This document shows positions 1-64,000 of a DNA stretch of 64,000 nt, in pieces (positions within the stretch are counted from its first letter, which is position 1; each line of letters begins with the position of its first letter). Source of the stretch: a bacterium (lineage in GTDB: Bacteria; UBA8248); assembly GCA_022825065.1 (NCBI GenBank), contig JAJDYR010000018.1:33606-97605 (forward strand), written 5' to 3'. The translations under genes and the position numbers were made by a program. Under the pieces are notes generated by a model. The model did not search any database, had not been told where the DNA came from, and saw nothing but the letters and a program-made list of their open reading frames with translations.

Positions 1-369
1 CGAAGATGGCGCCTTCGTTCACCACTTCGGAGAAGTAGCGCTCCATCTGCTCTTTGGAGGCGATTTGCCCCAGAAAGTCCACGACGGCGCTGTGCATGTT
101 GAACGTGAGGCCCGTGGAAGCGCAGCCTTTCGCAATCTTGGAGAGCACCGTGACGTAGGTGAGAGAATCCGCGCCGATGCCGCCGAATTCCCTGGGTACC
201 ATGAGCGAGAGAAGACCTGCGTCGGCCAGTTCCTGATAGTTCTCGGTCGGAAAGCGCGATTCCTCGTCGATCATCTTCGCGCGCGGCGCGAATTTCTCCT
301 GCGCCAGCGATTCGGCGAGGTCGACCCATTTTTTTGATTCGGCGCCAAGCGCGCCGGCGGAACTGTTCA
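1..369 (-). CDS. Acyl-CoA dehydrogenase, N-terminal part (runs off the window 5' edge; start codon at 369)
   Basis: Reverse-strand translation from ATG at 367-369 gives MNSSAGALGAESKKWVDLAESLAQEKFAPRAKMIDEESRFPTENYQELADAGLLSLMVPREFGGIGAD..., a typical ACAD N-terminal domain. Not in the ORF track because it is truncated by the window edge. Confidence 0.7.
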
Positions 370-413
370 TCAAAAATTTCCTTTTTCTGTTGCTATGACG
401 TTTTTTTCTCTCT

Positions 414-1529
414 TCAGTCGTATTCCGCGAGTGCGGGCAAGGGCTGCTCCAGGGTGATGGGCTCCGTATCTTCCAGCAGCGGCATGATCTCGCGTCCGAA
501 TATCTCCACCTCCTCGACGTGCGGCCAGCCGGAGAGGATGAACGTGTGAACACCCACGTCCACGTATTCCCTGAGCGCCTTGGCGATCATGTCGGGCGTG
601 CCCACCAGCGAAGCGCCCGCGCCCGCTCGGACGGTGTTCACGCCCATCCACAAGGTGTCGGTGATCCAGAGCGACTCGCCCTTCGCCAGTTCGTTGACGC
701 GCGTCTGCCCGGTGCTCTCCGTTTTGGTCTTCATGTCGGACCAGGCCTGCACGTTCGAAATGTCGCTTCCCTCGATGAGCGCTTGCGCGGCTTTTTTCGC
801 CTCCGCCCTGGTCTCCCGGCAAAGGATGTGCATCCGCACGCCGAATTGAATCTTATCCTCGCGGCCGAACTCCGCGGCTCGGCGCCTCATGTCGAGCACG
901 TCTTTGGCGATGGTCTCTACATCCACGGCGTACATCATGTGCACGTCGGAGAATTTCGCCCCCACTTGGCGGCCGGGCTCGGAACTCCCGCCGAGATAGA
1001 TGGGCGGCCAGGGTTTCGAGACGTGGATCGGGAAAAAGGCGGCTTCCCGTATGTCGAAATACTTCCCCTTGTAGGTGACGGGAGCGTCGGCGCTCCAGAT
1101 TCGTGTGACAATTTCGAGAAACTCATCCGTCCTGTCGTAGCGCTCATCGTGTACGAGATGGTCGCCGTAGCGCATCTGCTCCACGTGGCTCGATCCGGTG
1201 ACGACGTTGAGCGTCAGCCGCCCGCCGGTGAGCGCGTCGAGCGTGCTCGCCGTCTGGGCGGCGAATACGGGACTGGTGAGGCCGGGGCGGAACGCCACGC
1301 AGAATTTGATTCTCTCGGTGTGCTGGGCCACGCCCGCGGCCACGAGCCAGGCGTCCATGCAGTGGGTGCCGGTGGGAACCAGAAGGTTCACGAAACCGGC
1401 CCGCTCGGCGGCGCTCGCCACCTGGGAGAGGTACTCGATGGTGGGTTTTCGTTCAGGCACCCTCGTGTTGATCTTGTGGCCGTCACCCGCCCTGGCCGAC
1501 GGGAGAAACCAGGCGTATTCTGTACCCAT
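414..1529 (-). CDS. LLM-class (luciferase-like) flavin-dependent oxidoreductase, copy 1
   Basis: 371-aa ORF. TIM-barrel LLM family hallmarks (GTHCMDAW, LTLNVVTGSS, FILSGWPHVEEVEIFGREIMPLL). ~93% identical to the downstream copy. Confidence 0.85.
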   Translation of the reverse strand: MGTEYAWFLPSARAGDGHKINTRVPERKPTIEYLSQVASAAERAGFVNLLVPTGTHCMDAWLVAAGVAQHTERIKFCVAFRPGLTSPVFAAQTASTLDALTGGRLTLNVVTGSSHVEQMRYGDHLVHDERYDRTDEFLEIVTRIWSADAPVTYKGKYFDIREAAFFPIHVSKPWPPIYLGGSSEPGRQVGAKFSDVHMMYAVDVETIAKDVLDMRRRAAEFGREDKIQFGVRMHILCRETRAEAKKAAQALIEGSDISNVQAWSDMKTKTESTGQTRVNELAKGESLWITDTLWMGVNTVRAGAGASLVGTPDMIAKALREYVDVGVHTFILSGWPHVEEVEIFGREIMPLLEDTEPITLEQPLPALAEYD

Positions 1530-1659
1530 ATGCGAAACCTCTGAGGTGAAAGATGCGCTCAGTATAGCGCGAAATGAACACGCGTGTATTCACTTCGCCC
1601 GATTCTGAAAATACAAACAAGGCGGATGCGCGTCAATCTCAAGAAGAGAGCCGAGAGGT

Positions 1660-1812
1660 TCAGACGGGCATCTGCCTGTCCGGTTGGCGGTGCTGAACCG
1701 CCTCCGCCACGAGCTGGAGAGAGATGTCTTTTCCCCCGGCCAGATCGCTGACGGTCCTCGCTCCTTTCAGCACGCGATGATAGGCGCATGCCGACAGACC
1801 CGGTTTTTCCAC
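1660..1812 (-). pseudogene. Duplicated 3'-end fragment of the ComM/YifB-like ATPase gene (scar of the tandem duplication)
   Basis: DNA at 1660-1812 is near-identical to 3130-3290 (3' end of the intact comM-like gene), with an indel (tctttt-ccccc vs tctctttcccc). It is followed at 1813-1860 by a 48-bp copy of positions 179-228 from the ACAD gene. Confidence 0.5.
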
Positions 1813-1884
1813 CGCTACCGCCGAATTCCCCGGGCACCATGAGGGTGAGAAGACCGGCGTCGGCCTTTCCGTTGCGTCCTATTC

Positions 1885-3000
1885 TTAATCGTATTCCGCG
1901 AGGGCGGGCATGGGAGGCTCCAGGGTGATGGGCTCCGTATCCTCGAGCAGGGGCATGATCTCGCGTCCGAATATCTCCACCTCCTCGACGTGCGGCCAAC
2001 CTGAGAGGATGAACGTGTGAACGCCCACTTCCACGTATTCCTTGAGCGCCTTGGCGATCATGTCCGGCGTTCCCACCAGGCAGGCGCCCGGGCCCGCGCG
2101 AACGGTGTTCACGCCCATCCACAAGGTGTCGGTGATCCAGAGCGACTCGCCCTTCGCCAGTTCGTTGACGCGCGTCTGGCCTATGCTCTCCGATTTGGTC
2201 TTCAAGTCGGCCCAGACCTGCACGTTCGAGATGTCGCTCCCCTCGATGAGTGCTTGCGCGGCTTTTTTCGCCTCCTCTTTTGTCTCCCGGCAGAGGATGT
2301 GCATCCGGACGCCGAATTTTATCTGCTCTTCGCGGCCGACCTCCGCGGCGCGCCGCTTCATGTCGAGCGCGTCCTTGGCAATGGTCTCCACATCTACGGC
2401 GTACATCATGTGCACGTCGGAGAATTTCGCCCCCACCCGGCGGCCGGACTCCGAACTTCCGCCGAGATAGATGGGCGGCCAGGGTTTCGAGACGTGGATC
2501 GGGAAAAAGGCGGCTTCTTTGATGTCGAAATACTTTCCCTTGTAGGTGATGGGAGCGTCAGCGCTCCAGATGCGCGTGACGATCTCCAGAAACTCCTCCG
2601 TCCGGTCGTAGCGCTCATCGTGTGCGAGGTGGTCGCCGTAGCGCATCTGCTCCGCGTGGCTCGAGCCGGTGACGACGTTGAGCGTCAGGCGTCCGCCGGT
2701 GAGCGCGTCGAGCGTGTTCGCCGTCTGGGCGGCGAATACGGGGCTGGTGAGACCCGGTCGGAACGCCACGCAGAATTTGATTCTTTCGGTATGCTGCGCC
2801 ACGCCCGCGGCCACGAGCCAGGCGTCCAGGCAGTGGGTGCCGGTGGGCACCAGAAGGTTCACGAAACCGGCCCGCTCGGCGGCGCTCGCAACGCGCGAGA
2901 GGTACTCGATGGTGGGTTTTCGCTCAGGCACCCTGGTGTTGATCTTTTGGCCGTCACCCGCCCTGGCCGACGGGAGAAACCAGGCGTATTCTGTCCCCAT
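1885..3000 (-). CDS. LLM-class flavin-dependent oxidoreductase, copy 2 (tandem paralog)
   Basis: The ORF-track entry 1885..3087 has an N-terminal extension. The homologous start MGTEYAWF maps to ATG at 3000. Protein is ~93% identical to copy 1. Confidence 0.85.
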   Translation of the reverse strand: MGTEYAWFLPSARAGDGQKINTRVPERKPTIEYLSRVASAAERAGFVNLLVPTGTHCLDAWLVAAGVAQHTERIKFCVAFRPGLTSPVFAAQTANTLDALTGGRLTLNVVTGSSHAEQMRYGDHLAHDERYDRTEEFLEIVTRIWSADAPITYKGKYFDIKEAAFFPIHVSKPWPPIYLGGSSESGRRVGAKFSDVHMMYAVDVETIAKDALDMKRRAAEVGREEQIKFGVRMHILCRETKEEAKKAAQALIEGSDISNVQVWADLKTKSESIGQTRVNELAKGESLWITDTLWMGVNTVRAGPGACLVGTPDMIAKALKEYVEVGVHTFILSGWPHVEEVEIFGREIMPLLEDTEPITLEPPMPALAEYD

Positions 3001-3129
3001 ATCGAAAACCTCTGTGGTGAGAGATGCGCCCAGTATAGCCCAAAATGGAGGAGCATGTATCGGCTGCGCCTGTTTTTGAAAATACAAACAAGGCGAATGC
3101 CCGTCGACCTCAACACAGAGGCCGCGAAG

Positions 3130-4662
3130 TCAGACGGGCATCTGTCTGTCCAGTTGGCGGTACTGAACCGCCTCCGCCACATGCTGGGGGGAGATGTCTC
3201 TTTCCCCGGCCAGATCGCTGATGGTCCGCGCCACTTTCAGCACGCGGTGGTAAGCGCGCGCCGATAGACCCAGTTTCTCCACCGCCAGCTTGAGCAGGCG
3301 TCTTCCCTCGGCTTCGAGCTTGCAGTGCTCGTTGATGAGAGCGGGCCCCATGTGGGCGTTGGCGTAGGTGCCCGGGTGGTTCTGAAAGCGCTCTTTCTGG
3401 ATTTTCTGCGCTGAGAGAACGCGGTTTCTTATCGTCGCGGAACTCTCGCCCTCGGGGTCTTCGGCGAGTTCTTTCCACGGCACCCTGGGTACGCTGATGT
3501 GGATGTCGATGCGATCGAGGATCGGCCCCGAGATGCGCGAGCGGTACCGGGCCACCTGTTTGGGCGTGCAGGTGCATGCGCCGTCCGTTCGCAGGCCGCA
3601 TACGCACGGGTTCATCGCGGCGGTGAGCATGAACCGGGCCGGAAACGAGAGGCTCGCCTGCGCTCTGCTGATGGTGATCTTCCCGTCCTCGAGCGGACCA
3701 CGCAGGGATTCGAGCACGTTTTTCCGGAACTCGGGCAGTTCATCGAGGAACAACACGCCGTTGTGCGCGAGCGAGGCCTCGCCGGGCAGCGGGAGCGCGC
3801 CTCCGCCCACAAGGCCTGCGTCGCTGATGGTGTGGTGCGGGGCGCGGAAGGGTCGTTCCCGGATCAGGGAATCATGTTTCGTGAGTTTGCCGAGCACGCT
3901 CCACACCTGGCTGGTCTCGATGGCCTCATCGAGAGAGAGCGGAGGCAGTATGGTGGGGAATCTTTTCGCCAGCATGCTTTTTCCGCTGCCGGGAGGGCCT
4001 ATCATTAAAAGATTGTGCGAGCCCGCGGCCGCGACCTCGACGGCGCGTTTGGCCTGGTGCTGTCCCCGGATGTCCGAGAAATTGATTCTTTCGACCTTTT
4101 TTTTCTCTATGCCGTTTTTCTGGCAACACGCCGGGTGGATGTCGATTTCCTCCCGGATGAAACCCACCACCTGGGGAAGCGTGTGTACAGGATAGACCTC
4201 TAGCTTATCGACCACGGCGGCCTCGGGTGCGTTCTCCGCCGGAAGGACGAGGCCGCGCTTGCCCATCTTCTTGGCGAGAACGGCGATGTTGAGCGCTCCC
4301 CGGATGGGCCGCAAAGAACCATCCAGCGCCAGTTCACCCAGAAACAGGAGAGAATCCTCCATTTGAGAGCGTGAGTGAAATACGCCGTTCGCGCGCAGTA
4401 TCGAGAGCGCAATGGGCAAATCGAAGGCGCTGCCCTCCTTGCGGACGTCCGCCGGTGAGAGGCTGACGGTGATGCGCCCCATCGGGTAGATGAAGCCCGT
4501 GTTGAGGATGGCTGCACGAATCCTGTCCTTGCTCTCCTTAACGGCGGCGTCGGGCAAACCGACGGTGGCGTAATAGGGGAGACCCGGCGCGAGGTCGACC
4601 TCCACGTCGACGGGGTAGGCGTCTACGCCCAGTACGGCTGCTGCTTGGGTTTTGGCAAGCAT
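3130..4662 (-). CDS. comM: YifB/ComM-family Mg-chelatase-like AAA+ ATPase
   Basis: Walker A motif GPPGSGKS, Mg-chelatase ChlI-like core and C-terminal domain. Likely start is MLAKTQAA at 4662; the track ORF extends to 4695. Confidence 0.85.
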   Translation of the reverse strand: MLAKTQAAAVLGVDAYPVDVEVDLAPGLPYYATVGLPDAAVKESKDRIRAAILNTGFIYPMGRITVSLSPADVRKEGSAFDLPIALSILRANGVFHSRSQMEDSLLFLGELALDGSLRPIRGALNIAVLAKKMGKRGLVLPAENAPEAAVVDKLEVYPVHTLPQVVGFIREEIDIHPACCQKNGIEKKKVERINFSDIRGQHQAKRAVEVAAAGSHNLLMIGPPGSGKSMLAKRFPTILPPLSLDEAIETSQVWSVLGKLTKHDSLIRERPFRAPHHTISDAGLVGGGALPLPGEASLAHNGVLFLDELPEFRKNVLESLRGPLEDGKITISRAQASLSFPARFMLTAAMNPCVCGLRTDGACTCTPKQVARYRSRISGPILDRIDIHISVPRVPWKELAEDPEGESSATIRNRVLSAQKIQKERFQNHPGTYANAHMGPALINEHCKLEAEGRRLLKLAVEKLGLSARAYHRVLKVARTISDLAGERDISPQHVAEAVQYRQLDRQMPV

Positions 4663-4864
4663 GGCAATTCTCCGGGTTGTCTCGTGGAGTAGCAAAGATA
4701 AAGCGAAATATATAACGAAAATATAACGAAATCAACCCCGAATCGGCAATGTTTATGAAATTCTACTTTTAATTCCGGAATTCCGCCGGGAGTGTTTTCG
4801 ATAGGGAAGGGGGGAAGTGAGGGTTTTTAAGTTCGATAATTGCGTCGGCGATGACAGGCGCGGC

Positions 4865-6076
4865 TTATTTCCTGGAAACTTCGGAGCCTGCAGCCATAAC
4901 GACCTTCGATTCGATGAGTGCGTGAATTTGCTCATCCCCATAAAGAAGAAGATCACGGAGGATCGCCTCGGTGTCACCCCCGTGAAGGGGAGCTGGCTCG
5001 GGGTCGGGGTTTCCGCTTCCCGATCGGTTCAAAATGGGGTTGCCCACGATTTTTACCGTTCCGACTTCGGGGTATTCATATTCGCGGATGAGGCGCCTCG
5101 CCTCGACCTGCTCGTTGTCAAGCGCGCGATCGAGCGGGTTCACCGGTGCGGAGGGCACCCCCGCCGCCTCGAAGAGCTCAATCCACTCCTCGCCCGGGCG
5201 AGTCATCAGAATCTCTTCCATGATGGGGAGAAGGACGTCTCTGTTCTCGGAGCGCAGGTCGTTTGTCTTAAAGCGCGGGTCATCCGCCAGTTCATCCATT
5301 CCCATGACCTCGCACATTTTTTTCCAGAAGCGCTCCTCGCGGGGTGAGAGCACAATGTAGATCGTTGCCGTCGGGAATGCCTGGTAGGGCACCATGTACT
5401 CATGGGCGTTGCCGGGCGGCTCCGGTATGTCGCCGTTGTTGAGATACATGGTCGAGATATAGCCGAGCATGGCGAGTTGAACGTCGAACATCGGTACTTC
5501 AAGGTGCGCTCCGCTTCTTCCTTTCGCCTTGGCCAGCAGGCCCGCCATACAGGCGATGGCGGTATAGAGGGCGGTGGAGATATCCGCCGTGGGCGATCCG
5601 TTTCTGGCGGGCGGGCGGTTCGGCTCTCCTGTGATGGCCATGTGGCCGCTTACGGCCTGCTCCACCAGATCGAAGGCGGGTTTATCGCGCCAGGGGCCTT
5701 GTTCCCCGTATCCGCTCGAATCGATAAACACGATATCGGGGTTCCTCTGCTTCATGACGTCGTATCCAAGACCCAGCCGCTTCATCGTGCCGGGCCGGAA
5801 GTTCACCATTACGGCGTCTGATTTCTCCACCAGGTCCAAAAACACTTCCTTGCCCTCGGGTTTTTTCAGGTCGATGACGATGCCCTTCTTTCCCCGGTTG
5901 AAGGTGAGAAAGATGCTTGAAACGGGACCGATGCCCGCGATGGCGGGGTTGCGCCCGATATCGCCTTGTGGAGATTCGACCTTGATGACCTCGGCCCCCA
6001 TGTCGGCGAGGATCATGCTGCCGATGGTTCCGGCGATGACCTGTCCGAGATCGAGGATGCGGTAGCCTGCCAGCAT
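4865..6076 (-). CDS. CoA-transferase family III (CaiB/BaiF-like)
   Basis: MLAGYRILDLGQVIAGTIGSMILADMGAEVIKVE N-terminus is typical of family III CoA-transferases. Start chosen at ATG 6076. Confidence 0.85.
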   Translation of the reverse strand: MLAGYRILDLGQVIAGTIGSMILADMGAEVIKVESPQGDIGRNPAIAGIGPVSSIFLTFNRGKKGIVIDLKKPEGKEVFLDLVEKSDAVMVNFRPGTMKRLGLGYDVMKQRNPDIVFIDSSGYGEQGPWRDKPAFDLVEQAVSGHMAITGEPNRPPARNGSPTADISTALYTAIACMAGLLAKAKGRSGAHLEVPMFDVQLAMLGYISTMYLNNGDIPEPPGNAHEYMVPYQAFPTATIYIVLSPREERFWKKMCEVMGMDELADDPRFKTNDLRSENRDVLLPIMEEILMTRPGEEWIELFEAAGVPSAPVNPLDRALDNEQVEARRLIREYEYPEVGTVKIVGNPILNRSGSGNPDPEPAPLHGGDTEAILRDLLLYGDEQIHALIESKVVMAAGSEVSRK

Positions 6077-6092
6077 TGGAGAAGTCCTTACA

Positions 6093-6524
6093 TTAAGTTC
6101 GGGGAGCGGCCGTCGCCGTTGCCTTGATGAGCACGTCGCCCCGCTGGTTCGCAGCACTTGCTTCGATTTCCACGAGACGCTCGCCCGCTTCTTCGTATTG
6201 CCGCACGACCCTGGCCTTGCAGATCACCATGTCGCCCGGCCACGCCTGTGCGCTGAAGCGAATTTTCAGGTTCTTGAAAGAATCAGGCCCCAGCCATTCA
6301 CTGAGAAGGCGGGCGAGATACCCGCCCTGGAGCATCCCGTGCGCGAAGGGTTTGTCGAACCCCGCCCTGATGGCGTAAATCTCATCGTGGTGGTTGGGGT
6401 TGAAATCTCCGCTGGCGCCCGCGTAGCGTACGAGGTCCGTCCGGGTGATGGGGCCTACAGTCAACTCGTGCTCGGCGCCTTCGGTGAGTTCTTCCCATTT
6501 CGCGTATTCAGTAACAGTCGTCAT
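6093..6524 (-). CDS. MaoC-family hot-dog dehydratase/enoyl-CoA hydratase subunit
   Basis: 143 aa with the MaoC signature region DFNPNHHDEIYAIRAGFDKPFAHGMLQGGYL. Confidence 0.8.
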   Translation of the reverse strand: MTTVTEYAKWEELTEGAEHELTVGPITRTDLVRYAGASGDFNPNHHDEIYAIRAGFDKPFAHGMLQGGYLARLLSEWLGPDSFKNLKIRFSAQAWPGDMVICKARVVRQYEEAGERLVEIEASAANQRGDVLIKATATAAPRT

Positions 6525-6536
6525 ATGAAAGCTCCA

Positions 6537-7004
6537 TCAGGCCTCTTTGGGAGGGGCCGCGGTCTCGATGAGGGTGCGCCTCGCCACCTGAACCAGTTCG
6601 CCCGCCTCGTCCACGAACTTCGTTTCGATGACGACGAAGGTCATCATCCCGCCCCGACGCCCTTCTTTCTCACGGGTGGAGACGATGGCGTTTCTACCCT
6701 TTAGGTTCATGCCGGCGACCAGGGGCTTGTGGTATTCGAATTCCTGCTCCCCGTGGAGACGCCGTTTGGGGTCGTAACCCAGGTGCGGCATGGGGTCGTT
6801 CTCTGGATTTTCGTGCCAGAACTGGCGCACGAACGTAGGCGGCGCGAGCAGGTCGTCAAAGCCCGCAGCACGGGCAGCTTCTAAGTTTGTATGCACAGGG
6901 TCGGTAAGCCCCAGGGCGAGGGCGTATTCTTTGATTTTGCCTCGCTCGACCCGGAACTCGAACTCGGGGAATGTTCTCTCCAGTACACTTTTATCCAACG
7001 GCAT
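6537..7004 (-). CDS. MaoC-like/FAS1-like hot-dog dehydratase N-terminal-type subunit
   Basis: 155-aa hot-dog fold protein immediately upstream of the MaoC subunit. Together they look like a split two-subunit (R)-hydratase. Confidence 0.7.
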   Translation of the reverse strand: MPLDKSVLERTFPEFEFRVERGKIKEYALALGLTDPVHTNLEAARAAGFDDLLAPPTFVRQFWHENPENDPMPHLGYDPKRRLHGEQEFEYHKPLVAGMNLKGRNAIVSTREKEGRRGGMMTFVVIETKFVDEAGELVQVARRTLIETAAPPKEA

Positions 7005-7097
7005 GAAGTCGGTTCCTCATGAAAATCACTTTATCGTTCGGGTAGTCTTTAGTTTCGGCTCTTTAGGAGGAATCATCAAGTATTCTCGGCGAGATTC

Positions 7098-8240
7098 CTA
7101 CAGCCCCAGCGCCTTGGCGATGATGTTTCTTTGCACCTCGCTCGTGCCCGCGCCGATGGTGGCCAGCCGCGCGTCGCGGTAGTGGCGCTCCATGGCGTAT
7201 TCTCCGCTGTAGCCGTACCCGCCCATCACCTGCACCCCCAGGTCGGCCACCCGCTTGTAGGCTTCGCCTGCGTATAGTTTGAGCGTCGCCGCTTCGATTC
7301 GCCCCGCCTTTCCCTGTGATACCAGCCAGGCGAACCGGTAGACCTGCAGCCTCGCCGTATCGACGAGCATGTGCATCTCGGTGAGCATGTGGCTCACGGC
7401 CTGGAACTTGCCGATGGGGCGGCCGAACTGCTTTCTCTCCTTTGCGTGATTGAGAGCCAGTTCGAGCGCAGCCGCCGCAGCCCCTGTGCGCGCAGCGGAG
7501 AGGCACAGGCGCTCGGTGGTGATGTAGGCCATGAGGCCCTGCCAGCCGTCTCCCACTTCTCCCAGAACGTCGGCTTCGCTGGCCTCCACGGCGTCATAAT
7601 GCACAACGCAGGTGCCCATCGCGCGGTGTCCGAGCAAGTCGAGCTTCGACCAGGTGACGCCCTCGGCGTCGGCGGGGATGATGAAGTTCGTGATGCCCTC
7701 GTGTTTGGCGCCTGAATTGTCCGTTCGCGCGGCGACGAGGATGTGCGTGGCCGTCGGCATACCGGAGGTGAAGTTTTTGGTGCCCGTGAGGCGGAAGCGG
7801 TCTTCTTCCCGGTCCGCGCGGGCGATGATGGCCGCAGCGTCGGAACCGGCGTCCGGTTCGGTGAGACTGAACGCGAAATACTTCGTCCCCTGGATGGTGG
7901 CGGGAATAAAATCTTTTTTCTGAGCGTCCGTTCCGCTGGCGAGGAGGGCGTCCACACCGTAGCAGACGTTTCTGAAGATCATCGTGGCGAGGTCCAGGTA
8001 GTGCATGCCCGCGGTTTCGAGGACGAGGGCCAAATCCAGCGCGTCGCCCCCCATGCCGCCGTACTCTTCGGGCGTGGATACGCCTATCCATCCGTCATCC
8101 GCCAGGGCCTTGTACGCTTCCACGGGGGCTTCGCCCTTCTTGTCGCAATCCATCGCGTATTCAGGGGGGCAAACCCGCTCTAAAAGTTCATGCAGCGTGC
8201 GGCGCATGAGTTCCTGGCGCTCGTTGAAGGCGAAATCCAA
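7098..8240 (-). CDS. Acyl-CoA dehydrogenase
   Basis: 380 aa with ACAD N, middle and C domains (FAFSLTEPDAGSD, GGYGYSGEYAMERHYRDARLATIGAGTSEVQRNIIA). Confidence 0.9.
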   Translation of the reverse strand: MDFAFNERQELMRRTLHELLERVCPPEYAMDCDKKGEAPVEAYKALADDGWIGVSTPEEYGGMGGDALDLALVLETAGMHYLDLATMIFRNVCYGVDALLASGTDAQKKDFIPATIQGTKYFAFSLTEPDAGSDAAAIIARADREEDRFRLTGTKNFTSGMPTATHILVAARTDNSGAKHEGITNFIIPADAEGVTWSKLDLLGHRAMGTCVVHYDAVEASEADVLGEVGDGWQGLMAYITTERLCLSAARTGAAAAALELALNHAKERKQFGRPIGKFQAVSHMLTEMHMLVDTARLQVYRFAWLVSQGKAGRIEAATLKLYAGEAYKRVADLGVQVMGGYGYSGEYAMERHYRDARLATIGAGTSEVQRNIIAKALGL

Positions 8241-8346
8241 ACCGGTGAACCTCAGTCGTCAAGGGGGTTTCATGATTCCGGGAGGCGATTGAACACCGCC
8301 ACGCTCGAAAAATCAAGCCGTATGCGGAATCGGCTCGAGATAGCCC

Positions 8347-9315
8347 TCAGCCCAGGACTTCGGGGTTGTGGATGTTTATCGGCTGCCCGTCGGCGAATGC
8401 GTTGATTTGATCGAAAGCGATACCGAAATACCTCTCGAACGTGCCGCGCGTGACGTAGCCCAGATGCGGTGTGCAAACTGCGTTCTCCATATTTATGAGC
8501 GGGTGTTCGGCCCCTCGAACCGGCTCTTTTCCATACACGTCCACGGCGGCGAAGCCGGGCCTTCCCGCCTTGAGCGCCGCTTCGAGCGCGCCTTCTTCTA
8601 TCAGCCCGGCGCGGCTGGTGTTCACCAAAAGGGCGCTCGGCTTCATAAGGCTCAAATCCTTCGCCGTCACGATGCCCCTCGTCTGAGGGATCAGGCGGAT
8701 GTGGAGGCTCACGATGTCGGACTCCGCGAATAGCGCTTCTTTGCTGTCCGCCATCGGGATGCCGTCCGTACGAGCGCGCTCGGCGGAGCCCTCTCTCCCG
8801 TAGGCGATGACGTTCATGCCGAACGCTTTTCCCACGGCGGCCACCTGGCTGCCGATGTTTCCGTAGGAATACACGCCGAGCGTTTTGCCGTAGAGATCCT
8901 CGCCCAGTGTCGTTTGCCAGCCGCCTTCCGCCAGATTCTGGATCTCCCGGGGGATGGAGCGCATGGCGCAGTGGATGAGGCCCCAGGTGAGTTCACACGT
9001 GGAATGCGTACCGGTTCCCCCTGCGGCTACGGCCACCTTGTGGCGCGTGCAGGCTTCCAGGTCGACGTGCCCGCCGAAGCCGGCTCCCGTCTGACTCACG
9101 ATTTTGAGATTGGGGAGTCTTGCGAGCAGTGCTTCGGTGATATGAGTGCGTTCCCTGATCAGGACGACGGCTTCTGCGTCCCGGAACCGCTCTGCAAGCG
9201 CGTCGACCTCATCGAGCGTGTCGTTGTGGATGGTGACGTCGTGCCCCGCCATCTTGGAGAAACACTCGAGGTGTCGGATGCAGTCTTGATAATCGTCTGA
9301 AATCACGACTTTCAT
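8347..9315 (-). CDS. D-isomer-specific 2-hydroxyacid dehydrogenase (PGDH-like)
   Basis: 322 aa with NAD-binding GxGxIG (GVYSYGNIGSQVA) and the catalytic region of D-2-hydroxyacid dehydrogenases. Confidence 0.85.
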   Translation of the reverse strand: MKVVISDDYQDCIRHLECFSKMAGHDVTIHNDTLDEVDALAERFRDAEAVVLIRERTHITEALLARLPNLKIVSQTGAGFGGHVDLEACTRHKVAVAAGGTGTHSTCELTWGLIHCAMRSIPREIQNLAEGGWQTTLGEDLYGKTLGVYSYGNIGSQVAAVGKAFGMNVIAYGREGSAERARTDGIPMADSKEALFAESDIVSLHIRLIPQTRGIVTAKDLSLMKPSALLVNTSRAGLIEEGALEAALKAGRPGFAAVDVYGKEPVRGAEHPLINMENAVCTPHLGYVTRGTFERYFGIAFDQINAFADGQPINIHNPEVLG

Positions 9316-9447
9316 TCAGGAGTCCTTTCTGGCGCATTCATTGGAAACGGGGGAAAGACAACAGTTTTTTGTTAATCATCTGAAGATGTATTATTATCCC
9401 CCCGGACGGGAATTTTCCCAAGCCGCGTCCAGGTTTCAGGAGAGATA

Positions 9448-10545
9448 ATGGCAACGGCATCGGAGAGAAAAGTACAGCTTACCCGGATGGTCAAGGCGGG
9501 CGGGTGAGGCTCGAAACTGGGTCCGGAGGACCTGCGAGAGGCTTTGAGCCAGTTTGAGCCGTTTTCGGACCCGAACCTGCTCTACGGAACGAACGCCGGG
9601 GACGACACGGGCGTGTATCGGCTCAGGGAGGACCTGGCCATCGTTCAGACGGTGGATTTTTTCACGCCCATCGTGGACGACCCTTACGCCTATGGCCAGA
9701 TAGCCGCGGCCAACGCGCTGAGCGATTGCTTCACCATGGGCGCGCAGCCGATCACCGGGCTGAACCTGGTGGGTTTTCCCTGCCATATCGGACTGGATGT
9801 GCTGGGGAGAATCCTGGCCGGTGGGGCGGACAAGATGCGCGAGGCGGGCGGCGTCATCGTGGGTGGCCACAGTGTGGACGACGTGGAACCGAAATACGGC
9901 ATCGCCGTCACGGGAACGGTTGACCCCAGGGAGATGGTGACGAACCAGGGAGCGAAACCCGGCGATAGGCTCGTTTTGACGAAAAAAATCGGCACCGGCG
10001 TCGTCACCAACGTGATGAAACAGGTGAACCCGGTGCTTAAGGCCGCGCGCGGCATTTTCGGGAAAAACGGCAAACTCCGCGACGGCGTTTTCGAAGAGGC
10101 GGTGGCCTCGATGCAGGCTCTGAATAAAATGGCGAGCGAGTGCATGATGCGGGTGGGCGTGAACGCCTGTACCGACGTGACCGGGTTCGGCCTCCTGGGC
10201 CATTTGCACAACGTCATGGAGGCCAGCGCCGCGCGCGCGCGGGTCGTGTTCTCCGATGTGCCCAGGTTCGATGACCTGCTTCCCCACGCCGTTGCTGGCA
10301 CGGCGGGTGGGGGCGACCGCAACCGCCTGTGGACAAAACCGTTCGTCGAGCCGAAACCGGGTGTCGATGAGGAGATGCTCGCCCTGCTCAACGACGCGCA
10401 GACCTCCGGCGGACTCGTTATCGCGGTGGATGCGGACAAGGCGGGGATATTATTGGACGAACTGCACGGCGCGGGCGTGGCTCCCGCGGCCGTATTCGGC
10501 GAGGTGTTGGATGGCCCGCCAGGGAGTATTGAGCTAGAGCCGTAA
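9448..10545 (+). CDS. selD: Selenide, water dikinase (selenophosphate synthetase) with in-frame UGA selenocysteine codon at 9505-9507
   Basis: ATG at 9448 is preceded by AGGAGA. Translation MATASERKVQLTRMVKAGG-U-GSKLGPEDLREALSQFEP... runs through the TGA in the same frame as track ORF 9544..10545. The TGA sits at the conserved GG(C/U)GxK active-site position of SelD. The rest of the protein is a typical PurM-like SelD. Confidence 0.8.
9508..9550 (+). promoter_or_regulatory. Putative bacterial SECIS stem-loop immediately 3' of the selD UGA
   Basis: ggctcgaaa...tttgagcc forms an outer stem. GGTCC-GGA-GGACC forms an apical hairpin within ~20 nt downstream of the UGA. G-rich apical loop as in bacterial SECIS elements. 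Confidence 0.45.
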
Positions 10546-10568
10546 TTCTTGTCTCTCATCGAGGAGCG

Positions 10569-11039
10569 TTGTTTATGGAAAAGGCCATGTTCGGCGCAGG
10601 TTGTTTCTGGGGAGTGGAGGCGGCGTTCCGCAAGGTGGAAGGCGTGGCGTACACCGCTGTGGGGTACTCGGGCGGCGCGAAGGACGAGCCCACCTACCGG
10701 GAGGTGTGTACGGGCCGTACGGGGCATGCGGAGGTCGTCTATCTGGAATTCGAACCCGAAAAAGTCTCCTATCAGGAGCTTTTGGAGCTTTTCTGGCGGA
10801 TTCACGACCCGTGCACGCTGAACCGCCAGGGGCCCGACGTGGGCACCCAATACCGCTCGGCGGTTTATTTCTTCTCGCCCGAGCAGGAGGCCGCGGCGCA
10901 GGCGTCCAGGGAGGAGCAGGAGGCGTCAGGGCGTCATTGGGGGCCGATAGTGACCGAGATTACGCAGGCGTCACGATTCTGGATGGGTGAGGACTACCAC
11001 CAGCAGTATGCCGAGAAGAACGGGATTATCTGCCACTAG
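10569..11039 (+). CDS. msrA: Peptide-methionine (S)-S-oxide reductase
   Basis: GAGCFWGVEAAF catalytic motif with Cys, not Sec; typical MsrA length. Confidence 0.9.
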   Translation: MFMEKAMFGAGCFWGVEAAFRKVEGVAYTAVGYSGGAKDEPTYREVCTGRTGHAEVVYLEFEPEKVSYQELLELFWRIHDPCTLNRQGPDVGTQYRSAVYFFSPEQEAAAQASREEQEASGRHWGPIVTEITQASRFWMGEDYHQQYAEKNGIICH

Positions 11040-11099
11040 CCGAATCCGAACGCATCAGCCCCCGGTGGCTCGTAGCCTGCCGGGGGCTTTTTTCCTGTT

Positions 11100-11939
11100 T
11101 TAGCCGTATTGCGCCACGACGCCGGCCAACTCGTCGAGTTTCGGCAGGATGACGTCTTCCTCCGCCGAGGGCAGGTGGAAGAGACTCCTCCCGACGCCCA
11201 GGTCCTCGAATTCGCGCAACTGCTCCAGGTCGGGGGGTGCAAAGAAAATGGTGACCGGAACGGGCGCACGCCCGGCCTTGGCGGCCATATCCTGAAGCTC
11301 CCGGATTCGCGGCGAGAGGACCAGACCCCCGCGCGGCAGCGGCATCCACTCGTCTCCGTAGCGAATCACGCGATCGAGCGTCCTCGCCCCGTTGCCGCCC
11401 ACGAGAATGGGCGGGTGCGGCTTCTGGATCGGCTTGGGCCAGGACCAGATGCGCTCGAAATCCACGAAATCGCCGTGATAGCTCGCCTCATCCTCCGTCC
11501 AGATGGCTTTCATCGCCTCGATGCGCTCGCGAAGGACGATCCAGCGCTTCTCGTAGTTCGTCCCGTGGTTTTCCATCTCCTCGCGGTTCCAGCCGCCGCC
11601 GATCCCGAAAAGCACGCGGCCGTTCGAGATGTGATCGAGCGTGGCCACCTCGTTGGCGAGGGTGATGGGGTCGCGTTCGATGACGAGGCAGATGCCCGTG
11701 CCGAGCATGATTTTTTCCGTCGCGGCCGCCGCGGCCCCTAACGCCACGAAAAGGTCGAGCGAGTGGGAGTATTCCTTAGGCAACTCCGCGCCGCCGGGCC
11801 AGGGGGTTTTCCGGCTCGCCGGAATGTGGGTGTGCTCCGGGAAGAAGATGGACTCGAAGCCCCGGTCTTCCGCCTCCTTGGCGACCCGGTGCGGGGCGAT
11901 GGAGTAATCGGTCGGGAAAATCGCGACGCCGAATTTCAT
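11100..11939 (-). CDS. LLM-class F420-dependent oxidoreductase-like protein
   Basis: 279 aa with the luciferase-like TIM-barrel (MKFGVAIFPTDYSI, GRVLFGIGGGW), resembling the F420-dependent LLM subfamily. Confidence 0.75.
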   Translation of the reverse strand: MKFGVAIFPTDYSIAPHRVAKEAEDRGFESIFFPEHTHIPASRKTPWPGGAELPKEYSHSLDLFVALGAAAAATEKIMLGTGICLVIERDPITLANEVATLDHISNGRVLFGIGGGWNREEMENHGTNYEKRWIVLRERIEAMKAIWTEDEASYHGDFVDFERIWSWPKPIQKPHPPILVGGNGARTLDRVIRYGDEWMPLPRGGLVLSPRIRELQDMAAKAGRAPVPVTIFFAPPDLEQLREFEDLGVGRSLFHLPSAEEDVILPKLDELAGVVAQYG

Positions 11940-11985
11940 GGTCTGCTCTCCTGGTTCGTGGTGATGAATGATTCGCCGATAGTTT

Positions 11986-13320
11986 CTACCTCATGCCCAG
12001 GGGGTTCGGTTTCTGCCCCTCGGGGATGATGGGGTCGTAGGTGAAGCCTCTCGTCTTCTCTTCGAACTCCTCCCGCACCTGCTTCAATACGTTCTCATCG
12101 GTGATGAGTTCCAGCGCGGTAGTCGCCATGGTCTTGGCGGCGGTCATCATGCCTTTTTCTCCGATTTCCATGCCGTATTGCTGGGTGGCCATCCATGAAT
12201 GCCCCGGCGTCCCCGGCGCGTGGCAGGTCGTCATCAGGTTGCCCAGGGGCGTGAGCCAGCTCACGTTGCCGCGCTCGTTGCTCGGGCGGATGTCCGCCGG
12301 GTCGAGGGGCGAGACATCTTCCGAGAGCGGCGTCTCATAACCCAGTTTCCGGGCGAATTCCTTCGCCTCGTCCGAGTAGCTGTGCGCCCCCACGAATTCG
12401 AGGTTCCGCTGCACGCAGTGGGCCAGGGCGCTGTTGGGGAGATTCTCGTACACGGCGGTGAGGAGGGTTTCCTTCATCGTGGTGCCGGACGCCAGCGCGC
12501 CCGCCTTCGCGCAGTTTCGCACGCGCTCGCTCAGTTCGTTCACCATCGCCCGCTTGGGCGCGCGCACGTAGTACCACACGCGCGAGTAGGAGGGCACGAC
12601 GTTGGGCGCCACCCCGCCGTCGGTGATGACGTAGTGGATCTTGACCGGCTCGATGACGTGCTCGCGCATCATGTTCACGCCGTAGTTCATGATCTCCACG
12701 CCGTCGAGCGCGCTCCTGCCGTTCCAGGGGTCGCGGGCCGAGTGGGCGGTCTCGCCATAGAATTCGAAGACGATGGAATCCATCGCGTTCGTGCTGCCGC
12801 CCCGCGTGAAGCTCTTGTCCCCGGGGTGCCAGGTGACGGCGGCGTCGAGGCCGTCGAACGCGCCGTCGCGCGCCATGTACACCTTGCCCTCGAGAGTCTC
12901 CTCCGCCGGGCAGCCGAAGCAGACGACCCGGCCCTTCGTCCCCGATTCGCGCAAGGCGCGCGCCGCGGCGATGGCCGCGTAGGAACTCGCCGTGCCGAAG
13001 AGGTTGTGCCCGCAGCCGTGGCCCTGTTTCTCGTGGGAATCCCCGCAGTGGGGCAGCGCGTCGTATTCGCCCAGAATGCCGACGGCGGGGCCGCTGTCGC
13101 CCCACCTCGCGATGAAGGCGGTGGGGAGATCGCCCACCCCGCGCTGCACCTCGAATCCGTGTTGTTCGAGCACGTCCTCGAGCAGTTCCGCGGACTTGAA
13201 TTCCTCCAGGGCGATTTCCGCGAAGTTCCAGATTTCGCGGGCGATTTCGCGCGCCTCGCCCGCCTGGCCGTCGAGGTAATCGACGGCGTGTCGTTTGAGC
13301 TCGTCCATGTCTTCCTCCAC
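11986..13320 (-). CDS. M20-family amidohydrolase/peptidase (AbgB/amidohydrolase-like)
   Basis: 444 aa with metal-binding motifs of M20D amidohydrolases (HGCGHNLFG, GCPAEE). Confidence 0.8.
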   Translation of the reverse strand: MEEDMDELKRHAVDYLDGQAGEAREIAREIWNFAEIALEEFKSAELLEDVLEQHGFEVQRGVGDLPTAFIARWGDSGPAVGILGEYDALPHCGDSHEKQGHGCGHNLFGTASSYAAIAAARALRESGTKGRVVCFGCPAEETLEGKVYMARDGAFDGLDAAVTWHPGDKSFTRGGSTNAMDSIVFEFYGETAHSARDPWNGRSALDGVEIMNYGVNMMREHVIEPVKIHYVITDGGVAPNVVPSYSRVWYYVRAPKRAMVNELSERVRNCAKAGALASGTTMKETLLTAVYENLPNSALAHCVQRNLEFVGAHSYSDEAKEFARKLGYETPLSEDVSPLDPADIRPSNERGNVSWLTPLGNLMTTCHAPGTPGHSWMATQQYGMEIGEKGMMTAAKTMATTALELITDENVLKQVREEFEEKTRGFTYDPIIPEGQKPNPLGMR

Positions 13321-13539
13321 ATGGTGATGCGGATACGGTTGGATTGGATGGGGCGATTATAGCCCAGGCGGGGTGTTTCGTATACGGCGAGCGGTTGCGG
13401 TGGGGCGGGGCAGGGGGGCCGCCCGGCCCGTGGAAGCCGCGGGCGCAAATGCGGGCAAATGCGGGGAGATGCGCGGGAGGCGAAAAACTTTTTTTGGCCT
13501 GAATCTTAGTGCGGGGCGCTCAGGTTTTTATGATAACTA

Positions 13540-13640
13540 TTTATTTTACAATCGGTTACAAGTGAATAAATTTTCAGAAATTTATCGAAAAACACCGTGA
13601 ATTTATCGAATTTTACCGGAAATATCATTATTTTTATTAC
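13540..13640. repeat. AT-rich conserved ~90-bp module (caatcggtta...gaaatttatcgRaaaac..cgtgaatttatcg...), copy 1; flanked by AAATGCGGG iterons at 13443-13475 and 13905-13930
   Basis: Direct comparison with 61588-61680 shows shared caatcggtta, gaaatttatcg, cgtgaatttatcg and ttattttt blocks. ATGCGGG/TTGCGGG direct repeats lie nearby at both loci. Confidence 0.5.
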
Positions 13641-13967
13641 TGCCGTTATCCTGGAGTCCATGAGCGCGACTCCCCGGCGGGAAAAAGCCCCCCTGAGGAG
13701 GTCAAACGCGAGCGGGGAACGGGTGTCGAACGCGACTGGTGAAGGAGCGATCGAAGATTTTCCGGAAGGGTTCGCCGCCCTCACTCCCGCTCCATCGCCG
13801 CATCCCATGAGAAAGCCTCTTCTTCCTGCGCACCGGTCCGCCGGGGAAAACCCCTTCCCCGCGTCGCGCGCACGATACCGCAGTCCGCTGTTTCGGGAGT
13901 GACGGCAATTGCGGGGAAATGCGGGTTGATTTCGAGAGGGCGGGGTTGTTGAAAAATTTCATCAAAG

Positions 13968-14092
13968 GAGCAACCCCCCCTACCCCCCCTTGTCAGGGGG
14001 GTATAAAAAGGCAATGCGCCCCTGCCGGGCTGAGGGGGTTTTGATTTTTCTTGCCCCCCTGACAAGGGGGGGTAGGGGGGGTTGGTTTTCGA
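13968..14092. repeat. MITE-like inverted-repeat element, copy A
   Basis: Left arm AACCCCCCCTACCCCCCCTTGTCAGGGGGG and right arm CCCCCCTGACAAGGGGGGGTAGGGGGGGTT are reverse complements flanking a ~50-bp spacer (tataaaaaggc..gcgcc..gggctgagggggttttgatttttcttg). Confidence 0.8.
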
Positions 14093-14276
14093 GTCGAGTG
14101 GGGACGACCGTAGCGGACAGCCCCCGCGCCGCATGTGCAAGTTCGATTGCGCACCCCGCGGCGGGGAAGCTATGATGCAGCCGCCATCGCGCGCATCCGC
14201 ACACTCACTGTTTTCCGGAAGCGGTTCGGGGTTTTCCTGAAACAGCCCGCCGGATTGTTGAAATTCCACCTTCTAC

Positions 14277-15197
14277 ATGGAGAAAAAAATGGAAAAAAGA
14301 ACACTCGGACGCACGGGTCTCGAAGTCACTGTCATCGGCTTCGGCGCCATGACCATCGGCGGCGTCTTCGGCCCGGTGGACGACGGCGAGTCCAACCGCG
14401 CCCTGCACGCGGCCATCGATTCGGGCATGAACTTCATCGACACCTCAGACGCCTACGGCGCGGGCCACAGCGAGACCGTCATCGGCAAGTTCCTGAACGA
14501 ACGCGCCGACCGCGGCGACATCCTCATCTTCACCAAGGGCGGGAACGACATGTCGACGGGCGCGCGCAATTTCACGCCCGAGTACATCGCGGGCTGCCTG
14601 GAGGGGAGCCTGAAGCGCCTGGGGATGGACGTCATCGACTACTACCAGCTCCACAACCCCAACGTCGACAACATGGCGGCCGAGGACAGCTACGCGCTGC
14701 TGGAGAAAGCCAAGGACGACGGGAAGATCAAACACTGGGGCGTTTCGATCAACACGGTGGAGGAGTGCAACCTCGCCGCGGAGCAGAACAAGCCCTCCAC
14801 CATGCAGATGGAGTACAACGTCATCAGCCAGGAGGCGGCGCCCGCCTTCGCCCGCGCGAAAGCGGCGGACGTCGGCGTCATCTCCCGCGTGCCGCTCAAG
14901 CGGGGCTTTCTCTCCGGCCGCATCGACGAGGCGTTCGAGTTCGCCGAAGGCGACCGCAGAAAGGGCATCCTCTCGCCCGAGAACATCCGCAAGTTCCAGA
15001 CCCAGCTCGCCCGCACCCGCGAGGTGGCGGAGAATCTCGGAATTTCGGCGGCCCAGGCGGCCATCCGCTTCTGCGTCTCGAACGAGAACGTGAGCTGCGT
15101 GATTCCGGGCATCCGGACGCCCGAGCAATCCCGGCAGAACGCCGAATGCGGCGAATCCCTGCCCGCCGAGGCCGTGAGGAGGCTGCAGGAGGTATAG
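14277..15197 (+). CDS. Aldo/keto reductase
   Basis: 306 aa with AKR signatures (LGRTGLEVTVIGFGAM, IDTSDAYG, IPGIRTPEQ). Confidence 0.85.
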   Translation: MEKKMEKRTLGRTGLEVTVIGFGAMTIGGVFGPVDDGESNRALHAAIDSGMNFIDTSDAYGAGHSETVIGKFLNERADRGDILIFTKGGNDMSTGARNFTPEYIAGCLEGSLKRLGMDVIDYYQLHNPNVDNMAAEDSYALLEKAKDDGKIKHWGVSINTVEECNLAAEQNKPSTMQMEYNVISQEAAPAFARAKAADVGVISRVPLKRGFLSGRIDEAFEFAEGDRRKGILSPENIRKFQTQLARTREVAENLGISAAQAAIRFCVSNENVSCVIPGIRTPEQSRQNAECGESLPAEAVRRLQEV

Positions 15198-15250
15198 GTG
15201 GGGGGGGATGTTGGAAAAGACCGTATGGGGATTCTGCAGGTAGATGGTTT

Positions 15251-15278
15251 GTAGGGACAGGTCGCGACCTGTCCCTAC
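15251..15278. repeat. REP-like perfect 28-bp palindrome GTAGGGACAGGTCGCGACCTGTCCCTAC
   Basis: Self-complementary sequence with a GTAG head. Variants recur at 17154-17180, 19421-19448, 23147-23176 and 23989-24016. Confidence 0.7.
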
Positions 15279-15339
15279 GGGTGAAGGACAACCACGGGGG
15301 TTCGGAGGGAATCACGTTTCACTCGCTCTCCCTCGGCTT

Positions 15340-15532
15340 GAAAACCAACCCCCCCTACCCCCCCTTGACAGGGGGGTATAAAAAGGCGATGTGCCCTCGC
15401 TGGGTTGAGGGGGTTTTGCTTTTTCTCGCCCCCCCAGCACCACCATACTTGAATCATCGCGCCATTTTAGCTGAGGGGGGTTTGATTTTTCTTGCCCCCC
15501 TGTCAAGGGGGGGTAGGGGGGGTTGCCTTTAT
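15340..15532. repeat. MITE-like inverted-repeat element, copy B (with internal partial duplication)
   Basis: Same terminal inverted repeats as copy A, including the gaaaaccaacc left flank and ggttgcctttatc right flank. The spacer contains a duplicated gggttgagggggttttgc segment. Confidence 0.8.
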
Positions 15533-15587
15533 CTCCTGAGGAGGAGGAGTGAATTTCTTCTGCTGAGTCGCGGTTGAGCTTTGCCCT

Positions 15588-15724
15588 TGCTCGTCATTCC
15601 GGCGTATGCCGGAATCCAGGGACTTTGCTTTTGCATTTGTCTTTTCGCTTTATCGTTTTTCTTGGTTATCCTGCGATTCGGTGTTCCCGTCTGCCCTGGA
15701 TTCCGGCATACGCCGGAATGACGG
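15588..15724. repeat. Long inverted repeat (29-bp arms, ~80-nt loop) between the AKR and cupin genes
   Basis: Left arm gtcattccggcgtatgccggaatccaggg (15588-15616) is the exact reverse complement of ccctggattccggcatacgccggaatgac (15696-15724). Each arm is internally palindromic. Confidence 0.6.
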
Positions 15725-15801
15725 CGGTGGTCAATGCCGAGCGAGGAGGGGTTTTCAACAGCCCGTAAGGTGCGATTTTATCGTTCATAAAGGAGACGAA
15801 A

Positions 15802-16203
15802 ATGCCGGTGACGAATTGGGACGAACTGCCCGTGAAGGTGCCGTTCCCGGGGGTGGAAGTGGGCCTCGTGAGCGGGAAGCACTGCATGATCAGCTACATC
15901 CACGCGAAAGGCGGGAACTCCACCCGCAGGCACCACCACGAGGCGGAGCAGATTTTCTGCCTCATCAGCGGCTCCGCCCGCGTGCAGGCGGGCGACGACC
16001 CGGTGGCGGTGCTGAAGCCGGGCGACGTCTGGTACGTGCCGCCGCACACCGAGCACCAGGCGGACTACCTCGAAGACACGGTGGCCTTCGAGGCCGCAGG
16101 CCCCATCCGCCTGGACAATTTCGCGGGCTACCTGCACGAGGACACGCATTTCGTGGATCAAAGAGACCTCGCGGCGGACATGGAGCGGGAACAGGCCGGG
16201 TAG
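15802..16203 (+). CDS. Cupin-domain protein
   Basis: 133 aa with the cupin two-His motif region (HHHEAEQIFCLISG ... PGDVWYVPPHTEH). Last ~10 codons plus the stop (AADMEREQAG*) are shared with the Rieske gene's 3' end. Confidence 0.7.
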   Translation: MPVTNWDELPVKVPFPGVEVGLVSGKHCMISYIHAKGGNSTRRHHHEAEQIFCLISGSARVQAGDDPVAVLKPGDVWYVPPHTEHQADYLEDTVAFEAAGPIRLDNFAGYLHEDTHFVDQRDLAADMEREQAG

Positions 16204-16239
16204 GGGGTAAGTGCTAAACTGGCACGGGAAATAGGTTTT

Positions 16240-16412
16240 GTAGGGGTCAGACATATATGTCTGACTGCGTGTCCGCCCTTTGGGGTCACATATCTTGTCA
16301 TCTCGTAGTATGGCGGAGAGATAAAACCGGGCGGACACGCAGGTCCGCCCCTACGGTTTCGTTTCAATGTGCGCCTTTCTCGTAGGGACAGGCCCCTGTG
16401 CCTGTCCGGGGT
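16240..16412. repeat. Cluster of REP-like palindromic units with GTAGGG heads
   Basis: Units: gtaggggtcagacatatatgtctgac; gggcggacacgcaggtccgcccctac; gtagggacaggcccctgtgcctgtccgggg. Related units occur at 19293-19448, 23058-23176, 23901-24016, 34341-34373 and 40485-40658. Confidence 0.65.
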
Positions 16413-16569
16413 CTGCGACCCCGGACCGTTCTCATGAACGGTCTCTACGGATAACCGCAATTCCTTGTTCATCACTAACGTTTGACCACGCTTGACGAAG
16501 CGCGCGGCGCCTCGCTAGATTCAAGGCGAACGCCAGAGGACCCACTACACTTTGGTGGGAGAAAAACGA

Positions 16570-16992
16570 ATGACGGAATTCGAAACCGCAACCCTCGCAA
16601 TCCAGCAAGCCACCCTCGCGGCGCAGCAGGCCTCCGTTTGGGTCGCCGCTCTCGTCGGGGCCGCGCAGTGCTCCCTGATCGCGTATGGCCTCTACTTCAT
16701 GCGCCAGGCCGCGCGTCACCGGGATGCCCAGCACCGCGAAACCATGGAGGCGATGGATCGCAGTCACCGCGAATCCATGGAGGTGATGGATCGCCGGCAT
16801 CGCGAATCCATGGAGGTGATTGAAGGCCGGCACCGCGAACACATGGAGGGGATTGACAGCCGGCACCGCGAACACATGGCGGCGCTGGCCGTCCAGCGCG
16901 AGGCGGAAAAAGATCGGCACCGCGAATCCATGGCGGCGCTTGCAGACCAGAGCGAGGCGCTCAGGGAACTCATACGGCGCACCTCACAATAG
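16570..16992 (+). CDS. Membrane-anchored protein with tandem 11-residue repeats (HRESMEVMDRR-type), unknown function
   Basis: Hydrophobic segment VWVAALVGAAQCSLIAYGLYFMRQAAR, then at least 6 tandem 11-aa repeats (DAQHRETMEAM / DRSHRESMEVM / DRRHRESMEVI / EGRHREHMEGI / DSRHREHMAAL ...). A paralog with the same architecture sits at 63584-64000. Confidence 0.55.
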   Translation: MTEFETATLAIQQATLAAQQASVWVAALVGAAQCSLIAYGLYFMRQAARHRDAQHRETMEAMDRSHRESMEVMDRRHRESMEVIEGRHREHMEGIDSRHREHMAALAVQREAEKDRHRESMAALADQSEALRELIRRTSQ

Positions 16993-17194
16993 CATTCGCA
17001 CGAGAATCGGACGTTTCACGAGGTAGAGCGGCCATAGAGAGCCGCCCTGCTGCAGGTTCGTTTCGAAACGCGGGAGATGCGCAGCCGGACAGGGCAGGGG
17101 CCGCATTCATGAATCAATCGACGTTGACTCGCCGGTAAGTGAATTTGAATTTGGAGGGACAGATCGCGACCTGTCCCTACCCCTCTCTCGGCTT

Positions 17195-17330
17195 GAAAAC
17201 CAACCCCCCCTACCCCCCCTTGTCAGGGGGGCAAGAAAAAGCAAACCCCTCTCAGCATGGCGGGGACGCATCGCCTTTTTATACCCCCCTGTTAAGGGGG
17301 GGTAGGGGGGGTTGCCTTTATCCCCTGAGG
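17195..17330. repeat. MITE-like inverted-repeat element, copy C (spacer in opposite orientation)
   Basis: Same terminal inverted repeats. The spacer is the reverse complement of copy A's spacer. Confidence 0.8.
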
Positions 17331-17424
17331 ACTCGCTCTTGCCGGGGAGTTGTTCCGCCGGTAGGGTGGTGCGGACGTTCGGGGACGAACGAGGCGGCGA
17401 AGCCTCCCCGCGCGGAATGGAGGG

Positions 17425-19284
17425 ATGATGATGGAACGCAAGCCGGAATCCCGCCGCAAGTTGATAAAGGCGGGCGATTTCATTCGTGTCGGCGCACTGG
17501 ATGAGCTCAAGCGCGAGCGCATGAAAGTGGTGAGCGGCCGGCGCCATCCCATCCTCGTGGTGTATGAGGGGGGCCGCGTTCACGCGCTCGACAACCGCTG
17601 TCCCCATCTCGGCTTCCCGCTCCACCGGGGGTCGGTGGAGAACGGCATCCTCACCTGCCACTGGCATCACGCCCGCTTCGATCTCGAGAGCGGCTGCACC
17701 TTCGATCTGTGGGCCGACGACGTGCCGAGGGCCAGGGTCGAGGTGCGGGGCGATGCGGTCTGGGTCGCGGCCGATTGCAGTTATCCCGACGAGGGCGACT
17801 ACTGGCGCACGCGGCTCGGCGACGCCATGGCGCACGACCTGGACCTGGTGTCCGGGAAGGCGGTGCTCGGCCTGCTCGATCGATCCGTTGCAAGCGCCGA
17901 TATCCTCGCCGACGCCTTCCTGTTCGGCGCGCGGAACCGCGACGACTGGAGCGCCGGTTCCACGATTCTGGCCGCGCTGGCGAACGTGCTGCCGGCCCTC
18001 GATGAGGACGACCGCTATCTCGCGCTGTTCAAGGGCATCTCCGAGGTGGCCGGCGACTGCGCCGGCGAGATGCCGCGCCGCGACCGCAAGCCCCTGGCCG
18101 ATGCCGCGCCGTCGCGGGACACCATGCGGGGCTGGCTCCGGCACTGGTCCCTGGTGCGCCACCGCGACGGCGCGGAGCGCACCGTGCTCACCGCGATCGC
18201 CGCCGGCGCGACGCCCGCGGAACTCGCCGAACTCCTGGTCACCGCACAGACCGATCGCTACTACGCCGATCGCGGCCACAGCCTCGATTTCATCAACAAG
18301 GCGATGGAGTGCCTCGACGCCATCGGCTGGCGGCACGCCGGGGCCATCCTGCCCACGGTGGTCAAGACCATGGTGGCGGCGCGCGGCGAGGAGGAGGCGA
18401 ACGCCTGGCGCCACCCGCTCGATCTGGTGCCCCTCCTGGAGGCGGCCTTCGCCGAATTGCCTGAGCTTTTCAGGAAGGGGGGAGAGGCGAAGGGCGTCTG
18501 GCGGGATCACCGCGCGCTGGCCGGGGCCATCCTCGGCGAGGAGGCCGGGCCCATCATCGCCGCCTTGGGCGCCGCAGTCGCCGCCGGCGCCCGGCCGACG
18601 GACCTCTCCCGCGCGCTCGCCTATGCGGCGGCGATCCGCGTGGCGCGATTCGGCGCCTCGAACGAGTTTTCCGACTGGAACGCGGCGCTTCACGCCTTCA
18701 CCTACGCCAACGCGTTGCATCAGGCTCTGAAGCGCATCACCGCGGCGGGGGAGGCGCCGCCCGAGGCCCAGGCCAACGTGGTGCGCGGCGTGTTCCACGG
18801 CGCCATGGCGGTCTATACGAACCGCTTTCTCAACGTGCCCCCGGCCCGGCTGCCGGAGGAGGAGCCTGCGGCGCTGGCCCGGCTCCCCGGGGACGCGGCG
18901 GCGCTCCGCCAGGGCCTGCTCGATACGATGGACCGCCAGCAGCAGGTCCAGCCGGCGGCGCGGCTGGTCGCCCGGTATTTGGACCAGGGCCACGACCCCG
19001 CAGGCATCATCGCGACGCTCGGCCATGCGCTCCTGCGCGAGGACGCGAGCTTTCACATGTTCCAGATGTACGAGGCGGGCGTGCAGCAGTACCGCGAGTG
19101 GGCGGGTGAGCCCGAAGGCGGCCACATTCTGATCGCCGTGGCCCGCTTTCTCGCCGCGCATTCCCCGACCCAGCGCGCCCGCCACCAGACCGCGACCATC
19201 GCCCGCCGGCTGCATCGCGGGGAGAGCGTGCATGAGGGAGAGGGCGGGGACGCGGCGGACATGGAAAGAGAGCAGGCCGGGTAG
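17425..19284 (+). CDS. Rieske [2Fe-2S] domain protein with large C-terminal all-alpha domain of unknown function
   Basis: CPHLGFPLHRG...(17 aa)...CHWHHARF is the Rieske CxH-x17-CxxH motif. The gene is ~72% GC, clearly higher than its neighbours. The antisense ORF 17107..19380 (-) is judged spurious. Confidence 0.7.
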   Translation: MMMERKPESRRKLIKAGDFIRVGALDELKRERMKVVSGRRHPILVVYEGGRVHALDNRCPHLGFPLHRGSVENGILTCHWHHARFDLESGCTFDLWADDVPRARVEVRGDAVWVAADCSYPDEGDYWRTRLGDAMAHDLDLVSGKAVLGLLDRSVASADILADAFLFGARNRDDWSAGSTILAALANVLPALDEDDRYLALFKGISEVAGDCAGEMPRRDRKPLADAAPSRDTMRGWLRHWSLVRHRDGAERTVLTAIAAGATPAELAELLVTAQTDRYYADRGHSLDFINKAMECLDAIGWRHAGAILPTVVKTMVAARGEEEANAWRHPLDLVPLLEAAFAELPELFRKGGEAKGVWRDHRALAGAILGEEAGPIIAALGAAVAAGARPTDLSRALAYAAAIRVARFGASNEFSDWNAALHAFTYANALHQALKRITAAGEAPPEAQANVVRGVFHGAMAVYTNRFLNVPPARLPEEEPAALARLPGDAAALRQGLLDTMDRQQQVQPAARLVARYLDQGHDPAGIIATLGHALLREDASFHMFQMYEAGVQQYREWAGEPEGGHILIAVARFLAAHSPTQRARHQTATIARRLHRGESVHEGEGGDAADMEREQAG

Positions 19285-19292
19285 GGCAGACC

Positions 19293-19448
19293 GTAGGGAC
19301 AGGCCTCCGTGCCTGTCCGGGGCCGTGTATCCGTGTATTGAATCGATTGCAGAGGGGGACCCATAGGGCAGGGCGGCCACGGAGGGCCGCCCCTACGGGT
19401 TCGTTGTGATTTTGCGGTTTGTAGGGACAGGTCGCGACCTGTCCGGGG
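19293..19448. repeat. Composite REP-like cluster
   Basis: Units: gtagggacaggcctccgtgcctgtccgggg; agggcagggcggccacggagggccgcccctac; gtagggacaggtcgcgacctgtccgggg. Same composite architecture as the clusters flanking hicBA. Confidence 0.65.
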
Positions 19449-19464
19449 TTCGGCGTGTCCGCTG

Positions 19465-19600
19465 GATTGGTCGGAAAACCAACCCCCCCTACCCCCCCTT
19501 GTCAGGGGGGTATAAAAAGGCGATACGCCCCCGCAGGGTTGAGGGGGTTTTGCTTTTTCTTGCCCCCCTGTTAAGGGGGGGTAGGGGGGGTTGGTTTTCA
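19465..19600. repeat. MITE-like inverted-repeat element, copy D
   Basis: Terminal inverted repeats with GAAAACCAACCCCCCC / GGGGGGGTTGGTTTTC extensions. Confidence 0.8.
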
Positions 19601-19942
19601 AGGCGGGGAGGCGAGCGCGTCCGGTCAAGAAAAAAAGGGCCGACACCCCTCGAAGGGCTGCTTTCAGGGGTTGTTGAAAAACCCCCGAGTGTGGGAACTG
19701 CTGCGACACATTCCCCGAGGTGCAGGCCGAGTCGGGGTGTCGGCTGCTTTCATGAAACGCGAACAGGGGCTGCCCGTTGTTCCCGTTCCCGGCTCGAGGA
19801 CTCAAACTCACAGCAAGGAGCGGTACAGTTTGCTCTATCACGAGGGAAGCAACCAACGGGCAACCCCCTTTTCGCTCTTTCCTTCATCTCGCCTTGGACC
19901 CCGGGGCTAGAGCCCCGAGGCCGAAGGCATTCTGCTCTTCTT

Positions 19943-22498
19943 CTATTCCTTCATGTAGCGCGTGCCGAATGCGCCGGCTACTGCGCCATTAGAGAAATTC
20001 GAGTTGAACTCACCCACCAGAACTGGGGGCGGTGCTACACCAGTTCCAACAGCCTCACCATCACCGGAGAATGTCCCCGACCAAGTGGACGTATCAGATG
20101 CCATGCCCTTTGATGTTCCGGTAATGCTGGCAGAACTAAGAACACCAGATGCGGTCGCCATGGTTACTTCCCACTCGTTGGCCTCTCCGCCTGATAGTTC
20201 AAAGTCCGAAATTGTCCCATGCACGGAATTGTGTTTGTCTGCGGCCACGGAAGTCTCTGCCCCGAAATAAGCCGTAAGGGCTACGTCCGCCGTGAACGTT
20301 CCTGCAGACCTGGCATCAAGAGAATTATCTGGATTCACGGTGTTGTAAACGTATACTCCGTGAGCGCCACCTTCATATTTCGCGCTTCCAGCTACAACAC
20401 TTCCTATATTCGTATTAGCGTCAAGACTTGAACCAGCGAAAGTCTGAACGGCATCGTAGGTGGTTTTGCCATCCTTGACGGTTTTCATGAGCCAGAAGCC
20501 ATAGTGCAGGTAATCATCATCCGCTACGGATACCATGGCCCCTGCGTCTGGCTTGAACTGCCATTCGCCCGTAATAGTGGTTATTTTCCCGTCCGCGTCG
20601 GTGACTGCCGTACAAGCGGCATTCACACATTCGAATGTTCCAGCCGCACCATCAAAAGTTCCCCTAAACTCACCTTCATTTCTATTTTCGGTTGTAGTGT
20701 CATCAGCAGGCAAGTTTGTGGTAGTAGTAGGCGCACTTGATATTCTGCTGGAAGCTACCTTGCCCACATCCGCCGTTTCGTCCAATTCATATGTGGTGCG
20801 TTGGTCACCAGTCCTCTCTGGGTCAGCGTCTCCCACCGTAAGAGTATACACAGAACTAAACGGCTCTGATTCAGGCGCCTCAATATCTGTCATGACACTT
20901 ACTATTTCTGAAACTCCTTTTCCGTTATCACGGACATACTTACCGTCCATCATCACGAACTTGGGGTCATTTTTCAGTGGCAAGGCAGGGTCCGTAACTT
21001 CTACCGATACAGAACCACTTTTATGAGAAATCTTCAGGGTATATTGATCGGCGGCATCAGTATCATCGAATGCCGGCGAGGTGGCGTCAGGCGTGGCGGT
21101 TGATTCAGCCGTTATGGCATCCGCTTTAGTCTTGACCATTTCATTCATAGCCTTTTTCGCAGCCGCCGCTTCCTCCATTTCTTCTTCTTCACGCCTCTTT
21201 TCTTCAGCTACTCTATCGGCCTCTTCCTTGGCGGCTACAACCATTCCGGCGAAACGCTCAACCGCAGCTTTTGCGGTCTCGGCTTTAGCCTGGGCGGCTT
21301 CCGCGTCAGCCGATGTAGTGGCGGCCGCGGCTTCATCGTTCGCGGCTTTCGCGTCCGCGACGGCATCTTCCGCCCGCGCGTAAGAGGCTTCGTCAGCAGC
21401 TTTCTGCTCATCCGTGAGGGCCGCAAGCGCCGCCTTCGCGTCCATGTACGCCTGCATGGCGGCCCCCTGCGCGGTCGAGAGCGCGGTCGCTTCCATGTGC
21501 GCGACCGTCACCATGCTAGCGTATTTCCTGGCATCGGCCAGCGCGCTTTCGGCGGCCATCTGGGCGGCTTCCGCATCCGCCGCTGTTTCGGCATTTTCCG
21601 CCCTTACTTTCGCGGCAAGCGCGTCCTCGAGAGCTCTCATGGCTATGTTGTAAGAAACGGAGTCGGCATCGCCTTGGCCCGCGATTGCATCCAGTGCAGC
21701 CTGCGCGGCATTAGCGGCCACTTCCGCGGCACCACGAGCGACTCTTATAGCGGACATTTCGGCCGCCAGATTGTCGGCAGCCGTTTTCGCGTCCGCTACC
21801 ATGTCGGCGTATCTCTGGACATCTGCGAGCGCGGCTTCCACGTCCGCCTGGGCAGCCTTCGCGGCTTCCGATGTGGTTGCCGCGTTCGCCATTGCGAGTG
21901 CTTCTTGAGCGGCCTCGTTCGCGACCTTGGCTCTCACGTATGAGTCGATGTCATGGGCTTTATTCGCCTCTGCGTCCGCCAATAAACTGGCCGCCATATC
22001 GGCCGCAGTCTTTGCGGCTTGCTTGGCGGTATCGAGCGCCATGGCTTCTTGCTGCCGATCCATTTCTGCCTGATCGGCCGCGGTCTTCGCGTCCGCTACC
22101 ATGCCGGCATACTTTTCAGCATCCGCTTGGGCCGCTTCTGCTTTCGCCTGCTCCGCCTTCGCAGCTTCCGATGTGGTTGCGGCTGCGGCCGCGTCACTCG
22201 CGGCTTTCGCGGCCGTGAGAGCGATTCGGGCTGCAGCATATGAGTCTGGATCGACACTCGCATCCGCCATCACGCCATCGACCGCCGTCATGGCAGCCGT
22301 ATACGCCGCCTTGGCGGCATTCTGCGCGGCTTCGAGAGCGGCGGCCTCGGCCGCGATCTCCTCATCCGTCGGGCCGGTCATCGGCGGTTCTGCCGTTCCG
22401 CTACCTCCGCCGCCGCCGCAGCCCGCCAGCGTCAGCGCGAACACGGCCGCCAGCGCGAAAGCGTAGAACTTGTGAATATACTTGTGTTTGAACTTCAT
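19943..22498 (-). CDS. Surface lipoprotein with Ala-rich internally repeated coiled-coil region and TbpB-like C-terminal beta-barrel domain
   Basis: Lipobox LTLAGC after the signal peptide. ~4 internal repeats of ~100 aa (TTSEAAKA..EKYAGMVADAKTAAD), also visible as DNA repeats at ~21700-21850 and ~22020-22160. C-terminal 300 aa is Gly/Ser/Thr-rich and ends ...GEFNSNFSNGAVAGAFGTRYMKE, like TbpB/fHbp-type handle-barrel lipoprotein C-termini. The 3' third of the gene is ~50% GC against ~65% locally. Confidence 0.75.
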   Translation of the reverse strand: MKFKHKYIHKFYAFALAAVFALTLAGCGGGGGSGTAEPPMTGPTDEEIAAEAAALEAAQNAAKAAYTAAMTAVDGVMADASVDPDSYAAARIALTAAKAASDAAAAATTSEAAKAEQAKAEAAQADAEKYAGMVADAKTAADQAEMDRQQEAMALDTAKQAAKTAADMAASLLADAEANKAHDIDSYVRAKVANEAAQEALAMANAATTSEAAKAAQADVEAALADVQRYADMVADAKTAADNLAAEMSAIRVARGAAEVAANAAQAALDAIAGQGDADSVSYNIAMRALEDALAAKVRAENAETAADAEAAQMAAESALADARKYASMVTVAHMEATALSTAQGAAMQAYMDAKAALAALTDEQKAADEASYARAEDAVADAKAANDEAAAATTSADAEAAQAKAETAKAAVERFAGMVVAAKEEADRVAEEKRREEEEMEEAAAAKKAMNEMVKTKADAITAESTATPDATSPAFDDTDAADQYTLKISHKSGSVSVEVTDPALPLKNDPKFVMMDGKYVRDNGKGVSEIVSVMTDIEAPESEPFSSVYTLTVGDADPERTGDQRTTYELDETADVGKVASSRISSAPTTTTNLPADDTTTENRNEGEFRGTFDGAAGTFECVNAACTAVTDADGKITTITGEWQFKPDAGAMVSVADDDYLHYGFWLMKTVKDGKTTYDAVQTFAGSSLDANTNIGSVVAGSAKYEGGAHGVYVYNTVNPDNSLDARSAGTFTADVALTAYFGAETSVAADKHNSVHGTISDFELSGGEANEWEVTMATASGVLSSASITGTSKGMASDTSTWSGTFSGDGEAVGTGVAPPPVLVGEFNSNFSNGAVAGAFGTRYMKE

Positions 22499-23040
22499 TT
22501 AGTGAGTCCTCCTGAATACATAGAAAAAGGGATTTTCAGTGAATTTCCGGCTTTCTCCGATTAACCTCCTTTCCTTCTCGATATACGGGCCTTCACAAAC
22601 TGGTCATTCGTATTTCGGGCCGCCCGGAGGACGGCGGACTTGCGGCCTCATCGTCCGGGCTGGTATGAACTCTTTCCGCGACACACGAATTCCTGAGGTA
22701 TGCGCGCACCTTTCTTTGGTCTCCTAAGGCGAGCGGTCTGCCCGCCGCTAATTGTCGTTACGGGACGCCGGAAGCCCCGTTCTCCGCCGGGAGAGCCGTT
22801 CCGGGGCGCGCGCGGGCCGCGAATGAGCGAAAAAAGACGGAAAACGGCGCCCGAAAACTCCTCCCGGGACCCCGGAATTGCGCTTGACATGGTTTTGAGA
22901 GGTGTTATATTGTCTGATAACGACAATTATCGGATATCAAGAAGCCATTTCGGTCATAACCGGCCGCCGCCGTCATGCCTGCGTCGGACATAGATGCGGA
23001 TGACGGCCCTTCATGTATCGCTGAACCCCGGCATGACGAT

Positions 23041-23200
23041 TGAAAGCCGCAGCCGCCGTAGGGGCCGTTCGTGAACGGCCCTTGTCGGAGAAGCGGGCGG
23101 TTCGCGAACCGCCCCTACGGGTTCGTTGCGATTTGCGTGGTTGTTGTAGGGACAGGCCTCCGTGCCTGTCCGGGGTCGCGACCTGTCCGAGGCCCCCGCG
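23041..23200. repeat. Composite REP-like cluster (left direct repeat flanking hicBA)
   Basis: gtaggggccgttcgtgaacggcccttgtcggagaagcgggcggttcgcgaaccgcccctacgggttcgttgcgatttgcgtggttgttgtagggacaggcctccgtgcctgtccgggg. Near-identical composite recurs at 23885-24030 in the same orientation. Confidence 0.7.
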
Positions 23201-23389
23201 CCTGTTCTTGCGATTCCGCAACCGCAGATGGCCGTCATTGTGATACACTCTGCCGCAGACGTGGATCGGCGGCTCCTGAATGATCGTCGTGTAGAGCCGC
23301 CGTATAAGTTCGGACGAACGCTTGAGGGCCGGGCCCTGGAGGTGAAGATTGCTGAATTTGCCCGATGTCGAGCGTAGGGAGGGGAACCC

Positions 23390-23593
23390 GTGAAACTCAA
23401 GGTAGTCGTTCACGAGGCGGAAGAAGGTGGATATTGGGCCGAGGTCCCGGCTGTTCCAGGGTGTGCGACGCAGGGAGATACGTTCGAGGAGTTGTTGAGC
23501 AATCTCTACGAGGCGGTCGAAGGGTGCCTCTCCGTGGACGTCCAGGAGGTGGACGTTTCGGGCGCGGGCAGGGTCGTCGAGATCGCCGTGTGA
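23390..23593 (+). CDS. hicB: Type II toxin-antitoxin system HicB-family antitoxin (UPF0150-like)
   Basis: MKLKVVVHEAEEGGYWAEVPAVPGCATQGDTFEELLSNLYEAVEGCL matches the HicB N-terminal RNase H-like domain pattern (V.EPEEGGY.V..P.LPGC.TQGDT.EEAL.N..EAIE). Confidence 0.8.
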   Translation: MKLKVVVHEAEEGGYWAEVPAVPGCATQGDTFEELLSNLYEAVEGCLSVDVQEVDVSGAGRVVEIAV

Positions 23594-23796
23594 AAATCGT
23601 CAGTGGAAAGCGCTTTTGCCGCATACTGGAAGCGAAGGGCTGGAAACTGGCGCGCACCCGCGGCAGTCACCGCATTTACGCGAAACGGGGTTCGGACATC
23701 CGCATCTCGGTGCCGGTGCATGGCGAAGCGTCGCTCAAACGCGGCTTGCAGAGGCATCTCATGAAGCTGGCGGATATCAAGGATTCCGAACTGTAG
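23590..23796 (+). CDS. hicA: Type II toxin-antitoxin system HicA-family mRNA interferase toxin
   Basis: GTG start overlaps the hicB stop (GTGA). VKIVSGKRFCRILEAKGWKLARTRGSHRIYAKRGSDIRISVPVHGEASLKRGLQRHLMKLADI matches the HicA/YcfA consensus (G.E..K.L...GW.L.R..GSH....). It is the C-terminal part of track ORF 23365..23796. Confidence 0.8.
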   Translation: MKIVSGKRFCRILEAKGWKLARTRGSHRIYAKRGSDIRISVPVHGEASLKRGLQRHLMKLADIKDSEL

Positions 23797-23884
23797 GCCA
23801 GGAGCAAGGACGACGCAATATATCCACCCTTATCGGCCCTGGCCAACCTGTTGGTTGTCACCGACATTCACCGGAATGACGAAC

Positions 23885-24030
23885 AAACGTCGCAGCCACC
23901 GTAGGGGCGGTTCGCGAACCGCCCTTGCCGGAGAAACGGGCGCTTCACGAAGCGCCCCTACGGGTTCGTTGCGATTTGCGTGGTTTCTGTAGGGACAGGT
24001 CGCGACCTGTCCAGGGTCTCTGCGCCTGTC
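23885..24030. repeat. Composite REP-like cluster (right direct repeat flanking hicBA)
   Basis: gtaggggcggttcgcgaaccgcccttgccggagaaacgggcgcttcacgaagcgcccctacgggttcgttgcgatttgcgtggtttctgtagggacaggtcgcgacctgtccaggg. Confidence 0.7.
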
Positions 24031-24044
24031 GAAGGGGACGCCCG

Positions 24045-24215
24045 AAAACCAACCCCCCCTACCCCCCCTTGTCAGGGGGGTATGAAAAAGCGACACCCCA
24101 GCGAAGGGAAAAAGCGACACCCCGGCGAAGGGGGAAAAGAAAAGAAGGTCCCCCCGACAGGGGGGAGCAAAAAAAGACCCCCCTGACAAGGGGGGGTAGG
24201 GGGGGTTGCCTTTAT
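24045..24215. repeat. MITE-like inverted-repeat element, copy E (1.5-copy variant)
   Basis: Left arm, then a spacer with an extra half-arm (ccccccgacaggggggagcaaaaaaagacccccctgacaagggggggtagggggggttgcctttatc). Confidence 0.8.
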
Positions 24216-24247
24216 CCCTTGTTAAGGGCGGCCACGGAGGGCCGCCC

Positions 24248-25501
24248 CTACGCCTCCGGCGCGGTCGCCGCCTCCACTTCGGCCGGATGAATCTCGGCGA
24301 AGGAATGATCCCTGGTCCGCCCGTCCGCTTCGAAATCGATGATCTCGGTCTCGCCGATGACCCTGTCGATCATCTCCCGGACGGGCAGGCGCGATTCCAG
24401 CCCGCGCAGGTGGCCCGCGTGGGAGCGGATGGCGGGGTGCTTGGGGACGAACAGCGAGCAGCAGTCCTGGTCGGGCTCGATGGAAATCTCGAACGTGCCG
24501 AGCGCTTTCGCCCCCTCGATAATCTCGTCCTTGTCCATGCCGATCAGGGGCCTCAGGATCGGCATCCGCACCGCGTCCTCGATGGTGGCCAGGTTCTGGA
24601 GCGTCTGGCTCGCGACCTGTCCCAGGCTCTCGCCGGTGACGAGGGCGCGGGCGTTCTCGAACCCGGCGATTCGCTCCCCGATGCGCGTCATGAACCGGCG
24701 GTAGAGGACGACGCGGTACTCGGGCTGCGTGGCGAGGACGATCTCTTTCTGCAGGTTGCCGAACGGCACCATGTAGAGCCTGCTCCCCAGCTGGTAGCCG
24801 TTCAGAACGCCGGCCAGGTCCTTCGCCTTCTCGGCGGACGCGCGGCTGAGATAAGGCGCGCCGTGAAAGTGGATGAACACCACCTCGCAGCCGCGCTTCA
24901 TGACCCGCCAGGCGGCCAGGGGGGAGTCGATGCCGCCGGAGAGAAGCGCCGCCGCCTTTCCGAGCGAGCCTGTGGGCAGGCCGCCGGGGCCGGGGATTTT
25001 CTCGGCGTACACCCAGGCCTCTTTGGGGATCACTTCCACGTGCACCGTGAGCCCCGGGCGATCCAGGTCGACGGGCAGGTGTCTTCTGGCCTGGATCGCG
25101 GCGCCGATGGCCCTGTCCCACTCCCGCGTGCTGACGGGCGTGGCCGGGAAGGATTTCCGGGTCCGGACGCGGAAGCTTTTGGTTTTAAGAGGAGCGATCA
25201 TTTCGAGCGCCGTTTGCGCCGCCGATTCGATATCGAGCGGAACGCTTCGCGCCCGGGCGAAATAGGCGACCCCGAATACTTTCCCGAGGGCCTCGATGAG
25301 AGCGCCGGGATTTTTCAGGCCGCTCGCTTCCAGAATCAGCCTTCCCGTGCGTTTCCTGACTTTGGCTTCACAGAATAAAGAGGCCGCGCGCTCGATCCGC
25401 TTCGAAAGGCGCTCGATGAAGAGCGGACGGTTCTTCCCCTTGAGGCCGATCTCGTCGTAATGGATGAGGATCGAGACGTCTTTCGGCTCACCGGAATTCA
25501 C
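24248..25501 (-). CDS. thiI: tRNA 4-thiouridine(8) synthase
   Basis: THUMP domain plus PP-loop ATPase (SGGIDSPLAAW); typical ThiI length. Confidence 0.9.
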   Translation of the reverse strand: MNSGEPKDVSILIHYDEIGLKGKNRPLFIERLSKRIERAASLFCEAKVRKRTGRLILEASGLKNPGALIEALGKVFGVAYFARARSVPLDIESAAQTALEMIAPLKTKSFRVRTRKSFPATPVSTREWDRAIGAAIQARRHLPVDLDRPGLTVHVEVIPKEAWVYAEKIPGPGGLPTGSLGKAAALLSGGIDSPLAAWRVMKRGCEVVFIHFHGAPYLSRASAEKAKDLAGVLNGYQLGSRLYMVPFGNLQKEIVLATQPEYRVVLYRRFMTRIGERIAGFENARALVTGESLGQVASQTLQNLATIEDAVRMPILRPLIGMDKDEIIEGAKALGTFEISIEPDQDCCSLFVPKHPAIRSHAGHLRGLESRLPVREMIDRVIGETEIIDFEADGRTRDHSFAEIHPAEVEAATAPEA

Positions 25502-25875
25502 GATGTCCTCTCCAGGCGAACCTCCTCCCCCGAGCGGACGCTCAGGAAATCTTTCGGGTCGCCGCTCACTTTCCCCAGCGGGTTCACGGGGCTGGCCGCG
25601 CGGGGCGCCTCGTCCACGCTCGCAGGGGTGCGGCCGAAAAAGATGCAGAACGCGCTGCCGGGCGGCCAGTAGGCGATCTCGCCGACTTCCATCTCCTCAC
25701 GGGCGGAATCCTCAAGCTCCGCGTCCACGGGGACCTGGAAATAGATTTCCTCGCCCCAGACGTTCGCGGAGCCGGTGATCGGCAAGGCCTCCCAGAAGGC
25801 GTCCGCGGTTTCGCTCTGCGCGAGTTCCGCCTCCATGCTTACGTTGCCTGTGGTGATTCGAATTTTTCTGCTCAA
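25498..25875 (-). CDS. Cyclophilin-like fold protein (DUF3830-like)
   Basis: 125 aa. MSRKIRITTGNVSMEAEL...EIAYWPPGSAFCIFFGRTP pattern matches small cyclophilin-like DUF3830 proteins (KI.IT.G....A.L......GDI.YW.PG..L.IF.G). Confidence 0.6.
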   Translation of the reverse strand: MSRKIRITTGNVSMEAELAQSETADAFWEALPITGSANVWGEEIYFQVPVDAELEDSAREEMEVGEIAYWPPGSAFCIFFGRTPASVDEAPRAASPVNPLGKVSGDPKDFLSVRSGEEVRLERTS

Positions 25876-26080
25876 ATCAAGAACTCTCCGGGTGGTTGGA
25901 CAATCGCCCTGTTTCTGGCAACATAGCCGAGCTTCGTCTTGAGGAAAAGGGGCGATTCATCGTCCCGGCGTCCATGGGCCTCCTCGATGGATGGAGTTGC
26001 TTTCGTGCGCGGCTATCGGGGACAATGTTCGAAAGAACGAAAACCCGGCGGCAGCGTATCTCTCGCAAGTCGGAGATGGG

Positions 26081-27058
26081 ATGAAATTTTCTGAGATTGC
26101 GGATTCAATCGCTTCCGAGATGAAGGAAGTGGAAGAGGCGATTCACGCGAATTTCCATTCGGACGTCGTTCTGATACCCGATGTGAGTGATTACCTCATC
26201 GGCTCCGGCGGCAAGAGGATCCGGCCGATGCTCCTGGTGCTCGTCGCCAAGGCGTGCGGCTACCGGGGCTCCCGCGCCACGACGCTGGGCTGCGTGGTGG
26301 AGTACATCCACACGGCCACGCTCCTGCACGACGACGTGGTGGACGACGCGCAGATGAGGCGGGGCAACCCCTCCGCCAACGCGAAGTGGAACAACGAGAC
26401 GAGCGTGCTGGTGGGCGATTTCCTGTTCGCCAAGAGTTTCTCGCTCATGTCCGCGGACGCCGATATGCGGATCATCGAGACCATGAGCGAGGCCTGCACC
26501 CTGCTCTCCGAAGGCGAGGTGCTCCAGCTGGTCAACATGTACAACCTCAAGCTCACCGAAGAGGAATACCTCGACGTCATCTACCGCAAGACGGCGGCCC
26601 TCATCGCCGCGAGCTGCCGCGTCGGCGCCCTGATCCCCGACAGCCCGCCCACGATCACGAACGCGCTCCACCAGTTCGGCGTCCAGATCGGCTACGCTTT
26701 CCAGCTGGTCGATGACGCCCTCGATTACATGGGTGATGCGCAAAGGATCGGAAAATCCGTGGGCGAGGACCTGCGCGAGGGGAACGTGACGCTGCCTTTG
26801 CTCCGGGTCTGCGCCCAGGCAACGGAGGCGGAATTCGAGCGGTTGAACCACCTGGTGGTTCACGCGGACGAGATCCGGGCGGAGGACCTGGACGACGTTC
26901 TCGAGTTGATGAACAAGTACGGCGCGGTGGACTACACCCTCGACAGGGCGCGGGGATACGTGGAGGCGGGCAAGGCGGCGCTCTCCATTCTGCCGGATTC
27001 CTTCCATGTCGACGTATTGCGCGACGTCGCCGACTACATTGTCGATCGCGACAATTAG
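26081..27058 (+). CDS. ispB: Polyprenyl diphosphate synthase (octaprenyl/heptaprenyl-diphosphate synthase-like)
   Basis: Both aspartate-rich motifs are present (LLHDDVVDD and FQLVDDALDYMGD). Start chosen at ATG 26081 with a GGAGA RBS; the track ORF has a 30-aa upstream extension. Confidence 0.85.
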   Translation: MKFSEIADSIASEMKEVEEAIHANFHSDVVLIPDVSDYLIGSGGKRIRPMLLVLVAKACGYRGSRATTLGCVVEYIHTATLLHDDVVDDAQMRRGNPSANAKWNNETSVLVGDFLFAKSFSLMSADADMRIIETMSEACTLLSEGEVLQLVNMYNLKLTEEEYLDVIYRKTAALIAASCRVGALIPDSPPTITNALHQFGVQIGYAFQLVDDALDYMGDAQRIGKSVGEDLREGNVTLPLLRVCAQATEAEFERLNHLVVHADEIRAEDLDDVLELMNKYGAVDYTLDRARGYVEAGKAALSILPDSFHVDVLRDVADYIVDRDN

Positions 27059-27077
27059 CCTTCCGCAGGTCCGGTTC

Positions 27078-27683
27078 TTGCGACAGCTTCGGCATTTCAT
27101 TCTGGCTTCGGGCTCCCCGCGCAGAAAACGGCTGCTGGAAGGTGCAGGCCTTGTTTTCGACGTCGTCATAGCGCCCCCCGACGTGGAGGAGGAGGTCGCG
27201 CCGGGGCTCGGGGCGGAAGAGGAGGCCATGCGCCGCGCACAGGCGAAGGCGGGTTGCGTGGCGGATATGAATCCGGGCGCGCTCGTTCTCGGCGCCGATA
27301 CGGTGGTCGTCCTGGATGGGGAAATTTTGGGAAAGCCGTCGGGCCTGGACGACGCCGCGCGCATGCTGGGGTTGCTTTCGGGGCGGACGCACGAGGTGAT
27401 CACCGCGTTCACCCTCCTGGGAGCGGATTCCCGCCACGAGGAGGCGGTATCGACGAAGGTGTCCTTCAGGGAGCTTGACGAGGAGGCCATCGCGCGCTAC
27501 GCCGAGAGCGGCGAACCCATGGACAAGGCGGGTGCGTACGCGATTCAGGGGATGGGCGGGAGCCTCGTGGACAGGGTGGAGGGAAGCTACACCAACGTCG
27601 TGGGCCTGCCCGTCCCGGAAGTGTTGGATATGCTCATGAGGTGCGGCGTCGTGACGGACGCGCCTCTTCACTCGGCGATTTGA
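27078..27683 (+). CDS. maf: Maf-like nucleoside triphosphate pyrophosphatase
   Basis: ILASGSPRRKRLL ... GKP ... AGAYAIQG Maf signatures. TTG start at 27078 avoids overlap with ispB. Confidence 0.8.
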   Translation: MRQLRHFILASGSPRRKRLLEGAGLVFDVVIAPPDVEEEVAPGLGAEEEAMRRAQAKAGCVADMNPGALVLGADTVVVLDGEILGKPSGLDDAARMLGLLSGRTHEVITAFTLLGADSRHEEAVSTKVSFRELDEEAIARYAESGEPMDKAGAYAIQGMGGSLVDRVEGSYTNVVGLPVPEVLDMLMRCGVVTDAPLHSAI

Positions 27684-27697
27684 AGAAACGGAGATGA

Positions 27698-28864
27698 ATG
27701 ATGCGTCTGGCTGATCGGATGAACCTGCTCAAAACGGAAAGCGCGTTCGTGGTCCTCGCCAAGGCGAGCGAGATGGAGCGCCAGGGCCGGGACATCATCC
27801 ACCTGGAGATTGGCGATACCGATTTCGACACGCCATCGAGCATCGTCGAGGAGGCGTATGCGCAGTTAAAGGCGGGCAAGACGCACTATTGCCCCTCCGC
27901 CGGCGTGCTGGAGCTTAGGGAGGCCGCTTGCGAGTGGCTCGGGCGCGACGGGCGCGGGGAGTATTCGCCGGACGAGATCGTCGTCGGCCCGGGCGGCAAG
28001 CCGTTTCTCTACTACACCATCATGGCGACGGCGGGGCCGGGCGATGAGGTGATCTACCCGGACCCGGGCTTTCCGGTGTATGAGTCCGTGGCGCTCTATG
28101 CGGGCGCCAAGCCCGTGCCGCTGCCGATACTCGAAGAAAACAACTTCCGCTTCACGCCGGACGATCTGCGCGCGCGCGTCACCGGGAAGACCCGCCTCCT
28201 CATCCTGAACTACCCGCACAACCCCACCGGCGGGACGCTGACGAGGAACGAACTCGAAGCCATCGCGGAGATCGCGGTGGAGAACGACATCATCGTGTTG
28301 TCGGATGAAGTCTACGCCCACATGCTTTTCGAGGGCGAACACGTGTCGCTCGCCACGCTGCCGGGGATGCGCGAGCGCACCATCATGCTCGAGACGTTCT
28401 CCAAGACTTACGCCATGACCGGCTGGCGCCTGGGCTTCATCGCAGCACCTACGACGCTTGCCGACCCGCTCGCCCAGCTCATCACCAACTCGGTGAGCTG
28501 CGTGCCGCCTTTTATCCAGTTGGCGGGTGCGAAGGGGCTCCTGGAGGATCAGACGGAAAGCCGCGCCATGATGGATGACTTCAGGCGCAGGCGCGACATC
28601 TTCATCTCGGGCCTGAACGAGGTGGAAGGCATGTCCTGTCAATACCCCGACGGCGCTTTCTACGCCTTTCCCAACGTGAGCCAAATCCCCATGAGCGCCG
28701 ATGATTTCGCCGACTATCTCCTCGACGAGGTGGGCGTGGCGACGCTGCCGGGATCGGCCTTCGGTGTTCATGCGGACAATCACCTCAGGATGTGCTTCGC
28801 CAACAGCGTGGAGAATCTGGAGCGGGCCGTCGACCGCATCGCGGACGCCGTGAAGCGGCTGTGA
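27698..28864 (+). CDS. Class I/II pyridoxal-phosphate aminotransferase (aspartate aminotransferase family)
   Basis: 388 aa with NYPHNPTG and the SFSKTYAMTGWRLG PLP-lysine region. Confidence 0.85.
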   Translation: MMRLADRMNLLKTESAFVVLAKASEMERQGRDIIHLEIGDTDFDTPSSIVEEAYAQLKAGKTHYCPSAGVLELREAACEWLGRDGRGEYSPDEIVVGPGGKPFLYYTIMATAGPGDEVIYPDPGFPVYESVALYAGAKPVPLPILEENNFRFTPDDLRARVTGKTRLLILNYPHNPTGGTLTRNELEAIAEIAVENDIIVLSDEVYAHMLFEGEHVSLATLPGMRERTIMLETFSKTYAMTGWRLGFIAAPTTLADPLAQLITNSVSCVPPFIQLAGAKGLLEDQTESRAMMDDFRRRRDIFISGLNEVEGMSCQYPDGAFYAFPNVSQIPMSADDFADYLLDEVGVATLPGSAFGVHADNHLRMCFANSVENLERAVDRIADAVKRL

Positions 28865-28866
28865 AG

Positions 28867-29865
28867 ATGAACGGCAAGGAGCTCCCGCGCGTATTCCTCT
28901 CCCGAAGATTCCCGCCGCATCATTTCGAAGAGTTGAAGCAATCCACCGAATTCATCATGCACGGGAGAGACGTGAAGCCGACTCCGGCCGGCTACAGGCG
29001 CGCCGTGCGCCGCGCGGACGTTCTCATCTCGATGGTGGGAGACGAGATAGACGCCGGTTTCCTGGACGCCGCGCCCCGCCTCAAGCTGGTCGCCAACTGC
29101 GGGGTCGGCTTCAACAATCTCGATTTGGAAGAGATCACGGGGCGGGGAATCCTGGCCACGAACACGCCCGGCGTCGTCACGGAGCCGACGGCGGAATGCG
29201 CCATGGCGCTTCTGCTCGCGGTATGCAGGCGGGTGGCGGAGGCGGATTCGTACATCAGAACGGGGCGATGGAAGGGCTGGACGCCCACGCTGCTGGAGGG
29301 CCGGGGCCTGAACGGCCGGGTTCTCGGGATCGTCGGCCTGGGGCGCATCGGCTGCGCCGTCGCGCGCATGGCGAACGCGTTCGGCATGAGGGTCCGTTAC
29401 TGGAGCCGGAACAGGAAAAGCCGCGAAATGGAGAAAGAAACGGGCGTCTCCTACCGCGCATTCGGCAGGCTGCTGCGCGAGTCCGATTTCCTGAGCGTGC
29501 ATTTGGCCCTGAACGAAGAGACGCGCCATCTTTTGGGTGCTGCGGAGTTCGCCCGCATGAAGGAGGGGGCCGTGGTCATCAACACCGCCCGTGGCCCGAT
29601 TCTGGACGAGAAGGCCCTGGTCGCGGCGCTCCGCTCGGGCCGCCTGGGCGGAGCCGGGCTGGACGTGTTCGAGGATGAACCCAGGCCGCACCCGGGGCTT
29701 CTCAGGATGAAGAACGTCGTCATGATGCCGCACCTGGGCACGAACACCGACCTGGGCCGGGACGCGGTGTCGGATCGCGTGGAGAGAAACGTGAAGGCCT
29801 ATCTAATGGGCAGGCGTCCTCCCGATTTGCTGAACCCCGAAGCTTGGCCCCACAGGAGGCGCTGA
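28867..29865 (+). CDS. D-2-hydroxyacid dehydrogenase (glyoxylate/hydroxypyruvate reductase-like)
   Basis: NAD-binding GIVGLGRIG and the catalytic His region. Start at MNGKELPRVFL (28867), directly after the aminotransferase stop. Confidence 0.85.
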   Translation: MNGKELPRVFLSRRFPPHHFEELKQSTEFIMHGRDVKPTPAGYRRAVRRADVLISMVGDEIDAGFLDAAPRLKLVANCGVGFNNLDLEEITGRGILATNTPGVVTEPTAECAMALLLAVCRRVAEADSYIRTGRWKGWTPTLLEGRGLNGRVLGIVGLGRIGCAVARMANAFGMRVRYWSRNRKSREMEKETGVSYRAFGRLLRESDFLSVHLALNEETRHLLGAAEFARMKEGAVVINTARGPILDEKALVAALRSGRLGGAGLDVFEDEPRPHPGLLRMKNVVMMPHLGTNTDLGRDAVSDRVERNVKAYLMGRRPPDLLNPEAWPHRRR

Positions 29866-31880
29866 TGCCGGGACGCGCGAGAAAGACGCTTCGGATCGGC
29901 GTCGACACCGGCGGTACCTTCACGGATTTCATCTCGTTCGACGGCGCTGCGGTGAGAGTCCACAAGGTGCCCTCCACGCCCGATGCGCCCGAGCGCGCCA
30001 TCCTGCAGGGGCTGGAGGAGATACTGGAGGGCCGCGGCCTCGCGCTGGACATCACCCACGGCTCCACCGTGGCGACGAACGCCCTCCTCACCCGCCGGGG
30101 CGCCAGGACCGCCCTCGTCACGACGGCCGGTTTCGAGGACCTGATCGAGATCGGCCGCCAGAACCGGAAAGAACTCTACAACCTCGCGTACCGCAAGCCG
30201 CCAGCGCTCGTGCCGAGAGAGCTCAGGATGGGCGTGGCGGAGCGCCTCGATGAAAAAGGCGGCGAACTCCTCCGCCTCAAGCCTTCGGACGTGAGGGCGC
30301 TGAGAGGAAAACTTAAAGAAGCGGGCGTCGAGTCCGTCGCCATCTGCCTGCTCCATTCTTACGCGAACCCCGCGCATGAACAGAAGGTGGCCGATGCGGT
30401 CCGCCGGAGCGGCATCCACGTGTCGATGTCCAGCCAGGTGCTGCCCGAGTTCCGGGAATACGAGCGGATGAGCACGACGTGCGTGAACGCCTACGTGTCG
30501 CCCATGATGAACAGGTATCTCAAGGATTTGGAATCGCGTCTCGATTCGGGCCGCTTGCGGGTCATGCAGAGCAACGGCGGCGTCATCTCGAGCACGATGG
30601 CGGGCGAGGAGGCCATACGGACGATTCTTTCAGGCCCCGCCGGCGGCGTCGTGGGCGCCTATGAGGTGGCGAAACGGGCGGGGTTCGAGAGCGCCATCGC
30701 GTTCGACATGGGGGGGACGAGTACGGACGTCTCCCTGCTGCACGGCGGGGTCGGCTTCACGGCGGAGACCGAGGTGGCCGGCTGCCCGATCCGCGTTCCC
30801 CTCATCGACATCCACACGGTGGGCGCGGGCGGCGGCTCCATCGCCCGTGTCGATCCGGGGGGCGCGCTGGCCGTCGGGCCTGAGAGCGCGGGCGCAGACC
30901 CCGGTCCGATATGCTACGGCAAGGGGGATCAGGTGACCGTCACGGACGCGAACCTCTTTCTCGGTCGCCTCGACCCCGAACAGTTCCTGGGCGGCAGGAT
31001 GGCGCTCGACATGGAGCCGGTGAAGGCCGGGGTCGCGCGTCTGGCCAAAACCCTGCGGCTCGACGACCGGCAGGCGGCCGAGGGCGTGGTCCGCGTCGCC
31101 AACCAGCACATGGCGGGCGCGATCCGCCTCATCAGCGTGGAGCGGGGCCACGACCCGCGCCAGTTCGCCCTCATCTCCTTCGGCGGCGCGGGGGCGATGC
31201 ACGCCTGCTCGCTGGCGGAGATTCTGGGGATTCCGGGCGTCGTCGTACCCAATGATCCGGGAATTCTCTCCGCACGTGGCATGCTGACGGCCGACGTGGT
31301 GAAAGACTACGCCCGGACGGTCCTGCTGCCGCTTGCGGGCTTGAACAAGAAAACGCTCGCGAGCCACTTTGCCCCCTTGCTCCAAAAAGGCCGGGAAGAT
31401 CTCAAGTTCGAGGGATTCGCAAAGCCCGCCTTTTCGCTCTTCATCGACATGCGCTATCTCGGGCAATCGTATGAACTGACGCTCCCCTATCAACCCGAGA
31501 CGGGCGTGGACTTGCGCGAGAGCCTCCGGGCGGCATTCGATGCGTTGCACGATGAGCGCTTCGGCACCGCAAGCCCCGAGAGCGCGGTGGAGGTCGTGAC
31601 GCTGAGGGTGCGGGGCGTGGGGGAGGTGGAGCGCCCGCCCGCGAGGCGGCTTCCCAAGGCCCGAAAGAGCGTTTCCCGTGCGCTCATGGGAAGCCGGAAA
31701 ATGGTTTTTTGGGGAAAACAAATCGAGGGCTCGGTTTACATGCGAGAAAAATTTTCCCGCGGGAATCGCTTCAAGGGCCCGGCGCTGGTGTGTGAGTTCA
31801 GCGCGACGACGGTCGTCCCGCCGGGCTGGGAATGCCGGGTGGACGAGTGGGGCAATCTCGTGTTGAAGAACCTGGGCTGA
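29865..31880 (+). CDS. Hydantoinase/oxoprolinase family protein, A subunit (HyuA-like)
   Basis: N-terminal IGVDTGGTFTDFI and the hydantoinase A core. ATG at 29865 overlaps the upstream stop (ATGA). Confidence 0.85.
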   Translation: MPGRARKTLRIGVDTGGTFTDFISFDGAAVRVHKVPSTPDAPERAILQGLEEILEGRGLALDITHGSTVATNALLTRRGARTALVTTAGFEDLIEIGRQNRKELYNLAYRKPPALVPRELRMGVAERLDEKGGELLRLKPSDVRALRGKLKEAGVESVAICLLHSYANPAHEQKVADAVRRSGIHVSMSSQVLPEFREYERMSTTCVNAYVSPMMNRYLKDLESRLDSGRLRVMQSNGGVISSTMAGEEAIRTILSGPAGGVVGAYEVAKRAGFESAIAFDMGGTSTDVSLLHGGVGFTAETEVAGCPIRVPLIDIHTVGAGGGSIARVDPGGALAVGPESAGADPGPICYGKGDQVTVTDANLFLGRLDPEQFLGGRMALDMEPVKAGVARLAKTLRLDDRQAAEGVVRVANQHMAGAIRLISVERGHDPRQFALISFGGAGAMHACSLAEILGIPGVVVPNDPGILSARGMLTADVVKDYARTVLLPLAGLNKKTLASHFAPLLQKGREDLKFEGFAKPAFSLFIDMRYLGQSYELTLPYQPETGVDLRESLRAAFDALHDERFGTASPESAVEVVTLRVRGVGEVERPPARRLPKARKSVSRALMGSRKMVFWGKQIEGSVYMREKFSRGNRFKGPALVCEFSATTVVPPGWECRVDEWGNLVLKNLG

Positions 31881-31889
31881 GAGGACGCG

Positions 31890-33482
31890 ATGGCGAATAC
31901 TTACGATCCGATACTCCTGGAAGTTTTCCGCAACCTGTTGTTCGCGGCCTCGGAAGAGATGGGCGTGGCGCTGTGCCGCTCCTCGTTCTCCCCCAACATC
32001 AAGGAGCGGAAGGATTATTCGTGCGCCGTCTTCGACGCAGAGGGCCGGATGGCGGCGCAGGCGGCGCATCTGCCCGCCCATCTGGGCTCCATGCCGATGT
32101 CGGTGGAATACGTTATCGAGCGGATGACGCTCGATCCGGGCGACGTGGTCGTGCTGAACGACCCCTTCCACGGGGGGAACCATCTGCCGGACATCACCAT
32201 GATCTCGCCCGTGTACGGGGAGGAGCGGGGAAAAGAACGGCTTATCTATTACGTCGCCAACCGGGCGCACCATGCCGACGTGGGCGGCATCGCGCCGGGT
32301 TCGATGAGCATCACGACGGAGATATTCCAGGACGGCGTGGTGATTCCGCCGGTGAGGCTCGTGCGCGCGGAGGAGATGCAGGAAGACGTCTTCGCGCTCA
32401 TCCTCGCGAACGTGCGCACGGCCGAGGAGCGCAGGGGAGACATCGCCGCGCAGGTCGCGGCGAACCGCGTGGGCGAGCGGCGGATACTGGAGATCATCGA
32501 GCGCCACGGCCTGGCCGAGACGCTGCGCTACACGGCCGAGCTGCAAAGATACTCCGAGCGGCTCACCAAGGCCGTGATTCAGGACATACCCGACGGGCGG
32601 TATGGTTTCGAGGACTACATGGACGATGACGGCTTCGGCAGCGGCCCTGTGCCGATACGGGTGGAGATCACGGTGCGCGGTTCGAAGATGCGCGTGGATT
32701 ACACCGGCTCCGCGCCGCAGACCCAGGGCAGCGTGAACGCGGTGGAGTCCATCGCCCGCACGGCGGCCTACTACGCCCTGCGCTGTCTGGTGCCCTACGA
32801 CATCCCGAACAATTCGGGCTGCATGGACCCCATCGAGGTGGTGGCGCCGTCCGGAACCGTGGTGAACGCCGAGTTTCCCGCCGCCGTCGCGGGCGGAAAC
32901 GTGGAGACGAGCCAGAGAATGGTGGACGTGATATTAGGCGCGCTCGCGAAAGCCTGTCCCGGCAAGATACCCGCCGCCTCGTGCGGCACGATGAACAACC
33001 TGACGGTGGGGGGTCTGGATCACCGCGCGGGCCCCCGGCAGGGCCGCCCCTACGCCTATTATGAGACCACGGGCGGCGGCATGGGCGGCGGCCCCTGGGG
33101 CGACGGGGAAGACGCCATCCACACCCATCTGACCAACACCCTGAACACGCCCATAGAAGCGCTTGAACACGCCTATCCGTTCCGCGTGAGCCGCTACACC
33201 GTCCGCCGGGGCAGCGGCGGCGGGGGGAAGCACCGCGGCGGCGACGGCATCATCCGCGAGATCGAACTCCTGGGCGACGCCACCGTCTCGTTCATGACGG
33301 AGCGGCGCGAGAGGCCTCCCTGGCCTCTGAACGGCGGGGAACCCGGCACGAAGGGCAGGAACCTCCTCATCAGCGGGGGTGAGGAAACGCAATTCTCCGG
33401 CAAGGCCCGCCTCTCGGCGAAGCGCGGAGACAGGATACGCCTGGAGACGCCCGGCGGCGGCGGTTGGGGAAAGAAGGATTGA
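31890..33482 (+). CDS. Hydantoinase/oxoprolinase family protein, B subunit (HyuB-like)
   Basis: 530 aa with hydantoinase B family signatures (DPFHGGNHLPDIT, GGGGWGKKD C-terminus). Confidence 0.85.
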   Translation: MANTYDPILLEVFRNLLFAASEEMGVALCRSSFSPNIKERKDYSCAVFDAEGRMAAQAAHLPAHLGSMPMSVEYVIERMTLDPGDVVVLNDPFHGGNHLPDITMISPVYGEERGKERLIYYVANRAHHADVGGIAPGSMSITTEIFQDGVVIPPVRLVRAEEMQEDVFALILANVRTAEERRGDIAAQVAANRVGERRILEIIERHGLAETLRYTAELQRYSERLTKAVIQDIPDGRYGFEDYMDDDGFGSGPVPIRVEITVRGSKMRVDYTGSAPQTQGSVNAVESIARTAAYYALRCLVPYDIPNNSGCMDPIEVVAPSGTVVNAEFPAAVAGGNVETSQRMVDVILGALAKACPGKIPAASCGTMNNLTVGGLDHRAGPRQGRPYAYYETTGGGMGGGPWGDGEDAIHTHLTNTLNTPIEALEHAYPFRVSRYTVRRGSGGGGKHRGGDGIIREIELLGDATVSFMTERRERPPWPLNGGEPGTKGRNLLISGGEETQFSGKARLSAKRGDRIRLETPGGGGWGKKD

Positions 33483-33527
33483 GCGGGTTTCTCCCCTTCG
33501 GGGTTGTTGGAAAAGTCTCCCTTGTCT

Positions 33528-33680
33528 GGGGATAAAGGCAACCCCCCCTACCCCCCCTTGTCAGGGGGGTCTTTTTTTGTTCCCCCCTGTCGGGGGGACT
33601 TTTTTTCTTTTACCCCCTTCGTCGGGGTGTTGCTTTTTTATACCCCCCTGACAAGGGGGGTAGGGGGGGTTGGTTTTCAA
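33528..33680. repeat. MITE-like inverted-repeat element, copy F (variant spacer shared with copy I)
   Basis: gataaaggcaaccccccctacccccccttgtcagggggg ... cccccctgacaagggggggtagggggggttggttttc. Confidence 0.8.
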
Positions 33681-33736
33681 GGCGAGAGGGCATCCTTCGA
33701 TACGGCGCTTGCGCGCCTACTCAGGATGAGGTGGAT

Positions 33737-33781
33737 AGGGTTTTTTCAACAACCCCCTTGCCGGGGGGCTGTTGAAAAACC
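33737..33781. repeat. Small palindrome tttttcaacaaccccc-ttgcc-gggggctgttgaaaaa
   Basis: Inverted repeat read directly. Partial copies of the gttgttgaaaaa motif occur at 13945, 19668 and 40253. Confidence 0.4.
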
Positions 33782-33999
33782 CTACTCCGACCCTCACGAA
33801 CTGAACGAGATCGCTCTGTAGGGGCCGCATATTATGCGGCCCTGCCTTTTACCGACAAAACACGGGACCGTCCCCTGCAATTCAGGTGGCACCCCGCCGG
33901 CATGACGACAGTGGGTCATCTCGAGAAGTTGAAAAATAGTAACGTATAAGTTACCTTTATCGAATGATCGAGATACCGCATACACGAGGAGAACTAACC

Positions 34000-34317
34000 A
34001 TGCCACTCACGCGGGATTTCAGGGAAACGATTCAGGCAAGGGTTCAGCGCGACCCGGCCTTCCGGGAGGAGTTGTTGAAAGAAGGAGTCGAATCCCTCCT
34101 CTCGGGCGAGATGGAAGTCGGCAAGGCGGCCCTGCGCGATTTCATCAACGCGACGGTGGGCTTCGAGACCCTGGGTTCTCTCACAGGGAAATCACCCAAG
34201 AGCCTCATGCGCATGTTCGGGCCCGATGGCAATCCACAGGCCAGGAACCTCTTCGACGTCATCGCCCGGCTCCAGGAAAGCGAGGGGCTCAGGCTCGAAG
34301 TGCGCGCGGTTCGTTAG
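34000..34317 (+). CDS. Putative addiction-module antidote protein (HTH antitoxin of the RelE/ParE-like killer family), apparently orphan
   Basis: MPLTRDFRETIQARVQRDPAFREELLKEGVESLLSGEMEVGKAALRDFINATVGFETLGSLTGKSPKSLMRMF...VRAVR follows the conserved pattern of this antidote family. No toxin-sized ORF lies upstream; only REP units at 33822-33848 do. Confidence 0.6.
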   Translation: MPLTRDFRETIQARVQRDPAFREELLKEGVESLLSGEMEVGKAALRDFINATVGFETLGSLTGKSPKSLMRMFGPDGNPQARNLFDVIARLQESEGLRLEVRAVR

Positions 34318-34387
34318 ATTTTATGGGCGACCACAGGGGTGGCGGACATATATGTCTGACCGTGTATCCGCCCGCTCTTGCTGGAAA

Positions 34388-34540
34388 GGCAACCCCCCTC
34401 TTGTCTGAGGATAAAGGCAACCCCCCCTACCCCCCCTTAACAGGGGGGCAAAAAATGCAAAGCCCCCTCAGCCCGGCGAAGGCGCATCGCCTTTTTATAC
34501 CCCCCTGACAAGGGGGGGTAGGGGGGGTTGCCTTTCAAGA
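34388..34540. repeat. MITE-like inverted-repeat element, copy G
   Basis: Left-arm partial duplication (ggaaaggcaacccccctcttgtctgaggataaaggcaaccccccctaccccccc) and the canonical right arm. Confidence 0.8.
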
Positions 34541-34690
34541 CAGGCCGCGAAATTCCCCGAAGCGATTTTGCTCTCCGGCCTTTTCTTTTATAAGATGCCC
34601 CTATGTAGGATGAAATTTCATTTTACACGCGGCTGTGCCCCTCGATCCGGGCCGGCCTTTCTTTGTTGATGCGCATGGGAGGAGCGTCCG

Positions 34691-35608
34691 ATGCCGGGTG
34701 AGCGATTCGTCTATCTCAACGGTGAGATCATGGAGGAGAGCAGCGCCAGGATATCGCCCTTCGATCGCGGCTTCCTCTGGGGCGACGGGGTGTATGAGGT
34801 CACGCCCTGTTTCGATGGAAAGCTCTACCGGCTCGACGATCATCTCGACCGCATCTATCGCTCGCTCAAGTATGTGCGTATCGACGTAGGATTAAGCCAG
34901 GAGGAAATGAAGCAGGCGACGCTGGCCACCCTGGAGTCGAACCTGTGCCGTCTGGAAGAAGGCGCCATGTACCGCGTCGGCCACTGGGTGACGCGCGGTG
35001 CTGATGACCCCTCCATGACGGCGGGCGCGGCGGGGCCCGCTTCGGTCTTTATCTTCTGGCGGCCCGTGAACGTCGCGTCATTCGCGGAGCGGTACCTGAA
35101 CGGCGTGCGCCTGGCGATTACGCCCACGAGGCGCAACCCGCCCGAGTGCATCGAGACCAGAGCGAAGGTGACGAGCAAGATGAACCAGATCCTGGCGGAG
35201 CTGGACGCCGCCGCATCCGGTTCCCTATCCCTGATGCTCGACATTCGGGGGAACGTGGCGGAGAACTCGTCCGCCAATTTCTTCATGGTGAAAGACGGCG
35301 CGCTCTGGACGCCGCATGAGCGGAACATTTTGCAGGGGGTGACCCGCATCGCGGTTTTCGAACTGGCCGCGCGCCTGGGGATCGCCGTCGAGGAAAGGGA
35401 CATAACGACGTACGACCTGGCGCAGGCGGAGGAGTACTTCATCACCTCGAGCGCGATCTGCGCCATGCCGGTGAGCGAGATCGACAGCTTCCAGCCGAGC
35501 GCGCCGGTTCCGGGACCGGTCACGAAGCGCCTCATCGAGGCGTTCGTGGAGGATACCGGGTATGATTTTCGTGAACATGTGAAGGAACAAATAGCTGAAG
35601 GCGCCTGA
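34691..35608 (+). CDS. Class IV aminotransferase (branched-chain/D-amino-acid aminotransferase family)
   Basis: 305 aa with fold-type IV PLP enzyme features (FDRGFLWGDGVYEV, ETRAKVTSKMNQILA). Confidence 0.8.
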   Translation: MPGERFVYLNGEIMEESSARISPFDRGFLWGDGVYEVTPCFDGKLYRLDDHLDRIYRSLKYVRIDVGLSQEEMKQATLATLESNLCRLEEGAMYRVGHWVTRGADDPSMTAGAAGPASVFIFWRPVNVASFAERYLNGVRLAITPTRRNPPECIETRAKVTSKMNQILAELDAAASGSLSLMLDIRGNVAENSSANFFMVKDGALWTPHERNILQGVTRIAVFELAARLGIAVEERDITTYDLAQAEEYFITSSAICAMPVSEIDSFQPSAPVPGPVTKRLIEAFVEDTGYDFREHVKEQIAEGA

Positions 35609-35648
35609 GGCGCGTTTTTCGATTATTTCAACGCCGGATGAGGAAGAA

Positions 35649-36128
35649 ATGCCGTATTACATCACCAAAGCGAGCCTCGAGGGGCTGCGACAGAAGGTCG
35701 AACAGATTCAGTACCGCCTGAAACATGAGGTGTCGAAAGAGATCGGCAGGGCGGCGAGCCTGGGCGATCTGAGCGAGAACGCCGAGTGGGAGGCGGCCAT
35801 CGAGCTGCAGGGCAACCTCAAGAACGAGGTGAGCCGGATCATGGACAAGATACGCGAGGCGAGCGTCATCGAGGAACTCCCCATCGCCGGCGACAGGGTC
35901 ACCATCGGCACGAAAGTCACGCTCTTCGACCTGGACAAGAACGAAGAGCTGACCTACGAGATACTGGGCGAGGAGGAAAGTGACCTCCCCAACGGGGTCA
36001 TCTCCTTCAGCGCGCCGCTCTCGCGCGGGCTCATGCAGAAAGAACCGGGCGATGAGGTGGCGGTTCAGTTGCCCGGCGGCGTGAGAAATTTCGAGATCGT
36101 GGACGTCGTAAAAATCGAATTTCCCTGA
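35649..36128 (+). CDS. greA: Transcription elongation factor GreA
   Basis: N-terminal coiled-coil (SLGDLSENAEWEAAIE) and C-terminal FKBP-like domain; 159 aa. Confidence 0.85.
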   Translation: MPYYITKASLEGLRQKVEQIQYRLKHEVSKEIGRAASLGDLSENAEWEAAIELQGNLKNEVSRIMDKIREASVIEELPIAGDRVTIGTKVTLFDLDKNEELTYEILGEEESDLPNGVISFSAPLSRGLMQKEPGDEVAVQLPGGVRNFEIVDVVKIEFP

Positions 36129-36133
36129 TTCTC

Positions 36134-36907
36134 ATGAGACGGCTCGATATCGGCGACAGGCTGCTTGCGTATCTCCTCTTCGCGGCGGCGGTCGTTCTGG
36201 TCACCTTCTTCGCGTTCCAGCACGAATTACCGCGGGAATGGCATCTGCCGGGTTCCCCGACGCTGTATCTGCTCGGCGTCGCGGGGACGCTCCTCCTGTG
36301 CGTGTCTCTGGTGTTCGTGGTCACGAAGCGGACGGGCGTCGGCGGCTCTCCCCTCGGCTGGTTCTCCGCCCATGTCGTGACGGCCACCCTGGGCGGCGTG
36401 CTGGTGACGATCCACTCGGGCGGCTTTCTCCGCTATGCGCCGGCGCTTTTGCTCGCAGCGCTTTTGCTTCTGGTGATCCTGGGCGTGTGGGCGCGCGTCC
36501 GCCTCTCCAGGCAGATGTCGGCCACGTTCGCCTCGAGGGAGCAATCCTTCTCCCCGCCCGGTTCCGAAGACCGGGAGCGCCTGGCTCATCTCATTCAAGA
36601 AAAAGAATCTTTGTTGGCGAGGCTCGATCCTGGAGCGGACGAGGGCACCTTTTCCCCCAGGCCCAAGCACTGGTTCTCAAGGCCCGCGCTCACGTTCGCC
36701 TACGCCCGGTTGATCGGCCGGGAAAACAGGTTGCTGGGCACCCGCGCAGGCGTTTCTGCCGCGCAGGCGTACTGGCGGATGGTCCACATCGTTTTGGCGT
36801 TCGCCTTCGTTCTCGGTATTGTGGGGCACGTCGTCACCGTCACGTTTTTCGCCGGTTATGTCTCGGGCGGTGGAGAGGTATACTGGTGGCACCTGACGAA
36901 ATGGTAG
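36134..36907 (+). CDS. Hypothetical integral membrane protein
   Basis: 257 aa with at least 5 predicted hydrophobic helices; no recognisable family. Confidence 0.55.
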   Translation: MRRLDIGDRLLAYLLFAAAVVLVTFFAFQHELPREWHLPGSPTLYLLGVAGTLLLCVSLVFVVTKRTGVGGSPLGWFSAHVVTATLGGVLVTIHSGGFLRYAPALLLAALLLLVILGVWARVRLSRQMSATFASREQSFSPPGSEDRERLAHLIQEKESLLARLDPGADEGTFSPRPKHWFSRPALTFAYARLIGRENRLLGTRAGVSAAQAYWRMVHIVLAFAFVLGIVGHVVTVTFFAGYVSGGGEVYWWHLTKW

Positions 36908-36998
36908 CCCGCGTGGTCGGGTTGTTGGGAAAATCTGCCTGCGGAGGGGGCGGGGAGGTTGGTTTTGTAGGGGCGGCGAAAGAGGACGCTTCTCTCGA

Positions 36999-37200
36999 CC
37001 GGAAAGGCAACCCCCCCTACCCCCCTTAACAGGGGGGTAAAAAAAGACGATGCGCCCCGCCGGGCTGAGGGGGCTTTGCTTTTTCTTTCCCTCCTGACGA
37101 AGGGGGTAAAAAGACGACGCCCGCTGACGGAGGGGTTTTTGGTTCTTCATACCCCCCTGACAAGGGGGGGTAAGGGGGGGTTGCCTTTATCCCCTGACTA
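36999..37200. repeat. MITE-like inverted-repeat element, copy H (1.5-copy variant), ending 40 bp upstream of the molybdoenzyme start codon
   Basis: ggaaaggcaaccccccctacccccttaacagggggg ... atacccccctgacaagggggggtaagggggggttgcctttatcccctgactaagggggg. Confidence 0.8.
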
Positions 37201-37239
37201 AGGGGGGCCTTTTCGACACCCCTCTTCAAGGAGTGATTC

Positions 37240-40191
37240 TTGAGCAAGCTGGCCTTGATGATCGATCTGGAGCGGTGCTTCGGCTGCAAGAGCTGTGAGG
37301 CGGCCTGCAAGCAGGAGCACAGGCTGGGCCCCGGCGAATACCGGAACAAGGTCGTCTGGCTGGGGGACGCTTCCACGGGGACGCCTGATTTCCTCACGCT
37401 GACGTGCCAGCATTGCGAGCGCCCCGCTTGTCTCAGGGCCTGTCCCGTTCATCCCAAGGCGATTACCAAAGACCCCGATACCGGCGTGGTGGAGGTTCAC
37501 GAGGCGCTTTGCACGGGTTGCGGGGAATGCGTCATGGCGTGTCCCTACAGCGCGATGGGCTATGACGCGCAGGGGCATCATTCGGTGAAGTGCGACCTCT
37601 GCCCCGACAGACGGGAGAAGAATCTGGAGCCCGCCTGCGCCGAGATTTGCCCGGGCTACGCCATCTCGTTCGGCGAGAGGGAGAACCTCCTCGAAAAGGC
37701 CCATCAGGAGGGTCGGAGCCTTCGGGATCACGATCATTTTCTCCTGAAGCCGCAGACGATTTATCTGGAGAAAATCGCGAGAGAAAACGGCCGCGTAAAC
37801 GGCGCGGAAAATTCAAGTTCGTCTGAAAGCCCGAATCGGCCCAAGTTCGTGGAATCCCCCGAAGCGAACGGCGTTTTCCGGGAGAAAGGCCCCGATTTCC
37901 CCTACCTGCACGACAAGAACGCGCTCAAGGCGGACCGGGTGGAGCCGGGGGGATGTAATTTCTGCTTCAACTGCTGCACCGCCAAGTTCCATTTCCAGGG
38001 CGATAAGCTCATCAACGTGACGGGGAACGATGAAGACCCCGTCCTGGACGGAAAAATCTGCCCCAAGGCGCAGTTCACGCTGCAGCTCCACCACAACGAA
38101 CACCGCCTGCAATATCCCTTGAAGCGCGTCGGCCGCCGGGGCGAAAATGCGTTCGAGCGCATCACCTGGGAGCAGGCGCTCGATGAGATCGCCGCGAAAC
38201 TGGGGGTCCTGAAGGAAAAATGGGGCACGGAGGCGCTGGCGATGTTCGTCGGGACCCGAACGGGCCTGATTACCCAGAAAGGCTATGCGCGGCTGTTCAG
38301 CCAGATGTGGGGAACGCCGAACCTCCAGGGGACGGACCCGTTCTGCGCGGCGGGCAAAGTGGTCGCCTACGAGGTGACGCACGGGATCAACGGCAACGGG
38401 AACAGCTACACGTCCGAGGATATCGGCAGCGCCGGGATGTATCTCTACGTCGGGGACAACCAGGCGGAGACGCGGCCAGTCTACTTCGGCAAGGTGAACG
38501 ACTGGCGCATCAGGAACAAGACCCCGATGGTCGTGGTGGATCCCAGGTACACCGCCACGGCGAGCAAGGCGGACAAATGGCTCGCCATCCGCCCCGGCAC
38601 CGACATGGCGCTCGGCCTCGCCATGGCGCACCATATTCTCTCTGAAAATCTGCACGATGCGCGTTTCTGCGACGAATGGGTGCTGGGCTGGGAGCGCTGG
38701 CGCGATTTCATATTCTCGAAGGGCTATTCCCCCGATTGGGCGGAAGCCATCACCGGCATAGCAGCGGATGAGATTCGCGCGCTCGCCGGGGACGTGGCCA
38801 AAGCGGACGGCTGCGTCATCTTCGGGAGCCGGGGACTCAACCAGCACACCAACTCGGTGCAGACCAACCGGACGTTCATGTTCGTCGCCGCGATAACGGG
38901 GAACTGGGGCCGAAAGGGCGGCGCCTACGTGAACATGACGGCGGGGCCGCCCATCGCCGCCAACGCGCCGGAGAACAGACGGGCAGAGATTCAGAAGCCC
39001 ATGGTGCGCAGGAGCCCGGCCGGCTGGCTGAGCGCCATGCGGGAGGGCAAGCCGTACCCGATTAAAGGCCTCATCACGTGCAACAACCCGCTCGCGCAGT
39101 GGCCGGGCCAGGACGAGGCGCGCGCGGCCTTCAAAGCGCTCGACCTCATCGTCCACATCGAGTTGTTCGCGAACGAGACCTCGGCCTATGCGGATTACGT
39201 GCTGCCCGCGGCGGGCGGGATCGAGAAAGGCGAGCTGGGCCGCACGAACGACGACAGGAGAGTCGTCTGGATCGACAAGATGATCGACCCGCCGGGAGAG
39301 GCGAAGCCCGACGGGTGGATATGGACGGAACTCGGGCGGCGCCTGGGGTTCGGCGACGTCATGAAAGAGGAATACAAGGACCCGGGCAAGTTCTGGGACG
39401 AGATGTGCATCGACAACGATTTCCTGCGGGGCGTGACGCAGAAACGGCTCCACTCGGTCCCCTACCGGTGGGTGCGGTTCCCCGTCGCGAGCGAGGACGC
39501 CCCCGAGCAGGAGACGCTTTATCTCGAAGGAACGACCGCCACGGGGCAGCCCGAGGGCAAGCGCTTCCCCACGCCGAGCGGGCGGCTCGAGTTCTGGACG
39601 GAAGCGTTGGAGGAAAAATTCAAGAAAGTAGGACTCTCGGCGCTGCCGGAATTTTACAGCGAGAAGGAGAATCTCCTGGGGTTGCCGTATCTCGAATATG
39701 AACACGAAGATGATGATCTGGAAGTCATCTCCCCCTTCTCCAAGGCGCCGACGGGTTCCCGCGCCGCCAGAATCGTCCAGCCGGATGGGGAAAACCCAAG
39801 TGATGCGCTTCGCGCGCAAGGCTTCGGGACGACGCTGATAACGGGCCGCCCGCCCGCGCCGCATTTCCACAGCTGGACGCATTATTTCTGGCAGGCGCAG
39901 GAGATGTGGCCCGACCTCTATTGCCAGATACATCCCGAAAAAGCGGGGGAACTGGGAATCGAAGACGGGGAGAAAGTCCGGGTGGAGACGGCGCACGGCG
40001 CCATCGAGGCGATGGCCTGGGTGAATGCAGGGATAAGGGAAGACGCGGTGTACGTCCCCATCGGCTGGGGGGAGCGCCAGCCCTACCATCCCTGGCGGTC
40101 GGTGAATTTCCTGACGGACATCGCGCAGCGCGACCCGTGCTCGGACCAGACGAATCTGAAGAGCTTGCTGTGTAGAATCTCAAGGGCGTGA
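37240..40191 (+). CDS. Molybdopterin (bis-MGD) oxidoreductase catalytic subunit with N-terminally fused four-cluster [4Fe-4S] ferredoxin domain; no Tat signal
   Basis: Residues 1-~160 carry four Cys clusters (CFGCKSCEAAC; CQHCERPACLRACP; CTGCGECVMACP; CDLCPDRREKNLEPACAEICP) like FdnH/PsrB-type beta subunits. From ~residue 230 the GGCNFCFNCCTAKFHF cluster and the molybdopterin oxidoreductase / MGD-binding domains follow in one continuous 983-aa ORF. No twin-arginine leader and no in-frame TGA. Confidence 0.8.
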   Translation: MSKLALMIDLERCFGCKSCEAACKQEHRLGPGEYRNKVVWLGDASTGTPDFLTLTCQHCERPACLRACPVHPKAITKDPDTGVVEVHEALCTGCGECVMACPYSAMGYDAQGHHSVKCDLCPDRREKNLEPACAEICPGYAISFGERENLLEKAHQEGRSLRDHDHFLLKPQTIYLEKIARENGRVNGAENSSSSESPNRPKFVESPEANGVFREKGPDFPYLHDKNALKADRVEPGGCNFCFNCCTAKFHFQGDKLINVTGNDEDPVLDGKICPKAQFTLQLHHNEHRLQYPLKRVGRRGENAFERITWEQALDEIAAKLGVLKEKWGTEALAMFVGTRTGLITQKGYARLFSQMWGTPNLQGTDPFCAAGKVVAYEVTHGINGNGNSYTSEDIGSAGMYLYVGDNQAETRPVYFGKVNDWRIRNKTPMVVVDPRYTATASKADKWLAIRPGTDMALGLAMAHHILSENLHDARFCDEWVLGWERWRDFIFSKGYSPDWAEAITGIAADEIRALAGDVAKADGCVIFGSRGLNQHTNSVQTNRTFMFVAAITGNWGRKGGAYVNMTAGPPIAANAPENRRAEIQKPMVRRSPAGWLSAMREGKPYPIKGLITCNNPLAQWPGQDEARAAFKALDLIVHIELFANETSAYADYVLPAAGGIEKGELGRTNDDRRVVWIDKMIDPPGEAKPDGWIWTELGRRLGFGDVMKEEYKDPGKFWDEMCIDNDFLRGVTQKRLHSVPYRWVRFPVASEDAPEQETLYLEGTTATGQPEGKRFPTPSGRLEFWTEALEEKFKKVGLSALPEFYSEKENLLGLPYLEYEHEDDDLEVISPFSKAPTGSRAARIVQPDGENPSDALRAQGFGTTLITGRPPAPHFHSWTHYFWQAQEMWPDLYCQIHPEKAGELGIEDGEKVRVETAHGAIEAMAWVNAGIREDAVYVPIGWGERQPYHPWRSVNFLTDIAQRDPCSDQTNLKSLLCRISRA

Positions 40192-40279
40192 CCTGTCCGA
40201 GGTCGCGATTTGTCCTATCGGTCGGATTTGAAATTCACTCCCCCCTTGAGTGGACTGTTGAAAAAGCATTTATCAAAAG

Positions 40280-40425
40280 AATAACCCCCCCTACCCCCCC
40301 TTAACAGGGGGGTCTTTTTGTTGCTCCCCCCTGTCGGGGGGACCTTTTTTTCTTTTACCCCCTTCGTCGGGGTGTTGCTTTTTTATACCCCCCTGATAAG
40401 GGGGGGTAGGGGGGGTTGCTTTTCC
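40280..40425. repeat. MITE-like inverted-repeat element, copy I
   Basis: Same arms. The spacer variant matches copy F (ggggggtctttttgttgctcccccctgtcggggggacc...). Confidence 0.8.
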
Positions 40426-40484
40426 AGTCGAGGATGATCACCACCGTCATCCGGCGGCGGGATTCCGTCTTGCCGCGCATTGGT

Positions 40485-40658
40485 GTAGGGGCCGCATATA
40501 TGCGGCCCATTGTGGGAATGGGGAAAAAGCAGGGTCGCATGTATGTGACCCCTACACGCGGGCGGGCGGCCATGGAGGGCCGCCCCTACGGCGATACGCG
40601 CGATTTCCGTAGGGACAACCCCCGTGGTTGTCCCCCAAGCCCCCGCGCCTGTCCGAGG
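40485..40658. repeat. Cluster of REP-like palindromic units
   Basis: Units: gtaggggccgcatatatgcggccc; gggtcgcatgtatgtgacccctac; gggcggccatggagggccgcccctac; gtagggacaacccccgtggttgtccc. Confidence 0.65.
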
Positions 40659-41120
40659 CTATTCAATCGGGTCGGGCTGAACGGGCACGCAGATTTCGGT
40701 CCTGGTGTCGGCCTCCGTCGTTTCGCGGGGGTCGGTGACGTAGCGGTACACCACCGGACCTCCTCTTCTCTTGAATCCGCTGTGCGGCAGCCATTGTTCG
40801 AGCATCTCCCCCAGTGTAAGCCCGAGCGTATCGTATCCCCCGATGTGCGTCCCCACCGCGTGCCATCCGCCCGGAAAGTCTGTCTCATGGAGCCCTTCAG
40901 GTCTTGGCAGGTCTGTAAGCGCTCCCCGGCAGGCTTCGTATCCCTTCTCTCCATGGTCGAGACCGCAAGCGGGGCCGATGCGGGGGAGGTTCCCGCAGAT
41001 CCTGAGCAGGCGCGCCTGTGTGAGGCCGATGGTCTCAGGCGTCGCGGGCGCGTCCGTGCGAAGCGCCCAGAGCTTCAAGGCGTTCAGTTCCAGGACTTTG
41101 ACGGCTTGTGAAGTCCTCAT
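40659..41120 (-). CDS. GyrI-like small-molecule-binding domain protein
   Basis: C-terminal ~150 aa of track ORF 40659..41252 has the GyrI/SbmC-like fold pattern (GLHETDFPGGWHAVGTHIGGYDTLGLTLGEMLEQWLPHSGFKRRGGPVVYRYVTDP). Start set at ATG 41120, just after the nifU-like stop; the start is uncertain. Confidence 0.5.
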   Translation of the reverse strand: MRTSQAVKVLELNALKLWALRTDAPATPETIGLTQARLLRICGNLPRIGPACGLDHGEKGYEACRGALTDLPRPEGLHETDFPGGWHAVGTHIGGYDTLGLTLGEMLEQWLPHSGFKRRGGPVVYRYVTDPRETTEADTRTEICVPVQPDPIE

Positions 41121-41127
41121 CGAGGTG

Positions 41128-41511
41128 TCAGCTTGCGCTTCTCGATTTGAGCGCGTTTTGGAGCACCCGCCGGGCGAGGGTGGCGCAGTGGCGTTTGTGG
41201 GTGGGGAGGCCGCCGACGCTTTCGGCGATCTCCTCCGCGGTAATTTCTCCAAGCTCCTCCGCGGTCTTTCCGCGCACCATGTCCGTCAGGGAACTCATGG
41301 CGGCGGTGATCGCCCCGCAGCCGAGAATCCGGATTTTGGCGTCGGTGACCGCCTCGCCCTCGAATTTGAGGTAAAGCGTCACCTCATCGCCGCAGGCGGG
41401 GTTCGTCCCGCTCCCCTCGGCGTCCGCGTCTTCGATGACGCCGATGTTGCGCGGGTCGGCGATGTGGCGGAGCACCGTCTCGTTATAGTGGTAGTCGTCT
41501 CGTGGGGCCAA
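41128..41511 (-). CDS. nifU: Fe-S cluster assembly scaffold, NifU/IscU N-terminal-type
   Basis: Three conserved Cys (NPACGDE, ILGCGAI, HKRHCATLA) in 127 aa. Confidence 0.85.
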   Translation of the reverse strand: MAPRDDYHYNETVLRHIADPRNIGVIEDADAEGSGTNPACGDEVTLYLKFEGEAVTDAKIRILGCGAITAAMSSLTDMVRGKTAEELGEITAEEIAESVGGLPTHKRHCATLARRVLQNALKSRSAS

Positions 41512-41520
41512 GGTTTCTTC

Positions 41521-42690
41521 TCACGTTTTCGTTGATTTGAGGCGGGGCGCCATCTCGCGCACCTTGCTCACGGCCTCGGGCAGCACTTCGAGCAGCCTGT
41601 CGATGTCCGCATCCGAGTTGCCGTAGCCGAGGCTGAACCTGAGCGAGCCCTGCACGGTTTCCTGGGGCAAATCCATCGCCAGCAGAACGTGGCTGGGCTC
41701 GGGAGAACCCGAACTGCAGGCCGCGCCCGTGCTCACGGCGATGCCCTCGAGATCCAGGCGGATCAGGAGCGTCTCCCCTTCCGCGCCGATGAAGCCCAGG
41801 TTCGACGTGCCGGGAAGGCGGTGGTCCGTATCGCCGTTGATCAAGACATCGGGAACGTGCTCGCAGATTTCGTTTTCGAGCCGGTCCCTGAGGGCGGCGA
41901 CGTTCCTTGCGGATTGCGGGCCTTCTTCTTTCGCGATGCGGCAGGCTTCTCCCAGCGCCACGATGCCGGCCACGTTCTCCGTGCCCGAGCGCAGCTTCTG
42001 CTCCTGCCCGCCGCCGGTCATGAAGGGGTCGAGTTTGGTTCCTTTTTTCACGTACAAAAACCCCGCGCCCTTGGCGGCGTTGATCTTGTGCCCGGTGGCG
42101 GAGAGCAGGGACACGCCGGCGCGCTCCACGTCGACCTCCACCTTGCCCAGCGCCTGCACGGCGTCGGTGTGGAACAGGATGCCGTGTTCCCGGCAAATCG
42201 CGCCGATCTCATGGATCGGCTGAACCGTGCCGACCTCGTTGTTGCCCCACATGACGGACACGATGCGCGTATCCGGCCGGATCGCCGCCGCCACGTCTTC
42301 CGCCGAGACGCGCCCTTTGCGGTCCGGTTTCACATAGGTGACTTCCGCCCCCTCCGCTTCCAGCGCCTGGCACGTCGCGAGCACGGCCTCGTGCTCGATG
42401 GCTGTGGTGACGATGCGGCTTTTTCCACTCGCTGCGGAGATGACGCCCCGGAGCGCCCAGTTGTCGCTCTCCGTCCCGCCTGAGGTGAAGAATATCTCGT
42501 CGCTCTCCGCGGCGCCGATGAGGGCCGCCGCATGATCGCGTGCGTTTTCAATCGCGATTCTGGTTTCGCGGCCGTACCGGTGGATGCTGTTCGGGTTTCC
42601 GAATTTCTCGCCGAGATAGGGATGCATCGCGGCCAGAACCTCGGGCCGCATCGGGGTGGTCGCGTTGTGGTCCATGTAGATGGTGTTCAT
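41521..42690 (-). CDS. nifS: Cysteine desulfurase (NifS/IscS class V aminotransferase)
   Basis: PLP-Lys region [18 protein letters not shown] and the active-site Cys loop STGAACSSG. Confidence 0.9.
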
Positions 42691-43394
42691 GGGGCCTCTT
42701 GTTTTTCCCCTGTCGGTTCTCGCGCCTGGGCCAGTTCTTTCTCGAGGGCCGCGATGCGCTGGTTCAAAGCCTGGATGGCCGCCTCCACCGGGTCGGGCAA
42801 CTCGTGGTGCTCGAAAGAGACGGGGAGCAGATCGTCCGTTTTGCCTTGCCCCTCCCGGTAGACGATGCGCGCGGGCACGCCGACGACCGTGCAGCCGGGC
42901 GGCACGTCCGAGATGACGACCGAACTGGCGCCGATGCGGCTGCCTGCGCCGATGACGTGCGGACCCAGCACCCGGGCGCCGACGCCGACGACGACGTTCT
43001 CCTCCAGGGAGGGGTGTCTTTTTTCTTTCTTGAGGCTCACGCCGCCGAGCGTCACCCCCTGGTAGATGGTGCAGTTTTTCCCGATATGCGTCGTTTCACC
43101 GATCACGACGCCCATCCCGTGGTCGATGAAAAGCCCTTCGCCGATCCGGGCGCCGGGGTGAATTTCGATGCCCGTGATGAACCGGTTCCAGTGGCTCAGC
43201 CAGCGCGCGAGGAGCAGGAATCCCCGCTTCCAGAAGTAGTGGGCCATCCGGTGCAGGCAGACGGCGTGGAATCCCGGATAGCAGAGGATCACCTCCAGCT
43301 TCGATCTGCAGGCGGGGTCGCGCTCCATGACGGCGGCGATGTCCTTTCGCATCGATTCGAATCCGCGCCCGAAACTTCCGAGGAGTCCACTCAT
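42687..43394 (-). CDS. cysE: Serine O-acetyltransferase
   Basis: N-terminal SAT helical domain plus left-handed beta-helix hexapeptide repeats ([25 protein letters not shown]). Confidence 0.85.
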
Positions 43395-43507
43395 GTCTCG
43401 TAAACCTTAAGTCAAAGAAAAATCGGGGAAACAGGCGTGTTCCCCCGCATCATTCGTCCATGATAGCACAGTGTGTTTCGATGCGCCTTTCGCCCAAGTG
43501 ATTCATG

Positions 43508-43924
43508 CTAATACTTCCTTGAAAAATAATCGCTTAGAATGTCCGCGTGATCAAATGCGATTTCAGGGGGCAGGGAGTTTTCGCTAAAAACGCCTGCGCG
43601 CCTCGCGTCGTCGTGCGCTTCGAGCGCGCCGCCAAGCGGCCTTGCGATGAACACGACGGTGACGTTGTGTTGCCTCTCATCGCGCCCGGGGTCGCTGTAG
43701 GCGTGAAACTGGCGGATCAGTTCCACCTCGAGCGAGGTTTCCTCTTTGGCTTCCCGAACGGCGGCCGCCTCGAGCGATTCCCCGTAGTCGACGAATCCAC
43801 CCGGAAGCGCCCAGCCGTAGGGCGGGTTTTTCCGCTCAATCATCACGACCCCTTGCTCGCCGTTCTCATCCTCGATTTCGATGATGATGTCCACCGTAAG
43901 ATAAGGATTTCTGGGGGTTTCCAT
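43508..43924 (-). CDS. NUDIX hydrolase
   Basis: Nudix box [26 protein letters not shown]. Confidence 0.8.
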
Positions 43925-44115
43925 CTATCCGCTCACTTTTGAATGAAATGCAGTCCATGAATCAGACGGATTTTCGCATATGGAGCCATGCCCTTGCGAC
44001 TACGTTTCATCGGCCCATATAATGCGGCGAGTCCAAAAGAAAGTTCCGCCGACAACGGCTTCATTTCGAATCGAGGCATCGTCAATTTTCGCTTCCACAA
44101 TGCAGGGGTGATGAA

Positions 44116-45087
44116 ATGGTAAAGTTCAATATGGCGCCTACCGCCAGACGAATCGTAGAGCAGGTTCTTGACGTGAAAGAGGGCGAACTGGTGCTTCTCG
44201 TGACGGATTCGGATCGCCCCGCTTCGGTCACCGAGGCGCTGGCGCATGCCTTGAGCGCCGCGGGCGCGAGGCTCTCCGTCATGCACATGCCCCCCCATAT
44301 GAACGGGGGAATCGACCCGCTGCCTCACGTGGGGGCGGCGATGGCGGCTTCCGACGTGGTGATACTCCAGACCAGCTTCGCCACGATCCATACCGAGACG
44401 GCGAGGAACGCGCTCAAGCAGGGCGCGCGTGTTCTGGACATGTGGGGATGGCGCGAGGACATGATGGTCGCGGGCGGCGCCCTGGCCGATTACGACGAGG
44501 TCGCCCGGGTCACCCGGACGATTTCTGACATCTACACCGAAGCCAAAACGGGCCGGTTCACGACGCCGGATGGATGCGACATGGAGTTTTCGCTGGAGGG
44601 CAGGACGTGCTTCCCCCTCATCGGCGTGGCGAGAAAATCCGGAGAGTTCGCGGCGTGTCCCGATGGAGAAGCGGCCATGAGTCCCCTGGAGGGCACGTCG
44701 AACGGCGTGATGGTGAATCCTTTTTCCATCGAGCGAAAGGATTTGGGCTTCGTCACCGAACCCATGCGCATCGAGATCAAGGACGGCCAGGTGGCGTCCA
44801 TCACCGGAAGCGCCGCCGCGGACAGGTTCTGGAAACTGCTGGATGAAACCGGGGACCTGGCGAAGAACGTGGCGGAGTTCGCCATCGGCACGAACCCGGC
44901 ATGCCGCCCCCGGGAGACGATGCGCGAGGCGAAAAAGACGTGGGGCACCTGCCACATGGCGGTGGGCGACAGCGGCAGCATCGGGGGCGTGGTCGAAGCC
45001 CCGCTCCACATCGACATGATTTTCGACAACCCCACCGTCTGGGCGGATGAGCAGATGATCATCCAGGACGGAAAGATTCTGGTATAG
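44116..45087 (+). CDS. M29-family aminopeptidase-like protein (AmpS/NicX-like fold)
   Basis: 323 aa. The overall pattern (VLLVTDSD..., ...HIDMIFDNPTVWADEQ) resembles the thermophilic metalloprotease M29 / 2,5-dihydroxypyridine dioxygenase superfamily. Assignment is tentative. Confidence 0.5.
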   Translation: MVKFNMAPTARRIVEQVLDVKEGELVLLVTDSDRPASVTEALAHALSAAGARLSVMHMPPHMNGGIDPLPHVGAAMAASDVVILQTSFATIHTETARNALKQGARVLDMWGWREDMMVAGGALADYDEVARVTRTISDIYTEAKTGRFTTPDGCDMEFSLEGRTCFPLIGVARKSGEFAACPDGEAAMSPLEGTSNGVMVNPFSIERKDLGFVTEPMRIEIKDGQVASITGSAAADRFWKLLDETGDLAKNVAEFAIGTNPACRPRETMREAKKTWGTCHMAVGDSGSIGGVVEAPLHIDMIFDNPTVWADEQMIIQDGKILV

Positions 45088-45133
45088 TCGCCAGATGCAA
45101 TAAGTCCGCCGCCGGCGCGCCCGATGATGAAGG

Positions 45134-46012
45134 ATGAAGATGTCAAAAGCCCTGCTTCTTGAAGGCAAACCTGTGGCGGAAAAGGTGATGGAGGAACTCA
45201 AAGCCTCCATTGATGCTCTACTCCCCCGGATGGGCAGGCCTCCGGGGCTCGCCGTCGTTCTCGTGGGCGAGGACCCGGCCTCTCAGGTGTATGTCCGCAT
45301 CAAAGGGCGTTCCGCCAAAAAACTCGGCATCCGGACTTTCGATCACCATTTGCCCGAGGATACGAGCCAGGATGATATCGTCTCCCTCATCGAAGCGTTG
45401 AACCGCGATGAAGAGGTGGACGGGATGCTGGTGCAGTTGCCGCTTCCAGGAGACTTGAACGAAGAAGAAGTGCTGCGCAGGGTATCCCCCCGAAAAGACG
45501 CCGACGTCTTTCACCCGGAAAATTTCGGAAAGCTCGCGCTCAAGCAGGGTACGCTCAAGCCCTGCACGCCCGCCGGTGTGCTCGAGATTCTGAAGTTCTA
45601 CGATATCGGCCTGGAAGGGAAGAAAACCGCCATCATCGGGCGCAGCAAGATCGTGGGGCTTCCCCTGGCCATTCTGATGATGCACGAGAATGCGACGATC
45701 ACGGTGTGCCACTCCCGGACGCGCGATATCCCCGCGATCACGAGAGAAGCCGATATCGTCGTGGCCGCCATGGGACGGCCGAAATTCCTGACGGCGGATA
45801 TGGTCCGGGAAGGGGCGGTGGTGGTCGACGTCGGCATCAACCGGGTGGATGGGGAACTGGTCGGGGATTGTGATTTCGAACCGTTGCTCGAAAAGGTTTC
45901 CGCCATTACCCCGGTGCCGGGCGGTGTGGGGCCCATGACGGTCGCCATGTTGATGATGAACACGACCCAGGCGTATTCTCTCAAGTCGCAGGAAGCGGGG
46001 GCATCGAGCTGA
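45134..46012 (+). CDS. folD: Bifunctional methylenetetrahydrofolate dehydrogenase/methenyltetrahydrofolate cyclohydrolase
   Basis: Canonical FolD motifs (VLVGEDPASQVYV, GRSKIVGLPLA, PVPGGVGPMTVAML). Confidence 0.9.
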   Translation: MKMSKALLLEGKPVAEKVMEELKASIDALLPRMGRPPGLAVVLVGEDPASQVYVRIKGRSAKKLGIRTFDHHLPEDTSQDDIVSLIEALNRDEEVDGMLVQLPLPGDLNEEEVLRRVSPRKDADVFHPENFGKLALKQGTLKPCTPAGVLEILKFYDIGLEGKKTAIIGRSKIVGLPLAILMMHENATITVCHSRTRDIPAITREADIVVAAMGRPKFLTADMVREGAVVVDVGINRVDGELVGDCDFEPLLEKVSAITPVPGGVGPMTVAMLMMNTTQAYSLKSQEAGASS

Positions 46013-46025
46013 TAAAGGCTTTCGG

Positions 46026-47426
46026 ATGAATGTAGACCTTCTGGGTGACAATACGCCTCGCGCAACACCTGCGGTGCTCACCGTCTCACAACTCAACGCG
46101 CGCGTTAAAGAATTGCTGGAAGATGAATTCGGCGAGGTTCTGGTCGAGGGGGAAATCTCCTCCTGGCGCACCTATCCATCCGGGCATTCCTATTTCGACC
46201 TGAAAGATGCCGCATCCAGGGTGAGTGCGGTGATGTTTTCGGGCCGCAGGCGCTTTCTGCGTTTCGAGCCGGAAGTGGGCATGCGCGTGATGCTCCGTTG
46301 CCGGGTGACGCTTTACGAGAAGGACGGGCGCTTCCAGGTGTCTGCGCTTTCCATGGAGCCCCTGGGCGAAGGCGCGCTGGAAGTCGCTTTTCGCCAATTG
46401 CACGAACGACTGGAAAAGGAAGGTTTGTTCGATCCTGCGCGTAAAAAGGAGATTCCCGATCGCCCCCACCGCGTAGGGTTGGTGACGAGCCGGGAAGGCG
46501 CCGCCCTCCGGGATATGCTGCGGGTTTTCAAGGAGCGCGCTCCGATTGTCGAACTCGTGGTACTCCACACCCAGGTGCAGGGAGAGGGCGCCGCATCTTC
46601 CATCGCTTCGGCGATTCAAAGGGCGGATGAGGGTCTCGCAAGCATGGGGCATCCGCTGGACCTCATCATCACGGGCCGCGGCGGAGGGAGCCGGGAGGAT
46701 TTGTGGGCGTTCAACGAAGAAGAGGTGGTTCGGGCTATCGCCGGATGCGGGACGCCCCTCATTTCGGCGGTGGGTCATGAGGTCGATACCTCGCTCAGTG
46801 ATCTGGCCGCCGATGAATCGGCGCTTACGCCTACGGCGGCGGCGGAGCGCGTGGCCAGAGGCTGGCTGGATGTCGCCCGGGACGTTGCCGGCTTGATCCA
46901 TGATGCGCGACGGGCAGTCGAAACTATCCTGGCCTCTCTGGATGACAAGTTGTCTCGTTTTCTCAGGGAACCTGTATTCAGAAGGCCCGAGGCGCCGCTC
47001 GAATCGTTGGCGCAGCGGCTGGATGCGCTCTATGAACGCATGAGCAGAGAAGCCAGGCACCAACAGCAGATGAAAAGGACGCATTTGGCCGGAATGGTCC
47101 CGAAACTGCGCGTCCTCTCGCCCCAAAAGAAAATTCTTGTATCCGTATCGAAACTTGACGATAATCTGAAACGCTTGCGTATGGCGAACGGGTCGTTTCT
47201 GCAGAACAGGGCGGACGCGCTCGAAACCGCCGCCGGACGCCTTGAGTTGGTATCGCCGCTGGCCGTTTTGGCGCGGGGGTATAGCCTGGCCTATAAGGAG
47301 CCCGCCGGCGCATTGGTGAAAAAGGCCGAAGATGTGAGGGCAGGTGAATCCGTGCGGCTTCGTTTATCGCAAGGCGGCTTGATCTGCAGGGTAGAAGAAG
47401 TCTTTCCCGAGGGAGAGGGCCCATGA
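46026..47426 (+). CDS. xseA: Exodeoxyribonuclease VII large subunit
   Basis: OB-fold N-terminus (LTVSQLNARVKELLEDEFGEVLVEGEIS) and XseA catalytic region; 466 aa. Confidence 0.9.
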   Translation: MNVDLLGDNTPRATPAVLTVSQLNARVKELLEDEFGEVLVEGEISSWRTYPSGHSYFDLKDAASRVSAVMFSGRRRFLRFEPEVGMRVMLRCRVTLYEKDGRFQVSALSMEPLGEGALEVAFRQLHERLEKEGLFDPARKKEIPDRPHRVGLVTSREGAALRDMLRVFKERAPIVELVVLHTQVQGEGAASSIASAIQRADEGLASMGHPLDLIITGRGGGSREDLWAFNEEEVVRAIAGCGTPLISAVGHEVDTSLSDLAADESALTPTAAAERVARGWLDVARDVAGLIHDARRAVETILASLDDKLSRFLREPVFRRPEAPLESLAQRLDALYERMSREARHQQQMKRTHLAGMVPKLRVLSPQKKILVSVSKLDDNLKRLRMANGSFLQNRADALETAAGRLELVSPLAVLARGYSLAYKEPAGALVKKAEDVRAGESVRLRLSQGGLICRVEEVFPEGEGP

Positions 47427-47692
47427 GTACTGTGGATGAATCCGCGAATCCCGATGCGGAACCGAAAAGTTTCGAGGCTGCGCTGGAGCGTTTGGAAGCC
47501 ATCGTGGAAGAACTCGAAGAGGGCGAGCCTTCCCTGGAAAAGGCCGTTTTGCTGTATGAAGAGGGTGTGAAGCTCTTCCGCTACAGTCGGGAGCAGTTGA
47601 ACGCGGCGCAAAAGAAGGTGGAAGAACTCGCCGGGGAATCGGAGGAAACATTATCGTTGCAGCCGTTCGAAGATGGTGATGATGATGAATGA
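47423..47692 (+). CDS. xseB: Exodeoxyribonuclease VII small subunit
   Basis: SFEAALERLEAIVEELEEGEPSLEKAVLLYEEGVKL signature. Start overlaps the xseA stop. Confidence 0.85.
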   Translation: MSTVDESANPDAEPKSFEAALERLEAIVEELEEGEPSLEKAVLLYEEGVKLFRYSREQLNAAQKKVEELAGESEETLSLQPFEDGDDDE

Positions 47693-48599
47693 AGGCGAAC
47701 TCCCCGTCGTCATCGACGCAGCGGCTTACCTGAGCGGCTGGGCGAAACGTGTGGAAGAAGAACTCGACCGCCTCGTGCCGGAATCCTCGGAACCGCCCGA
47801 AATCTTCGAGATCATGCGCTACAGCCTTTTCGCGGGTGGAAAGCGCCTGCGCCCCGTGCTTTGTGTGGCCGGGTGTGAAGCCGTAGGCGGCGACCCTGAA
47901 TGTATCCTGCCTGCCGCATGCGCCCTCGAATGCATTCATTCCTATTCCTTGATCCATGATGATTTGCCCGCCATGGACGATGACGACTTAAGACGCGGGA
48001 TGCCGACGAACCACAAGGTGTATGGGGAGGCGGCGGCGATTCTCGCGGGTGACGGGTTGCAGGCCCTGGCCTTCGAGTTGATGGCGAATCAACGAATGGG
48101 TGCGAAAGTTTCGCCGGAGCGTCATGTGAAAGCGATTCGCATGGTCGCCGATGCGGCGGGCGCGACGGGTATGGTGGGGGGACAGCTTTTGGACATCCGG
48201 GCCAATGGCCGTGTGAGCGATATGGCGCATTTGGAGGAAATCCACAGAAGAAAGACGGGCGCGCTTTTGAGGGTTTCCGTTTGCCTGGGAGGCCTCCTCG
48301 GCGGGGGTGATGAAGCGCAGATGGAAGCGCTGCGTGTTTACGGCGAGAAAATCGGGCTGGCGTTTCAAATCGTGGACGACATTTTGGACGTGGAAGGCGA
48401 TGAGGCCCTCATGGGAAAACCCATAGGCTCGGATGAGGGATTGAACAAGGCTACCTATCCCGCCTTGTACGGTATGGAAGAATCGAAAAAACTCGCGCGT
48501 TCCACTTGCGAGGAGGCCTTGGAAGCGCTCGAAATTTTCCCGAATAAAGCGCCTGAATTGGAATCTTTGGCGCATTTTATTATCTTGCGTCGGTTTTGA
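47673..48599 (+). CDS. ispA: (2E,6E)-farnesyl diphosphate synthase / geranyltranstransferase
   Basis: Aspartate-rich motifs LIHDDLPAMDDDDLRRG and FQIVDDILD. Conserved xseB-ispA-dxs order. Confidence 0.85.
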   Translation: MVMMMNEGELPVVIDAAAYLSGWAKRVEEELDRLVPESSEPPEIFEIMRYSLFAGGKRLRPVLCVAGCEAVGGDPECILPAACALECIHSYSLIHDDLPAMDDDDLRRGMPTNHKVYGEAAAILAGDGLQALAFELMANQRMGAKVSPERHVKAIRMVADAAGATGMVGGQLLDIRANGRVSDMAHLEEIHRRKTGALLRVSVCLGGLLGGGDEAQMEALRVYGEKIGLAFQIVDDILDVEGDEALMGKPIGSDEGLNKATYPALYGMEESKKLARSTCEEALEALEIFPNKAPELESLAHFIILRRF

Positions 48600-48714
48600 C
48601 GATTGATTATCATTTTGTAGTTAATCTTTGGGTGAGGGTGGGATGCCGGTTTCCGAGACATCCCCTTGATGAAATCAGATTCGATTTGCGATGAGTTCCC
48701 GTGGGGGAGATGAT

Positions 48715-50649
48715 ATGGGCGAATTGCTTGAACGTATTGATAGCCCGGCGGATTTGAGACAACTGACGGAAGAGGAGTTACCTCAAGTCGTGGATGAACT
48801 CCGCGACATGGTCATTCAGGTAACCTCCAATACGGGTGGGCATCTTGGCGCATCTTTGGGAGCCGCTGAGCTCATTGTAGCGCTTCACTATCTCTATGAT
48901 ACGCCGAAGGACAAGTTGATTTGGGATGTGGGCCATCAGGCCTACACGCACAAGATCCTCACGGGACGCCGGGACCAGTTCCATACGCTGAGGCAGTGGG
49001 AGGGGGTTGCCGGCTTTCCGGACAGGCGTGAGAGTGAATACGACCATCTGAATGTGGCGCATGGCGGCACGTCCATTTCCGCTGCCCTGGGTATGGCCAC
49101 GGCGCGAGACCTCTCGGGTGAGGATTTTCAGGTCGTCGCCATCATCGGAGACGGCAGCCTGACCGCCGGCATGGCGATGGAAGGGCTCAACAACGCCGGC
49201 GATTCGAAGCGAAACCTCACCGTTATTCTCAATGACAATAAAATGGGAATTTCGCATAACGTGGGCGCCATGTGCTCCTATCTGGCGCGAATCATGACGG
49301 GTGAATGGTCGAACCGGGCCCGCAAGGTGCGTACGGAAGTCCAGAAAATAATCAGCCACCTTCCCGTGGTGGGGAGTCATGCCGTCACGCTGATGGACAG
49401 GGTGGAGGAGTCTCTGAAAAATATCATCGTGCCGGGAATTTTGTTCGAGGAACTGGGTTTTCGCTACATCGGCCCGGTGGATGGACACCGGCTCGATTTG
49501 CTGATTCCCACTCTCAGAAACGTGAAAAATCTGGATGGTCCCAACCTGGTGCACGTCGTCACCCGCAAAGGCTATGGGTATCCCTATAGCGAGGCGGAAC
49601 CCATCACATATCACGGCGTGACGAAATTCGATCCCGAATCCGGTGAATTCCACAAGAAAGCGCCCGGCCCTCCCGGCTACTCCAAAGTTTTTACCGATAC
49701 CATGGTTAAACTCAGCCAAAAGGATGAAAAGATTGTCGCCATCTCGGCGGCCATGCTGGAGGGCACGGCGCTCGTGAACTACCAGAAAGTCTTGCCGGAT
49801 CGCTGCTTCGACGTGGGGATGTGCGAACAGCATGCGGTGACTTTCGCCGCGGGTCTGGCGCTCGAGGGAATGAAGCCGGTCGCCGCCATATACAGCACGT
49901 TTTTGCAGCGGGCTTATGATCAGATAATCCACGACGTCTGCCTCACGAACGTGCCCGTTACCTTTGCGCTGGACCGGGCCGGTCTCGTGGGTGATGACGG
50001 GCCTACCCACCAGGGGGCCTATGACCTGGCCTATCTCCGGTGTCTGCCGAACATGGCCATCATGTCGCCCAAAGACGAAAATGAACTTCAAAAAATGGTC
50101 TTGACCGCGATTGAACATCCCGGTCCGGCGGCAGTGCGCTTCGCGCGCGGCTCCGGCGAAGGGGTGCCGATGGATGAGGAAATCGGAACGATTCCCATCG
50201 GAGAGGCGGAATCGCTTCGCGACGGCGATGACGTCGCTCTCATCGCCCTGGGCCCCATGGTGGGCCTCGCGATGGAGTCCGCCGGGCAACTGGAGGAACT
50301 CGGCATACAGGCGTCGGTTTTGAACCTCCGCTTTGTGAAGCCGATGGATGAGGAGAAAGTCTTGGAACTCGCGAGGCGCTGCAAACGCGTCGTCACGGTC
50401 GAGGAGGGAACGCGCATCGGTGGAATGGGCGCCGGCGTTCTGGAGCTATTGGCGGCGCATGGCATCCGGGACGTTTCCGCCACGGTTTTGGGTATTCCCG
50501 ACCGGTTTATCGAGCACGGAGCGCCTCAACTCCAGCGCGAAGATTGCGGGCTTACACCGGGCGATATCACCCAGGCGGCTCGCGATCTGATGGAAGGCAA
50601 GGCTGATTCTGCCGATCTGGCGGCGCATGGTAAAGAAACAGAGGCTTGA
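48715..50649 (+). CDS. dxs: 1-deoxy-D-xylulose-5-phosphate synthase
   Basis: TPP-binding GDG...N region, transketolase-like domains; ~645 aa. Start taken at MGELLERIDSPADLRQL. Confidence 0.9.
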   Translation: MGELLERIDSPADLRQLTEEELPQVVDELRDMVIQVTSNTGGHLGASLGAAELIVALHYLYDTPKDKLIWDVGHQAYTHKILTGRRDQFHTLRQWEGVAGFPDRRESEYDHLNVAHGGTSISAALGMATARDLSGEDFQVVAIIGDGSLTAGMAMEGLNNAGDSKRNLTVILNDNKMGISHNVGAMCSYLARIMTGEWSNRARKVRTEVQKIISHLPVVGSHAVTLMDRVEESLKNIIVPGILFEELGFRYIGPVDGHRLDLLIPTLRNVKNLDGPNLVHVVTRKGYGYPYSEAEPITYHGVTKFDPESGEFHKKAPGPPGYSKVFTDTMVKLSQKDEKIVAISAAMLEGTALVNYQKVLPDRCFDVGMCEQHAVTFAAGLALEGMKPVAAIYSTFLQRAYDQIIHDVCLTNVPVTFALDRAGLVGDDGPTHQGAYDLAYLRCLPNMAIMSPKDENELQKMVLTAIEHPGPAAVRFARGSGEGVPMDEEIGTIPIGEAESLRDGDDVALIALGPMVGLAMESAGQLEELGIQASVLNLRFVKPMDEEKVLELARRCKRVVTVEEGTRIGGMGAGVLELLAAHGIRDVSATVLGIPDRFIEHGAPQLQREDCGLTPGDITQAARDLMEGKADSADLAAHGKETEA

Positions 50650-51439
50650 TAAGTTACTCGTCGAACGTGCGCTGGCCCCGAGCCGGGAGCGTGCGCGCAG
50701 CCTGATTCTGGCAGGTCTTGTGAGTGTCGACGGCGAACCCGCCACAAAGGCGGGTTCTTCGTTTCCGGAAGACGCATCCATCACCCTCAAGGAAAACCCT
50801 TGTCCCTATGTCAGCCGGGGAGGCCTGAAGCTCGCAGGCGCGCTGGATTTTTTTGGGGTTGATCCACTGGATAAATACTGCATGGACGTCGGCGCGTCGA
50901 CGGGTGGATTCACCGACGTGCTGCTCACCCGCGGCGCCCGCCGCGTTGCGGCGGTGGACGTGGGCAAGGGTCTGATTGACTGGAAGTTGCGGAATGACCC
51001 CAGAGTCACTCTTTTAGAGGGTGTGAACGCCAGGCATCTGACGCCGGAAATCTTCCTGTCGTTGGCCGGAGAAGAACGGCCGGGTTTATGCGCCGTGGAT
51101 GTTTCGTTCATCTCCGTCATGAAGGTGCTCGAACCGGTTCATGAGTTGCTCGACGATGATGGAGAGATGCTTGTTCTCGTCAAACCGCAGTTCGAAGTGG
51201 GGAGGGGACGTGTGGGAAAGGGTGGAATTGTTCGCGACCCCGAGCTTCACCGTGAGGTACTCCTCCGCGTCTGGGATGAAACGCTTCGGGCGGGAATGGC
51301 TCCCCAGGGCATCGCAACGAGCGCGATTGCGGGCGCGAAGGGAAACCGGGAATTCTTTCTGCACCTGAAACCCGGGGCGAGTTCTCCGGGGCCGCAAGAG
51401 ATGGTTGAGAACGTCTTGGCGAAGGAGCTTGAAACTTAA
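50627..51439 (+). CDS. tlyA: TlyA-family rRNA (cytidine-2'-O)-methyltransferase
   Basis: N-terminal S4 domain (RLDKLLVERALAPSRERARSLI) plus FtsJ-like methyltransferase domain (DVGASTGGFTDVLL). Confidence 0.85.
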   Translation: MVKKQRLDKLLVERALAPSRERARSLILAGLVSVDGEPATKAGSSFPEDASITLKENPCPYVSRGGLKLAGALDFFGVDPLDKYCMDVGASTGGFTDVLLTRGARRVAAVDVGKGLIDWKLRNDPRVTLLEGVNARHLTPEIFLSLAGEERPGLCAVDVSFISVMKVLEPVHELLDDDGEMLVLVKPQFEVGRGRVGKGGIVRDPELHREVLLRVWDETLRAGMAPQGIATSAIAGAKGNREFFLHLKPGASSPGPQEMVENVLAKELET

Positions 51440-52227
51440 GAAATCTTTATTATCCCGGCATCCAGTTTGGGAACGACCCTCGTGATGTCCTTCTGCGCGC
51501 AGAAGGATATGTCCTCGTCAAGTCCGAGAGACGACAAGTGTCTGCCCCACCAACTCTGGAAAAGCATCTTTTCTAGGTTTTTTTCAGCTCCGTTCGCAAC
51601 ATGCAGGACTGCCCGGGCGGTGTCGGAGAATGCCGGTTTCTCCAAATGTCCGGACAAGATACGCAGGAGCATTCCCGCCGCTGCGGTGTCTTCTTCACAA
51701 TAAGCTCCTTCGCGGCCCGAGCAGGCGATCAGGAGGGATTGCTTGGGGTTTTCCTGGAGAATGGACGCTACCCGTTCGGCGGTTGCGGTCATGTTCACGA
51801 AAGCGGCGGTGAAAATTTCTCCGCAACGCTGCACGGCGGAGAGCGTTTTGGTTCCGTTGCTCGTTGAGAGTATCAGGGTTTTCCCGCTGATTCTCCGGCG
51901 CGTGTATTCGAGCGGAGAGTTTCCCCCGTCGAATCCTTCGATAGGCTTGCCGTCCTGCTCTCCGCCCAGGATGATTTTTTCGGAACCATGCCGAAGCCGC
52001 AGCTTTTGGGCCAGTTCAAACGCGATTTCAGGAGAAGCGCACGGATATATTGCGGAGCAGCCGTTCTCCAGGATGGCGGCGATGTTCGTCGTGGCTCTTA
52101 ATACGTCTATGACGACGCAGACGATGTTTCTTTCATTTTCTCCGCACGCCCGTTGCGCGTCTTTGAGCCTGACGGGGATTTCCGGGTGGGAAAAGGCGAC
52201 GTCACACCAGGTGTTCTTGCTCACGAG
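51436..52227 (-). CDS. comB: 2-phosphosulfolactate phosphatase-family protein
   Basis: VVIDVLRATTNIA motif typical of ComB. A GTG start near 52227 is proposed to limit overlap with the upstream gene; the track ORF extends to 52263. Confidence 0.65.
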   Translation of the reverse strand, partial: LVSKNTWCDVAFSHPEIPVRLKDAQRACGENERNIVCVVIDVLRATTNIAAILENGCSAIYPCASPEIAFELAQKLRLRHGSEKIILGGEQDGKPIEGFDGGNSPLEYTRRRISGKTLILSTSNGTKTLSAVQRCGEIFTAAFVNMTATAERVASILQENPKQSLLIACSGREGAYCEEDTAAAGMLLRILSGHLEKPAFSDTARAVLHVANGAEKNLEKMLFQSWWGRHLSSLGLDEDISFCAQKDITRVVPKLDAGIIKIS

Positions 52228-53296
52228 GCGATTCCCAGATGACGTCCAGATAGAAAAAATCACTGCTCAGCGCGGACAGGAGAATCTCCGCCCGTCTTTG
52301 TTGATCGCCGTTTTGTTTCGGCGCACGCACCCTCAACAGCGTATCCGGGTCTCTCATGTCGTCAACCGCCCGGAACCAGTCGTCCGCCGTGGTCCCGTCC
52401 CCGGCGGAATAGGAAAGCGTTTTCATGGTTCGCGCATTGATGGGCTTTCGCTCGAGTCGAACCAGGGAGCCCCGTTCATCCATTTCTCCCAAAACGATAG
52501 AGCGTTCCCCCAGATTGTGATCGCTGAAGCGCAACCCTTCAGGAGAGCCGCTGTAGCATGCGCCGCCCCCGCTCCACCGGGCGACGTCCACAGGCTTGTG
52601 GTAATGGCCGATGGCCACGTACCCGAAGGGCAGGCGCTTCAAATCATCGGCCTGGAAGGGATGCTCCTTGAACGCCGGGTGCTCCGAGGCGAGGGCCGCT
52701 TCCGAGCCGTGCAACAGCAGGATGGATCTGTCGTTCAGATGGAGTTCCCGCGTGAGGATTTCCTGCAAGGGGGGTTTGAAGGCGTCTTCGGTATCCCAGG
52801 GGATTCCGGCGATCGTAAGGTTTAGTTCTGCGATGTTTTCCTGCGCCGGCCCGGCGGCGGGGTCGCCATGGAAAAGATGGATGTTGTTCAGTATTTCGGG
52901 CCGGTTCCACACGGATTCTGAGTGCGCCGGGTCATGATTTCCGGGAATGGCGAAACAACGCACCCCTTTTTTGGATAAATGCGCGAGGTTCTTCGAGACG
53001 ATTTCGACGTCGCGCTCACTTGGGTGGGGGGTGTCGAACAGATCCCCGGAAACAAGAAAGGCCTGCGCGCCCCATTTGAGTGTTTCGCGAACGGAGCGGA
53101 AAAAAGCCACCCGGAGATCGGCTTGCCGCGCCGCGGCTTTGCGGGGCGGGAGGTAGCCGAAGTCATAGCCGAGATGGAAATCACCGCAATGGGCGAATCG
53201 AAAGGTCACATTGTCTCCCAAGGCCGAAATATCGGCGATTGTGGCATGTATGCGTTGCGGTTGGCAAAAGCGGGAGAGAAAAAGGCGCTTTTCCAC
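52202..53296 (-). CDS. Calcineurin-like metallophosphoesterase (SbcD/Mre11-like DNA repair exonuclease family)
   Basis: Phosphoesterase motifs I-IV (HCGDFHLG, GDLFD, GNHD, GHYH). The true start is probably downstream of the track start (near VTFRFAHCGD). Confidence 0.7.
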   Translation of the reverse strand: MEKRLFLSRFCQPQRIHATIADISALGDNVTFRFAHCGDFHLGYDFGYLPPRKAAARQADLRVAFFRSVRETLKWGAQAFLVSGDLFDTPHPSERDVEIVSKNLAHLSKKGVRCFAIPGNHDPAHSESVWNRPEILNNIHLFHGDPAAGPAQENIAELNLTIAGIPWDTEDAFKPPLQEILTRELHLNDRSILLLHGSEAALASEHPAFKEHPFQADDLKRLPFGYVAIGHYHKPVDVARWSGGGACYSGSPEGLRFSDHNLGERSIVLGEMDERGSLVRLERKPINARTMKTLSYSAGDGTTADDWFRAVDDMRDPDTLLRVRAPKQNGDQQRRAEILLSALSSDFFYLDVIWESPREQEHLV

Positions 53297-53367
53297 ATCG
53301 TCTTGACAGTACGCGCTGCACGCGATGATGATGCAGGTCCTGAGACATATATTTAGGAGAAACGGTT

Positions 53368-55077
53368 TTGGCGAAGAAAACGAGGAGGAAAGCCTCGAAA
53401 AAAACTTTTCCGAAAGAAGATTTGAACCGGGCCGCCGCCGTAGCGGCAGGACTTGAAGCGTCGTTTACCGTGCCGGCTCCGCCGGGCGCCATGGCGCCGG
53501 CGCCTCTTTTGGATGAAATCAGGGAAATGGGGGAGGTCGGGCTCGCCGGTATATTGAACCATCTGTCCTCCACTACTTCAGAGGGTCGTATTCCCACACT
53601 CCTCGCCCTGCGCGAATTGAACAATCCATCCATCGCGGGAAAGCTTGTTTCCCTGATTCGGACGATGCGTTGGTCGATACCGGGACTCGCCACGCTCTAC
53701 GAGACGCTTCAGTCACTGGATGCGGAAGTAGAATTGCCGGTGGGTTTCGATAGCGAAAACTTGAGCCGGGCCCGGGATGTTTCCGAACAACTCGGCGGGA
53801 ATGCCATTCTCACGCTTGATTCCGCAAAGTCCATCGTATCGTCGTTGAAAGACCTGCCTCCTTTTCTGCAGGAAGTGACATTGCGCGACGGCCTTGTGAA
53901 TTCGGATGGCGTTTCGGCGGATTGTGCGCTTGTTCTGGCTGAAGCGATGGCTCAAACAGAAATATTGCCGCCTGAGTATTTCATTCAGATTCTGGCGGAT
54001 ATGGCTACGCAGGAGGCCGCGATTGCGCTTCAAAAGCTCTCGGAATCGAGCAAGGACAAAGATACGCTGTCTCGAATTCGCAAAGCGTTGTTCCGGTTGA
54101 AGAACAAGGGGGTAGAAGTTGAAAAATTACCCGATACGGGTGTTCGCACTGCGCAGCGAGCCAATTACCCTGACTATGTTCATGCCGTAGTCAGCGCCGT
54201 AGACGGACGTGGGCAGATGCTTTTGTGGCTTGCGCGATCGAGGGTTCCGCGCGGAAGGTATCTCGTGCAGGCGCGATTGCACCGGGGACGGGGCATCGTT
54301 GAGTTCACCGATGCGGAAATGAGTGGGAAAGAGTTGCGTGATGTTTTCCGCCGAATATCAGAAATGCCCACTCTGGCCTCACAGGAAGTGCCTGCCGGAT
54401 ATGCGATCTGGCTTCTGGAGCGCGGCCAGCGCGAAAACGAAATGGGAGAAACGCCACTGCCGCGCGGCTTTACGCATGCGAAGCTCATGCTCGATCCGTT
54501 GTCGGAGGCCGAGGCGTATCCCGTGGAGGGGCCGCATCCTGTCCGCGCGATGGTGAATCCTCTTGCGGAAGGCGAGAAACGGATGGAAGTGCGCACGATG
54601 TTCGCCCACCGGCCTTTTTGGAGTTGGGTGATGGATGAAGAGCTCGTGGCGCCGTATTTTCAGGAATTTCTGGAGTCGATGGAAAGTCAGGTGGCGCTGG
54701 ATGACAGACAGAAAAAAGAGCGTCTTCAGCAGATTGTGGAAAACTGCGCGAAAGATAGTTTTGAGGACAGGGCGTTGCGGGAGCGCATATCGGGCCAGTT
54801 GGAAGACAACGGGTACGTTTTCCATCAGGCGGGTGACGAGGCGATGGCCCGTGAATGCGTGACGCTGGCGGACGAAGTACGGGTGGATGCGAATGAACCC
54901 GCGCCGCTATTCGTCGAAATGTTCCAGTATTCGATCAACGTGATGCTCGAGCGGGTTATCCGCCAGGTTCGGGAGTCTCAGGGCGGGGAAGGGGAAATGC
55001 AGGAAGAGAATGTCGAGGATGGTGGTGTTTCGGAAACTGCGGATTCGGAAGATTCACCGATCATTATCACGCCGTAA
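53368..55077 (+). CDS. Hypothetical protein (569 aa), basic N-terminus and acidic C-terminal tail
   Basis: Long uninterrupted ORF with an AAGAAA-type RBS context. No family recognisable from sequence. Confidence 0.55.
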   Translation: MAKKTRRKASKKTFPKEDLNRAAAVAAGLEASFTVPAPPGAMAPAPLLDEIREMGEVGLAGILNHLSSTTSEGRIPTLLALRELNNPSIAGKLVSLIRTMRWSIPGLATLYETLQSLDAEVELPVGFDSENLSRARDVSEQLGGNAILTLDSAKSIVSSLKDLPPFLQEVTLRDGLVNSDGVSADCALVLAEAMAQTEILPPEYFIQILADMATQEAAIALQKLSESSKDKDTLSRIRKALFRLKNKGVEVEKLPDTGVRTAQRANYPDYVHAVVSAVDGRGQMLLWLARSRVPRGRYLVQARLHRGRGIVEFTDAEMSGKELRDVFRRISEMPTLASQEVPAGYAIWLLERGQRENEMGETPLPRGFTHAKLMLDPLSEAEAYPVEGPHPVRAMVNPLAEGEKRMEVRTMFAHRPFWSWVMDEELVAPYFQEFLESMESQVALDDRQKKERLQQIVENCAKDSFEDRALRERISGQLEDNGYVFHQAGDEAMARECVTLADEVRVDANEPAPLFVEMFQYSINVMLERVIRQVRESQGGEGEMQEENVEDGGVSETADSEDSPIIITP

Positions 55078-55097
55078 TCTCATTTTTGAGGGTTTCG

Positions 55098-55496
55098 ATG
55101 GAATTTGGTTTTGATCATATTCACTACGTTTGCACAGACGTGAAGGCGTTTGCCGAGTATTTCGAAAACGTGTTCGACGCTGAAATGATACGCTACGACG
55201 AAGACTTCAAGGGCTCGCCCAACGCGGCGGTGAAAGTCGGCCGCCTGGTGATATTCGCGCGCGGCATCAGACCCGGGGAGACGCCGGATTCCGTGGGGCC
55301 GGAACTGGTTCAGGGCCTGGATCATTTCGGGTTCGGCGTTCCGGATGTGGAAGCCGCCGTCGAGTGGCTGAGGGGCAAAGGGGCGGAAATTATGGTGGAG
55401 CCCGTGCGCCGCGGGGTTGGCGGGCGCATGATCGCCTATGTCAGAGGACCCGGCAATATCCGCATCGAGTTGTGCGAGAACCCCGAGGCTCTTTAA
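55098..55496 (+). CDS. VOC-family protein (glyoxalase/methylmalonyl-CoA epimerase-like)
   Basis: FDHIHYVCTDV...GLDHFGFGVPDVEAAVEWL paired beta-alpha-beta-beta-beta modules. Confidence 0.7.
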   Translation: MEFGFDHIHYVCTDVKAFAEYFENVFDAEMIRYDEDFKGSPNAAVKVGRLVIFARGIRPGETPDSVGPELVQGLDHFGFGVPDVEAAVEWLRGKGAEIMVEPVRRGVGGRMIAYVRGPGNIRIELCENPEAL

Positions 55497-55607
55497 TATA
55501 CGCTCGCATCCTGAAAACCGGAGAAGCGGAGGCGCAACAGCGGGCTTTCTTGACATGATGATTCGCGACTGAATCGCCAGGACAATTACCCTTGGAGGAT
55601 AAAACCG

Positions 55608-56855
55608 ATGGTCGATTTCCAGCTCACCCCCCGGCAGATGGAACTCAGGGATACTGCGAAAAGGTTCGCCACCGAAGTCATGATTCCCGCAGCGGAGGTC
55701 GCGGACCGCATCGAAGATCCTGAAGCATCCTTCAACTGGGAAGTCATTCGAGAAGGTTCGAGACGAGGCCTCAGAACGCTCACCGTCCCGAAAGAGTTTG
55801 GAGGTGAAGGCGCCGACGTGCTTTCCTGCGCCATCGTGGGTGAAACGCTGGCCTATGGGGATCTGGGACTCGCCGTCGCCTTTGATCAGACATGGAAGAT
55901 CATGACGTCGATCGCCAACATGGCGGATGAGGAACAGCGAAAACGCTGGCTCCCCAGAATCATGGATGACGACGAGTGTATTCTGGCGACGGCCTGGACG
56001 GAACCTATGGCGGGAAGCGACAACGTATGGCCCAACCAGAATCCCGGGGCGGGAATTCAGTCGTATGCGGAAAAAAAGGGAGACCGCTGGGTGTTGAACG
56101 GCACAAAACGTTATATCTCGAACGGGGGGCTCGCCAAGGTCTACCAGATCGCCGCCCGCACGGATAAAGACAACCCCATGATGAACAGTCTCACGGCCTT
56201 CCTGGTGCCCTCTGACGCCAAGGGTTTTGAAGTCACGGAAGTGTGGGACAAACTCGGCCAAAGGTGTGTCCAGAACGGAACGCTGGAGTTTCACGATGTG
56301 GAAATTCCGGCGGAAGACCAGATCGGAGAAGTGGGCCAGGCTCTGCCGGCGCTGGCCAATTTGTTCATCAGGCACGGGAGCAACATCCAGGCGGGCGCAA
56401 CCGTCCTGGGTGTCGCGCAACGCGCGTATGACCTCTCTTTGCAGTATGGGCATGCCAGAATCCAGGGCAGCGTGCCTCTGCTCGATCACCAGCTTCAGCA
56501 AATCAGGCTCGCGCGCATGGCGATGAAAATAGAGGCCTCTCGCTCTTATCTGTGGCGCACGGCGTGGTCCACGCAGCTTGAGGAGATGGACCGGAAGAAT
56601 GCGATGCTGAGCAAGGTATTCGCATCCGAATCCGCCGTACAGGTCTGCCAGGAGGCGATGGAGTTTTGGGGCGCGGCGGGGTATATGCGGAAAAACCCCA
56701 TCGAGAAACTCATGCGCGACGCCTTGAGTTTTCTGCATTCAGACGGGACGAACGACGTGCTGACGCTGAAAGCGGCGGGCTTTCTCGAAGATCCGCCGCA
56801 GGTGGATGACCTCATTTATTCCCCTCGTGTGGCCGAGGCGGCGGCGGGCAGGTAG
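55608..56855 (+). CDS. Acyl-CoA dehydrogenase
   Basis: 415 aa with ACAD N/M/C domains (WTEPMAGSD, QEAMEFWGAAGYMRKNPIEKLMRDA). Confidence 0.85.
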   Translation: MVDFQLTPRQMELRDTAKRFATEVMIPAAEVADRIEDPEASFNWEVIREGSRRGLRTLTVPKEFGGEGADVLSCAIVGETLAYGDLGLAVAFDQTWKIMTSIANMADEEQRKRWLPRIMDDDECILATAWTEPMAGSDNVWPNQNPGAGIQSYAEKKGDRWVLNGTKRYISNGGLAKVYQIAARTDKDNPMMNSLTAFLVPSDAKGFEVTEVWDKLGQRCVQNGTLEFHDVEIPAEDQIGEVGQALPALANLFIRHGSNIQAGATVLGVAQRAYDLSLQYGHARIQGSVPLLDHQLQQIRLARMAMKIEASRSYLWRTAWSTQLEEMDRKNAMLSKVFASESAVQVCQEAMEFWGAAGYMRKNPIEKLMRDALSFLHSDGTNDVLTLKAAGFLEDPPQVDDLIYSPRVAEAAAGR

Positions 56856-56924
56856 GGCTTTTCGCTGGACGCTGGAGATTCGGGTTCGAGGGGGTAGTTT
56901 GGCGTGTAGTTTTTCTCCTCGGAG

Positions 56925-57821
56925 TCAGTTCCTGAAAGCGGTGATCAGAACTCCGCCTGTGACGACGCAAACGGTGGCCAGAACCGTTTTGCGGTTGATT
57001 GTTTCGAGTTTGCCCAGGAAAAAATAGCTCAGGATCAGCACCCAAATCGGTGCGATCCGGCTCAGGGGCAGAGCGGTGGACACGCTCGCCATCGTAAAGG
57101 CCGTCCAGAGCATAAACGAGCTGCAAATGCCAATGGCGCCTGCGCCTCCCACCCATATAAGACCTCTTTTCTTGCCGCGAATATCACTTTGGCCGGGCAG
57201 GATCGGTTTCGTAAGCAGAAGTAAACCGTTGGCTGTGGCGAAGGAGACGGCCATGCCGACGCTGGGCGTCATCTGGTGTGTATATGCGAGTTTGGCGAAG
57301 ATGGGCGCTATCGCATAGGCGAGTGATGCAACGAGCGGAAATATGAGCGCTCCCCGGAACCAGCTTTTGAACGATTGAGATTTGTCGTCTTGTATCCCGA
57401 GAATGGATACCCCGATGACGATGCCCAGGGTGCCGAGTACGACCATGGTTGTCGGCGTTTCTCCCAGAATCAGAATGGCGAAAAAAGTTCCCCAGATCGG
57501 GGCCGCTGAGGATATGGGCACAGAGCGGCTGAGCCCGATACGGGAGACGCCCACCAGGTAGCAATATCTGCCTATGGTGGGACCCGCTGCGCCCACGGCG
57601 GCGTACCAGAAGATGGCTTCTGCTTTCGAGGCAAAAAGCGTGCCGTTCAGGAGTGACATGACGAGGCCGCCCAGGCTTACGATTCCATTGACTATCAAGG
57701 CGGCGGCCAGTGGCGATACGCTTCTCATTCCCTGTCTGAGGAAAGTTTGCGCTACCGAGAATGTGATGGAAGAGGCGATGGCGAGCAGCTCGCCCGGGCC
57801 GATCAGCTGGATCCAGTTCAT
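56925..57821 (-). CDS. DMT-superfamily (EamA-like) transporter
   Basis: Ten predicted hydrophobic helices in two EamA repeats. Confidence 0.75.
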   Translation of the reverse strand: MNWIQLIGPGELLAIASSITFSVAQTFLRQGMRSVSPLAAALIVNGIVSLGGLVMSLLNGTLFASKAEAIFWYAAVGAAGPTIGRYCYLVGVSRIGLSRSVPISSAAPIWGTFFAILILGETPTTMVVLGTLGIVIGVSILGIQDDKSQSFKSWFRGALIFPLVASLAYAIAPIFAKLAYTHQMTPSVGMAVSFATANGLLLLTKPILPGQSDIRGKKRGLIWVGGAGAIGICSSFMLWTAFTMASVSTALPLSRIAPIWVLILSYFFLGKLETINRKTVLATVCVVTGGVLITAFRN

Positions 57822-58558
57822 GGGCTGGTTTGCTTTTGCGAAAGGTGCATTTCTCCGCCTTTGGATTTTCCCGGAATCTTGTCTTTATAGTAGGGGCACA
57901 TTCGCCTCATATCGCAGTCGGCGCACTTGGGATTGCGGGCGGTGCAGATGGTGCGGCCAAAACGCAGCATGTTCATGTGTAATTCGTGAGCACGGCCTTT
58001 CGGGATGAGTGGCGCGAGGACTGCGTGAGATTTTTCAGGCGTCGTTTTCTCAGGAATGATGCCCAGGCGAATCATGATCCGGTGAATGTGAACGTCAATG
58101 GGGAACAAGTCCCGGTTTGAAGCCAACAACAAGGTGACATAAGCGGTTTTTACGCCGATGCCTTTGTGCCGGGTGAGATACTGCACGGCGAAGTCATCTG
58201 ATTCATGGTGCAGGAATTCCAGGCAGAGTTGCCCCCGGTCCTCACGGAGCCACCTCAGGAAATCCCGGATTCTCCCCGCTTTCTGATTCCCCAAACCGGC
58301 CGAACGGATTGCCTGGGCAAGAGACTTTTGAGAGGCGTCGGCGATCTCATCCCAACTGGCGAAAGTCTTTTTCAGGGAATCAAACGCCATGTCGCGGTTA
58401 TGATCGGTCGTGCTCTGTGAGAGCAGGGTTTCGACCAGGGAGTCCAGCAGGTTGCTTCGCTTTGTGCGTTTTGGCCTCCCGAAGCGGGACAATAGTCTGT
58501 CTGTGAGTTTCAGGATTTTTCGTTTTCGGGTGCCTGGTGAGGCGACTCTGGTCGGCAT
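57818..58558 (-). CDS. Endonuclease III-like HhH-GPD base-excision DNA glycosylase with [4Fe-4S] cluster loop
   Basis: HhH-GPD region (LTRHKGIGVKTAYVTLL) and C-terminal CTARNPKCADCDMRRMCPY (Cx6Cx2Cx5C). Confidence 0.8.
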   Translation of the reverse strand: MPTRVASPGTRKRKILKLTDRLLSRFGRPKRTKRSNLLDSLVETLLSQSTTDHNRDMAFDSLKKTFASWDEIADASQKSLAQAIRSAGLGNQKAGRIRDFLRWLREDRGQLCLEFLHHESDDFAVQYLTRHKGIGVKTAYVTLLLASNRDLFPIDVHIHRIMIRLGIIPEKTTPEKSHAVLAPLIPKGRAHELHMNMLRFGRTICTARNPKCADCDMRRMCPYYKDKIPGKSKGGEMHLSQKQTSP

Positions 58559-58765
58559 TCTAAGTCCTGGTGCGATGCGCTTTTAAACAAACGGGCCGGG
58601 TGGTTTCTTTGGATTATAAAATATAGAACTCAAGTCTGGTTTGGCAATAAGATTTCAGAATGACGCATCATTTCCATAAGCTGCAAGAAACACCGGCGTT
58701 GCTGAACTGGAACGAATCTTTCGGGTGCAAGCCCGGGGTACGGCCATTTTCCAGGAATTGTCCTG

Positions 58766-59500
58766 TCAGTTTTTTCCCTGAGTTTCAGGCAATTGACGGA
58801 GCAAGGCGGAAAGTCGGGAGGAATCATTGAAGACTTTCTCCGTTCTTTTGAGGCGCTCATACACTTCTATGATCCTCAGGATATATCGGCGTGTCTCCTG
58901 GAAAGGAGGAATCCCGTTATACCGCCGGATGTTGGCGGGCCCCGCATTATAAGAGGCCAGCGCCATATGCAAATTCCAACCGTATCGTTCGAGTAAATAT
59001 CGTAGATACCGCACCCCGCCCTCGATGTTGTCACCGATGTCGAAAATATCGTTCAGGCCCAGATGTCTGGCGGTAATCGGGTTGATTTGCATCAGGCCTT
59101 TAGCGCCATTTTGAGAAACGGCTGTTGGGTCGAAGTTGCTCTCCACCTCGATGACGGCTCGCACCAGCAGGGGATCGACTCCATAGAGCTTGGCGTAATG
59201 ATCTATGTGCCAGAAGATTCCACGATTCCCGGTACCGAAGCTTCCACCCGCCGATGAAGCTCTATCGTCGTCAGCATGAAGTTTCGAGGCGGGGAATGGA
59301 ATCGCTTTTCGTTCTATCAACTCGGTAAGAGTCATCAGAGGTTGTTTGAAAAGAATGAAGGCGCCGGCCAGGACAATTCCGGCCAGCGGCAGTATCCGAA
59401 TTCCCAATCCGGATTTCCGTCGACCACGGGATAAGCTCGCTAGCTCGAACATTGACAGCAGAAGGTAAATGGCAATCAGGGTGAAAATAACGAGATTCAT
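58766..59500 (-). CDS. Lytic transglycosylase (SLT-domain), membrane-anchored
   Basis: N-terminal TM helix; SLT catalytic motif VIEVESNFDPTAVSQNGAKGLMQI and AYNAGP. Confidence 0.8.
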   Translation of the reverse strand: MNLVIFTLIAIYLLLSMFELASLSRGRRKSGLGIRILPLAGIVLAGAFILFKQPLMTLTELIERKAIPFPASKLHADDDRASSAGGSFGTGNRGIFWHIDHYAKLYGVDPLLVRAVIEVESNFDPTAVSQNGAKGLMQINPITARHLGLNDIFDIGDNIEGGVRYLRYLLERYGWNLHMALASYNAGPANIRRYNGIPPFQETRRYILRIIEVYERLKRTEKVFNDSSRLSALLRQLPETQGKN

Positions 59501-59714
59501 ATCAACTGCCCCAGGGATTGCATCTGAATGAGCATCAGTTGAAGGCTTCTCTTTTAGATTCCATCAGGCGACGACACGTAAGCGCAAGATCAATACCCTG
59601 CGCGAAGTGGAAATAATTCGGCGGGCTTGGATTGGTGCAATGCTGCGCTGCTGTTTCCTGACCAAAATAAAGGATAGAAAACCATCGGCAAGTGCGCAAG
59701 CGGCGGTTGGCGCA

Positions 59715-60350
59715 TTATATCAGATCCAGAATATCCTCTAATTTTTCCAGATATTTATCCGGGTTTAATTTTCGTATCTCACTGTGCTGGGAGTATTTTC
59801 CCTTGATGATCCATGCCGGGATAGATGCGTTTCTGGCGGCTTGCAAGTCCGTCGTCGTGTCCCCGACCATGACGACCTCATCTGGTTTCACTTCCAGCGA
59901 TTCGATGGCGGCGAACAGCATTTCAGGGTCCGGTTTCGGCGCATAGCCCTGACGGTGCCCGAATACCGTTTGAATGTAGGGCAAAAGCCCGACATGCTCT
60001 AACTGCTCCTTGCAGAAAAACCATGCCTTGTTCGAAACGCAAGCCATCCGAATGCCCCGGTGGGCGAGGGTTTCGAGTGTTTTTTTCACCCCGGGGATGA
60101 TATGGGTGCCTGCAGCGTTATGAACCTTGTAATGGGAGCGGTAGATGCGCACCGCCTCTTCGGCCGTGTCCCCGCCCCATAGTTCGGTGAATCTGTCCTC
60201 GAGCGTGGGGCCGATGGATGCAAGGATTTCCGCTTCGCTCATTTCGGGCACGCCCAGGTCGCGGCACATGAGGCGCATGCATTTGGCGATGCCCTCGTAG
60301 CTGTCGACAAGCGTGCCGTCGTGGTCCAGAAGGAGCGCGCGTATAGCCAT
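59715..60350 (-). CDS. HAD-family hydrolase (phosphoglycolate phosphatase-like)
   Basis: LLDHDGTLVDS motif I, motif II S/T, and MVGDTTTDLQAA motif IV. Confidence 0.8.
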   Translation of the reverse strand: MAIRALLLDHDGTLVDSYEGIAKCMRLMCRDLGVPEMSEAEILASIGPTLEDRFTELWGGDTAEEAVRIYRSHYKVHNAAGTHIIPGVKKTLETLAHRGIRMACVSNKAWFFCKEQLEHVGLLPYIQTVFGHRQGYAPKPDPEMLFAAIESLEVKPDEVVMVGDTTTDLQAARNASIPAWIIKGKYSQHSEIRKLNPDKYLEKLEDILDLI

Positions 60351-60425
60351 ATGGTACTCTCCATCCAGGCGTGCATAACCATGTTATGATTCAAACCGGA
60401 AGCGAAATCGGCAAACCATAACACC

Positions 60426-61580
60426 ATGAGCCCATCTATGAAACAGGACGTGAAATCAAAAATCGCAACACATCAGGCGGGTCTGCGGCCTGCCACCCGG
60501 CCTGTCGAGCTCGTCGGCATGGATGAGGAGGAACTCGTCTCCTTATGCGGGCAGATGGGAGAACCCCCCTACAGGGGCCGGCAGATATTCTCGTGGCTAT
60601 ATGCTCACGGTGTGAGCGAGTTCTCTCAAATGACCAACATTCCCAAGGGTTTTCGGGCAAAGCTTGGGGAAGCGGCCCGCCTGGAGGCTCTCGAACTCGA
60701 CCGGGAGAGCAAAAGTGCGGACGGCACGGAAAAATATGTGTGGCGGCTTCGTGACGGCGCGCGGGTCGAGAGCGTCCGGATACCGATGAGAAACGTGAAC
60801 GGCGTCATGCGGTGGTCTCTTTGTATATCTACGCAGGTCGGATGCGCGATGGGATGCGCGTTTTGCCTGACGGCGAAGATGGGTTTCATCAGGCAGTTGA
60901 CGGCCGGTGAGATCGTCGGCCAGTTTCTCGCCGCAAGAAGGCTGCTCGCCCGGGGGGAGCGTTTTCACAACGTCGTGTTCATGGGAATGGGGGAGCCGCT
61001 CGATAATTTCGGCGCCACCGTAAAGGCGGTGAGAATCCTGACGCACCCGCGCGCGAACGGCGTCAGCGCAAAAAGGCTGACGGTATCGACGGTGGGGATT
61101 GTCTCGAGGCTTCGGGATTTCGTCTCCGCTGTTCCGGGCGTGGGACTGGCGGTATCGCTTCATGCGGCGGATGATGAAACCAGGGGAAAACTCGTACCGG
61201 TGAACCGCAAGTGGAATCTGAGGGCGCTGATTGATGAATGCCGGGAGTTGCCGGTCGGCGAACGGCGCCGCATCACTTTTGAATACGTGATGCTCCGGGG
61301 CGTGAATGACTCGAAACGAGACGCGAAGGAGCTCTCAAAACTCCTGGAGGGGCTCAAGTGCAAGGTAAACCTGATGCCCTGGAATCCGTTTCCGGGAACG
61401 CCGTTCGAGCGGCCCGGCGATGAGCGCGTCGAGGAATTCCGCCGCATCCTCCTGGCCGCCGGCCTGGTGGCCACCACGCGCACGGCCAAGGGAGTCGATA
61501 TCCTCGCGGCGTGCGGGCAGCTGGCCGATAGCAGCCGCCTGGACGGCCCGGGCGGCCTGAAACAGCTTAACCCCTTATAG
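60426..61580 (+). CDS. rlmN: 23S rRNA (adenine2503-C2)-methyltransferase, radical SAM
   Basis: CISTQVGCAMGCAFC radical-SAM cluster and RlmN/Cfr family core. The true start may be internal (near residue 25-30). Confidence 0.85.
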   Translation: MSPSMKQDVKSKIATHQAGLRPATRPVELVGMDEEELVSLCGQMGEPPYRGRQIFSWLYAHGVSEFSQMTNIPKGFRAKLGEAARLEALELDRESKSADGTEKYVWRLRDGARVESVRIPMRNVNGVMRWSLCISTQVGCAMGCAFCLTAKMGFIRQLTAGEIVGQFLAARRLLARGERFHNVVFMGMGEPLDNFGATVKAVRILTHPRANGVSAKRLTVSTVGIVSRLRDFVSAVPGVGLAVSLHAADDETRGKLVPVNRKWNLRALIDECRELPVGERRRITFEYVMLRGVNDSKRDAKELSKLLEGLKCKVNLMPWNPFPGTPFERPGDERVEEFRRILLAAGLVATTRTAKGVDILAACGQLADSSRLDGPGGLKQLNPL

Positions 61581-61587
61581 ATCAATC

Positions 61588-61680
61588 GGTTAATTTCCGT
61601 GAAATTTATCGGAAAACCTCGTGAATTTATCGGTATTTATCTTATTTTTCGGAATTGTCCGGTTGAAACCAAAGATGCGG
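61588..61680. repeat. AT-rich conserved ~90-bp module, copy 2; ATGCGGG/TTGCGGG motifs follow at 61672-61755
   Basis: caatcggttaatttccgtgaaatttatcggaaaacctcgtgaatttatcggtatttatcttattttt aligns block-wise with 13548-13640. Confidence 0.5.
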
Positions 61681-61762
61681 GAAGCGCCCCTTGCCCGCGC
61701 GCCCGGTATGTTGGTATACCTCTCCCCTGGGGAGACACGGGCGCGGCAATTGCGGGTTCATG

Positions 61763-62560
61763 CGCGACACAATGCAGCACGATGGATGCACCGACATGGC
61801 GGATGAAAATCCGGAAACGGCAGACCTCATCAAAGAGCTTTCCAGCGGCATTTCTTCGGTTCTCAAGAGCCATCAGGAACTCTCGGAAAAGTTCGATGCG
61901 CTCGAAGCGCGCGTGCGCCACATCGAAGAAGCAGGCTCCGCCGGCGCTCCCCGGGCGGAAGGGGGAGACGATGAGGAGTACGATTACCGCGTGCTGCTCC
62001 ACGCCCGCACCTACACGATAGAAGACGTCGATGGCCGCACCGCGCGCATGGAGAGCGTGCGGCGCTGCCTGGCCCAGCGGGAGTTGTCCCGCGTGAAGAC
62101 GCGCTACCACACGGGCAGCGGCGACAGGGAGGTGGCCTATTCCTGCCGTCTCCTGGAAGATGAGGAAGCCGACCCCCCCTGGACGCTCCTGGAATACCGG
62201 ATCGAGAAGCAGGCGGGCGCCGATTATTCCGCCAGTCTCGCTCTGCCCGAGCCGATTCGGGCGGGCGCGCTCTTCGAACTTCGCCACGAACTCCTCCTGC
62301 GCGATTCGTTCACGTCGCGGAACGAGTGGGTCACCCTGGTCGTCGAATATCCCACCGACGAATTCCGGCTCGAAGTGCTCATCCCCCCCGGCCGCAAGCT
62401 GGTGGGCGCGCGCCGCGAGGAATCCCAGGGCGCGTCGAACAGCTTCAACAAGCGCCGCGTCTACCCCCGCCTTCTGAACGAAACCGGCCAGACCCGCCTG
62501 GAGTGGCGCGAAGCCGGCCCCGTCACCGGCAGGGCCTATACGCTGTTCTGGGATTGGTAG
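61763..62560 (+). CDS. Hypothetical protein
   Basis: Long ORF (track 61691..62560). Start shifted to the first ATG beyond the intergenic repeat module; no clear RBS, so the start is uncertain. No recognisable domain. Confidence 0.45.
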   Translation, partial: RDTMQHDGCTDMADENPETADLIKELSSGISSVLKSHQELSEKFDALEARVRHIEEAGSAGAPRAEGGDDEEYDYRVLLHARTYTIEDVDGRTARMESVRRCLAQRELSRVKTRYHTGSGDREVAYSCRLLEDEEADPPWTLLEYRIEKQAGADYSASLALPEPIRAGALFELRHELLLRDSFTSRNEWVTLVVEYPTDEFRLEVLIPPGRKLVGARREESQGASNSFNKRRVYPRLLNETGQTRLEWREAGPVTGRAYTLFWDW

Positions 62561-62691
62561 GGGGGGTATTTCGGGGCAATCCATTTTGTCTGTAGATGAG
62601 CCTGTTGCAAGAATTCAATTTTTGCAGGTAATCTCATAGACAAGGCGTTGTTTGTTTTCGAAAAAGACCTGTCTTATGGAGGGTCTCGGTC

Positions 62692-62931
62692 ATGCAAGTG
62701 TTGGACAGGCAGATCGCGTATTTTCAGCAGCACCAGACGCAACTCGCCGAGGAGCATCACGGCGAATTCGTGTTAATCCACGCCGAGTCGGTAGAGGGTT
62801 TCTACGAATCGGAACTGGATGCTTACACCGCCGCCAAGCGCCGCTACGACGCCGGCGCGTTTCTCATCCGGCAATGCCTTAGACCCGAAGAAGAAACGAC
62901 CCAAATGTTTCATTCCCGGATAGCGATATAA
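62692..62931 (+). CDS. Small hypothetical protein, DUF5678-like (tentative)
   Basis: 79 aa. HGEFVLIHAESVEGFYESELDAYTAAKRRYDAGAFLIRQC resembles the pattern recalled for small DUF5678-type proteins (G.YVAI.d.kV.g..d...A...A...G....LI..V). Candidate sigma70 promoter ttgcaa-N18-taatct lies upstream at ~62607-62636. Confidence 0.45.
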   Translation: MQVLDRQIAYFQQHQTQLAEEHHGEFVLIHAESVEGFYESELDAYTAAKRRYDAGAFLIRQCLRPEEETTQMFHSRIAI

Positions 62932-63058
62932 CGGGTTTTTCCATCGGGCGAACCCCCACCCCCTTTCTCACCCCGTCCCCTTTCTGCTAGACTCCGCGCT
63001 TTCGCAGGCCCCGAAAGGGGTGTTTCGTTCATCACGTTTCAAGGGAGAATGCGCCATC

Positions 63059-63373
63059 ATGCTGGAGCCTGAAATTTTTGTGGTCGACCTCACGGAGAAT
63101 TTCGGCGGGGAAATCCTCGCGGACGGACGGGTGAAGACGACGCGGGAGCAACTCGAGGGCTGCGCCGCCAAGTTCGGCGCGAGCGTCTCGGTGAGCCATG
63201 CCAAAAACTTCGAACTCGGCGTCCACGTGCCGACCATCACGGTGCGTCGCCTCGAGAAAAAGGGCAGGAAGACCGAGACCGAACTCCTGTTCTTCTCCTA
63301 CGAGGGCGAGGGCGGCGACATCCTCACCGACCCCGCCGAATGGGGCCGCGTGCCGACGCAGATATTCGGCTAG
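63059..63373 (+). CDS. Hypothetical protein
   Basis: 105-aa ORF from MLEPEIFVVDL (internal start of track ORF 63020..63373). No family recognised. Confidence 0.4.
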   Translation: MLEPEIFVVDLTENFGGEILADGRVKTTREQLEGCAAKFGASVSVSHAKNFELGVHVPTITVRRLEKKGRKTETELLFFSYEGEGGDILTDPAEWGRVPTQIFG

Positions 63374-63583
63374 TCGGTATTTCGGGAGCATCGTTCCCGC
63401 TGCATCACGGAAATGGCCGCCGGGCATACGATGGTGGGGACAGGGCCGTAGCCTTGTTTGAAAGTTCATCTGGTTGTGTGGTTTCATAATGAGGAAGCCG
63501 GGCGTTTGCGCTCCTCACACATTTTCTTTCTAATGTTCACGAGATAACCTGAATGAGGACCCGGAAAGAGAGGATGCGGAAAG

Positions 63584-64000
63584 ATGATCGATTTGCAGCC
63601 GATCAACACGGGAGACCTCATAGGCATCGCGCAATTCGCCGTGGGCGTTACGCAAAGCGCCTTGATCTGGTACGGCCTTTACACCATGCGGGAAGCAACG
63701 AGACAAAGGGAGAAGGCACTCGACGAGATAATCGCACAGGGTAATGAAGGCAGAGAAGCGTTGCGAAAAACAATGGAAAGTTTGGATAAAACGCTCGAAC
63801 GTTTGGATAAATCGGACGAACGTCTGGAAAAATCAACCGCAGCACTGGGAAAATTACTAGAAGGTTCCGAAAAATCAAACGAAACTTTGGAGAAATTACT
63901 AGAAGGTACGCAGAGATCGAACGACTCTTTGGGAAAATTACTGGAAAGTTCACAAAGTTCGAACGAAGCCTTGCGGAAATCAAACGAATCCCTGGGGAAA
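63584..64000 (+). CDS. Membrane-anchored tandem 11-residue-repeat protein (paralog of 16570-16992), 3'-truncated by the window edge
   Basis: ATG at 63584 opens a frame running to the window end: MIDLQPINTGDLIGIAQFAVGVTQSALIWYGLYTMREATRQREKALDEI... followed by 11-aa repeats (LDKTLERLDKS / DERLEKSTAAL / GKLLEGSEKSN / ETLEKLLEGTQ ...). It shares the SxLIxYGLYxMRxAxRxR anchor motif with the 16570 protein. Absent from the ORF track; track ORF 63553..63744 is in another frame. Confidence 0.55.
   Translation, partial: MIDLQPINTGDLIGIAQFAVGVTQSALIWYGLYTMREATRQREKALDEIIAQGNEGREALRKTMESLDKTLERLDKSDERLEKSTAALGKLLEGSEKSNETLEKLLEGTQRSNDSLGKLLESSQSSNEALRKSNESLGK

Follow-up and report, generated by a model that had tools for sequence, protein, structure and literature searches.

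The window analysed here, a stretch of 64,000 nucleotides from a bacterium of the UBA8248 lineage, contains a gene for a molybdoenzyme in which a four-cluster ferredoxin (beta) module and a catalytic (alpha) module form a single polypeptide. The preliminary description took this gene for an orphan, with neither a membrane anchor nor partner genes beside it, and left its substrate and electron partner unclear. Is the fused protein a soluble enzyme that acts alone, or is it one part of a membrane-bound complex, and in which direction would such a complex move electrons? The features that bear on these questions, including an upstream membrane gene that we call gamma, are collected in Table 1.

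Table 1. Features of the gamma and beta-alpha locus, in positions of the window
Feature	Position	Strand	Description or basis
Gamma subunit candidate	36134..36907	+	257 aa, five predicted TM helices; translation, homologue alignment, hydropathy
Intergenic spacer	36908..37239		332 bp, between gamma and fused gene
MITE/REP-like element	37003..37188		23-nt terminal inverted repeats (AAAGGCAACCCCCCCTACCCCCC); internal CCCCCC-N-GGGGGG hairpins
Shine-Dalgarno-like AGGAG(T)	37229..37234	+	5-6 nt 5' of the TTG start
Fused beta-alpha subunit gene	37240..40191	+	983 aa; TTG start
Beta (four-cluster ferredoxin) domain, residues 1-177	37240..37770	+	Pfam Fer4_11; 16 invariant Cys in four motifs
Interdomain linker, residues 178-235	37771..37944	+	Alignment consensus mostly 'x'; low pLDDT
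FS0 [4Fe-4S] motif, Cys239/242/246/274	37954..38061	+	Catalytic domain; Pfam, alignments, codons
Molybdopterin-binding domain PF00384, residues 289-700	38104..39339	+	E 1.9e-46
Cys369 (TGC), predicted Mo/W ligand	38344..38346	+	Alignment to PsrA Cys173; invariant in family
Arg531	38830..38832	+	Aligned with PsrA Arg332; invariant
Molybdopterin dinucleotide-binding domain PF01568, residues 865-975	39832..40164	+	E 9.7e-22
Terminator-like hairpin over the stop codon of the fused gene	40187..40207	+	Further such sites at 40293-40374
Second copy of the MITE family, 3' of the fused gene	40286..40423		Repeat and terminator searches

The fused polypeptide has the features of the DMSO reductase (MopB) superfamily, namely the Mo-binding domains, the FS0 motif and a four-cluster protein with 16 cysteines. 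Pfam recognized Fer4_11 (1.4e-23), Molybdopterin and Molydop_binding, while PF04879 matched the catalytic domain weakly (20.2 bits vs 22.7). The cluster cysteines of the beta domain (C13/16/19/23, C56/59/64/68, C91/94/97/101 and C118/121/133/137) are invariant in an alignment of 40 homologues, as are those of FS0, where C239, C242 and C246 belong to the sequence CNFCFNCC (residues 239-246) and C274 is the fourth ligand. These domains and the 16 + 4 invariant cysteines bear out the earlier reading of a four-cluster ferredoxin domain fused N-terminal to a full bis-MGD catalytic subunit. HMM matches of the beta domain are to DmsB, HybA, TtrB and NrfC-type proteins. From these features, the protein is predicted to bind a Mo or W bis-PGD cofactor and to be redox-active. 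A codon check found no in-frame TGA in the gene and a TGC cysteine codon at the metal ligand, in agreement with the previously noted absence of selenocysteine. The first cluster motif begins as early as residue 13, too close to the N-terminus for a Tat or Sec leader to fit, and the missing Tat leader was likewise correctly noted. The polypeptide also lacks a TM segment, and without an export signal it would be expected to stay in the cytoplasm.

An apparent fusion could also result from misassembly or a frameshift, or the gene could be a pseudogene, but we found nothing in favour of these readings. A second assembly made from an independent read set encodes an identical 983-aa product, and the beta-alpha fusion occupies one reading frame in 79 genomes, nearly all of which gave a single tblastn segment running from residue 1 or 3 to 983. 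Mean column identity in the alignment of the fused protein is 74%, and all cofactor ligands are invariant. These results exclude the hidden frameshift about which the preliminary description had cautioned, and the chance that the gene is an artefact or a pseudogene is negligible. Over 120 full-length homologues, at 65-89% identity, share the fusion, and the names given to members of the cluster are all generic. The fused family has hundreds of members in three phylum- or class-level lineages and is thus far from peculiar to this genome; the beta-alpha order was described correctly. The closest unfused relatives start within the linker segment, at a conserved FPY motif. The nearest Tat-bearing relatives lie in PsrB/NrfD-type operons, and relatives P0244 and P0246 bear RRxF(L/I)K leaders.

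Loci retrieved with gamma alone revealed a strict association between the membrane gene and the fused gene. This search found 196 relatives among 185,579 species genomes, of which 80 loci were kept. The fused gene lies directly downstream of gamma on the same strand in 79 of these 80 (gap -3 to ~470 bp), and the sole unpaired locus stops at a contig edge, which leaves every one of the 79 informative genomes paired. The hosts are Nitrospinota, Burkholderiales and Alphaproteobacteria, nearly all of them represented by MAGs, and the pair is also carried on plasmid pRR4-35_5 of the cultured bacterium Pseudohalocynthiibacter aestuariivivens RR4-35. Pairing persists in unrelated gene neighbourhoods. 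Clustering of all ORFs of the 80 loci revealed no third conserved gene, only shadow ORFs of gamma and of the fused gene, as well as ThiG, the latter confined to Burkholderiales, and Pfam searches on the neighbours at ten further loci gave a heterogeneous set (RND pump, ABC binding protein, ArsC-family, PhaC and AraC). No NrfD gene was found in the neighbourhood in the window or in the 80 related loci, and neither a TorD-like chaperone gene, as already noted, nor a NarJ-type one lies near the fused gene. An Rfam scan of the window detected no Moco riboswitch and no other family. The ORF at 40416-41111 (231 aa, no matches) was rejected as a gene because its start lies inside a repeat copy and it overlaps a GyrI-like/Cass2 gene on the opposite strand.

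Unfused relatives offer a second view of this association. In a sister clade, alpha, a gamma homologue and beta are three separate genes in that order, and the catalytic subunit, 48% identical to that of the fused family, also lacks a Tat leader. Because this clade encodes a gamma homologue between alpha and beta, gamma appears to act as a genuine third subunit. The view of the fused gene as an orphan without an adjacent anchor or partner is overturned by these results, since a 257-aa gene with five TM helices and four histidines accompanies it wherever the locus is informative and recurs as a separate gene in the sister operon.

This evidence bears directly on whether the enzyme could be a soluble orphan fed by a soluble ferredoxin or NAD(P)H system, with the membrane gene as an unrelated neighbour. 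Such an arrangement would suit a catalytic polypeptide without TM segments and the 332 bp that separate the two genes in the window; it would also suit the closest unfused relative, which has no adjacent gamma gene and adjoins a ferredoxin-reducing POR. Pairing that holds in three lineages of phylum or class rank, with all other neighbours changing, argues strongly against it, as do the position of the gamma homologue in the sister operon and an ancestral spacer of 25-28 bp, with some pairs even overlapping. We consider a soluble orphan very unlikely. The spacer in the window is an expansion of the 25-28 bp that are typical of many other Nitrospinota, and it retains both ancestral spacer ends and the ribosome-binding site; relatives retain an equivalent AGGAG whether their spacer is short or long. 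A copy of a MITE family is inserted between gamma and the fused gene. The terminal repeat of this family has 17 matches in the window vs 0 expected, and at least nine copies of the family are present there. The MITE copy had rightly been placed 5' of the start, but the distance is 52 bp rather than 40. No terminator-like site was called on the + strand within the spacer.

The sequence of gamma is consistent with a cytochrome b. Its homologues (n = 403) are mostly 257-260 aa long. Alignment of the family shows the invariant pairs His80/His94 in TM3 and His218/His232 in TM5, both with H-x13-H spacing, together with an invariant His253. TM3 and TM5 share the same orientation. Residues 123-212 form a basic hydrophilic loop of ~90 aa with a predicted cytoplasmic location, and the topology derived from hydropathy and residue counts obeys the positive-inside rule (K+R ~20 inside vs ~4 outside). 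An AF2 model of gamma is all-helical, with a pLDDT of 74. Gamma from the window scores 16.5 bits against DUF4405 (PF14358), which is under the Pfam gathering score of 26.7, while 25 of 30 members of the gamma family match DUF4405 at E<=0.1 (best 6.4e-6); in Pfam, gamma does not match NarI. We thus treat gamma as, at best, a divergent or distant DUF4405 relative. A DUF4405 protein has been purified and binds haem b via four central histidines (PMC11334425). Judging from its own histidine pairs, gamma probably carries two b haems.

The catalytic domain was placed by HMM and PDB score rankings. No NCBIfam family is at or near its cut-off for the fused protein or gamma, and no curated family threshold is reached. 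The best NCBIfam match of the fused protein is the Fdh-alpha family TIGR01591 (311 bits, cut-off 666), alongside the PhsA equivalog NF012032 (284 bits, cut-off 694), QrcB (150 bits) and narG (53 bits, cut-off 1084). Foldseek against the PDB placed the Methylorubrum FDH first, with similar scores for acetylene hydratase, Nap, PsrA and Arr; the ferredoxin domain is poorly modelled. The two top matches would make the protein a formate dehydrogenase, but 311 bits is less than half of the cut-off, and Foldseek scores the FDH hardly differently from Nap, acetylene hydratase and PsrA. The active site also differs. Cys369 lies where formate dehydrogenases have Cys or Sec, but the next residue is Ala370 rather than the dyad His, and the segment that carries the catalytic Arg (NPLRGQNNVQG in 7bkb_D) is deleted here, whereas PsrA aligns ungapped across this region. 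Identity as a formate dehydrogenase is accordingly most improbable. Acetylene hydratase differs in its catalytic Asp (Asp13, directly after the second FS0 Cys), at the site of which the fused family has an invariant Phe243.

One close resemblance is to the PsrABC/PhsABC group. PsrA (5.7e-60) and PsrB (2vpw_B, 2.3e-24) of Thermus thermophilus PsrABC (PDB 2vpw) are the best sequence matches among solved structures. Alignment, the route that had been proposed for finding the Mo ligand, places Cys369 at the position of the PsrA metal ligand Cys173 and Arg531 at Arg332, for which Jormakka et al. reportedly described a role in PsrA in 2008. The GNxGRxGGxY segment of the fused protein aligns gap-free with PsrA, and both systems have four [4Fe-4S] clusters plus FS0. 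With its Psr-like Cys/Arg arrangement, the active site points tentatively to an inorganic substrate containing S, Se, As or N. The differences are nevertheless substantial. Psr and Phs are periplasmic, while the fused protein is cytoplasmic and has no Tat leader; here beta and alpha form one polypeptide in beta-alpha order; the Psr/Phs anchor, NrfD/PsrC, has eight helices and no haem, in contrast to five helices and four conserved histidines; and the catalytic domains are only ~25-30% identical.

Other known systems resemble parts of the module. In NarGHI, the active site faces the cytoplasm and NarI is a small five-helix subunit with two bis-His haems b. Our module shares with it an unexported cytoplasmic active site and a cluster wire on a small five-helix membrane subunit, but its catalytic subunit is a remote relative of NarG, with Cys in place of Asp as metal ligand, and the histidine spacing of gamma is unlike that of NarI. 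Like our module, SoeABC is a cytoplasm-facing, Psr-related, Tat-less molybdoenzyme of three parts, known from aerobic and phototrophic Proteobacteria; its anchor SoeC is, however, NrfD-type and haem-free, and SoeA is not fused to SoeB. Cytochromes b of the DUF4405/MsrQ/PepSY-like type resemble gamma in their four central histidines on TM helices and in the weak but recurrent DUF4405 matches of gamma. Published DUF4405 members have six helices and are tied to ApbE flavinylation and extracytoplasmic partners, whereas gamma has five, carries an insert of 90 aa on the cytoplasmic side and is paired with a cytoplasmic molybdoenzyme. SoeA has been grouped with bacterial SreA (Wells et al. 2023, PMC10100899). 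MopB and four-cluster modules are also joined, in one polypeptide or complex and with quinone chemistry, in ActB of alternative complex III and in QrcB (PMC10100899). In ActB, alpha precedes beta, the protein is periplasmic and the Mo cofactor has been lost, while the protein described here has the opposite order, is cytoplasmic and keeps all cofactor-binding features. In the literature searched on DUF4405, DMSO-reductase-family fusions, SoeABC, CISM anchors and Nitrospinota, we found no description of a module of gamma and the fused protein, and the Nitrospina gracilis genome paper makes no mention of it.

Together, these data make it reasonably probable that the two genes encode one membrane-bound, cytoplasm-facing, haem-b-anchored Mo/W-bisPGD oxidoreductase (gamma plus beta-alpha), coupled by electron exchange to the quinone pool. 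The electron partner left unclear before would then have a membrane candidate directly upstream. In this enzyme, the H-x13-H pairs on the parallel helices 3 and 5 of gamma would most likely bind two b haems arranged one above the other across the membrane, and the basic cytoplasmic loop would be the likely docking surface for beta-alpha. The beta-alpha polypeptide would provide a wire of four [4Fe-4S] clusters leading through FS0 to the Mo/W cofactor on Cys369. Through the haems, the four clusters, FS0 and Mo, electrons could then travel between a small substrate in the cytoplasm and the quinone pool, or some other carrier in the membrane or periplasm.

Which way they would flow is less certain. 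We favour, at somewhat under an even chance, oxidation of quinol at the outer face and reduction of an oxidised substrate in the cytoplasm, because a two-haem transmembrane wire combined with a cytoplasmic active site is the layout of NarGHI; the Soe-like dehydrogenase direction is a serious but lesser candidate. As a dehydrogenase, the two-subunit complex would oxidise a cytoplasmic reductant at Mo and pass the electrons via clusters and haems to quinone or a periplasmic acceptor, with sulfite, as in SoeABC, the obvious candidate. This specific version is possible, though clearly the less likely one. Consistent with it, all identified hosts belong to mainly aerobic lineages (Nitrospinota including nitrite oxidisers, Burkholderiales and Alphaproteobacteria), and on general bioenergetic grounds a low-potential Psr-type reduction is out of reach of ubiquinol. 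Sulfur-trafficking genes are also found repeatedly in the vicinity: the window has NifU, cysteine desulfurase and CysE, and the loci of Alpha- and Betaproteobacteria have ThiS/ThiG. In addition, a 'putative sulfate exporter family transporter' is encoded near the plasmid homologue in P. aestuariivivens. DUF4405/MsrQ-type cytochromes, moreover, move electrons outward (PMC11334425). These neighbourhood signals are weak, however, and explicable by lineage-specific synteny. A two-haem wire would also be needless if a cytoplasmic donor reduces quinone, and it would dissipate proton-motive force.

More tentatively, the module may represent an undescribed class of respiratory or detoxifying molybdoenzyme. 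Its anchor would be a di-haem cytochrome b of the DUF4405 type, recruited to hold a fused beta-alpha Mo/W enzyme on the cytoplasmic face of the membrane; this fold is otherwise associated with flavinylated systems of the periplasm. Such a class would have moved by horizontal transfer among Nitrospinota (marine nitrite oxidisers and sponge-associated members) and the Burkholderiales and Alphaproteobacteria of fresh water and soil, and its quinone-coupled reaction would use a substrate outside those of all characterised superfamily members.

Molybdoenzymes of the MopB superfamily carry much of the microbial redox chemistry of N, S, As, Se and C1 compounds, and the known types of membrane anchor are few (NarI, FdnI and NrfD/PsrC/DmsC). 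The module would add a further anchor type together with a beta-alpha fused electron-transfer and catalytic subunit. Its identity between phyla is ~65-70%, which suggests a specific, selected function. Because a membrane partner exists, expression for biochemistry needs both genes, and the cultured carrier P. aestuariivivens RR4-35 makes genetics possible. The carriers are environmentally important and mostly uncultured groups, including marine nitrite oxidisers, and in them the annotation of this enzyme shifts from soluble to membrane-bound and probably quinone-linked.

The fused gene, in which a four-cluster ferredoxin (beta) precedes a molybdopterin catalytic subunit (alpha), lies on the + strand at exactly the coordinates given in the preliminary description, and AGGAG stands 5-6 nt before its TTG start. 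Sixteen cysteines fall in four motifs within the first 140 residues, and a CNFCFNCC motif together with Cys274 makes up an FS0 site (the catalytic subunit's own [4Fe-4S] cluster) of the usual type. The cluster cysteines are invariant in an alignment of 40 homologues. They are encoded by TGC or TGT throughout and a codon check found no in-frame TGA, in agreement with the earlier view that the gene lacks Sec/TGA. The reported lack of a Tat leader also held, because the first cluster motif starts at residue 13 and leaves no space for a Tat or Sec signal.

The fusion is real and not an artefact. Among 5.8 billion proteins searched, more than 120 full-length homologues have an identical domain list (65-89% identity), and a contig assembled from independent reads encodes the same 983-aa product, residue for residue. 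By tblastn, nearly all of the 79 related genomes carry the gene unbroken and in one reading frame, as a single matching segment (residues 1/3-983), which excludes the frameshift between two separate genes considered previously. The sole poorly conserved stretch is the interdomain linker (residues 178-235). The nearest unfused relatives start within this linker, at a conserved FPY motif, and one of them has a separate 196-aa four-cluster gene 26 bp upstream of its catalytic gene; the fused gene therefore derives from a neighbouring beta-then-alpha gene pair. P0377 (983 aa), P0359 (1138 aa) and P0365 (1158 aa), distant MopB proteins at about 30-32% identity, are also long, and the catalytic match in P0377 begins at residue 220. 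N-terminal fusions of the beta-alpha type may thus have more than one origin.

The first reading needs correcting chiefly on one point: the enzyme is no orphan. Although it had been described as having no adjacent membrane anchor, the gene directly upstream, here called gamma, translates to a multi-pass membrane protein that neither Pfam nor NCBIfam recognises at normal thresholds. Three neighbourhoods that are otherwise unrelated, in a Nitrospinota relative that shares synteny with the window, an alphaproteobacterial MAG and a Rhodospirillales MAG, each have an unannotated gamma gene of 257-274 aa before the fused gene. For gamma, 403 homologues were found, almost all of 257-260 aa. To examine the pairing from the gamma side, the gamma alignment was scanned against one genome per species (185,579 species), which yielded 196 relatives. 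The best 80 of these all come from MAGs (Nitrospinota, Burkholderiales/Betaproteobacteria and Alphaproteobacteria), and in 79 the fused gene lies immediately 3' of gamma on the same strand; in the one exception the contig ends 392 bp past gamma. Pairing is thus strict, and clustering all ORFs of the 80 loci revealed no third conserved gene. Neighbours in further loci were heterogeneous by Pfam. The pair is also carried, with 2 bp between the genes, by plasmid pRR4-35_5 of the cultured Pseudohalocynthiibacter aestuariivivens (fused protein 52.5% and membrane protein 38% identical).

Several MAGs contain two copies of the whole pair on separate contigs (L018/L023, L043/L058, L055/L084, L082/L086, L034/L076), 98% identical in one Nitrospinota-type MAG and only 70-77% in Burkholderiales MAGs; these could be diverged paralogues or bin contamination. 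In the window, greA ends 5 bp before the gamma ATG, which has no obvious Shine-Dalgarno sequence, and the same juxtaposition occurs in the syntenic relative L001, which points to read-through from greA into gamma, or to translational coupling of the two, in these Nitrospinota.

Features of gamma point to a candidate cytochrome b. Five histidines are invariant in an alignment of 30-32 members, and hydropathy indicates five transmembrane segments. Lys and Arg number about 20 on one side versus about 4 on the other, which predicts a cytoplasmic N-terminus and puts the 90-residue loop that joins helices 4 and 5 on the same side. Helices 3 and 5 would then run parallel, so that their two H-x13-H pairs could make a haem site close to either face of the membrane, the classic layout of di-haem cytochromes b. 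The window gamma matches Pfam DUF4405 weakly (E 0.012, below threshold), and 25 of 30 family members match at E<=0.1 (best 6.4e-6); a purified DUF4405 protein binds haem b via four central His (PMC11334425). At one betaproteobacterial locus (L088 5657-6133), the gene immediately before gamma, on the same strand, encodes FMN_red (NADPH-dependent FMN reductase), and a flavinylation study links FMN_red, among other families, with DUF4405 (PMC11334425).

Gene layouts differ between sister clades of the catalytic subunit. At L093 (2141-5860), the genes for alpha (48% identical, without a Tat leader), a gamma homologue (277 aa, E 4e-19, all four transmembrane His retained) and beta follow one another in an operon; gamma therefore behaves as a third subunit in its own right. 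In another sister clade, a beta-alpha pair that lacks gamma (L091 3791-6732) neighbours CoA-transferase, 2-oxoacid:ferredoxin oxidoreductase and acetyl-CoA synthetase genes, and may be a soluble, ferredoxin-linked version. When 1.84 billion representatives were scanned exhaustively with HMMER, the fused family formed one 50%-identity cluster. Beyond it lay two unnamed cytoplasmic unfused clades (53% and 48% identity) and further unnamed clades with a Tat leader (43% and 38%), the 43% clade in an operon with PsrB-like, NrfD and TorD-like genes.

The MITE noted earlier upstream of the fused gene is real, and belongs to a MITE/REP-like family (100-190 bp, 23-nt terminal inverted repeats AAAGGCAACCCCCCCTACCCCCC, G6/C6 hairpins). 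At least 9 copies of it occur in the 64 kb, apparently all between genes, and 17 terminal-repeat matches were counted versus 0 expected. The spacer between gamma and the fused gene (36908-37239 in the window) is a hot spot for insertions, with 25-28 bp in many Nitrospinota and 250-470 bp in the window's subclade. In a comparison with L007-L026, the long spacers carry inserts that vary between genomes but retain the old spacer ends and ribosome-binding site; some inserts are hairpin repeats, and those in L007 and L008 are unrelated sequence. Between the genes, nothing terminator-like was called on the + strand, and several such sites follow the fused gene's stop codon, so co-transcription in the window is plausible.

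Two ORFs adjoin repeat copies. One (231 aa) starts inside a copy, has no Pfam or NCBIfam homologues, overlaps a GyrI-like/Cass2 gene and is probably not a gene. The other (117 aa) has no family match and is flanked by copies 33534-33677 and 34413-34535; in the syntenic relative L001, the interval from hydantoinase B to class-IV aminotransferase contains no called gene. At 20001-22000 of the window, G+C drops to 0.555 versus about 0.62, with a negative GC skew unlike its surroundings.

Features of the fused gene, gamma and the repeat family
Feature	Position	Strand	Detail
greA	35649-36128		
gamma ORF	36134-36907	+	257 codons; directly upstream of fused gene
His80, His94	gamma helix 3		invariant
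His218, His232	gamma helix 5		invariant
His253	gamma, near C-terminus		invariant
MITE	37003-37188		186 bp, 23-nt inverted ends, CCCCCC/GGGGGG hairpins; between gamma and fused gene
Fused beta-alpha gene	37240-40191	+	TTG start, 983 codons
Fer4_11 four-cluster ferredoxin domain	residues 51-147 of fused protein		Pfam
Molybdop_Fe4S4	residues 238-283 of fused protein		Pfam, weak match
Molybdopterin domain	residues 289-700 of fused protein		Pfam
Dinucleotide-binding domain	residues 865-975 of fused protein		Pfam
MITE/REP-like copy	13966-14089		
MITE/REP-like copy	15341-15530		
MITE/REP-like copy	17196-17319		
MITE/REP-like copy	19475-19598		
MITE/REP-like copy	24045-24213		
MITE/REP-like copy	33534-33677		
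MITE/REP-like copy	34413-34535		
MITE/REP-like copy	~40286-40423		
ORF, 117 aa	33964-34317	+	
ORF, 231 aa	40416-41111	+	
GyrI-like/Cass2 gene	40659-41252	-	

Among solved structures, the catalytic half best matches Thermus PsrA (5.7e-60), with FdhF-type formate dehydrogenases and acetylene hydratase next, and the ferredoxin half best matches PsrB. Residue-level alignment sets Cys369 opposite the PsrA Mo ligand Cys173, making it the predicted ligand. The Cys/Sec of formate dehydrogenases aligns there too, but the next residue is Ala rather than His. The catalytic-Arg segment of formate dehydrogenase/Nap/Nas (NPLRGQNNVQG) is missing, whereas alignment with PsrA is gapless at this point and places Arg531 opposite Arg332; the catalytic Asp position of acetylene hydratase is Phe243. 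Every NCBIfam model stayed well below its cut-off (Fdh-alpha, 311 of 666 bits; PhsA, 284 of 694; DmsA, NasC, NapA, ArrA, TtrA, NarG and others lower), and Foldseek with an AF2 model did not tell the Cys/Sec-ligated families apart. On these results and the HMMER scan, the enzyme is related to Psr within the superfamily and falls in no characterised clade that the searched libraries include.

The evidence best fits a membrane-bound Mo/W-bisPGD oxidoreductase of two polypeptides that faces the cytoplasm. Electrons from the quinone pool, or from a different carrier in the membrane or periplasm, would pass through two b haems in gamma, the four [4Fe-4S] clusters and FS0 to a Mo/W centre ligated by Cys369. 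Directly observed are the architecture, invariant ligands, strict pairing and three-gene sister operon; haem binding, docking of the fused protein via the cytoplasmic loop of gamma, and coupling to quinone are inferred. NarGHI likewise joins a two-haem transmembrane wire to a cytoplasmic active site, and by this likeness quinol would more probably be oxidised at the outer face and a substrate reduced in the cytoplasm, with the direction uncertain. A Soe-like dehydrogenase direction is nearly as likely, since the host lineages are known mainly as aerobes and DUF4405/MsrQ-type cytochromes conduct electrons outward. The gene context of the pair points to no substrate. Neighbours linked to sulfur turn up repeatedly (NifU, cysteine desulfurase and CysE in the window; ThiS/ThiG in Proteobacteria loci; a sulfate-exporter-family gene on the Pseudohalocynthiibacter plasmid), weak signals that may be mere lineage synteny.

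No description of the gene pair was found in the literature searched, and the database names of both proteins' homologues are generic without exception. The parts are familiar (a MopB catalytic subunit, a four-cluster protein and a putative bis-His cytochrome b) and are put together in the manner of a complex iron-sulfur molybdoenzyme; what is new is the combination of anchor type, beta-alpha fusion and predicted cytoplasmic orientation.
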